Source: an uncultured archaeon (lineage in GTDB: Archaea > Asgardarchaeota > Thorarchaeia > Thorarchaeales > Thorarchaeaceae). From it: DNA of 32,000 bases. The translations under genes were made by a program, and so were the position numbers. Shown here piece by piece: positions 1 through 32,000 of this stretch. The stretch lies in NCBI GenBank assembly GCA_964354495.1, contig CAYHAA010000001.1:155975-187974 (forward strand). The letters are read 5' to 3'. Numbering within the stretch: position 1 is the first letter of the stretch; every line of letters starts with the position of its first letter. Under the pieces are notes generated by a model that ran no database searches, had not been told where the DNA came from, and saw nothing but the letters and a program-made list of their open reading frames with translations.

Positions 1-1
1 C

Positions 2-229
2 GTAGATGCTGCAAAGAACTACTCTGAAGCAGAGATCTATGGTATTGCCAGAGAGGTACTTGATAGAGCAGAACAGAAGATGTGGGACATCCCAAAGGCG
101 ACGCGTCGAAGACTTAGACGCATGATTGACGATCTGCGCGATGCCTTGCCCGAGGAAGAAGAGATCCTAGATGATGATGATACAGCTGGGGACTTCGATC
201 CAGATCTGCTTGGCATCGAGGATGATTAG
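2..229 (+). CDS. 3' end of a hypothetical protein truncated by the window edge; helical, with an acidic C-terminal tail
   Basis: Frame 2 is open from base 2 to TAG at 227-229 and translates as VDAAKNYSEAEIYGIAREVLDRAEQKMWDIPKATRRRLRRMIDDLRDALPEEEEILDDDDTAGDFDPDLLGIEDD. It is absent from the ORF track because the start lies outside the window. Confidence 0.7.
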   Translation, partial: VDAAKNYSEAEIYGIAREVLDRAEQKMWDIPKATRRRLRRMIDDLRDALPEEEEILDDDDTAGDFDPDLLGIEDD

Positions 230-333
230 TGACTGCGCGGAGCAATATTCTCTGAATTGTCTGGTTTCTCAACGGGAAAACTCTATTTGCATAGTTTCTC
301 TCATTCGTGTATCTTCCTATGGAGTAGACACTA

Positions 334-3300
334 TTGACACACTTGCGAATGAAGATACTGACTTCCATCGTATTGGCTCTGCTGCTCTGGTCCATGGTCA
401 CCGCAGTCATCCCAAGTTCTCTAGGAACTGATTCTAGCTTCAAGCATTTCTCAACTAGCGCAAACGGGAATCAGATTCCTCTGAGAAGAGTCGCTCTTGT
501 TGCTCCAAACGCATCCTCCTACATTGACGAGTTCGCCTATTTCTCATCTATTCCAATGTCTGTGTTCAGTGAGAATGCCACTCAGTACATCTCGCCCCTC
601 ATCTATTCATCCGGTTCAGAGAGTGAAGAATGGTTTCTAGAGGATTGGATAGACTACCTCAGTGTAGATGGTGGACTTGTTCAAGCGACTGCCATAGGGA
701 GTTTCTCAGAATCATATCTTACAGAGCTACAATACGAGATTGGCACTAGAATCTATCCTCGAATCGCTGGAGCAAGTTCAGCAGAGATTGCGGCGAGAAT
801 TGCAGTTTCAGAATGGCGTACTTCTGGGGCTGTCGTGCTCTCTCTTGCAAGAGATAGCTTTCAGGCAGGTGCGATTATCTCTGGAAATGGCAGTCATACT
901 TTTCTGAATGATGCGACAGAAACAGACACTTTTGGAGGGACTGTCATGGGTGTGACCGTGCCTTCCAGCATATCATTCCAGCCACCCACCTGGGCCGGTT
1001 GGCTTGAGGGCAGCTTCAACTGGACCGGCAATGAAATCATCACCCATGAGCTCGTCGACCCCACTGGTGAGATTGTCGATTATTCTGTATACACCCAAGT
1101 CTATTTCTCGAGACATCCTGCCTATGTAGAGAACGCAGTACCGCTGCATTTCTGGCTTCCGAAGACCACTGACGGTACGTGGACTATGAATCTCACGAGA
1201 GATACTCTAGGTTCCACGACTATGAGCTGCAGTGTTCTCTATCATCCGGGATTCACCGAGACGGTTTCTGTCCCCGCGAACTCCAAATGGTTGAACGTGT
1301 CATTGAACTGGGATAATGTCGCCACCGACCTCAATCTTGCGCTGATTGACCCGAATGGTCGTCTGGTTATGTGGGCTCCTGCAGGCAGCATTCTGGCCAA
1401 TCCTGGCAGGGAATCCATCCAGCTTCCATACCCAATGGAGGGTGATTGGATCATCATAGCCTCATGGATAGATGCCACGAATGAGGAGAACAACATCGGG
1501 ATCTCATGGAGGATATCGCAACTTCCAGCAGATATTCATCACTATCTTGAATCGGCATCAAACGCCGCAGTCCTTGCATCACTACTAAACGTACCTCTCC
1601 TGTATGTTGAACCTAACCAAATACCTGAAGTCACACAATGGGCGCTCGACCGACTTGGAGTAACCGAGGTTTGGCTTGTGGACAGTGGAGATCTGCAACA
1701 GACCGGGCTTGTCACTGACCTGACTAGCTTGTACACTCTTCAGAATCTTAATAGCTATGGTACAATGACCGGGAATATCACTGTGCTGTCAGGAAGTCCT
1801 GATGTCGTAGTCACTGTACCTACTGGTGATAGTAACGAGTTCTTTGGACCGGCAGCATACTCTGCGGCGGTCCACGGATCTCCGATATTCTCCCTGTGCG
1901 GCGATGACAACCAGATGACGACTCGTGCACAGGAAACTTGGGCTCCCTACCTCGTCGGTCCTGAGATCAACAATATCTATGTCATAAACAAGTATGAGAA
2001 CCGTGCTGAGAACGGATGGTATGATGAGCGGATTCCGAACAAATACTCAATGATGGAATCTGTGAATGACTTTGAGAGCTTTCTTGCCGCCCGAGGGGCA
2101 TACAACGCGACAGCGGTTCAGCCATGTGTCATCGTTGCACCAATGTCCCTTCTACCCTCGAGTTTCGATCGTTCGCTTCAATCAGCCTTCAATCCAGGGA
2201 GGATCCCAGCTGAGGACCCCTCAACTGCATCGATTCTCATCAACCGAGGTCTACTGCATAGGTATCTCTTCCTCATAGCAGACTCTGCGGGTACTGCTCT
2301 CACAAGCATGTATGCGTATACAGACGGAGCACAATTCGTTGACAATAGCCTACACTACTCCGTGCTATATCAAATAGAAAACAGTACGGATGCCCTCGAA
2401 TCGGTTGGCTTCGAGATCGAGAGTCATGTTGGCGCGACTGAAACCTTCAATGGACTGAACTCTCAGGTAGCATTCTGGTCCCTGAGCACACACGGGACAC
2501 TGACAGTTCTACCCAGAGACCCCCCCGACCGACCGTACGGCCAAGGCTACATATCCATGAGATCGACAGACAGCCCATACGGTTTTGAAGAGAGTCTAGT
2601 CGTTCGAGAGAGTCCGGCGGATTCAGACAAATTAGTCAATCCGGTTTCCTTCTCTGCAGAATCCTCGAATCACATCATACGGTCTACGGATGAGCTAGAT
2701 GCTTCCATCGGCAATATTGGTTCGCCCATTGTCATTCTGACAGCATGTCTTCTTGGCGGTACTGACATGCCTCTTGTACTCATGCAGCATGGAGCAGTCG
2801 CTGTCACTGCATCTCCAAGAACCGTCTATTTCCAGCCAGCCGGGATGTTAGCAGTACTTGTCACTCAATCTCTCTGTGAGGGTAACGCAATTGGAGAATC
2901 TCTCTCCGCTGGTCTTTCCCTCACCTCATCCGACTATGCTAATCCATTGGTTGGTAGAGATCCTCGTGACTATGCCAACCAGCAGATTCTGTTTGGAGAC
3001 CCATCCATTCGTCTCTACGAACCAAGCACCTCATTGCATGTCCAGGCTCTGGATTCAGCGTCTGAGGTCTTTGGCAATCATGTGCCGGGTCGTGGTGTAT
3101 CATCTGTTGCAGTCCTTGGCGCTTCTTCATATCTGCCAGACGCGCTCGCTCCTTTGACAGTTGATTTTGATTACTACGAGTCCTCGAATTTCTCTGATTT
3201 TGTATCCCTCCTCCCACTTCGATACACTGTCATAGTGGAACCAGAGACTCTCTCTCTCTTCTTTGAAGAAGACTTCGCATCGCACTCATCTGAGATTATT

Positions 3301-4161
3301 TCCTACATTCGTGCTGGGGGCGTTCTGGGCATACTTGGGATAGCCGGTTCTCTTGATTGGGCTCCATGGCCAATCACATTCGGCAATACGACAGATGTTG
3401 AACCGATATCCTATATTGAAGAATCCCACCCTCTGCTTACTATTCCCAATCTGATAAACACAACAAGCGATTATTACGGTTGTTTTGACTCAGGTTGGGG
3501 CAACTTCACAGTCCTTGCGGTGGCCGGCTCTAGCCCCGTCATTGTCGCAGGAACCTATGGGTCTGGAAAAGTCGTTTTGACTACCACAAGCCCGAATGGC
3601 ACGGCCAGAGACGACTTTGTGGAAAATGTTGTTAATTGGGGCTCAGCACCTTCGATACGACTCAGAGCAATCTTACTAAGCCAGTCTATCATCTGGGCAG
3701 GAGACCGTGTTGTCATCTTGATTAGATTGTCTGACTTGGAAGGCAATCCAATCGAGTCTTCCAATTTTCAGCTATGGCTGAATGAAACAGAACTGAGTGT
3801 TGTCGAGGGTGAAAATGGCTACTACAGTGTGACAGTGAACGAAATATGGACAGCGAACAATGTAGGTCTGTTCGATATGAGATTCTACGTAAGCAAGAGC
3901 GGATATGACACTCTCTCCTTGACCTACGAGAGGTATCTGCTGATACGTCCGTTTCCATGGACTGTGATTGGTATTCTCGGTGGCACTGTTGCTGTGGTCA
4001 TCGGAGGCTGGATCTATCTCAAGCACAAAGGAGGCGACTCATTCTCACTCCACAAGGATGACAGTAGAGACTCTAGATCGAAGAAACAAGAGAAAGAAGA
4101 GGAAAAGAAGCGGAAGGAAGAGGATGGCAAATTCGATGCAAAAGAGTTCTTTGGCGTCTGA
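334..4161 (+). CDS. Large secreted, C-terminally membrane-anchored multidomain protein: CW_binding_2-like repeats, PPC-like beta-sandwiches, peptidase C25 (gingipain, clan CD) domain, GATase1-like domain, Ig-like domain, TM helix and charged cytoplasmic tail
   Basis: Signal peptide MKILTSIVLALLLWSMVTA (ATG 349 is the alternative start to TTG 334). CWB2-like segments RIAGASSAEIAARIA and AAVLASLLNVPLLYVEPNQIPEVTQWALDRLGVTEVWLV. PPC-like DLNLALIDPNG. C25 motifs GRIPA, THG, TAC, GAVAVTAS and LFGDP. TM WTVIGILGGTVAVVIGGWIYL. About 15 N-x-S/T sequons. Confidence 0.8.
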   Translation: MTHLRMKILTSIVLALLLWSMVTAVIPSSLGTDSSFKHFSTSANGNQIPLRRVALVAPNASSYIDEFAYFSSIPMSVFSENATQYISPLIYSSGSESEEWFLEDWIDYLSVDGGLVQATAIGSFSESYLTELQYEIGTRIYPRIAGASSAEIAARIAVSEWRTSGAVVLSLARDSFQAGAIISGNGSHTFLNDATETDTFGGTVMGVTVPSSISFQPPTWAGWLEGSFNWTGNEIITHELVDPTGEIVDYSVYTQVYFSRHPAYVENAVPLHFWLPKTTDGTWTMNLTRDTLGSTTMSCSVLYHPGFTETVSVPANSKWLNVSLNWDNVATDLNLALIDPNGRLVMWAPAGSILANPGRESIQLPYPMEGDWIIIASWIDATNEENNIGISWRISQLPADIHHYLESASNAAVLASLLNVPLLYVEPNQIPEVTQWALDRLGVTEVWLVDSGDLQQTGLVTDLTSLYTLQNLNSYGTMTGNITVLSGSPDVVVTVPTGDSNEFFGPAAYSAAVHGSPIFSLCGDDNQMTTRAQETWAPYLVGPEINNIYVINKYENRAENGWYDERIPNKYSMMESVNDFESFLAARGAYNATAVQPCVIVAPMSLLPSSFDRSLQSAFNPGRIPAEDPSTASILINRGLLHRYLFLIADSAGTALTSMYAYTDGAQFVDNSLHYSVLYQIENSTDALESVGFEIESHVGATETFNGLNSQVAFWSLSTHGTLTVLPRDPPDRPYGQGYISMRSTDSPYGFEESLVVRESPADSDKLVNPVSFSAESSNHIIRSTDELDASIGNIGSPIVILTACLLGGTDMPLVLMQHGAVAVTASPRTVYFQPAGMLAVLVTQSLCEGNAIGESLSAGLSLTSSDYANPLVGRDPRDYANQQILFGDPSIRLYEPSTSLHVQALDSASEVFGNHVPGRGVSSVAVLGASSYLPDALAPLTVDFDYYESSNFSDFVSLLPLRYTVIVEPETLSLFFEEDFASHSSEIISYIRAGGVLGILGIAGSLDWAPWPITFGNTTDVEPISYIEESHPLLTIPNLINTTSDYYGCFDSGWGNFTVLAVAGSSPVIVAGTYGSGKVVLTTTSPNGTARDDFVENVVNWGSAPSIRLRAILLSQSIIWAGDRVVILIRLSDLEGNPIESSNFQLWLNETELSVVEGENGYYSVTVNEIWTANNVGLFDMRFYVSKSGYDTLSLTYERYLLIRPFPWTVIGILGGTVAVVIGGWIYLKHKGGDSFSLHKDDSRDSRSKKQEKEEEKKRKEEDGKFDAKEFFGV

Positions 4162-4207
4162 TTCGTGCTTTCAATCAGAATGCACATTTGCCGTGCCTGC
4201 AATAAGG

Positions 4208-4215
4208 TTTTATAT
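4208..4215 (+). promoter_or_regulatory. Putative TATA box for the roadblock gene
   Basis: TTTTATAT preceded by purine-rich AATAAGG, about 47 nt upstream of ATG 4262. Confidence 0.5.
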
Positions 4216-4261
4216 GTACTGCACAGACTAGCCTTTGTTCGGATTGGCAGAGGGTTCTACC

Positions 4262-4624
4262 ATGTCCACTCGCGTTGACAGTATCAATAAAATCATCCGT
4301 GATTTTGAAACGGTCCCTGGTGTAGAGGGCGCCGCACTTGTGTCGCCTGACGGTCTCATGATTGCATCTGCCTTGCCCGAAAGCGAACAGGAAAATGTTG
4401 CCGCAATAAGCGCAGCGATTACATCTCTAGGAGAGAAGGCCACGGTAGAGCTAGACCGGGGAAGTCTCATGGAAATCTACGTAAAAGGTTCCAAAGGTTA
4501 TACACTCATTACGTCTGTTGGAGACCGTGCAGTGTTCCTTGTCCTAGCAAAGGTCGATGCTCAACTGGGACTCATATTCATGGATATGAAACGGATGGCT
4601 GAAGCATTGCTCGAGATTCTCTGA
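4262..4624 (+). CDS. Roadblock/LC7 (MglB/LAMTOR2-like) domain protein, 120 aa
   Basis: PGVEGAALVSPDGLMIASAL ... VAAISAAITSLGEKATVELDRG ... KGSKGYTLITSVGDRAVFLVLAK ... QLGLIFMDMKR is a typical prokaryotic/Asgard roadblock pattern. ATG 4262 is preferred over the TTG at 4235. Confidence 0.92.
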   Translation: MSTRVDSINKIIRDFETVPGVEGAALVSPDGLMIASALPESEQENVAAISAAITSLGEKATVELDRGSLMEIYVKGSKGYTLITSVGDRAVFLVLAKVDAQLGLIFMDMKRMAEALLEIL

Positions 4625-4636
4625 TTAGGTGCTGTA

Positions 4637-5908
4637 TCATCTCATTCTTTTGACTAAGACATCCACAATCTGGCGTGCAACTTCTCTCTTTGAGGCTAAG
4701 GGAACCTCGACCTTGAAGTCCTTTGGTCCTACGATGAGTACTTCGTTTGTGTCCGCTTCAAAGGCGACTCCTTTTTTCTGTTCGTCATTAGCGACGACCA
4801 GATTGCAGATTCCTGCATCTATTTTGGCTCTCGCTCGCTTCTCCAGCTCCTTGTCACTGACTCCTGATTCGACCTTGAAACCCACGATAAAGAGACTCTT
4901 GTATTTGTTTCTCGCCGCCTCGATGATCTTCTTTGTAGGCACGAATTCCACAACGAAGTCGGTCTTTCCTGATACGATTTTTGTGTCTTCTTTCTTGGCT
5001 GGGACATAGTCTGAAACAGCTGCAGCAGAAACAAAACAGTCTGTCTTCTGAGAAGAGAGAGCTTTCATCACTGCATCCAGCATCTCCTCAGCGGTATTGA
5101 CATTCACAACCTCGGCAAGCGCTGGCGGCTTTTGGGCGGTTGGACCGAGCACAAGGGTCACTGATGCTCCTCGTGAGATCAGTTCCTGCGCGACTGCAAT
5201 TCCCATTTTGCCTGTTGAAGGATTCGTGATGAATCGCACCCTGTCAATCCATCCTCTGGTCGGACCAGCAGTTAACACAAAATGCTTTCCCTCAAGGTCT
5301 CTGGGTCCCAGTTTCGCTATTACATAGTCGACTATCACGTCAGTATCGGGAATCTTCGCCTTATCCTCCTCAAGTCGCGGGGGCACCACTCCAACTCCCA
5401 TTGACTTGAGCTTCTCGATGTTCTCAATGACTGCTGGGTGCTCGTACATTGACTCATGCATGGCTGGGACCACTATGACCGGAATGTGTGTGCCAATTGC
5501 TGATGATGCTGTGGTAGTCACAGGTGTATCATCAATACCCATTGCGACCTTGCCTATGGTATTTGCAGTTGCAGGCGCGATTAGGACCAAGTCGACATGG
5601 CCCTTATGCTTTCCAGCTAGAGTGATGTGCTCAATCTGTCCTGTCAGCTCAACGACAACAGGATTACCAGTCGCCCACTCCAGAAGGTAGGGATGGATTA
5701 TCTTCTGAGCCATTGCGCTCATAATCGGATAGACTTCTGCACCGTGGCGCATGAGCCTTCTCGCTAGAGCCACACATTCAACGGCAGCCACGCTTCCCGT
5801 CACACAGAGTGCAATGCTCTTCCCCTCAAGTGCTCGACTCAGAGTTCCTTTGATCAGTTTGGATGTATGTTCCATTGGACAAGACACCACTTGATAGTCT
5901 TCAGACAT
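4637..5908 (-). CDS. coaBC: Bifunctional phosphopantothenoylcysteine decarboxylase / phosphopantothenate--cysteine ligase
   Basis: CVTGSVAAV, LIAPATANTIGKVAMGIDD, PAMHESMY, LTAGPTRGWIDRVRFITNPSTGKMG, AAAVSDY, VGFKVES and NLVVAND. Confidence 0.97.
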   Translation of the reverse strand: MSEDYQVVSCPMEHTSKLIKGTLSRALEGKSIALCVTGSVAAVECVALARRLMRHGAEVYPIMSAMAQKIIHPYLLEWATGNPVVVELTGQIEHITLAGKHKGHVDLVLIAPATANTIGKVAMGIDDTPVTTTASSAIGTHIPVIVVPAMHESMYEHPAVIENIEKLKSMGVGVVPPRLEEDKAKIPDTDVIVDYVIAKLGPRDLEGKHFVLTAGPTRGWIDRVRFITNPSTGKMGIAVAQELISRGASVTLVLGPTAQKPPALAEVVNVNTAEEMLDAVMKALSSQKTDCFVSAAAVSDYVPAKKEDTKIVSGKTDFVVEFVPTKKIIEAARNKYKSLFIVGFKVESGVSDKELEKRARAKIDAGICNLVVANDEQKKGVAFEADTNEVLIVGPKDFKVEVPLASKREVARQIVDVLVKRMR

Positions 5909-6143
5909 CCTTTACGAGGATAAGTGGTCGGATAAGACTTGTGGGTGACGTTTTGCTGACACTGGTATCGCCTATATTTCCGTGATTTTGTGCAAGTATA
6001 CACAGGTGGGCAAAGAATATATGAGGCAAATAGGATGAGCGGGAGTAACGGTGGCGGCTTTTTCAGTGGATTTGCCGTCAATGAATGTGCGTATGAAGTA
6101 ATCTTCGGTAGGTGCGGAACACTTGGCAGGCTCTTCTCGCAAC

Positions 6144-6959
6144 ATGGATGAACTCATGAGGGGATTTCAGACCGAGAAGAAGACAAGGTTCCAGTCGTAT
6201 GAGAAGGTTGTTTCTGCTCTGGGCACTCCTACCCAATCGCTCTTTGTGACCGATAATGACAATGAGGTCGATACATTCCAACGCGACTTCAACGAGTTTC
6301 TTGTTTCGACAGGAAGAATGAAAGAGGGTTCGACAGATCTACCGTATCACATGGTGCGAATAGGCTACGATGGCGACATGCTTGATGACATGTTCCGACT
6401 TGTGGTTTCCGATGAATCTGACAACTTCACACCTGCATCGCTTGATCCCAATTCACTCTATTCAAAACAGGCCATCTTTCAGCATCTCTACCAGGCCATT
6501 AGCAAAGACAAGTTCATCATTTTTCACATCACAGAGTTCCCACTTGCTTACTACTTTGAGACCGCCGTAGTAGTAGATGTTCAGGAGCTCTCAGATGTGA
6601 TGGATCCATCAGTTCATGACGAGACCATCGTACGGTACCTCAACGACCTTCGTGAGCAAGGGACAGAGGAACATAGAAAGACATACACCTTCTTTTACCG
6701 AATCAGTACGTCACTACTAATGGAGCTCTCCAATGTCTTCCTCGTGGTTCCTACCGCCGGAATGAACAGACATCTCGTGGTGACAAGCTGGCGCACACAG
6801 ACCCTCCTCCTTGGTTTCAGTCCCCTGACATGGTCCTCGGGCAGCTTCAATGTCTTTGATTTGAGCGGGCGTGATATCGATGCTCGCTGGGCATATCCTG
6901 CACCACCAACCGCAGACCCACGGGTGAAACAATACACAAGTCTAGTGCCCATGAAGTAG
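6144..6959 (+). CDS. Hypothetical protein (271 aa), soluble and acidic, inside the CoA cluster
   Basis: Long ORF filling the gap between coaBC and pantoate kinase, with an in-frame TAA at 6099. ATG 6144 is the first ATG (TTG 6123 is an alternative). No family motif recognised. Confidence 0.75.
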   Translation: MDELMRGFQTEKKTRFQSYEKVVSALGTPTQSLFVTDNDNEVDTFQRDFNEFLVSTGRMKEGSTDLPYHMVRIGYDGDMLDDMFRLVVSDESDNFTPASLDPNSLYSKQAIFQHLYQAISKDKFIIFHITEFPLAYYFETAVVVDVQELSDVMDPSVHDETIVRYLNDLREQGTEEHRKTYTFFYRISTSLLMELSNVFLVVPTAGMNRHLVVTSWRTQTLLLGFSPLTWSSGSFNVFDLSGRDIDARWAYPAPPTADPRVKQYTSLVPMK

Positions 6960-6991
6960 GTTCAGATTCTGATTCTCTCTCTTCAACCATC

Positions 6992-7042
6992 ATGTATATA
7001 CATATATATACGCATCCTGTTTTATGTAAAGAATATTTAATA
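6992..7042 (+). promoter_or_regulatory. Palindromic operator candidate and TATA box upstream of the PoK-PPS-panE operon
   Basis: Perfect 12-bp palindrome ATGTATATACAT (6992-7003), overlapping GTATATA-N4-TATATAC (6994-7011). TATTTAATA at 7034-7042, about 33 nt before TTG 7075. Confidence 0.45.
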
Positions 7043-7074
7043 GCAACTCATTCGAGAATGCTTTAGCTCACACC

Positions 7075-8001
7075 TTGAGCAAGAGAAAGAATGTGCCAAA
7101 GGTTGCGCAGGCATTCGTTCCAGGTCACATAACTGGATTCTTCAGAATCCATGATGATGCCGAGGATCCCCTCTTGCGCGGATCTACTGGTGCAGGCTTC
7201 TCTGTTAAAATTGGCACACACACAACCGTCCGCATAATCGAGAATGACACATCAGGAATAACTACAATCTTCAATAATGAGGTAATTGATGCTCAAGTGA
7301 CACACACGGTGGTACAAAGAATGGTCGAGAGATATAGGCGGCAGCTCAAGGTGAATGTTGTGCACAAGTCCTCTCTCCCATCAGGAGCCGGTTTTGGTTC
7401 ATCTGGGGCTGGAGCCCTTGGCACAGCACTTGCTCTTGGCCATCTTCTGGACTCGGCAATGAGCTACGATGCCGCTGCATGCTACGCGCATGAGGCTGAG
7501 GTAGTTAACCACACAGGACTTGGTGATGTTATTGCACAGACCAAGGGCGGTTTGGAGATTCGCGTTCATCCTGGCGGTCCTGGCATTGGCGAAGTGGTGA
7601 GAATGGACAATAGCGCCCCCGCATGCGTGGTCCTTGCAGGAGCTTCAGGGATATACACCCGAGATGTTCTAACAGATCCTGAGAGCCGCATTAGAATAAA
7701 CAAAGCAGGCGACCGTCTTGTTCATAGAATGATGAAGAAACGTGACCTCAAAACATTCATCTCGTGCTCAAGGAAATTCACGGATTCCATCGGACTCGCA
7801 ACAGAGAGGGTTGTCAATGCACTTCACGACTTGGATGCTGCTGGATTCTCACAATCTAGTATGGTCATGTTAGGTGATTCCGTGTTCTGCTTCTGCGATG
7901 ATAGCGAGTCCAGCACAGTGATTGGTGTTTTGGACGGATACTGGGACAGGTCTCAGGTGACAGCGACTTCAGTTTCAGACATAGGTGGGAGGTTGGTATG
8001 A
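7075..8001 (+). CDS. Archaeal pantoate kinase (GHMP kinase family)
   Basis: AFVPGHITGFF, GSTGAGFS, LPSGAGFGSSGAGALG, AHEAEVVNHTGLGDV, GGLEIRVHPGGPG and SMVMLGDSVF. Overlaps the PPS start by 4 nt. Confidence 0.95.
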   Translation: MSKRKNVPKVAQAFVPGHITGFFRIHDDAEDPLLRGSTGAGFSVKIGTHTTVRIIENDTSGITTIFNNEVIDAQVTHTVVQRMVERYRRQLKVNVVHKSSLPSGAGFGSSGAGALGTALALGHLLDSAMSYDAAACYAHEAEVVNHTGLGDVIAQTKGGLEIRVHPGGPGIGEVVRMDNSAPACVVLAGASGIYTRDVLTDPESRIRINKAGDRLVHRMMKKRDLKTFISCSRKFTDSIGLATERVVNALHDLDAAGFSQSSMVMLGDSVFCFCDDSESSTVIGVLDGYWDRSQVTATSVSDIGGRLV

Positions 8002-8813
8002 TGGTGGAGACTGAAATTCCTGCTGACCACCCGCGAAAGGTGTCTCTAGATATCCGTGACAAGATTATTGCAGGTCACACGAATCATGTTGTTGTGACTG
8101 CTGGACTACTTGCACATGGTCGGGGTGAGGCCTTTGATTACCTCATCGGAGAACGGACAACAGAGCTGGCGGAAAAAGCCACCAACGCTGCAGTTGCTTC
8201 ATTATTGCTTGCCAAGCATCCGGTGATAAGCGTCAATGGAAATACATGTGCACTCGTTCCTAATGATCTAGTTGCACTCTCCGAGATCACTCATGCTCCC
8301 TTGGAGATCAACTTGTTCTATTATCGAGAAGACCGAGAGAATGCCATCATTCGTGTATTGAGAGCAGCTGGTGCAAAGGGAGTATTAGGCACGCGGGACC
8401 GACCATCCACTACGATTCCTGAACTCAGCAGCAATCGTCGCAAAGTTGATCCAGACGGGATTTGGACTGCAGATGTTGTGGTTGTTCCCTTAGAAGATGG
8501 AGACAGAACGGAGGCTTTGAAGTCCGAAGGGAAATTCGTGATTGCGATAGACCTGAATCCCATGAGCAGAACTGCCGTCTATGCTGATATCACCATCGTG
8601 GACAATGTTGTTCGGGCACTGCCTCTGATGGTCAAATATGCCTCGAAACTGAAAAAGAAGCCAAAGGGTGAGTTGCGCGAGATTGTTCGGAGTTTCGTCA
8701 ACGATCAGAATCTTGGTCAATCAATTCGTTCTATTACATCGAGACTTGAGGAACTATCACGAGATGTTAGTGTCCTCCGTCAAAAGAAACCAGCTGGAGT
8801 GAGAAAATCATGA
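7998..8813 (+). CDS. Archaeal 4-phosphopantoate--beta-alanine ligase (phosphopantothenate synthetase)
   Basis: IPADHPRKVSL, GLLAHGRGEAFDYLIGE, PVISVNGN, EINLFY, ADVVVVPLEDGDRTEAL and IAIDLNPMSRTAVYADITIVDNVVRA. Confidence 0.96.
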   Translation: MMVETEIPADHPRKVSLDIRDKIIAGHTNHVVVTAGLLAHGRGEAFDYLIGERTTELAEKATNAAVASLLLAKHPVISVNGNTCALVPNDLVALSEITHAPLEINLFYYREDRENAIIRVLRAAGAKGVLGTRDRPSTTIPELSSNRRKVDPDGIWTADVVVVPLEDGDRTEALKSEGKFVIAIDLNPMSRTAVYADITIVDNVVRALPLMVKYASKLKKKPKGELREIVRSFVNDQNLGQSIRSITSRLEELSRDVSVLRQKKPAGVRKS

Positions 8814-9799
8814 ATATTGTTGTCTTGGGCTCTGGAGCCATTGGAAGCCTGTACGGTGCTTTTCTCAGCACTATTGAGAATAACAAAGTGATTCTTGTTG
8901 GCAGGAACCCTCACATAGCCGCGATTCGCACAAACGGTCTCACCATCCGAGGTGTCATGGGAGAGCATCTCTTTCATCTCGATGCGGTTGATGATGCATC
9001 TGAGGTCACTGAGGCAGACTTGATTCTGCTTACCACAAAGACCTATGATACGATCTCAGCAATCACTACTGCCAAACATCTTGTTGACACTGGCGCATAT
9101 GTCCTCATAATCCAGAATGGAATTGGGACAGAGCAACTTGTGGCTGACGCGCTCAGCACAACACGAGTCCTGAGGGCAACAACCTGCATGGGAGCAGTGC
9201 GAACAGCACCTGGTGTTGTCACAGCAACAGGCTGTGGTCTCACAGAGCTTGGTTCTCGCTTCCCTGAGAACTATGGGTTCGTCGAAATGATGACTGATAT
9301 GTTCAGGAACTGTGGTTTTGATGTCCAATCAAGTCCAAACATCGAAGGTGTGGTCTGGACTAAGACACTTGTTAACTGCGGTATCAACCCTGTCGGAGCA
9401 TTGACACGCCTCACCAATGGAGAAGTCTACAGGAATCACCAGCTGAGGCGACTTGTCATCAGACTGATTGAAGAGGCCATGAAGGTCGTGAATGCACTTG
9501 GTATCGAACTCACCACAGAGGACCCTGTACGTTATGCTCTCGGGACTGCTAAGGCCACTGGCAATAACATCAATTCGATGCTTCAGGACATTCTGGCACG
9601 AAAGCGAACCGAGATTGATGCAATCACAGGAGAGATCATAAGACTTGGAAAGGAGCTTGGCATAGACACTCCTTCAAACGAAACTGTGTATGCTCTGATC
9701 AAGGCGATTGAAACTCAGTATCTGAAGGATCCCACGAGGTCTACTGTCATCAAGCATCTTGGGGTAGAAGAATTGGTTGATTCTCTCATTACATCCTGA
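8810..9799 (+). CDS. panE: 2-dehydropantoate 2-reductase (ketopantoate reductase)
   Basis: Rossmann motif VLGSGAIGSLYG, LLTTKTYD, IQNGIG, WTKTLVNCGINP and NINSMLQDILARKRTEIDAITG. Coupled to PPS by an ATGA overlap. Confidence 0.96.
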   Translation: MNIVVLGSGAIGSLYGAFLSTIENNKVILVGRNPHIAAIRTNGLTIRGVMGEHLFHLDAVDDASEVTEADLILLTTKTYDTISAITTAKHLVDTGAYVLIIQNGIGTEQLVADALSTTRVLRATTCMGAVRTAPGVVTATGCGLTELGSRFPENYGFVEMMTDMFRNCGFDVQSSPNIEGVVWTKTLVNCGINPVGALTRLTNGEVYRNHQLRRLVIRLIEEAMKVVNALGIELTTEDPVRYALGTAKATGNNINSMLQDILARKRTEIDAITGEIIRLGKELGIDTPSNETVYALIKAIETQYLKDPTRSTVIKHLGVEELVDSLITS

Positions 9800-10478
9800 A
9801 CATTGATTTTGCGAGCTGATAGGAGGTCAGCGCGGACTTCCTTGCATTGTACTTCATTGCATTCATGTGTCCAGGAAGAGCGATTTCAAACTTCATCTCC
9901 GAGATTCGTTTCAGAGACTCTACAAGTTTCTTCGGACTGCCGGTGGGAAAATCCACTCTGCCGAAACTTCCTCCCGAAAACAGAGTGTCCCCTGTTAGAA
10001 GGATTCCTGTGTCCTCGAGCTCAATCGTGATACTACCTTCTGAGTGCCCCGGGGTATGGTAAACTCTCATCTTCACTTCTCCAAAGTCAAGTGATGAACC
10101 CTCCTCGAGCATGCCTTCCACTCTCAGTGGGGGTAATTCTGCCCCGAAGGTATCGCCCAAGGTTGAGCTCATATCTCCCCTATTGATGGGCTCTGCCTCT
10201 GCTCTGTGAAGGTATATTTTGGGCGAGCCAACCTCCAAAATAGGCACCACACCACCGATATGGTCGATGTGGGCGTGTGTGAGTATGATGTCAGTGATTG
10301 ATGAGAGTGAGGATCCCAGACTGTGAAGCTCACTCTCAAGTGATTCCGCGTAGAGGCCAGTACCAGTGTCAACCAGAATGTGATAATCATTGGATTTTAT
10401 GAAGGTAATATTAGAGTCGAAGGATCGGCTCACCAAGAAGTACACAGACTCTCTAATCTGATCAAACACGTCTATCAC
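9789..10478 (-). CDS. Metallo-beta-lactamase-fold hydrolase (glyoxalase II-like)
   Basis: LVDTG, THAHIDHIGG (HxHxDH), HTPGHSEG, LTGDTLF and LPGH. Confidence 0.92.
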   Translation of the reverse strand: MIDVFDQIRESVYFLVSRSFDSNITFIKSNDYHILVDTGTGLYAESLESELHSLGSSLSSITDIILTHAHIDHIGGVVPILEVGSPKIYLHRAEAEPINRGDMSSTLGDTFGAELPPLRVEGMLEEGSSLDFGEVKMRVYHTPGHSEGSITIELEDTGILLTGDTLFSGGSFGRVDFPTGSPKKLVESLKRISEMKFEIALPGHMNAMKYNARKSALTSYQLAKSMFRM

Positions 10479-11608
10479 CTGAGATGCTCCACTAATCTGT
10501 CAACCTCTTCATTCGTGTTGTAGAAATGTGGTGACACCCGTAATCGACTGTTGCGTACAGAACAGTAAATCTTCTCTTTCATGAGTTTCTCGTTCAGTTT
10601 CTCAACATCTGGTGGCTTGCATGATACGATCGCCGAATTGTTCTTTTCTCCGAAATCGTAGCGAGGGATATCAAGTTCTGACAGACGTTTTCGCAGATAG
10701 TCCGCGACCGCTAGGGCTGCCTTCTCCCGTTTCTGGTTTGATATCTGCAGAAGTGTCTTGAGTGACTCCGAGAAGCCCACATAAGCAATCATGGCCGGCG
10801 AACCGACTTGGAATTTCTGTGCATCACTCAATGGTTTCCTATCAAAGTAGCTGTATTCATTGAGCTGTTCAACACCCCACCAACCTAGAAACCTAGGTTG
10901 AACTTCCTCAATGATCGAATTGGCCAAATAGACAAATCCGGCCCCTACAGGTCCTAGAAGCCATTTTGCTGCTTGCGCTGTTGCAAAATCAATATGCAGT
11001 TTCGACAGATTCGTTTCAATACATCCTGCCGCCTGAATAATATCCACGGACAAAAGTGCACAGTTGGCATGAGTGACCTTTGATAGCGCTCGTAAGTCGG
11101 TTCGAAATCCACTCCCGAACTGAACTTGACTGACAGCAACGACGCGTGTGTTCTCATCGATTGCCCCCGCGAAATCATCCATTGATGCCGCTCCATCAGT
11201 GGACTTCACTACTCTGAGTTCTGGACCGTAGAGCTTGCTGATGTTCTGCCAAGGAATGTAGTTTGCAGGAAACTCCAGATCGCACAGAACAATGTTTGAA
11301 TCAGCGGGATATTCTATGCTATGTCCGAATGAGTTGACGCCTGAACTGGTACTCGGTACAAAGGCATATTGGCAGTAGTCTCCGCCAAGTAGCTTGGCAA
11401 GGTTAACCCTTATTGATTTGAAGAGATTCAGCGTGTCTTCGAAGTCGCCAATTGCTTCTACGCTATTGTCTAGATACTCCTTCATTGCATTGATAGTCAC
11501 TGCGGGCGGAATGCCAGTGGATGCATTATTGAGATAGGTCAGATGCTCGAGAGTAGGCCAAGTTTCGGAAATGAACTTGCGGTCGATGAGGTCTGTCATG
11601 AAATGCAT
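10475..11608 (-). CDS. PLP-dependent aminotransferase class V-fold enzyme (NifS/kynureninase/CefD-like)
   Basis: TYLNNASTG, FVPSTSSG, EFPAN, VSQVQFGSG, VDIIQAAG, AAKWLLGPVGAG (PLP lysine) and RVSPHFYN. The true start is probably ATG 11608 or 11599; the ORF-track extension to 11899 is the antisense shadow of the GTPase gene. Confidence 0.9.
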   Translation of the reverse strand: MHFMTDLIDRKFISETWPTLEHLTYLNNASTGIPPAVTINAMKEYLDNSVEAIGDFEDTLNLFKSIRVNLAKLLGGDYCQYAFVPSTSSGVNSFGHSIEYPADSNIVLCDLEFPANYIPWQNISKLYGPELRVVKSTDGAASMDDFAGAIDENTRVVAVSQVQFGSGFRTDLRALSKVTHANCALLSVDIIQAAGCIETNLSKLHIDFATAQAAKWLLGPVGAGFVYLANSIIEEVQPRFLGWWGVEQLNEYSYFDRKPLSDAQKFQVGSPAMIAYVGFSESLKTLLQISNQKREKAALAVADYLRKRLSELDIPRYDFGEKNNSAIVSCKPPDVEKLNEKLMKEKIYCSVRNSRLRVSPHFYNTNEEVDRLVEHLR

Positions 11609-11699
11609 CAGGATTGCCGTTTCTTGATAAAGCTCACTGCGGATGAAGTTCCCCGAAGGTTTAAGACTACCATCGCACTGATAAATCTCGGAGAGCAGA

Positions 11700-12566
11700 T
11701 TGCCGATATTCAGGAGGTTTGGAAGGCGTTCTAAGACGCCAAAGGAAGAAGATACATCCTCTAAGGTTGAACTAGGCTCGGCGACTCTAGGCGGAAGCAC
11801 CCCTGATAGACCTCCCGAAAAACCAACCACGATGGCAACTCCTCGCACTAAGGTTTTTGAAGAACGAATGCCTGCAGCAGTATCCATGGGGCGACTCATC
11901 GCATCATCAGAGGAGATAGCAGTTGATGCAGAGAAGACAGTAGATTATGCAAAGAGGGCTCGAATTCACCCTCAGACAGCTGCCGAGATTGTTCCCGGAA
12001 AGGTCTTGAAACGCGACGAGGAAGGTCGCATTCATATCAAGATTGTGTTCTATGGCCCCTCTCTCTCTGGCAAGACCACGGCTCTTAGATGGCTCTTTGC
12101 TAATGTACGGTCTCTTGCAAAGGGGAAGATTGTTGAGATATCTGACGAACTAGGTAGAACGACGTTCTTTGACTTTATTCCTGTGTCTGCGAGCGATAGA
12201 ATGATTTTTGACGTCTTCACAGTTGCGGGTCAACGTCGTCATGCTGCCAGTCGCATCAAGGTGTTGAGGGATTGCGATGGACTTATTTTCATGGCTGACT
12301 CGACCCCCGAACAGATGAACGAGAACCTTGCATCAATTCAGGAATTACGGATTGCTCTCGGGACTGACCGAATGGCAATGTTACCTATCGTAGTGTCACT
12401 GAACAAGAGAGACCTCCCGAATGCTCTCCCAGTTGACTACATGGTACAGATGCTGGATCTAGAAGGATATCCTGTATTTGCCACAATAGCTACTGAGGGA
12501 AAGAATCTACTTAGAATGTTCCAGCGAGTCCTGCGTGATGCTCTAATTTTCAAAGTGGGTATTTAA
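11700..12566 (+). CDS. MglA-like small GTPase with a long N-terminal extension
   Basis: KIVFYGPSLSGKTT (G1), GRTTFFDF (G2), FTVAGQ (MglA-type G3 with T in place of D), GLIFMADS, NKRDLP (G4) and IATEG (G5). TTG start preceded by GGAGAG. Confidence 0.9.
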   Translation: MPIFRRFGRRSKTPKEEDTSSKVELGSATLGGSTPDRPPEKPTTMATPRTKVFEERMPAAVSMGRLIASSEEIAVDAEKTVDYAKRARIHPQTAAEIVPGKVLKRDEEGRIHIKIVFYGPSLSGKTTALRWLFANVRSLAKGKIVEISDELGRTTFFDFIPVSASDRMIFDVFTVAGQRRHAASRIKVLRDCDGLIFMADSTPEQMNENLASIQELRIALGTDRMAMLPIVVSLNKRDLPNALPVDYMVQMLDLEGYPVFATIATEGKNLLRMFQRVLRDALIFKVGI

Positions 12567-13301
12567 TCAATCCCTGGTGATTGGGAGTTCTCCCTTCTCA
12601 AGTTGTTGAATGAGTTTGACCAGCTCTTCTTCAGCTTGCTCCATGATGACCTTACCCTTCTCAGGCGTGGCCTTCCTCGGGTTTCCGTACATCGCTGACG
12701 GAAGCAGTTCTTCTCTAGACACCCCGGAGATGATAGTGAACTTCGTCACAACTCGATGGGATTCTGCCTTTGAAATATCGACGAGGTCTGGCCGCACATG
12801 CATGACTTCCGATGTTTCATCTTCTCCAGCATGTCCCATCGGAGTCTCTGTGACAAGTTTCCGGGCTGCCTCAGCAAGATCCTTATACCAATTGACAATG
12901 ACAACGACTCTCTGTCCTGTTTCAGTGGCGTTCTTGGCAGCTATTGTCAACTCTGGAATGTTTCCGCCGTGCCCATTCAAGACGATAAGATACTTGAAAC
13001 CATGTTTGAAAACTCCAGTCATAACTGAGGAATAGAAACCTATCAGTGCATCCGGGTCAATCGATATTGTTCCTTCAAAATTGATGAAATTCCAGCTGTC
13101 GCCAAATGGAATCGAAGGAAGGACGAGTGCCCTTGTCTTTGATGCTATTCGCCCCGCTAGATAGGTTGGGAGAATAGTGTCTGTTGAAAGTGGAAGATGC
13201 ATACCGTGGGCTTCAAGGGCTCCGGTTACCATTACGGCAACCTCTGTCCTGGATGAAACCCCAGGGAAATTAGTATGTGATAATTCCGACCAGATTGGCA
13301 T
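12567..13301 (-). CDS. Creatininase / creatinine amidohydrolase family protein (ArfB/MftE-related)
   Basis: GALEAHGMHLPLSTDT, NGHGGN, GHAGEDETS and GNPRKATPEKG. Confidence 0.92.
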   Translation of the reverse strand: MPIWSELSHTNFPGVSSRTEVAVMVTGALEAHGMHLPLSTDTILPTYLAGRIASKTRALVLPSIPFGDSWNFINFEGTISIDPDALIGFYSSVMTGVFKHGFKYLIVLNGHGGNIPELTIAAKNATETGQRVVVIVNWYKDLAEAARKLVTETPMGHAGEDETSEVMHVRPDLVDISKAESHRVVTKFTIISGVSREELLPSAMYGNPRKATPEKGKVIMEQAEEELVKLIQQLEKGELPITRD

Positions 13302-13437
13302 AGGTTTGTCGTTCGAACGTGTTCTTGCAATCTAATAAATGAGGCGAAATGCCTCTGTCCAGCCGCTCACTAGTCAACTACCGAAAAGATGAAAAACCGA
13401 GAGTGTAGGTTTCCATTGCAGCTAATGCTGCTTACAT

Positions 13438-13513
13438 AGCCCCGTGGTGTAGTGGTCAAGCATAGGCGGCCCTGGCCCGTCTGACCTAGGTTCGAATCCT
13501 GGCGGGGCTACCA
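13438..13513 (+). tRNA. tRNA-Gln, anticodon CUG, intron-less, CCA encoded
   Basis: Acceptor stem AGCCCCG/CGGGGCT (A1-U72, A73, CCA at 13511-13513). D arm GTGT..GCAT. Anticodon stem GGCGG/CCGTC with loop CC-CTG-GC (anticodon 13472-13474). T arm CTAGG-TTCGAAT-CCTGG. Confidence 0.93.
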
Positions 13514-13973
13514 TCTTCCACGGACTAGTTCCTGTTTTCAAAGCAAATCCCTTCCGCGCGGCTGAAAGAACGATCACAGTCATCGTTATCGCGGCAGTAA
13601 TGAAAGAGCCATTGCATCATTCCCGACCAGCTCCACCACACGGTTTCTTCTGTGATTCTCTCTGCAAATGCTAGGAAATAACTCAAAACACCCAGTTTTC
13701 CAATGGTTGTAAAGGTGAGCTTCAAAAATCGGACAGCTGCGCGTTATTGTGTCAAAACTGGAGGTTTAGGCTAGGAACAGTACATTTATAGGGAAACTAC
13801 GTATTTTAATGGCTGGAGAACGGTTCGTCGATAAAGCTCATTCTTGAGTTACCTGTTCCAATCTGACCCCTCCCGGCGGATGAATACGGGGGCGAATCCT
13901 CTCCATTTTCTGTTTTTGTGATGACAATCTTCTTATCCGAGGCGAGCAAATCAAATGGCGGAGTCTGTCTTCA

Positions 13974-14753
13974 ATGGAGCACATCGAACTTGGCTGGAAT
14001 GACTTTTGGGCTGAAATCTTCAGAGTCAAGCATCGAAGAGCTATTCAGGGTATTCAGGACTACGACCGTCTGGTGGTCGACTTCTGTATAGGCGTCATGG
14101 GCCTCAAAAAAGACAATGACGTTCTAGATATCGCTTGCGGCTCTGGAGATCAGTCTATCGAGTTCGCCAAAAAAGGATTCAAGGTGACAGCCTTCGATAT
14201 CTCTGAGACCCTGATTCGTGTGGCAAAAGAGGGTGCCAAGAGCGAGAATGTTTCTATCGACTTCTCGGTTGGTGACATGCGCGCCATGTCCTTCACTCAG
14301 CAGTTCAATGCTGCTGTGCTCCTCAGTCACAGTTTTGGATTCTTCAACCACGAGGTGAATAGACGGATTCTCGGGGATGCCTTTGCCGCGCTGAAGAAGG
14401 GAGGAAAGCTTCTGCTGGACCTAATGAATCCGTATAACCTGCCACGATTTCATAAGACTTGGACAGAGCTTGAGGGCGGATATCTTCTGAGCGAGCCTCA
14501 CATGCTTGATGCTCCAGCAGGAGTTCTTAGGGGACGTCCTGCTCTCTTTGTCGATACAGAACACGACCGAGTTGTCTTGATGGATTCAGATGCTCTGTCT
14601 AACAACGATATCCGGATGTATACCGCTCTTGAGATTCATGCCATGCTTAATGAAGTAGGATTCAAGAAGATTGAATTCTACGGACAGAACACTCTCCCGA
14701 GGATGCCGTATTCGGCTGGATCTGAGAGAATGGTTGTCGTCGCGACAAAATGA
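13974..14753 (+). CDS. Class I SAM-dependent methyltransferase
   Basis: Motif I VLDIACGSG, followed by AFDISE, VGDMR, FNAAVLLSHSFGFF and LKKGGKLLLD. Confidence 0.92.
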   Translation: MEHIELGWNDFWAEIFRVKHRRAIQGIQDYDRLVVDFCIGVMGLKKDNDVLDIACGSGDQSIEFAKKGFKVTAFDISETLIRVAKEGAKSENVSIDFSVGDMRAMSFTQQFNAAVLLSHSFGFFNHEVNRRILGDAFAALKKGGKLLLDLMNPYNLPRFHKTWTELEGGYLLSEPHMLDAPAGVLRGRPALFVDTEHDRVVLMDSDALSNNDIRMYTALEIHAMLNEVGFKKIEFYGQNTLPRMPYSAGSERMVVVATK

Positions 14754-14848
14754 AAGCACGCAGAATGCCTGCTATCTACTTCCTTCTTCGAGAGAATACA
14801 GCGTAGAAAACCATCTTTCGGAGGATAATTCGCTTCCCTGACATAATC

Positions 14849-14872
14849 CTTTTAAGACTCCAAAAAGGAGTT
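14849..14872 (+). promoter_or_regulatory. Putative TATA box and adjacent inverted repeat upstream of the EF-2 paralog
   Basis: CTTTTAAG (14849-14856) immediately followed by ACTCC-AAAAA-GGAGT (14857-14871). Confidence 0.45.
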
Positions 14873-14999
14873 CGCCTAAGCCACCGGTATGAGTATTATC
14901 GGTGCCCCGACGAGTTCTCTCGCGACATATTCATGAGTTCGGGATAGGTTATGTGCCTGCGATAGCGCGGGAGAAAAAAACTAGGATTGGTGTAACATC

Positions 15000-17213
15000 A
15001 TGGTAAAGATCAAGGAGCCAGATGCGATAAGGAATCTGATACTCTCAGATGACTATGCGCATAAGAGAATCATTTCAATCAGCGCGCACATTGACCATGG
15101 TAAGACTACTACGACAGACTATCTGTTGCGCCGTGCTGGTCTCATGAGTGATGCTGCAACAGGAAAGGCGCTCATGACAGATAGCGATGAGGAAGAGAAG
15201 GAGAGAGGCATCACTATCTTCACTTCAGTGGTCATGTTGCACTTCGCGCTCGAAGGCGAGGAGTACCTTGTCCAACTCTCAGACACTCCCGGACACTTAT
15301 CATTCACGGGTGAGGTTTCCCGTGCCCTCAGGGCTAGTGACGGGGCGGTCATTCTTGTAGACGCTCTCGAGGGTGTCATGACGCAGACCGAAACGAACAT
15401 TCGGCTTGCAGTTGGCTCCGAGGCATGCAAACCAGTGCTGTTCGTCAACAAGGTAGACCGTCTCATCAACGAGCTGAAGCTCCCTCCTGCCAAGGTCTAT
15501 GAGAGAATAGACATAATCATCTCAAAGGTCAATCAGCTGATCAAGAAGGTAGCTCCCAAGGAATATGCCCTAGATTGGAGAGTCAGTTTTCAAGAGGGAA
15601 GTGTAGCCATCGGTAGCGCGAAGACCGGGTGGGCTTTTACAATGAAGACTCTGGAGAAGAAGGGCATTAAGCCGCTTATCGTCTTTGAGAAGTACAGCAA
15701 AGGCGATGATAAATGGCTGAGAGATAATCTTCCTTTGGATGAAGCTCTTCTCGAGATGATAGTGAAACACCTTCCAAATCCAAAAGAGGCACAGAAATAC
15801 AAGATCCCTCGCATATGGTCTGGCGATTTGAATAGCCCGGCAGGACAGGCTCTTCTGAACTGCGACCGCAATGGACCGCTCATCGGATCTATCAACAAGA
15901 TATTCATTGATCCAAAGAGCAAGAGACCGACCCTAATAGGTCGTGTATTCTCTGGAACAATCAAGTCAGGACAGGAGATACGTCTTGTCAATATGAAACA
16001 GAATGCAAAAGTCAAGCGCCTAGGAGTTCAGGAGATCACCGATATTCTTGATATGGATGAGGTTCCTGCTGGTAATCTCTTCTCTGTGTTCGGCTTCATA
16101 TGCCCAAGTGGTGAGTCGTTCGTAGATCCCGGTTCAGACACGAAGGGCTTCGAAGCCATCGAGTACGTGAGCGAGCCGGTCGTCAGCAGAAGCATCAAGC
16201 CAATTGATCCTCAAGATGTTGCTACGCTTGGCGAAGTAGTGTCAAAGTGGATTATGGCAGATCCAACAGCGAGGTTCACTCATGACAAGGAGTCAATGGA
16301 GTATCGTCTTGATGGTATCGACCCACTTCAGATTGAGATACTCACCGAGAGAATCAATGAGCAGGTTCCCATCAGAGTATCGGAACCCATCATTGTGTAC
16401 CGCGAGAAGATGACCGAGCGCGGAGAAGAATTCCACACCAAGTCACCGAACGGGCATAACAAGATTCGTATGTTCCTTGAGCCCCTTGATGAGAAGACAG
16501 TCGACCTAATTCGTAGGAAGAAGGTCACTGCTGAGATGAACGATAGAGAGCGAGCTCAGATCCTCCGTGATGAGGCTGGCTGGGACGCGAAGGAAGCGCG
16601 AAAGATTCTCGATATATATGAGTCATCTATGCTAGTTGATGGAATGAGTGGAGTACAGCGATTCGACCGTATCTATTCCTACCTCGAGACTGTTTTCCGT
16701 GAGTTCATTGATGCTGGTCCTCTAGCACACGAACCCGTGATGGGCGTTAAAGTCACACTGACTGATGCTACCGTGCACAACGACCCAGCACACACCGGGT
16801 ACAACGAGGTGGCCACCATGGTAAGCGCAGCTCTTAACATGGGGTTCCTCACAGGAAGACCCGGGCTGTTCGAGCCTGTTCTTAATACTGACATCAAGAC
16901 CCCAACTGCCACACAGGGTCAAGTGATTAAGGTCCTCACAGGTCACCGGGGTCAAATCCTCACGATTGAGGGTGAAGAGGATACAGTCACCGTGAAGGGG
17001 AGTCTGCCCACTGCAGAGACCATCGGTATTGCTGATGAATTCAGAAGCGCAACCGCGGGTCGGTGCTTCTTTGGCTATCAGTTCCGTGGTTTTGATCCTC
17101 TACCCAGTACTCTACAGGCAGAGATCATTCTGGAGATTCGGAGGAGAAAGAAGATGGCCGAAGAGATGCCCAATTTGGCTTCCTGGAGCAGATGGGTCTA
17201 CAAGCGGACATAG
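15000..17213 (+). CDS. Elongation factor 2 homolog, divergent stand-alone paralog (aEF-2p-like)
   Basis: AHIDHGKTT, ERGITI, DTPGH, NKVDRL and domain IV SPNGHNK. The diphthamide-loop region reads HNDPAHTGYNE. No rpsG/rpsL neighbours. Confidence 0.93.
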   Translation: MVKIKEPDAIRNLILSDDYAHKRIISISAHIDHGKTTTTDYLLRRAGLMSDAATGKALMTDSDEEEKERGITIFTSVVMLHFALEGEEYLVQLSDTPGHLSFTGEVSRALRASDGAVILVDALEGVMTQTETNIRLAVGSEACKPVLFVNKVDRLINELKLPPAKVYERIDIIISKVNQLIKKVAPKEYALDWRVSFQEGSVAIGSAKTGWAFTMKTLEKKGIKPLIVFEKYSKGDDKWLRDNLPLDEALLEMIVKHLPNPKEAQKYKIPRIWSGDLNSPAGQALLNCDRNGPLIGSINKIFIDPKSKRPTLIGRVFSGTIKSGQEIRLVNMKQNAKVKRLGVQEITDILDMDEVPAGNLFSVFGFICPSGESFVDPGSDTKGFEAIEYVSEPVVSRSIKPIDPQDVATLGEVVSKWIMADPTARFTHDKESMEYRLDGIDPLQIEILTERINEQVPIRVSEPIIVYREKMTERGEEFHTKSPNGHNKIRMFLEPLDEKTVDLIRRKKVTAEMNDRERAQILRDEAGWDAKEARKILDIYESSMLVDGMSGVQRFDRIYSYLETVFREFIDAGPLAHEPVMGVKVTLTDATVHNDPAHTGYNEVATMVSAALNMGFLTGRPGLFEPVLNTDIKTPTATQGQVIKVLTGHRGQILTIEGEEDTVTVKGSLPTAETIGIADEFRSATAGRCFFGYQFRGFDPLPSTLQAEIILEIRRRKKMAEEMPNLASWSRWVYKRT

Positions 17214-17326
17214 GCTCAATCGATTACTGTAGGGGATGTTCTCCCGAACATCTCCTGACATCTCCATTTGTCTGGTTCAGTGGATAGGCTTTTGACCAAC
17301 CAGTATTTCTTGTTGTCCGATTGATT

Positions 17327-18658
17327 ATGACGATAACTCCGGTTGATGTCCTTGCCAAACTTGTGGCTTTTGATACAAGAAATGACGATCCTTCTCAGAA
17401 ACCTGGTAAAGAATGCCCGGAGTATATCAACAGGCTTCTTACTGATGCTGGTTGTCATACTGAATTATTGGAATCTGAGGGGTATTACACAGCCTTTGGC
17501 AGGAGAGGCCATGGCGCCTTCAAGATTCTTTTCCTCGCCCACTTTGATGTAGTACCCTTTGGAAGCGGCTGGAACAGCGATCCCTTATCACTGAAGATTG
17601 ATGGCGATGTGGCATATGGTCGAGGGGCCTGCGATGACAAGGGAAATATCGTTTCACTTCTTGTCCTTGCTGAACATCTTATGCAATCTGACCTTCCATG
17701 TACTGTCATGTTTGCCATGACTGGCGACGAGGAGATAGGCGGTCGGAATGGAGCTGGAATGCTCAGGGATTGGCTAGTCAAGCACGGACTGTTTCCTGAT
17801 TACGTTGTGGTCGCAGACGGTATCCACCAGCGAATCATACACAGACGCCGCAATATTCTTCCTACGTACGTGAAGGTGAAGGCAAGTGAAGCGAAGGTGA
17901 GGGGCACGCCCGAAACCGTTCGCATCACGACCGAAACGTACGGTTCAAGCACTCGTCATAGTGCGTATCTCAGACCCGGTGTAGATCGGCATGCAATGCT
18001 CACGGCCTCAAAGTATCTGGACATGCATCCTGAAACTGTGGTTTCCGACGTGAGAGGTGCGTTCTTGAAGTCGAATGTTGTACCTGACTGGGTAGAGCTG
18101 GATGTTATTCATCCAGATTCTTCTGGAGTTGAATCCACCTACGACCTTGCACTGACCAAGCTCTTACGGGTCCTTCTGGCTATCTCACAGGCAGCCTTTC
18201 CTACAAGACACTCCGACAAGGGGAAGATCATCAGTCCCAATCTCCTGTCGAAAGAAAGCAACATCTGGACTCTGTACTGTGATGTGCGAGCGATGACAAA
18301 TAACAGTGATGAAGTAGAACAATCAATTCGAGAGGCTGTGAAAGGCAAATTGGAACTGCTTTCGTTGAAAGTGCTAGCTGGAGCTGGCTATGTTGATGTT
18401 GACCCTGGCTCACGACTGATTCGGGCAATGGAAAGGGCTCTCAAGAAAGAGGGTGTCTTCTACAGCATTATCGAAGGATTTGGAGGTTCTGATTCACGGT
18501 ACTTTGCGGGACAAGGTGCAGACCTTTTCGATTTTGGCCCTGAAGGCGACAATCTGCATGGTGCCAATGAATGGGTATCACTGCCATCTCTTAGAGAGAA
18601 TGCCAGAGTATTCCACGCGATGATGGAAGTCTTGGCAGGAGAGAAGAACTCCGAGTAG
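17327..18658 (+). CDS. M20/M25/M40 family metallopeptidase (ArgE/DapE/PepV-like)
   Basis: LAHFDVVP, GRGACDDKG, GDEEIGG, VVADG, GGSDSRYF and GPEGDNLHGANE. ATG 17327 is preferred over TTG 17321. Confidence 0.92.
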   Translation: MTITPVDVLAKLVAFDTRNDDPSQKPGKECPEYINRLLTDAGCHTELLESEGYYTAFGRRGHGAFKILFLAHFDVVPFGSGWNSDPLSLKIDGDVAYGRGACDDKGNIVSLLVLAEHLMQSDLPCTVMFAMTGDEEIGGRNGAGMLRDWLVKHGLFPDYVVVADGIHQRIIHRRRNILPTYVKVKASEAKVRGTPETVRITTETYGSSTRHSAYLRPGVDRHAMLTASKYLDMHPETVVSDVRGAFLKSNVVPDWVELDVIHPDSSGVESTYDLALTKLLRVLLAISQAAFPTRHSDKGKIISPNLLSKESNIWTLYCDVRAMTNNSDEVEQSIREAVKGKLELLSLKVLAGAGYVDVDPGSRLIRAMERALKKEGVFYSIIEGFGGSDSRYFAGQGADLFDFGPEGDNLHGANEWVSLPSLRENARVFHAMMEVLAGEKNSE

Positions 18659-18662
18659 GTAT

Positions 18663-21600
18663 CTACAGGGGATTCATTCCTACCTTTAGACTCAAGTCAT
18701 CTATCTCCCAATCCTTGACATAGTGATACTTACTCCAATCTGGTGCTTTCTCTGGACCTACAAGATTCAATGACTGAGCCCGCGTTTCGTTTATCAAATG
18801 TGTCTTGAACATCTCTGCCAGTTCGACCGATTCATCATCAGAGAATTGAAGTACCAAGTCAATTGACTGCTCTACCTTGAGGTCTAGTTCCTTTCTCATG
18901 ACTTGGACCCGCCTTGTCACATCTCTCACAAGCCCTTCAGCCTCTAGTTCCCTTGTTCGTGTCACATCAATGTAGACCTTGCCAAGCTTACTTTCAGCAA
19001 GGCTGAGATGGTCTGGGAGGCTCTCCACAAACTCTAGGTCCCCGTCGAACAGTTTGAGTTTCTTCCCTGCGACAATGACTGCTGCCTTCCCTTTCTCCAA
19101 ATCTGCACGGAGCTTGACCGCATTAGTTTCCTGAAGTGCTGTAACCAGTTGCTTCATCATGTCCTTGTATTTTGGACCGAGTGCCTTGTAGTTTGGCTTG
19201 ATTGAGAGATGTGTGAATTCAGCCATTACATCTGTTCGTTGCACCTCGAAGTGCCTAGTGTTGAGATCATCAAGCAAGAGATCCTTAAGGCTCTCAGCTC
19301 TCCTACTGGTTTCGTCATCTACAGCTATGAGTATGACCTTCGCTACTGGGTGTCTCAGTTTGACACCCTTCTTGTTCCTAGCATGGCTTGAGGCGCTCCT
19401 GAGTTCTTGGAGCACGTCGAACGTTGACTCCATTTCCTTGTCTATCATCTTGCCTACAGGCATTGGCATATCTGTCAAGTTGATAGACTCGGGAAGACCA
19501 TCAGCGAACCTCACAAGAAAGTCCTTGTGGAGCTTCTCACACAGAAACGGAGTGAACGGGTTAAACGCTCTCAGAAAGGTCTGCAGTGTGTAATAGATGA
19601 CATTGTATGCCGTCACTTTCTTTGGGTCCTCGCTGTCTAACCACACACGTTTTTTCACCAAGGGGAGGTACACTCTGCTGAGGTCCTCGGATATGAAATC
19701 AAGAAGGATTCGTCCTGCCTGATGCCACAGATACTTTTTCATCTGTTCATGGTATTCCTTCACAACACTCTGGAGCCTGGACAGTATCCACCTGTCCTCT
19801 ATATTCGCCTTAGGCAAGGACTTCATCATTCGCTTCTCGTTGAACTTGAACTTGTCAAGATCCATGTAGGTCTCCGTGAAGAGCACAACATTCCAGAGAA
19901 CATCCAGTTTCTTTCGAGTGAGGTCTATCTCCTTTGAGTCATAGTTCATTCGAGACCATGATGCCGACCGAGTCAATACGAACACGCGGAATGGGTCCGC
20001 TCCTATGCTCGCAAATGCATCCCGTGCCCAGACGACATTTCCTCTTGATTTGCTCATCTTTCCCCCATCTTCGTCCAAGACATGCTCCTGACTCACGCAT
20101 GCTTTGAAAGGTGCCTTGTCATGCATGACAACTGAAGTATAGAGCAGGCTGTAGAACCATCCTCTTGACTGGTCCACTGCCTCCGTGATGAAGTCAAAAG
20201 GGAAGAGCTGCCCATGCAATGCTGGGTCCTTCAGATAGTCCAGGCTCGCAGTGTGTGCCATGCCTGAGTCAAGCCAGCAGTCTGTCACGAACTTCTCGCG
20301 ATGCATCTTGCCCCCGCATTTCTCACACTTGAGAACGACATTGTCTGCCCAGGGTCTATGCATCTCAAAGTCCTTTGGCACTTTTATTGCATGTTCTTTC
20401 AGCTCCTTTCGGGAACCTATGACAATCTCTGATTTGCAGTCATCGCAAATCCACACAGGTAGTGGGGAGCCCCAGACTCTGGATCGCGATATACACCAAT
20501 CATCTGCATTTGCCACCCAATCCCCAAAACGACCTGTTCCTGCCCACTCTGGTGTCCACTCTACCATGCTGTTCTCCTTGACCAATCGTTCTCGTACTCC
20601 TGTCATCTTCAGGAACCATTGAGTCTTGTCCGCGAGGTAGATGAGAGGGGTGTCGCATCTCCAACAGTGAGGATACTCATGTTCCAGAGTCTCTTCATGG
20701 ACAAGAAGTCCTTTCTTTTCAAGCAGCCTCGGAACCTCAGGGTTCGTATCAAAGACGAATCTTCCTTCGAACATGGGCACCTCTGACGTGAATTTCCCTG
20801 CACCTGTCACTGGCGCAAGAACTGGAACCTCGAACTCCTTACCAACATTGAAGTCATCGGGTCCGAATCCAGGTGCCGTGTGCACAAGTCCCGTACCATC
20901 CTCTACAGTGACATGCGTACCCGTGACCACCGCATGCATATATTTCTCCTCATGCTCCTGATGGAACGGAACCTCATCCTTGAATGGATGTTCGTATTTC
21001 CAGCCAAGCATTTTCTTGCCAAAGACTGAGTCTACTATCTCATACGAGTCCTTCTTCGCCTTCCTCATTACATCTTCTACTCTGTCTTCGACAAGCCACC
21101 AGAGTTCGCCTTCGACCTTGACCTTCACATACTTGTATTTTGGATGTACAGAAACCATCTCGTTTGAAATCAGAGTGAATGGAGTTGTGGTCCAGATGAC
21201 CAAGTACTCATTCTCCTTATCCACTAGTTTGAACTTAACGTATATCGAAGGATCTGTTTTCATCATGTATCCCTGGGAAACCTCGTGCTCCGAGAGTGCT
21301 GTGACACATCGTGGGCAAATTGGATTGACCCGATATCCTCTGCCCAGCAGTCCCTTCTCGTTTGCGAGTTTTAGGAAATACCAGACATGTTCTATGTAGT
21401 CATCCCTTCGGGTCTGATAGGCTGATGGATAGTCCAGCCAAAGACCTAGCCGAACTGAATCGTTGACCCATCTTTCTAGATAGAAATCTACTAGTTCCTT
21501 GCATTTCTTAACGAACACGTCCATTCCGATATCTGACCCGATGAGCCCCTTCTCTACTATACCCTCCTTCTTCTCGACTTCAAGTTCCACAGGGAGCCCC

Positions 21601-21860
21601 TGCATGTCCCATCCGCCGCGGCGCCATACATTATAGCCTCGCATAGTCATGTACCTGATCTGCGCGTCTTTCATGGCTCGACCTCGAGCGTGTCCGACAT
21701 GCATGAATCCATTTGTTGTAGGAGGGCCTTCAAGGAAGTTCCATCGAGGCCCCGTGCTTCTGAGTTCGAGTGTCTTGTCGTAGATTTTCTCTCTCTTCCA
21801 GAAATCAAGGACTTCTTCTTCCAGGGCAAGTGGTTCATATCGTTTCGGTAATGAGCTCAT
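18663..21860 (-). CDS. ileS: Isoleucine--tRNA ligase (archaeal/eukaryote type)
   Basis: EGPPTTNGFMHVGH, GWDMQGLPVE, IWTTTPFTL, GTGLVHTAPGFG, DWCISRSRVWG, DFITEAVDQSRGWF and KMSKSRGN. Confidence 0.97.
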   Translation of the reverse strand: MSSLPKRYEPLALEEEVLDFWKREKIYDKTLELRSTGPRWNFLEGPPTTNGFMHVGHARGRAMKDAQIRYMTMRGYNVWRRGGWDMQGLPVELEVEKKEGIVEKGLIGSDIGMDVFVKKCKELVDFYLERWVNDSVRLGLWLDYPSAYQTRRDDYIEHVWYFLKLANEKGLLGRGYRVNPICPRCVTALSEHEVSQGYMMKTDPSIYVKFKLVDKENEYLVIWTTTPFTLISNEMVSVHPKYKYVKVKVEGELWWLVEDRVEDVMRKAKKDSYEIVDSVFGKKMLGWKYEHPFKDEVPFHQEHEEKYMHAVVTGTHVTVEDGTGLVHTAPGFGPDDFNVGKEFEVPVLAPVTGAGKFTSEVPMFEGRFVFDTNPEVPRLLEKKGLLVHEETLEHEYPHCWRCDTPLIYLADKTQWFLKMTGVRERLVKENSMVEWTPEWAGTGRFGDWVANADDWCISRSRVWGSPLPVWICDDCKSEIVIGSRKELKEHAIKVPKDFEMHRPWADNVVLKCEKCGGKMHREKFVTDCWLDSGMAHTASLDYLKDPALHGQLFPFDFITEAVDQSRGWFYSLLYTSVVMHDKAPFKACVSQEHVLDEDGGKMSKSRGNVVWARDAFASIGADPFRVFVLTRSASWSRMNYDSKEIDLTRKKLDVLWNVVLFTETYMDLDKFKFNEKRMMKSLPKANIEDRWILSRLQSVVKEYHEQMKKYLWHQAGRILLDFISEDLSRVYLPLVKKRVWLDSEDPKKVTAYNVIYYTLQTFLRAFNPFTPFLCEKLHKDFLVRFADGLPESINLTDMPMPVGKMIDKEMESTFDVLQELRSASSHARNKKGVKLRHPVAKVILIAVDDETSRRAESLKDLLLDDLNTRHFEVQRTDVMAEFTHLSIKPNYKALGPKYKDMMKQLVTALQETNAVKLRADLEKGKAAVIVAGKKLKLFDGDLEFVESLPDHLSLAESKLGKVYIDVTRTRELEAEGLVRDVTRRVQVMRKELDLKVEQSIDLVLQFSDDESVELAEMFKTHLINETRAQSLNLVGPEKAPDWSKYHYVKDWEIDDLSLKVGMNPL

Positions 21861-22145
21861 CTCAGTGTCCTCTCAGGGTATTCATTGCTGGAATGGTCAG
21901 AAAGTGATTGATTGCCACCCTCCGCAGATGAGAACCATACATGTTCATCACTAGGTAATAGTGCTACTTGCCTAGTCGATTTGATAATCCATCCTTTCTC
22001 ACCTGTAGGGAGCTCTCTAGACTCTCATCTTCGACTTGGTTAAAAATCTTAGGCTAGGATAAATTGACCATCCTATAGGTCCAACCAAGATTTAATTGGT
22101 CACTCCGATAGGTTGTCCTGCAGAAATAAGGCTGAGGTGTTCTGG

Positions 22146-22817
22146 ATGAGCGCTCTTGAAGATAGATCCTTCGACAAGCTTGCAGATATGGTAATCCAGG
22201 TTTTATGGCAAGACGCACTGGAAGTGTGGCAGGCAATTCGTCACAAAATGGATTCCGAAGATCCTGCTGCCGTCAAAACTGCTTTTGAAAGTGCCGTCAC
22301 TAGATTTGTGAAGGGACCGCTCAATGACCATACTGAAGTCCGATGGGGCATGAACCTATGTGTTCACTGCAATGATGATAATATTGAGAAGAACGGGATT
22401 GCCTATGTGCAGCCGAACGGTGATGGTCTTGAATTCAATCAGTGTCTGAATTGCAGAATAGCTATTCTCTATCGACTAGTGACTGCAAAAGCCACTCTTG
22501 ACACCTACAGTATAGGCCTCGGCAAGCTTGGACAGTTCAATGGCGTGTCATTCTACTGGAATGCCATTGTGCCTGAGTCTATGAGGAAGTTTCTTCCCAC
22601 TTACGAACTTGTAAAAGACGGTCAGTGGCTTGGCACGGTTTCAATTGATGAGAATCTCAAAGCCAAGTTCCTCCCCTTTGAGTCTATGACCGGAACGACT
22701 CCTCGCGGCGATATCTCTCCTTGGACTCGCGAACTCCCTAGCACTGTTAAGGCTGCTGTCGATTCATTCCTCTCAGCCGCGAAATTTCAAGTTGAGGCCG
22801 CGTTGGCACTAAGGTAA
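22146..22817 (+). CDS. Hypothetical protein with two CxxC motifs (putative zinc finger)
   Basis: CVHC and CLNC about 25 aa apart. ATG 22146 (MSALEDRSF) is the likely start; the ORF track starts at 22113. No family recognised. Confidence 0.75.
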   Translation: MSALEDRSFDKLADMVIQVLWQDALEVWQAIRHKMDSEDPAAVKTAFESAVTRFVKGPLNDHTEVRWGMNLCVHCNDDNIEKNGIAYVQPNGDGLEFNQCLNCRIAILYRLVTAKATLDTYSIGLGKLGQFNGVSFYWNAIVPESMRKFLPTYELVKDGQWLGTVSIDENLKAKFLPFESMTGTTPRGDISPWTRELPSTVKAAVDSFLSAAKFQVEAALALR

Positions 22818-22839
22818 GCTTATGCATGAGGAATAGAAC

Positions 22840-23148
22840 ATGGTGGAGAAATTGGTTCGAGACAAGATACCTGAAATCATTCGGGAAAAGGGATCTATTC
22901 CTGAAGTGCGTGTTGCAACTTCTCGCGAGCTCGACCGCTTTCTGAGGGCTAAAATCGTCGAGGAGGCTCAGGAGTTCCTTGAGTCAGGGGACTCTGAGGA
23001 GATTGTTGATATTCTTGAAGCGGTGGATGCTTTGCTTGATCTTCGAAAGACTGACCGGGCTATGCTGGATCTCCAGCGCGAAACCAAGAGACTGTTTAGG
23101 GGCGGCTTCAAGCAAGGGTACATCCTCATGCAAGACCCAGACATTTAG
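22840..23148 (+). CDS. MazG-like / phosphoribosyl-ATP pyrophosphohydrolase-like NTP pyrophosphatase
   Basis: KLVRDKIPEII, LRAKIVEEAQEF, EEIVDILE and KR..RGGF are the signature of the all-alpha NTP-PPase superfamily. Confidence 0.88.
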   Translation: MVEKLVRDKIPEIIREKGSIPEVRVATSRELDRFLRAKIVEEAQEFLESGDSEEIVDILEAVDALLDLRKTDRAMLDLQRETKRLFRGGFKQGYILMQDPDI

Positions 23149-23274
23149 TGCACGAGAGCTCACTCTACATACTCTGAAACATCTGACAAAGGTTATATTC
23201 TTCATCCTACGCGTTCGACCATCAGATACCACCCTGTCCAGTGGTGGTAATATTGGATCAAGGAGCTAATACGC

Positions 23275-24921
23275 ATGGCCACAGATGATATAAAACCGGT
23301 ACCTGAGGAGCCAGTCGGGCACACGGAAAGTGACCTCTCGAGGTATCATGTTCAGAAATATCCTGTAAGGGAGCTCCCCTATACAACTCAATCTATTTGT
23401 CCTGAGTGTTTCCTTACTGATGACGAGGTTCATGTCATCGATGCAACTCTGTACGAGGAAAATGGCAAGGTAATGTACAAGAAGACTTGTGAGAAACACG
23501 GGGAGTTCATTGATGTTTATTGGGGCGACGTTGAAATGTTCAAGAGAGCACAGACTTGGTGGTACAAGTCGGTAGGGCTAGACAACCCGCGAACAGAAAC
23601 CGTGAAGGGTTGTCCAGAGGACTGCGGTCAATGTCCAGAGCACAAATCACACACAGCCCTGGCACTGGTAGATGTCACCAACCGATGCAACCTACGATGT
23701 CCGATCTGCTTTGCAGTCGCGGCTGAGGGTGGCAATATCTATGAACCCGAGCCGCAAGAGGTCTTTGACATGCTCAAGAACCTCCGGAGTAACCTGCCTG
23801 TTCCAGCCCCGGCAGTTCAATTTGCTGGGGGCGAACCCACTGTAAGCAAGAATCTTCCCCAGTACATCAAATGGGCAAAGCAGCTTGGTTTCAGACACGT
23901 TCAGATTGCGAGTAATGTAATTCGAATTGGAAAAAGCAAGGAGTACCTCCAGGAACTGCGTAATGCAGGTCTCTCAACCATCTATATGCAGTTCGATGGT
24001 GTCACTCCCGGTCCTTATCTTGCAGCAAGAGGGACTGACCTGTTGCCTCTTAAGAAGCAGGCCATTCAGAATGCACGTGAGCTTGGCATGGAGTCACTCG
24101 TCTTAGTACCCACAGTGGTACGTGGCGTGAATGACGACCAACTAGGTGATATTGTCCAGTTTGCCGTGGATAATCATGATGTTATTCGCTGCGTGAATTT
24201 TCAGCCAGTGAGTATTACTGGTCGAATCGATCATAAAGCTCGACACGAGATGCGCATCACAATACCTGATGCCATCCATCTCATCGAAAAGCAGACAGGC
24301 GGCAAGATTCCTGCCAGCGAGTGGTATCCAGTTCCCTCTATGATGCCAGTCGGTCGTGCCCTTGGCATGATTAAGGGCGGTCCTGAGCTGGAGCTCAGCT
24401 CACATTTTGCCTGCGGTATGTCCACTTTCATCTTCATCGATGAAGATGGCAGCTACAAGCCAATCACCGAGGTCATTGATGTTGATAGTTTTTTGGTGCT
24501 TCTAGAGGAGATAGCTAATCTCTATGCTGACCAGAAGACAGCTGCTAGCGCACGTGCAAAAGCCAAGTTGGCTGCGGGTGTGCGGCACATCAAGAAGAAG
24601 GGTATTCTCAAGGATTTGCTCTCCGCATTCCTCAAACGTGGAAACTATGACTCACTTGCGAAGTTCATGCGACGCGTGATCATGCTTGGAATGATGCACT
24701 TCCAAGACCCTTACAACTTCGACCTGGAGCGCGTCCAACACTGCGACGTTAACTACGCAGTACCTGATGGCAGAATCATTCCCTTCTGCACTATGAACAC
24801 AATTCATAGGTCACGAGTGGAAGAGAAGTTCTCAAAGCCTATCGAGGAGTGGCGCAAAGGTCACAAACCAACTCAGGTAGAAGAAGAAAGTATCAGCAGA
24901 CCCTACAAGAGTGGTCAGTGA
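23275..24921 (+). CDS. tes: Tetraether (GDGT) lipid synthase-type radical SAM enzyme (Tes / GDGT-MAS, MJ0619 family)
   Basis: N-terminal CPEC...CEKHG metal site, CPEDCGQCPEH auxiliary-cluster motif, radical SAM motif CNLRCPIC, FAGGEPT, NFQPVS, HFACG and MHFQDPYNFDLERVQHCDVNYAVPDGRIIPFC. Confidence 0.85.
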   Translation: MATDDIKPVPEEPVGHTESDLSRYHVQKYPVRELPYTTQSICPECFLTDDEVHVIDATLYEENGKVMYKKTCEKHGEFIDVYWGDVEMFKRAQTWWYKSVGLDNPRTETVKGCPEDCGQCPEHKSHTALALVDVTNRCNLRCPICFAVAAEGGNIYEPEPQEVFDMLKNLRSNLPVPAPAVQFAGGEPTVSKNLPQYIKWAKQLGFRHVQIASNVIRIGKSKEYLQELRNAGLSTIYMQFDGVTPGPYLAARGTDLLPLKKQAIQNARELGMESLVLVPTVVRGVNDDQLGDIVQFAVDNHDVIRCVNFQPVSITGRIDHKARHEMRITIPDAIHLIEKQTGGKIPASEWYPVPSMMPVGRALGMIKGGPELELSSHFACGMSTFIFIDEDGSYKPITEVIDVDSFLVLLEEIANLYADQKTAASARAKAKLAAGVRHIKKKGILKDLLSAFLKRGNYDSLAKFMRRVIMLGMMHFQDPYNFDLERVQHCDVNYAVPDGRIIPFCTMNTIHRSRVEEKFSKPIEEWRKGHKPTQVEEESISRPYKSGQ

Positions 24922-25251
24922 GATACTGCTTCGAAGGTGTGTTGCGGCTATTCAGCCAAGAGCTGCACACCTCCTCTTCTTTCTCGATTGGTCAATACAC
25001 GGACCAGATTCTAACGCATCAAAACCACTGCTTGCCGAAAAACACTACCATGCTGCATCACTGCATTTACTCGTTTCATGTTGGATTATATGACATTAAG
25101 GTACTACATGAATGACTTAACAAATAACCGAGCCATGCCATGAATGCTCGTAACATTGTCCTTCAAAATGCCATACGCGCCAATTCTATTGCATTATTCC
25201 ACCCTGTTTTGGCAGATTTGGCACCTTGGTACGGAAACTTAAACATAACAT

Positions 25252-25350
25252 AAACTCTCGAATTGAGTTTCTACACCGAGGCAAACTTTAATAAGTGACC
25301 TCTGATATTATCCTAGCATGGAGGACAAAGGGCAAGATTTCCCTCCATGC
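25252..25350 (+). promoter_or_regulatory. Orphan BRE/TATA-like element with flanking inverted repeats
   Basis: AAACTC-N7-GAGTTT (25252-25270). GCAAAC then TTTAATAA (25281-25294). Perfect 9-bp inverted repeat GCATGGAGG/CCTCCATGC (25316-25324, 25342-25350). Confidence 0.35.
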
Positions 25351-25474
25351 AAAGAAACATCGGCGAGTGTGTGGGCTAGTTTTTCGTTACATGCCCTCAA
25401 TTACGAAACTCCCCCCTCCTACCACGATTTCCCGCATGCTCGCCACCTCATTCTCCTATCGCTATCTTGCCTGT

Positions 25475-26686
25475 TTATTTTCTGTGAAGGAATTCAAAGA
25501 ATTCTGCAATCCCCTGAACATGATCTCCTAGTATGATAATGTGATGATTCGCTAATGACTCCTCCAGGAAATAATCAACAGGCTCGTCCATCGCAACTCT
25601 GATTTGAGTTCTACATCCGCTATCATTCACTAGGTTTTCAATGATGGTACCGCTAGAGACCCAGTACTCACCTAGATCTTCACCAAACACCTTGAAGACT
25701 GTCACTTCAGTGAGCGGCAGTCTTCCTCGAATACCCACACTCTTTCCGGTTTCAAAATGGTTGGTTATCTCGTATCCCTGGGTCTGACTCAGCGGTACTG
25801 TGCAATGTGCGAATACTGCCGTGTTCAGTTCCAAGTCCACACTTGCGACGTTTGCCATGAATGAGGGTAGACCCGTAATCATCTTGGCTAGCAGCATCGT
25901 GAAGGTCGCAGGAATGTCTCCTTCACATCCTGCCACTGATCTTTTCACATCATTAAGGTAGGACAGAGCAACACACCCAGATATGCCCGTTTCTTGAAGC
26001 AGCGTGAAACACTGGACGGTGACAGCATCAAGTTTGGACTCATCGACGATTTCTGCAAGTCGATGTGCCACGGCTCCAGCTTTGTTAATATCGGCATTCG
26101 AAACACTCTGGCATATCGCATGTGACTGAAAATCATCCATATGCGTCTTGAATTGATTGTCGCAAGTCTGCGGCAATTCGTCCATTAGTTTCTGTATTGG
26201 AATATCAGCTATCTTGAGTCCCCATCGTTTTAGCACCTTGCTACGATCCACGTCTGAGGCAATCAGCCATGATGACGATTGGCCAACAAGCCCCAATCTG
26301 CTGCTCTTGAGACGCGTGATGATTTGTGAGTATTCAACCCATTTGCCAAGAAGTTCGCGAAGTTGATTCAGAGGCTGATGCACTATCTTGGCTTCAACTC
26401 CTCTCTTTTCCAAGTAAGCCCGTATCTCCATTGAAGCAGGCAGTGAGTTTCGTTCGTCATAACTCAATATGGTCAATTGGGAAACGAAATCCCCATTCTC
26501 AAGGAACTCGACCACATCACCCTCTGTCCCTCCGGTTCCGACAAAGATGCACAATGGCTCCTTGGATGAGGTCCCCTTTGCGCTCGTAACTATCCTGACA
26601 CCCTCTTGTTGTATCTTCTCAAGAACTTGGCTTCTGAGTCCTTCGGGCGTAAGTGGCGAAAAGAAAGGAACTATATTGATGGCCAT
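25475..26686 (-). CDS. L-fucose/L-arabinose isomerase-family protein
   Basis: LDAVTVQCF, GCEGDIPATFTMLL, FAHCTVP, NHFETGKSVGIRG, CRTQI and ANHHIIILGDH. Confidence 0.85.
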   Translation of the reverse strand: MAINIVPFFSPLTPEGLRSQVLEKIQQEGVRIVTSAKGTSSKEPLCIFVGTGGTEGDVVEFLENGDFVSQLTILSYDERNSLPASMEIRAYLEKRGVEAKIVHQPLNQLRELLGKWVEYSQIITRLKSSRLGLVGQSSSWLIASDVDRSKVLKRWGLKIADIPIQKLMDELPQTCDNQFKTHMDDFQSHAICQSVSNADINKAGAVAHRLAEIVDESKLDAVTVQCFTLLQETGISGCVALSYLNDVKRSVAGCEGDIPATFTMLLAKMITGLPSFMANVASVDLELNTAVFAHCTVPLSQTQGYEITNHFETGKSVGIRGRLPLTEVTVFKVFGEDLGEYWVSSGTIIENLVNDSGCRTQIRVAMDEPVDYFLEESLANHHIIILGDHVQGIAEFFEFLHRK

Positions 26687-26769
26687 GACCTGGAATTCGG
26701 AGTATTCCGCTATATCACTTTGGGATGTACTCGATGAGTGTTGATGGTGCTAGGAAATCGGATGCAATG

Positions 26770-26809
26770 ATTAATTAGCACACTCCGAGAAAGGGTTTCG
26801 GAGATGGTG
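26770..26809 (+). promoter_or_regulatory. TATA-like element, hairpin and SD-like motif upstream of the PhzF-family gene
   Basis: ATTAATTA (26770-26777), CTCCGA..TCGGAG inverted repeat (26783-26803) and GGTG (26806-26809) ahead of ATG 26814. Confidence 0.35.
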
Positions 26810-26813
26810 TTGA

Positions 26814-27728
26814 ATGGTTCCTCGCAGCGAACTAGATATCTTCCATGTCGACGCTTTCACAGACACTCCTTTTGGAGGCAATCCTGCTTCAGTCGTTATG
26901 GGTGCCGATCGTCTGGACGACGAAATGCTCTCCAAAATCGCTCGCGAGATGAACACACGTGAAACAGTCTTTGTCATGAAATCCGATAAGGCGAATTTCT
27001 GTTTCAGGTATATGACCCCGAAGAGCGAGATAGACTTCTCAGGTCATCCCACTATTGCTGCATTTCATGCACTAATCCGGGAAGGGCTGATTGAAACAGC
27101 AAAGGATGTCACAATGATCAGTCTCGAAACACGAGCTGGAATTCTGAATGTGGAGATAGTGAAAAACGAATCAGCTGGCAGACATGAGATTCAGATTACC
27201 CACAAGAACCCAGTCTTCCTGAGGAGCTATGATCCGAAAGAGTATCTCAAAGCTTTGGGTCTTACACTTGCAGATTATCATTCACCACATCCAATCCAAA
27301 CGGTAAGCACTGGAACTCCGCACCTCATTATGCCTGTATCTACGATGAGAGCACTCGACCGAGCGAAACCAGACTGGGACAAGCTCAAGACGCTCCAGAA
27401 GAATTCTGATTATGTTTCTTTGAGCGTCTTCACTAGGGAAACGAGAGCCCCCACATCAGATGCCCAGGTTCGGACCTTTGCACCTGCTCTTGGAGTATAT
27501 GAAGACCCAGTATCTGGTTCTGGAGCTGGTAGTCTTGGCTGCTACCTCATCCGCTATGGTCTTATGGAGCCCACTCGTCCAGTGACCAGCATCGTCATTG
27601 AGCAAGGTCATCATGTGGGACGCCCGGGCAGAATCTTCGTTGAAGTTCGAGGCGACAGGGAAAACGTTGAACAAGTCAAGGTCAGTGGTACTGGCGTACT
27701 CGTCTTCAAGGGGAAGCTCTTCTATTAG
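26814..27728 (+). CDS. PhzF family isomerase/epimerase (DAP-epimerase fold)
   Basis: HVDAFTDTPFGGNPASVV, RETVFV, EIDFSGHPTIA, STGTPHL, RTFAPALGVYEDPVSGSG and IEQGHHVGRPG. Confidence 0.93.
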   Translation: MVPRSELDIFHVDAFTDTPFGGNPASVVMGADRLDDEMLSKIAREMNTRETVFVMKSDKANFCFRYMTPKSEIDFSGHPTIAAFHALIREGLIETAKDVTMISLETRAGILNVEIVKNESAGRHEIQITHKNPVFLRSYDPKEYLKALGLTLADYHSPHPIQTVSTGTPHLIMPVSTMRALDRAKPDWDKLKTLQKNSDYVSLSVFTRETRAPTSDAQVRTFAPALGVYEDPVSGSGAGSLGCYLIRYGLMEPTRPVTSIVIEQGHHVGRPGRIFVEVRGDRENVEQVKVSGTGVLVFKGKLFY

Positions 27729-27812
27729 ATACTGCATACCCTGCTAGAAAGAGAATTGCTTTCCTCCAAAGGCTTATTTCGCATTCAATATCCGTTCAGG
27801 CAGTGAAACCCG

Positions 27813-29204
27813 ATGCTGGATATAATGGCTAGAGTCATAGAGGAAGTTCCAGAAAAAGCTGTAACCTTCGCTGATATTCGACAAGAATCCCATGCATCTA
27901 CCCAAATCATGGTGAGCAATGGCGATATTCAGAGGTTCAGTCGAGCAACCAAATCAGGTGCCGTAGCGAGAGCTCTTGTGGGTGAGTGCTGGGGTATGTC
28001 TTCTAGCTCTGAACCATTGACATTCGAAACTTGCAGAGACTTGCTCAAAGAAGCCATTAGGAGCGCAAAAGCGAACGCTCGATTCTCACGAAAATTCCTT
28101 GACTTTTCGGGTGTGCAACCTATTGAGCAAACGCTATCGCAGAAATGCAGAATCGATCCAGCCAATGTATCAACAGAGGAGAAGCTGAAATTTGTTATGG
28201 CTCTTGACAAGGCTCAGAAGATTGAAGATCGCATTGTAAATACAAACTCAGTATACAGCGATTCAAAGACTGGATTCCGTCTTGTGAATACAGCAGGATC
28301 TCGGTTAGAGTGGGATGAAGCACGAATCTTGGCCGTAGTTCAGCCTGTCGCTCGAGAGGGAACTCGTATGCACTTCAATTATGAAGTGAAGGGCGGAACA
28401 GCAGGCTACGAATTGGCAGAGTCAATCAGTCCCGAAGAATTCGCTGCTGAATGTGCTAAGGGAGCCATCGAGCTTCTCAGTGCCGAGAAGCCCCCTTCAG
28501 GCTCTATGACCGTCATTGTTGATAGTGACGTTTCTGGACTTATCGCTCACGAGGTCTGTGGTCATGCGAGTGAGGCCGATGAGGTTGTGAAGAAACGTTC
28601 CTTCCTTACTGACATGGTCGGCGTCAAGGTTGGAACCGATTCTGTGACACTGATTGACGACGGTACACTGGAAGGTATCCGTGGCAGCTTTCCTTTCGAT
28701 TCTGAGGGCACACGTTCCTCCCGCACTGTGATCATTGAAAAAGGGATTTTCAGAGGATACATGCATACTCTCGAAACAGCTTCGCTCATGGGTGTTGCGC
28801 CCACAGGAAATGGTCGAGCTCAGGACTATAATCGACGTATCTTCGCGCGGATGACAAATACCTTCTTTGACTCTGGTGACTGGAAGAATGATGAAATCAT
28901 CTCTGACACAAAAGAAGGTCTGTATGTTGAGAAATCACTGTCTGGAATGGAGGACGTTGTTGGTGGCGGCGTGCAATGCTCAGTACTCAAAGGCTACATT
29001 GTCAAGAACGGTGAGATTACACAGCTGGTTCGCAGCATGACCTTGGCAGGAAAAGTGCTGAACATACTGAAGACAGTTGATGCTGTCGGAGACAAACTCA
29101 CTTTCTCAGGTGGTGGTACTTGCGGGAAGGGCGAGGAAGACTTCATCCCTGCAGCCACCGGTGGTCCCATAATGAGAGCACAGATGATGGTTGGAGGTGG
29201 GTAG
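27813..29204 (+). CDS. tldD: TldD metalloprotease subunit
   Basis: AHEVCGHASEAD (HExxGH), FDSEG, GNGRAQDY, RMTNTF and C-terminal TCGKG...GGP. Confidence 0.93.
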   Translation: MLDIMARVIEEVPEKAVTFADIRQESHASTQIMVSNGDIQRFSRATKSGAVARALVGECWGMSSSSEPLTFETCRDLLKEAIRSAKANARFSRKFLDFSGVQPIEQTLSQKCRIDPANVSTEEKLKFVMALDKAQKIEDRIVNTNSVYSDSKTGFRLVNTAGSRLEWDEARILAVVQPVAREGTRMHFNYEVKGGTAGYELAESISPEEFAAECAKGAIELLSAEKPPSGSMTVIVDSDVSGLIAHEVCGHASEADEVVKKRSFLTDMVGVKVGTDSVTLIDDGTLEGIRGSFPFDSEGTRSSRTVIIEKGIFRGYMHTLETASLMGVAPTGNGRAQDYNRRIFARMTNTFFDSGDWKNDEIISDTKEGLYVEKSLSGMEDVVGGGVQCSVLKGYIVKNGEITQLVRSMTLAGKVLNILKTVDAVGDKLTFSGGGTCGKGEEDFIPAATGGPIMRAQMMVGGG

Positions 29205-29205
29205 A

Positions 29206-30567
29206 ATGAGGATTGCTGATATGGCTGAAAAGATAGTTGCACAAGCAGAAAAGAGTGGTGCAACACAGGCTGAGGTCTATGCAATAACGGTAAAGACATC
29301 CAGCACGTACATTGATGACAATATCCCAAAAATCGGAGGATCTATGATTGAATCTGGTATTGGCCTGAAGTTTGTTATAGGAAAGCGGATAGGCTTTACC
29401 AGTTCTACTCTGGCTCAAGAAGCTCCTGAGGATGTCGTCGAACGAGCCAAGTCGCTTGCTCGAGTGAGTAATGCAGATGATAAGTTCGTTTCATTACCCG
29501 CACCAAAGAAGGTATCCGGTTCTCCTAGTAGATTCCATGATAAGGACACAGCAGCAGCGGATAGTACGGTTCTGATGGAGAAATCAATGGAGGTTGTCAA
29601 GGGTGCATCAGCCAAGAACGTCACGGTACCAAATGGGTCCCTTAGAACTAGCTCTTTCCAATACCATGTTTTCAACTCGCTTGGAATTGATGTAGGTTCC
29701 AAGGGAACCATAGCGTTCGGATTCTTCACTGCCAAGTCTAAGAACAAAGATGGCGTAGGAGAAGGTGTTCAACGCTGCTGGAGTCGGGAAATTGGCTCCA
29801 TTGATTTCCATGGAATGGGAGAGCAGATGAAATCACAGGCACTGAGTGTACTCAAGGCCAGACCTTTCACAGAGAAATGGGAAGATGCCATTGCAGTTCT
29901 TGCTCCGAGCGAAGGGACTGAAATGATATACAGTCTGGTGGGTTTTGCGGCATCAGGAGAGAATGTCAACAAGAGATCCAGTCCTTGGGCAGATAAGATT
30001 GGTGAGAGAGTGGCAAGCGAAAACCTAAGCATAGTGGATAATGGCCTCTCGAAGAGAGGTCTTCTTAGTGGTATTGTAGACGATGAAGGAGTCCCAACAC
30101 AGAAGACCACTGTTCTTGAGAAAGGCATTCTGAGATCATATCTCTTTGACAGCTACAACGCCTACCAACTGGAGATGGCATCAACTGGAAATGGAATGCG
30201 TAGAACCGCCCGTGAGCTTGCAGGTAGATTCTCGTTTCCTGCAGAGTGTCATGCAACAACAATGGAAGTGAAGCCAGGTTCCAAGTCAGTTGAAGACATC
30301 ATTGGCGAAGTAAAGCGAGGTGTCTATATCGAGCACTTTGCATACCCACTTGTCGACCCATTGTCAGGCACATTCTCAAATGAGATACGAAATGGTCGAG
30401 TGATTGAGAATGGCGAATTAGGTAGCCCTATCAAGTATGCATTATGGGTCGGGAACCTCTACGAAACAATCAAAGGGAATCTTCTCATTGCAGACAATCC
30501 AGAAGTCCATGATAGGAGAGTAATGCCAACTATTGCTTTCCCCAACACTGAAATCGTCGGACAATAG
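29206..30567 (+). CDS. pmbA: PmbA/TldE subunit
   Basis: TldD/PmbA fold lacking HExxGH, with DDEGVP, GILRSYL, STGNG and SGTFS. ATG 29206 lies 1 nt after the tldD stop. Confidence 0.9.
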   Translation: MRIADMAEKIVAQAEKSGATQAEVYAITVKTSSTYIDDNIPKIGGSMIESGIGLKFVIGKRIGFTSSTLAQEAPEDVVERAKSLARVSNADDKFVSLPAPKKVSGSPSRFHDKDTAAADSTVLMEKSMEVVKGASAKNVTVPNGSLRTSSFQYHVFNSLGIDVGSKGTIAFGFFTAKSKNKDGVGEGVQRCWSREIGSIDFHGMGEQMKSQALSVLKARPFTEKWEDAIAVLAPSEGTEMIYSLVGFAASGENVNKRSSPWADKIGERVASENLSIVDNGLSKRGLLSGIVDDEGVPTQKTTVLEKGILRSYLFDSYNAYQLEMASTGNGMRRTARELAGRFSFPAECHATTMEVKPGSKSVEDIIGEVKRGVYIEHFAYPLVDPLSGTFSNEIRNGRVIENGELGSPIKYALWVGNLYETIKGNLLIADNPEVHDRRVMPTIAFPNTEIVGQ

Positions 30568-30611
30568 AAGCAGTGTCCAGGGAAACTAGCGACCTGAACT
30601 CGAACTTCACT

Positions 30612-30676
30612 GGCATCGCTAAACTCCAAACAAATGTTCGACGAATTCAGAAATGCTAAAAAGGAGCAGCGATGCC
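30612..30676 (+). repeat. Inverted repeat / long stem-loop in the pmbA-idsA spacer
   Basis: GGCATCGCT (30612-30620) and AGCGATGCC (30668-30676) are perfect reverse complements. The stem continues with CTCC (30624-30627) and GGAG (30663-30666). Confidence 0.6.
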
Positions 30677-30708
30677 CAACCTGACATCCGAATCTGGAGC
30701 GAATCCAC

Positions 30709-31788
30709 GTGGCATTTGAAGAAATCATCAAGAGTGAACTTGCTGCTGTGAATGGAGCACTGACGAACTTTCTCGATAGCAGAATCGAGAAGGCAAAGAA
30801 AATCGGCCCCGCCCATGTCCAGTATTATGAGTTCATCAAGGAGTACATGATGCGGGGCGGCAAACGGTTCAGGCCTATTGCAGTTGTTATCGCATACAAG
30901 TCAATAGGTGGCGACGTCACTCCAGAGAGCTATTATCGTGCTTCCTGTTCTGTTGAAATACTGCACAATGCATCTCTTCTTCATGATGACCTAATCGATC
31001 ATGATGAGACCCGACGTGGCGGACCAACCTTCCATGCACGATATCGGGAATGGTACAAGAAGAGCGTGTTTCCCAATCCAGAGAAAGCCATTCATTTCGG
31101 AATGAGCGCTGCAATCCTCGGAGGAGATACACTCATGAATCTGGGTGCAATCGCAATCTCTGAATCGAATTTGGAGCCGGACATTGGAATAGCGTGCCTC
31201 GGATACTACCAGAAGAGCTTTGATGAGCTTGTTGAGGGAGTCCTGCTTGAGATGACAATGATAGAGGACCCAAGGGCTACAACTGAGATGTACCTCAACA
31301 TGATACGGATGAAGACCGCAGTTCTTCTTGAGAAGTCCCTACTGATGGGTGGAGCCATGGCTAGAGGATCAGAGTCCCAGATGAAAGCACTGAGTGAATA
31401 TGGTGTCAAAGTAGGGCAAGCATTTCAGATACAAGACGACATCTTGGGTACCTTTGGAGAAGAATCAGTCACAGGAAAAGCCACTGATGGCGACATTCGT
31501 GAGGGTAAGAAGACCATGCTTGTGATCGAAGCACTACGACTATGTAATAAAGCCCAGAAGAAGACACTGGAAAAACTACTTGGAAACGATCAGGTCACGG
31601 CTGAGCAGGTCGAAGATATCCGAACGATATTTCGTGAGTCTGCTGCTCTTGATTCTGCAGAAAAAACAATGAATCGACTTCTTCGTGAAGGGCAAGTCGC
31701 TCTTGATAAGGCAAAGCCCCCTCTTAAAGAGCCCTACAAGAAGTTCCTACTCGATATGTCAGAGTTCCTAGTGAGGCGTAACTACTGA
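30709..31788 (+). CDS. idsA: Polyprenyl diphosphate synthase, probably geranylgeranyl diphosphate synthase
   Basis: RGGKRFRP, first aspartate-rich motif HNASLLHDDLIDHDETRRG, MKTA, second motif FQIQDDILG and DIREGKKT. GTG start. Confidence 0.9.
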   Translation: MAFEEIIKSELAAVNGALTNFLDSRIEKAKKIGPAHVQYYEFIKEYMMRGGKRFRPIAVVIAYKSIGGDVTPESYYRASCSVEILHNASLLHDDLIDHDETRRGGPTFHARYREWYKKSVFPNPEKAIHFGMSAAILGGDTLMNLGAIAISESNLEPDIGIACLGYYQKSFDELVEGVLLEMTMIEDPRATTEMYLNMIRMKTAVLLEKSLLMGGAMARGSESQMKALSEYGVKVGQAFQIQDDILGTFGEESVTGKATDGDIREGKKTMLVIEALRLCNKAQKKTLEKLLGNDQVTAEQVEDIRTIFRESAALDSAEKTMNRLLREGQVALDKAKPPLKEPYKKFLLDMSEFLVRRNY

Positions 31789-32000
31789 GGCGGATAGGCT
31801 CTGTGCCCAGATTCGATTACACGAAGGCTGAGCAGGAGAACTTCCTCTCCTTTGGAATCCAAAATGTTCTCCATGTCCTTGTAGACACTTGGAATACGGT
31901 CGTGTACATATCTCAGGAATTTCTCTTTTGATTCTGCAAGTGCTCTCTGCATGGCCTCAACATGATCAATCAGTTTGGGTTCCCCTATTCTCCGCTTCAT
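31782..32000 (-). CDS. 3' end of a hypothetical protein that probably starts beyond the window edge
   Basis: The frame is open from the window edge to TGA at 31782, converging on and overlapping idsA by 7 nt. No family recognised in 72 aa. Confidence 0.55.
   Translation of the reverse strand: MKRRIGEPKLIDHVEAMQRALAESKEKFLRYVHDRIPSVYKDMENILDSKGEEVLLLSLRVIESGHRAYPPQ

Follow-up and report, generated by a model that had tools for sequence, protein, structure and literature searches.

In the 32,000-nucleotide stretch of DNA analysed here (the window), a Thorarchaeal gene encodes a membrane-anchored protein in which a divergent module of three CWB2-type repeats, the second of them split by two inserted beta-sandwiches, precedes a C25 cysteine peptidase of the gingipain type. 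In the literature that we searched, CWB2 is regarded as a Gram-positive wall-anchoring device (PMC4973711; bioRxiv 10.1101/2025.04.02.646754). The explanation that we consider best, and reasonably probable, is that in this protein the module would act as the rigid binding or positioning head of a tethered protease and not as a wall anchor.

Domain organization

The gene spans positions 334..4161 of the forward strand, to which all the features described below also belong, and its translation, taken from the list of open reading frames, is a 1275-residue type-I membrane protein. The reading frame is opened by a TTG at 334, and an ATG at 349 is the likelier start. Orthologue clusters of the protein (n=156) have about 1270 residues each and are mostly labelled Thorarchaeota. 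A hydrophobic N-terminal segment resembling a signal peptide, MKILTSIVLALLLWSMVTAVIPSSLG (residues 6-31; 349..426), was read from the sequence by eye. At the opposite end, the protein has the transmembrane anchor of its own that the first-pass annotation had assigned to it, PWTVIGILGGTVAVVIGGWIYL (residues 1208-1229; 3955..4020), a hydrophobic stretch that is helical in the model, followed in the sequence by a Lys/Glu-rich cytoplasmic tail (residues 1230-1275; 4021..4158) with 12 Lys or Arg and 13 Asp or Glu in its last 43 residues (1233-1275).

The CWB2-type module is made up of residues 49-178 plus 399-545, and the membrane-distal head to which it belongs is encoded by 469..1968. The segments that the annotation had quoted all lie within this reading frame, at the places it gave; the end of the module falls slightly beyond the one proposed, at about residue 545 (position 1968). 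Repeat 1 (residues 49-125; 478..708) is beta-alpha-beta in the model and comprises PLRRVALVAP (residues 49-58) and SPLIY (residues 87-91). The first half of repeat 2 (residues 126-178; 709..867) contains RIAGASSAEIAARIA (residues 143-157), the counterpart of the canonical RxxGxDRYxTA helix, and the strand VVLSLARDSF (residues 167-176), which ends at the insertion point. In the second half (residues 399-465; 1528..1728), where AAVLASLLNVPLLYV (residues 411-425) and VTEVWLV (residues 443-449) are found, the helix ESASNAAVLASLL is followed by the strand VPLLYV and then by IPEVTQWALDRLGVTEVWLV. Repeat 3 (residues 466-545; 1729..1968) carries DVVVTVPTG (residues 490-498) and AAYSAAVHGSPIF (residues 507-519), which includes PIFS and precedes the helix MTTRAQETW. 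The PILL motif (P[ILV][ILV][LV]) of each CWB2 repeat is needed for anchoring in Clostridioides difficile (PMC4973711), and its equivalents here are SPLIY, VPLLY and SPIFS, with Tyr or Ser, not Leu or Val, in the last position. Among orthologues the proline never varies in repeats 1 (Pro88) and 2, and its conservation in repeat 3 is 90% or more. The canonical Arg-rich motif, RxxGxDRYxT, is mostly lost, with a partial survival in repeat 2 only.

Relationship to CWB2 modules

The kinship of this module to CWB2 escapes the current Pfam model. The check first suggested for it, a scan with PF04122 (gathering score 24.9 bits), gave no match (E<=10) to the protein, its five pieces or the whole of its own genome, which places the module below Pfam detection; likewise, neither Pfam nor NCBIfam revealed CWB2 in the entire protein or the five pieces, and phmmer with the single protein against PDB sequences returned nothing useful. 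Sub-threshold PF04122 matches in another Asgard family were examined and rejected, being cytoplasmic P-loop/DRTGG proteins and not surface CWB2.

Family profiles were more informative. A profile of residues 399-545 built from 28 orthologues matches Cwp6 (5j72) among PDB sequences with an E-value of 8.5e-7, residues 173-231 of Cwp6 being the best sequence-level match of the second half of repeat 2, and repeat 3 aligns by profile to Cwp8 over two repeats. Run on 1.84 billion representative sequences, this profile retrieves 1344 proteins (E<=1e-3), including canonical CWB2 proteins at E-values of 1e-9 to 1e-24, one of which (E 1.5e-24) is an Amidase_2 autolysin carrying six such repeats, and all of the multi-repeat matches that were tested (33/33) are PF04122 proteins. 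When the insertion was excised and the module compared by hhalign with a canonical triple-CWB2 profile, a probability of 98.2% and an E-value of 5.3e-14 were obtained, in a comparison that is not fully independent for the C-terminal half, as the canonical alignment was drawn from the matches of the Thorarchaeal C-half profile. The N-terminal half, which had no part in selecting the canonical set, still aligns to canonical repeats in hhalign alignments 2 and 3. Alignment 1 covers the first half of repeat 2 and alignment 2 covers repeat 1; the second half of repeat 2 and repeat 3 are aligned by hhalign as well. Against PDB sequences the N-half profile gave nothing significant.

In the AF2 model of the head (561 residues, pLDDT 82, pTM 0.78), the three repeats are predicted to form a single-chain pseudo-threefold prism of CWB2-type alpha/beta units. 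In a VIA-align search of 48,161 PDB chains, the three highest ranks are taken by Cwp8 (5j6q, Z 19.3), Cwp6 (Z 18.8) and the SlpA high-molecular-weight subunit (7acz, Z 16.8), with 246-259 residues aligned at 3.5-4.5 Å, meaning that all three repeats superpose as one body. The first match outside CWB2 is a beta-sandwich (Z 13.5), and no other alpha/beta fold appears among the 50 matches listed, which reach down to Z 7.6. With Foldseek against the PDB, CWB2 is not among the 50 matches listed for the whole 561-residue model, a list dominated by double jelly-roll and beta-sandwich matches of the insert (PRD1 coat protein, SIDT); since the insert swamped this search, the wide VIA-align search was needed. 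Accordingly, three CWB2-type repeats and a CWB2-like prism with an inserted domain pair, both of which the first-pass annotation had put forward, are borne out by the profile matches, the hhalign comparison and the predicted structure.

The missing PF04122 match on protein and genome, together with the lack of a significant PDB sequence match for the N-terminal half, could be taken to mean that the resemblance is due to chance or to a generic Rossmann-like similarity, or else that the module was recently imported from Firmicutes or Chloroflexi. We consider either to be almost certainly wrong. Chance would hardly select exactly the three solved CWB2 proteins at Z 17-19 while listing no other alpha/beta fold, nor restrict the tested profile matches to PF04122 proteins with an hhalign E-value near 5e-14; the resemblance is far beyond chance and the module is homologous to CWB2. 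Recent import is opposed by the distribution of the module: the PF04122 cut-off is reached in 0/400 Asgard genomes, and the named relatives with a split module all come from archaea and share no more than 20-30% identity among themselves.

An inserted pair of beta-sandwiches

The 220 residues that interrupt repeat 2 (residues 179-398) form two PPC/beta-jelly-roll sandwiches, entering between the core strand of the repeat and the helix that canonically starts with the FxDAL motif, and contain many invariant Trp. Sandwich 1 (residues 179-305; 868..1248; motif ELVDPTG at residues 239-245) is all-beta in the model, where residues 156-267 resemble the beta-sandwich domains of CspA/CspB/CspC, the furin P domain and GOLD domains (Z 8-10). 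Sandwich 2 (residues 306-398; 1249..1527; motif ALIDPNG at residues 336-342) matches the C-terminal jelly roll of the Tk-SP subtilisin (3afg/9ues) in structure (Z 13.5, 98 residues at 2.0 Å, 21% identity) and by profile (E 0.002), and the insert resembles ColG/PPC domains with Z of about 10. Both sandwiches had been called PPC-like from the sequence and a match to PF04151 had been suggested as a check: at the level of fold this holds (Z 9.6-13.5), but the Pfam cut-off is not reached, the domain being found on the second sandwich only (residues 310-374) with 16.6-18.8 bits (E 0.003-0.015) against a gathering score of 25.9. Eight of 37 more distant relatives pass an E-value of 1e-3 with the same Pfam model.

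Tk-SP, the KP-43 protease and the collagen-binding domains of ColG/ColH share this fold, and the typical PPC motif L.L.L.DP.G is present in both Thorarchaeal sandwiches; PPC domains likewise accompany extracellular proteases. In those proteins, however, the domains are C-terminal appendages, whereas the Thorarchaeal pair sits, one after the other, within a CWB2 repeat. That repeat 2 is indeed a single unit, split as the annotation had claimed, is indicated by the model, by the structural matches and by a natural homologue, P0141, which lacks the insertion and in which the two halves adjoin through a 9-residue link; PF04122 spans this junction end to end over its full model length with a sub-threshold score (19 bits, E 0.002). 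Both halves are present in 53/149 top representatives, at a distance of about 200-370 residues in all those inspected except P0141.

Conservation and origin

A single gene carries the module in its own genome, and this gene is found, in single copy, in 71/85 genomes of the family, in a synteny with cytoplasmic GTPase, TPR and Roadblock genes that is conserved across genera. Mean pairwise identity in the second half of repeat 2 and in repeat 3 (0.57-0.58) is close to that of the C25 core (0.60). The combination of a split module with a C25 peptidase behind it is shared by Thor-, Odin- and Hel-archaea, other Asgards and Thermoplasmata. This breadth and the divergence from PF04122 throughout the Asgard genomes are hard to reconcile with the description of the repeats as Firmicutes-style; within the bacterial CWB2 superfamily, the module represents an archaeal branch that is old and divergent, and not a recent Firmicutes import. 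Furthermore, that the gene belongs to the core of the family, in single copy and with conserved synteny, speaks for an endogenous cell-surface role more than for an accessory tool of predation or scavenging.

The C25 peptidase and the C-terminal region

The peptidase domain (residues 546-904; 1969..3045), also anticipated by the earlier reading, matches Pfam Peptidase_C25 (PF01364) above its cut-off (25.9 bits against 23) and in the model resembles RgpB (4ief_B, VIA Z 20.7, 270 residues aligned) and Kgp (Z 18.4). The catalytic His720 (STHG) and Cys805 (LTAC) are invariant in 28 orthologues and, with this dyad intact, the protease is apparently active. With the gingipains the domain shares the catalytic fold, the invariant His-Gly and Ala-Cys dyad and the extracellular location; in contrast to them, the Thorarchaeal protein has no pro-domain, haemagglutinin/adhesin domains or T9SS C-terminal domain, and carries instead the N-terminal CWB2/PPC head and a C-terminal stalk of ThuA-like, Ig-like and transmembrane parts. 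The ThuA/GATase1-like alpha/beta domain (residues 921-1105; 3094..3648) was assigned by structural matches to the ThuA-like 1t0b (VIA Z 16.0) and to 2gk3 and 3rht (Z 15.5-15.8), and the Ig-like beta-sandwich (residues 1109-1205; 3658..3948) is all-beta in the second model, with a weak Pfam match to Ig_GEX2_N (E 0.012). A likeness of the ThuA-like, Ig-like and transmembrane part to OST48/Wbp1 and IFT52 was also observed; since the C-terminal profile gave nothing significant against PDB sequences, this is solely a likeness of loose structural alignments (rmsd 9-10 Å for OST48/Wbp1).

Gingipains are made with an inhibitory N-terminal pro-domain, the complex of pro- and mature RgpB (4ief) is the top match of the C25 part, and the head immediately precedes the peptidase. 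Hence, the N-terminal 500 residues might be a chaperone or inhibitor of the C25 domain that is removed or displaced on activation. The C25 domain opens with the invariant motif RxENGWYDERIP (residues 557-568), a linker of low model confidence in both half-models; head and protease were modelled separately and the models give no mutual arrangement, and the linker would fit an inter-domain interface absent from each half-model. Such a regulatory pro-region nevertheless seems very unlikely, given that no cleavage site is evident and that 11/53 relatives, several of them possibly incomplete sequences, have a split head with no detectable C25 match. Moreover, we know of no C25 pro-domain with the fold of a CWB2 prism bearing PPC sandwiches.

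Putative role of the head

The three-repeat modules of Cwp8, Cwp6 and SlpA resemble the Thorarchaeal one in their pseudo-threefold prism (Z 16.8-19.3, as predicted by the model), in the PILL-like strand motif (P[ILV][ILV]x) that every repeat has, in clear profile-level homology and in being extracellular and fused to a functional domain. Unlike them, the Thorarchaeal module has its second repeat interrupted, lies in a TM-anchored protein of a host with no known wall, and is very acidic. In fact, the head has a median net charge of -24 and a Lys plus Arg content of 2.9%, against 8.3% in canonical modules (counted from sequence, so that a local basic patch is possible), and a basic residue is kept in at least 70% of orthologues at only 3 head positions. 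The C. difficile modules bind PSII (PMC4973711), an anionic polymer for which SlpA is thought to use positive patches (PMC8881574). The acidity of the head and the loss of most of the Arg motif make binding of a PSII-like anionic polymer unlikely, and a C. difficile-like ligand is accordingly disfavoured; the ligand of the Thorarchaeal module is almost certainly a different one.

Cultured Asgards have a single membrane from which surface proteins protrude, and they show no ordered S-layer (PMC9834061, PMC11284389). As there is no cultured Thorarchaeon, a host without a known cell wall is presumed by extrapolation from Lokiarchaeia. On these grounds, namely the protein's own TM anchor, the lack of a known wall and the loss of basic character and of most of the RxxGxDRYxT arginines, the prism would no longer be a wall anchor. 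It may rather provide a rigid platform presenting the two beta-sandwiches, prism and sandwiches together constituting a non-catalytic recognition or positioning head that could bring a non-anionic (or Ca-bridged) glycan or a protein partner to the tethered protease.

The first-pass annotation, whose ideas on the ligand are supported only in part, had offered docking onto the walls of bacterial partners or prey besides binding of an archaeal surface glycan. In the docking version, the head would retain its bacterial function and attach the protease to the secondary wall polymers of such cells or to wall debris in the sediment, and the archaeon would thereby attack or harvest wall-associated protein. 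The homology to wall-binding CWB2 is true, the PILL-type motifs are kept, and the module occupies the end of the chain that is farthest from the membrane. Secreted peptidoglycan hydrolases with bacterial wall-binding domains are known from archaea (PMC12352652), and sediment archaea express extracellular C25 peptidases, which have been linked to the scavenging of protein (PMC6461988). Nonetheless, we judge docking to be improbable, because an acidic, Lys/Arg-poor head fits PSII-type polymers poorly, a syntenic single-copy core gene is not what an accessory weapon would look like, the enzyme is a protease and not a wall hydrolase, and the protein remains tethered to the membrane.

A purely structural role of the head fits the same data. 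Without any external ligand, prism and sandwiches might be a rigid pedestal, or a tile that associates laterally with its own kind and clusters or spaces the protease on a wall-less surface. CWB2 tiles of SlpA make lattice contacts in the C. difficile S-layer (PMC8881574), the pTM of the model suggests a fixed packing of the sandwiches on the prism, and both the loss of basic residues and the many protruding surface proteins of cultured Asgards, which show no S-layer (PMC9834061), are in line with it. On the other hand, the head is as conserved as the catalytic core and has invariant Trp in the insert, exceeding the usual needs of a spacer, and a single gene per genome contrasts with the C. 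difficile layer and its 29 Cwp proteins; we therefore take the structural tile to be unlikely.

A parallel in logic, compared by published architecture, is that of Cwp84 and Cwp13 (cited in PMC4973711), in which a surface cysteine protease is likewise combined with three CWB2 repeats. Cwp84 matures the cell's own surface-layer precursor and, by analogy, could be a model for an endogenous surface-processing role of the Thorarchaeal protein. The two differ in that Cwp84 is a papain-family (C1A) enzyme held non-covalently to the wall by CWB2, whereas the Thorarchaeal protein is a clan CD C25 enzyme held by a TM helix.

A more ambitious proposal takes the acidic CWB2/PPC head as a recognition module for a glycan or a partner-cell surface and the cytoplasmic tail of the protease as wired to the co-transcribed small Ras-like GTPase, TPR and Roadblock/LC7 proteins, giving an outside-in device for contact sensing or surface remodelling; in a variant, the C25 domain would act like the PorU sortase, coupling surface proteins to the glycan that the head holds. 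Both forms taken together, this is a speculation with a slim chance of being right. If true, a wall-less archaeon would have made such a device from a repurposed bacterial-type wall anchor.

The practical gain from these findings is modest until a ligand is found. A prism homologous to CWB2 is a conserved single-copy surface part of Thorarchaeia and is also present in other Asgard lineages and in Thermoplasmata, all of them without a known wall. Since current Pfam models do not recognise it, surveys of the domains in archaeal surface proteins, or of archaeal "wall-binding" domains, overlook it. The head is a concrete, expressible candidate component of the "complex surface proteins" of Asgards and a natural case of a CWB2 repeat into which domains have been inserted, for which an uninterrupted relative allows comparison; it may also provide a test case for the repurposing of a wall anchor after the loss of its wall ligand.

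Results

The gene is one long ORF of 1275 codons (window 334..4161, + strand), with the ATG at 349 as its likely start; a hydrophobic signal-like segment, MKILTSIVLALLLWSMVTAVIPSSLG, comes next. When residues 30-620 were the query of a word-indexed search, 156 clusters were obtained; the best 120 of these are nearly all about 1250-1300 aa long, with 48-92% identity and labels that are mostly Thorarchaeota, and several carry the name 'C25 family cysteine peptidase'. These labels place the window in a Thorarchaeon (Asgard archaea). Peptidase_C25 of Pfam matches aa 622-894 (25.9 bits, cut-off 23), and both His720 (STHG) and Cys805 (TAC) are unvaried across 28 orthologues. In a predicted structure of aa 546-1240 (model 2, pLDDT 75.5), aa 546-904 resemble RgpB (Z 20.7, 270 aa) and Kgp (Z 18.4), aa 921-1105 resemble ThuA/GATase1-like proteins (Z about 16), and an Ig-like sandwich is followed by a TM helix, in line with the membrane anchor that the first-pass annotation had ascribed to the protein. 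The cytoplasmic tail is rich in Lys/Glu. Based on these domain matches, the TM helix and the tail, the topology is a signal peptide, a CWB2/PPC head, the C25 protease, a stalk, the TM helix and a short cytoplasmic tail. The C-terminal part (window 3094-4029, aa 921-1232) also aligns loosely to OST48/Wbp1-type subunits of the eukaryotic oligosaccharyltransferase (6s7o_G, Z 13.4; 6c26_B, Z 12.2; rmsd 9-10 A) and to the GIFT domain of IFT52 (Z 12.7), likenesses for which profile searches gave no sequence-level support. Between head and C25 core, an RxENGWYDERIP motif (window 2002-2037, aa 557-568) is invariant in 28 orthologues. Each half-model gives it a pLDDT below 50, and it may form an interface between domains that neither of them could build.

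The segments that the first-pass annotation had read as three CW_binding_2 (CWB2) repeats, one of them split by a pair of beta-sandwiches, are each found in this ORF at the positions given there, and both readings were borne out. Repeat 1 (aa 49-125) runs VALVAP…YIDEFAYFSSIP…SPLIY…EDWIDYL…ATAIG. The first half of repeat 2 (aa 126-178) contains RIAGASSAEIAARIA, equivalent to the canonical RxxGxDRYxTA helix, and VVLSLARDSF, equivalent to the 'vvlAxGxxF' strand; its second half (aa 399-465) contains ESASNAAVLASLL, the counterpart of the 'DALxaxxlA' helix, VPLLYV, that of the 'aPILL' strand, and then IPEVTQWALDRLGVTEVWLV. Repeat 3 covers aa 466-545. From the correspondence of the two halves to canonical motifs, the insertion (aa 179-398) falls exactly at the position of FxDAL. 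Independent proof of this insertion is P0141, a metagenomic homologue of 951 aa in which the two halves are joined by nine residues and share 29% and 35% identity with their counterparts in the window. Pfam CW_binding_2 aligns over its full length across this junction (positions 2-73 of 73, sub-threshold E 0.002), and the uninterrupted archaeal-type head of P0141 is followed by C25-like segments. Both halves were found in 53 of the 149 best representatives, 42 of which also match the C25 profile, and the gap is 200-370 aa in all those inspected except P0141.

CW_binding_2 (PF04122) itself gave no Pfam match at E<=10, whether the whole protein, pieces of it or the six-frame genome was scanned. 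With an alignment of aa 40-600 (28 sequences), the best match among PDB sequences was C. difficile Cwp6 (E 1.3e-4), followed by the jelly-roll domain of Tk-SP (E 0.002); with a profile of the contiguous C-terminal part (aa 399-545), Cwp6 reached E 8.5e-7 and Cwp8 E 0.096, in alignments that span repeats. An exhaustive hmmsearch of 1.84 billion representatives with the latter profile found 1344 proteins at E<=1e-3, of which 71 reach E<=1e-10. Thirty-three proteins in which the profile matched two to four stretches were examined, and every one is a canonical PF04122 protein (best E 1.8e-67); those that carry a name come from Actinomycetota and Firmicutes and are called 'cell wall-binding repeat-containing protein'. 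A canonical autolysin-like protein (Amidase_2 and six CWB2 repeats) was matched at E 1.5e-24. When the Thorarchaeal module, stripped of its insertion columns, was compared with a canonical triple-repeat alignment, hhalign gave a probability of 98.2% (E 5.3e-14, 178 columns) and a second alignment that takes in repeat 1 (E 3.7e-13, 232 columns), a comparison fully independent for the N half only, since the canonical set was drawn from matches to the C-half profile.

The AF2 model of aa 40-600 (pLDDT 82.3, pTM 0.78) was matched by Foldseek mostly through its beta-sandwich pair. In a Foldseek-independent VIA-align search of 48,161 chains, the first three ranks were Cwp8 (Z 19.3, 246 aa, 3.5 A), Cwp6 (Z 18.8, 259 aa) and SlpA-HMW (Z 16.8, 253 aa). 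About 250 residues superpose simultaneously, which indicates that in the predicted structure the three repeats are arranged in the same prism as in solved CWB2 modules, an arrangement that is pseudo-threefold (PMC8881574). The first-pass annotation would have given up its reading had both a CWB2 profile match and a trimeric fold been missing; the Pfam match is missing and the fold is present in the model. The next matches are beta-sandwiches covering model residues about 140-359, the best for the insert being the C-terminal domain of Tk-SP (Z 13.5, 98 aa, 21% identity), with KP-43, the collagen-binding PPC domains of ColG/ColH and GOLD domains as further ones. Structurally the insert is a good match to the proposed PPC (PF04151) fold, and in Pfam PPC gives a sub-threshold match at aa 310-374. 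Taken together, we regard the identity of the head as CWB2-type as very probable.

The module occurs once in its own genome (3.3 Mb, completeness 97.7%) and in 86 of 400 Asgard genomes, nearly always as a single copy whose ORF is about 1270-1330 aa long. Within the window's own family 71 of 85 genomes have it, and the 14 in which it was not found are 52-90% complete. Seven other Asgard families have it with weaker scores, and just one of the 135 genomes of the largest family has it. Named split-type relatives belong to Promethearchaeota, Odin- and Hel-archaea, 'Asgardarchaeia' and Thermoplasmata, with no bacteria among them, and PF04122 at cut-off was found in 0 of 400 Asgard genomes. Such a distribution marks a long-established archaeal branch within the CWB2 superfamily rather than the recent import that the suggested transfer from Firmicutes might have meant. 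A few sub-threshold PF04122 matches in another Asgard family are cytoplasmic DRTGG proteins rather than surface CWB2. Some genomes of the own family hold a second, far more divergent copy (E 1e-11 to 1e-16), carried by ORFs that are 1350-1940 aa long (genome:contig:positions G354:C20:41945-42325, G347:C182:24174-24578, G345:C142:4530-4913, G385:C34:19203-19580 and G336:C6:60441-60830), one of which is the family's only sub-threshold PF04122 match. Among 14 control genomes, Methanocaldococcus jannaschii and Bacillus subtilis gave PF04122 matches, only one of the two above cut-off; that of M. jannaschii is possibly a further CWB2-like or DRTGG-like protein from archaea.

Two genes lie upstream of the protease and in its orientation, one for a small Ras-like GTPase of 233 aa and one for a TPR protein of 295 aa, and downstream lies a Roadblock/LC7 protein (129 aa). 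The co-oriented block occupies positions 8496-14599 of the sampled locus L014 (contig C1 of the window's own genome), window 1-4624 covering its downstream part. In seven further genera sampled from the family the order is the same, although protease identity is only 44-50%. Roadblock drops out of the block in an eighth genus (locus L020) and in a genome of a second family (protease 37% identical), which retain the other three genes. Around the block lie housekeeping genes (archaeal CoA synthesis, aEF-2, IleRS). A 278-aa ORF with no Pfam family (window 6123-6959, +) lies in the archaeal CoA cluster, with coaBC on one side and the pantoate kinase-like, PPS and panE genes on the other.

Discussion

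CWB2 modules of C. difficile bind the anionic polymer PSII, for which three repeats and the PILL motif are all needed (PMC4973711), with contact proposed to be made by positive patches at the base that faces the wall (PMC8881574). The first-pass annotation envisaged, as one possibility, that the head docks the protease on bacterial walls. PILL-like strands are kept in the Thorarchaeal head (PLIY, PLLY, PIFS), their Pro invariant or nearly so. The head is, however, very acidic, with a net charge whose median is -24 (range -31 to -16) and with 2.9% K+R, against -5 and 8.3% in 33 canonical modules, and a basic residue is kept in at least 70% of orthologues at only three positions. Unlike the canonical RxxGxDRYxT, repeat 2 has its second Arg and its Thr substituted, and in repeat 3 the motif is essentially lost. 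Asgards grown in culture are bounded by a single membrane from which proteins protrude, and they show no ordered S-layer (PMC9834061; PMC11284389). Given this acidity, the eroded Arg motif, the surface of the cultured Asgards and the TM anchor that the protein itself carries, neither wall anchoring nor anionic-polymer binding of the classical kind is likely.

Mean pairwise identity in the second half of repeat 2 and in repeat 3 (0.57-0.58) and in the second sandwich (0.56) is near that of the catalytic core (0.60), and the insert is rich in invariant Trp, which argues for a specific role of the head. At somewhat less than even confidence, we favour the reading that it would serve as a rigid recognition or positioning unit for the tethered protease, with a putative partner that is non-anionic or cation-bridged. 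The rival explanations are the docking on bacterial walls mentioned above and two others, in which the head, preceding the C25 core, would be its pro-region, or the CWB2 prism would be a structural or self-association tile without a ligand. What had been observed in the first-pass annotation is confirmed, and its interpretation is partly supported. The CWB2 prism described here is archaeal, invisible to Pfam, insertion-bearing and carried by a gingipain-like surface protease, a finding that matters more to researchers on Asgard cell surfaces.
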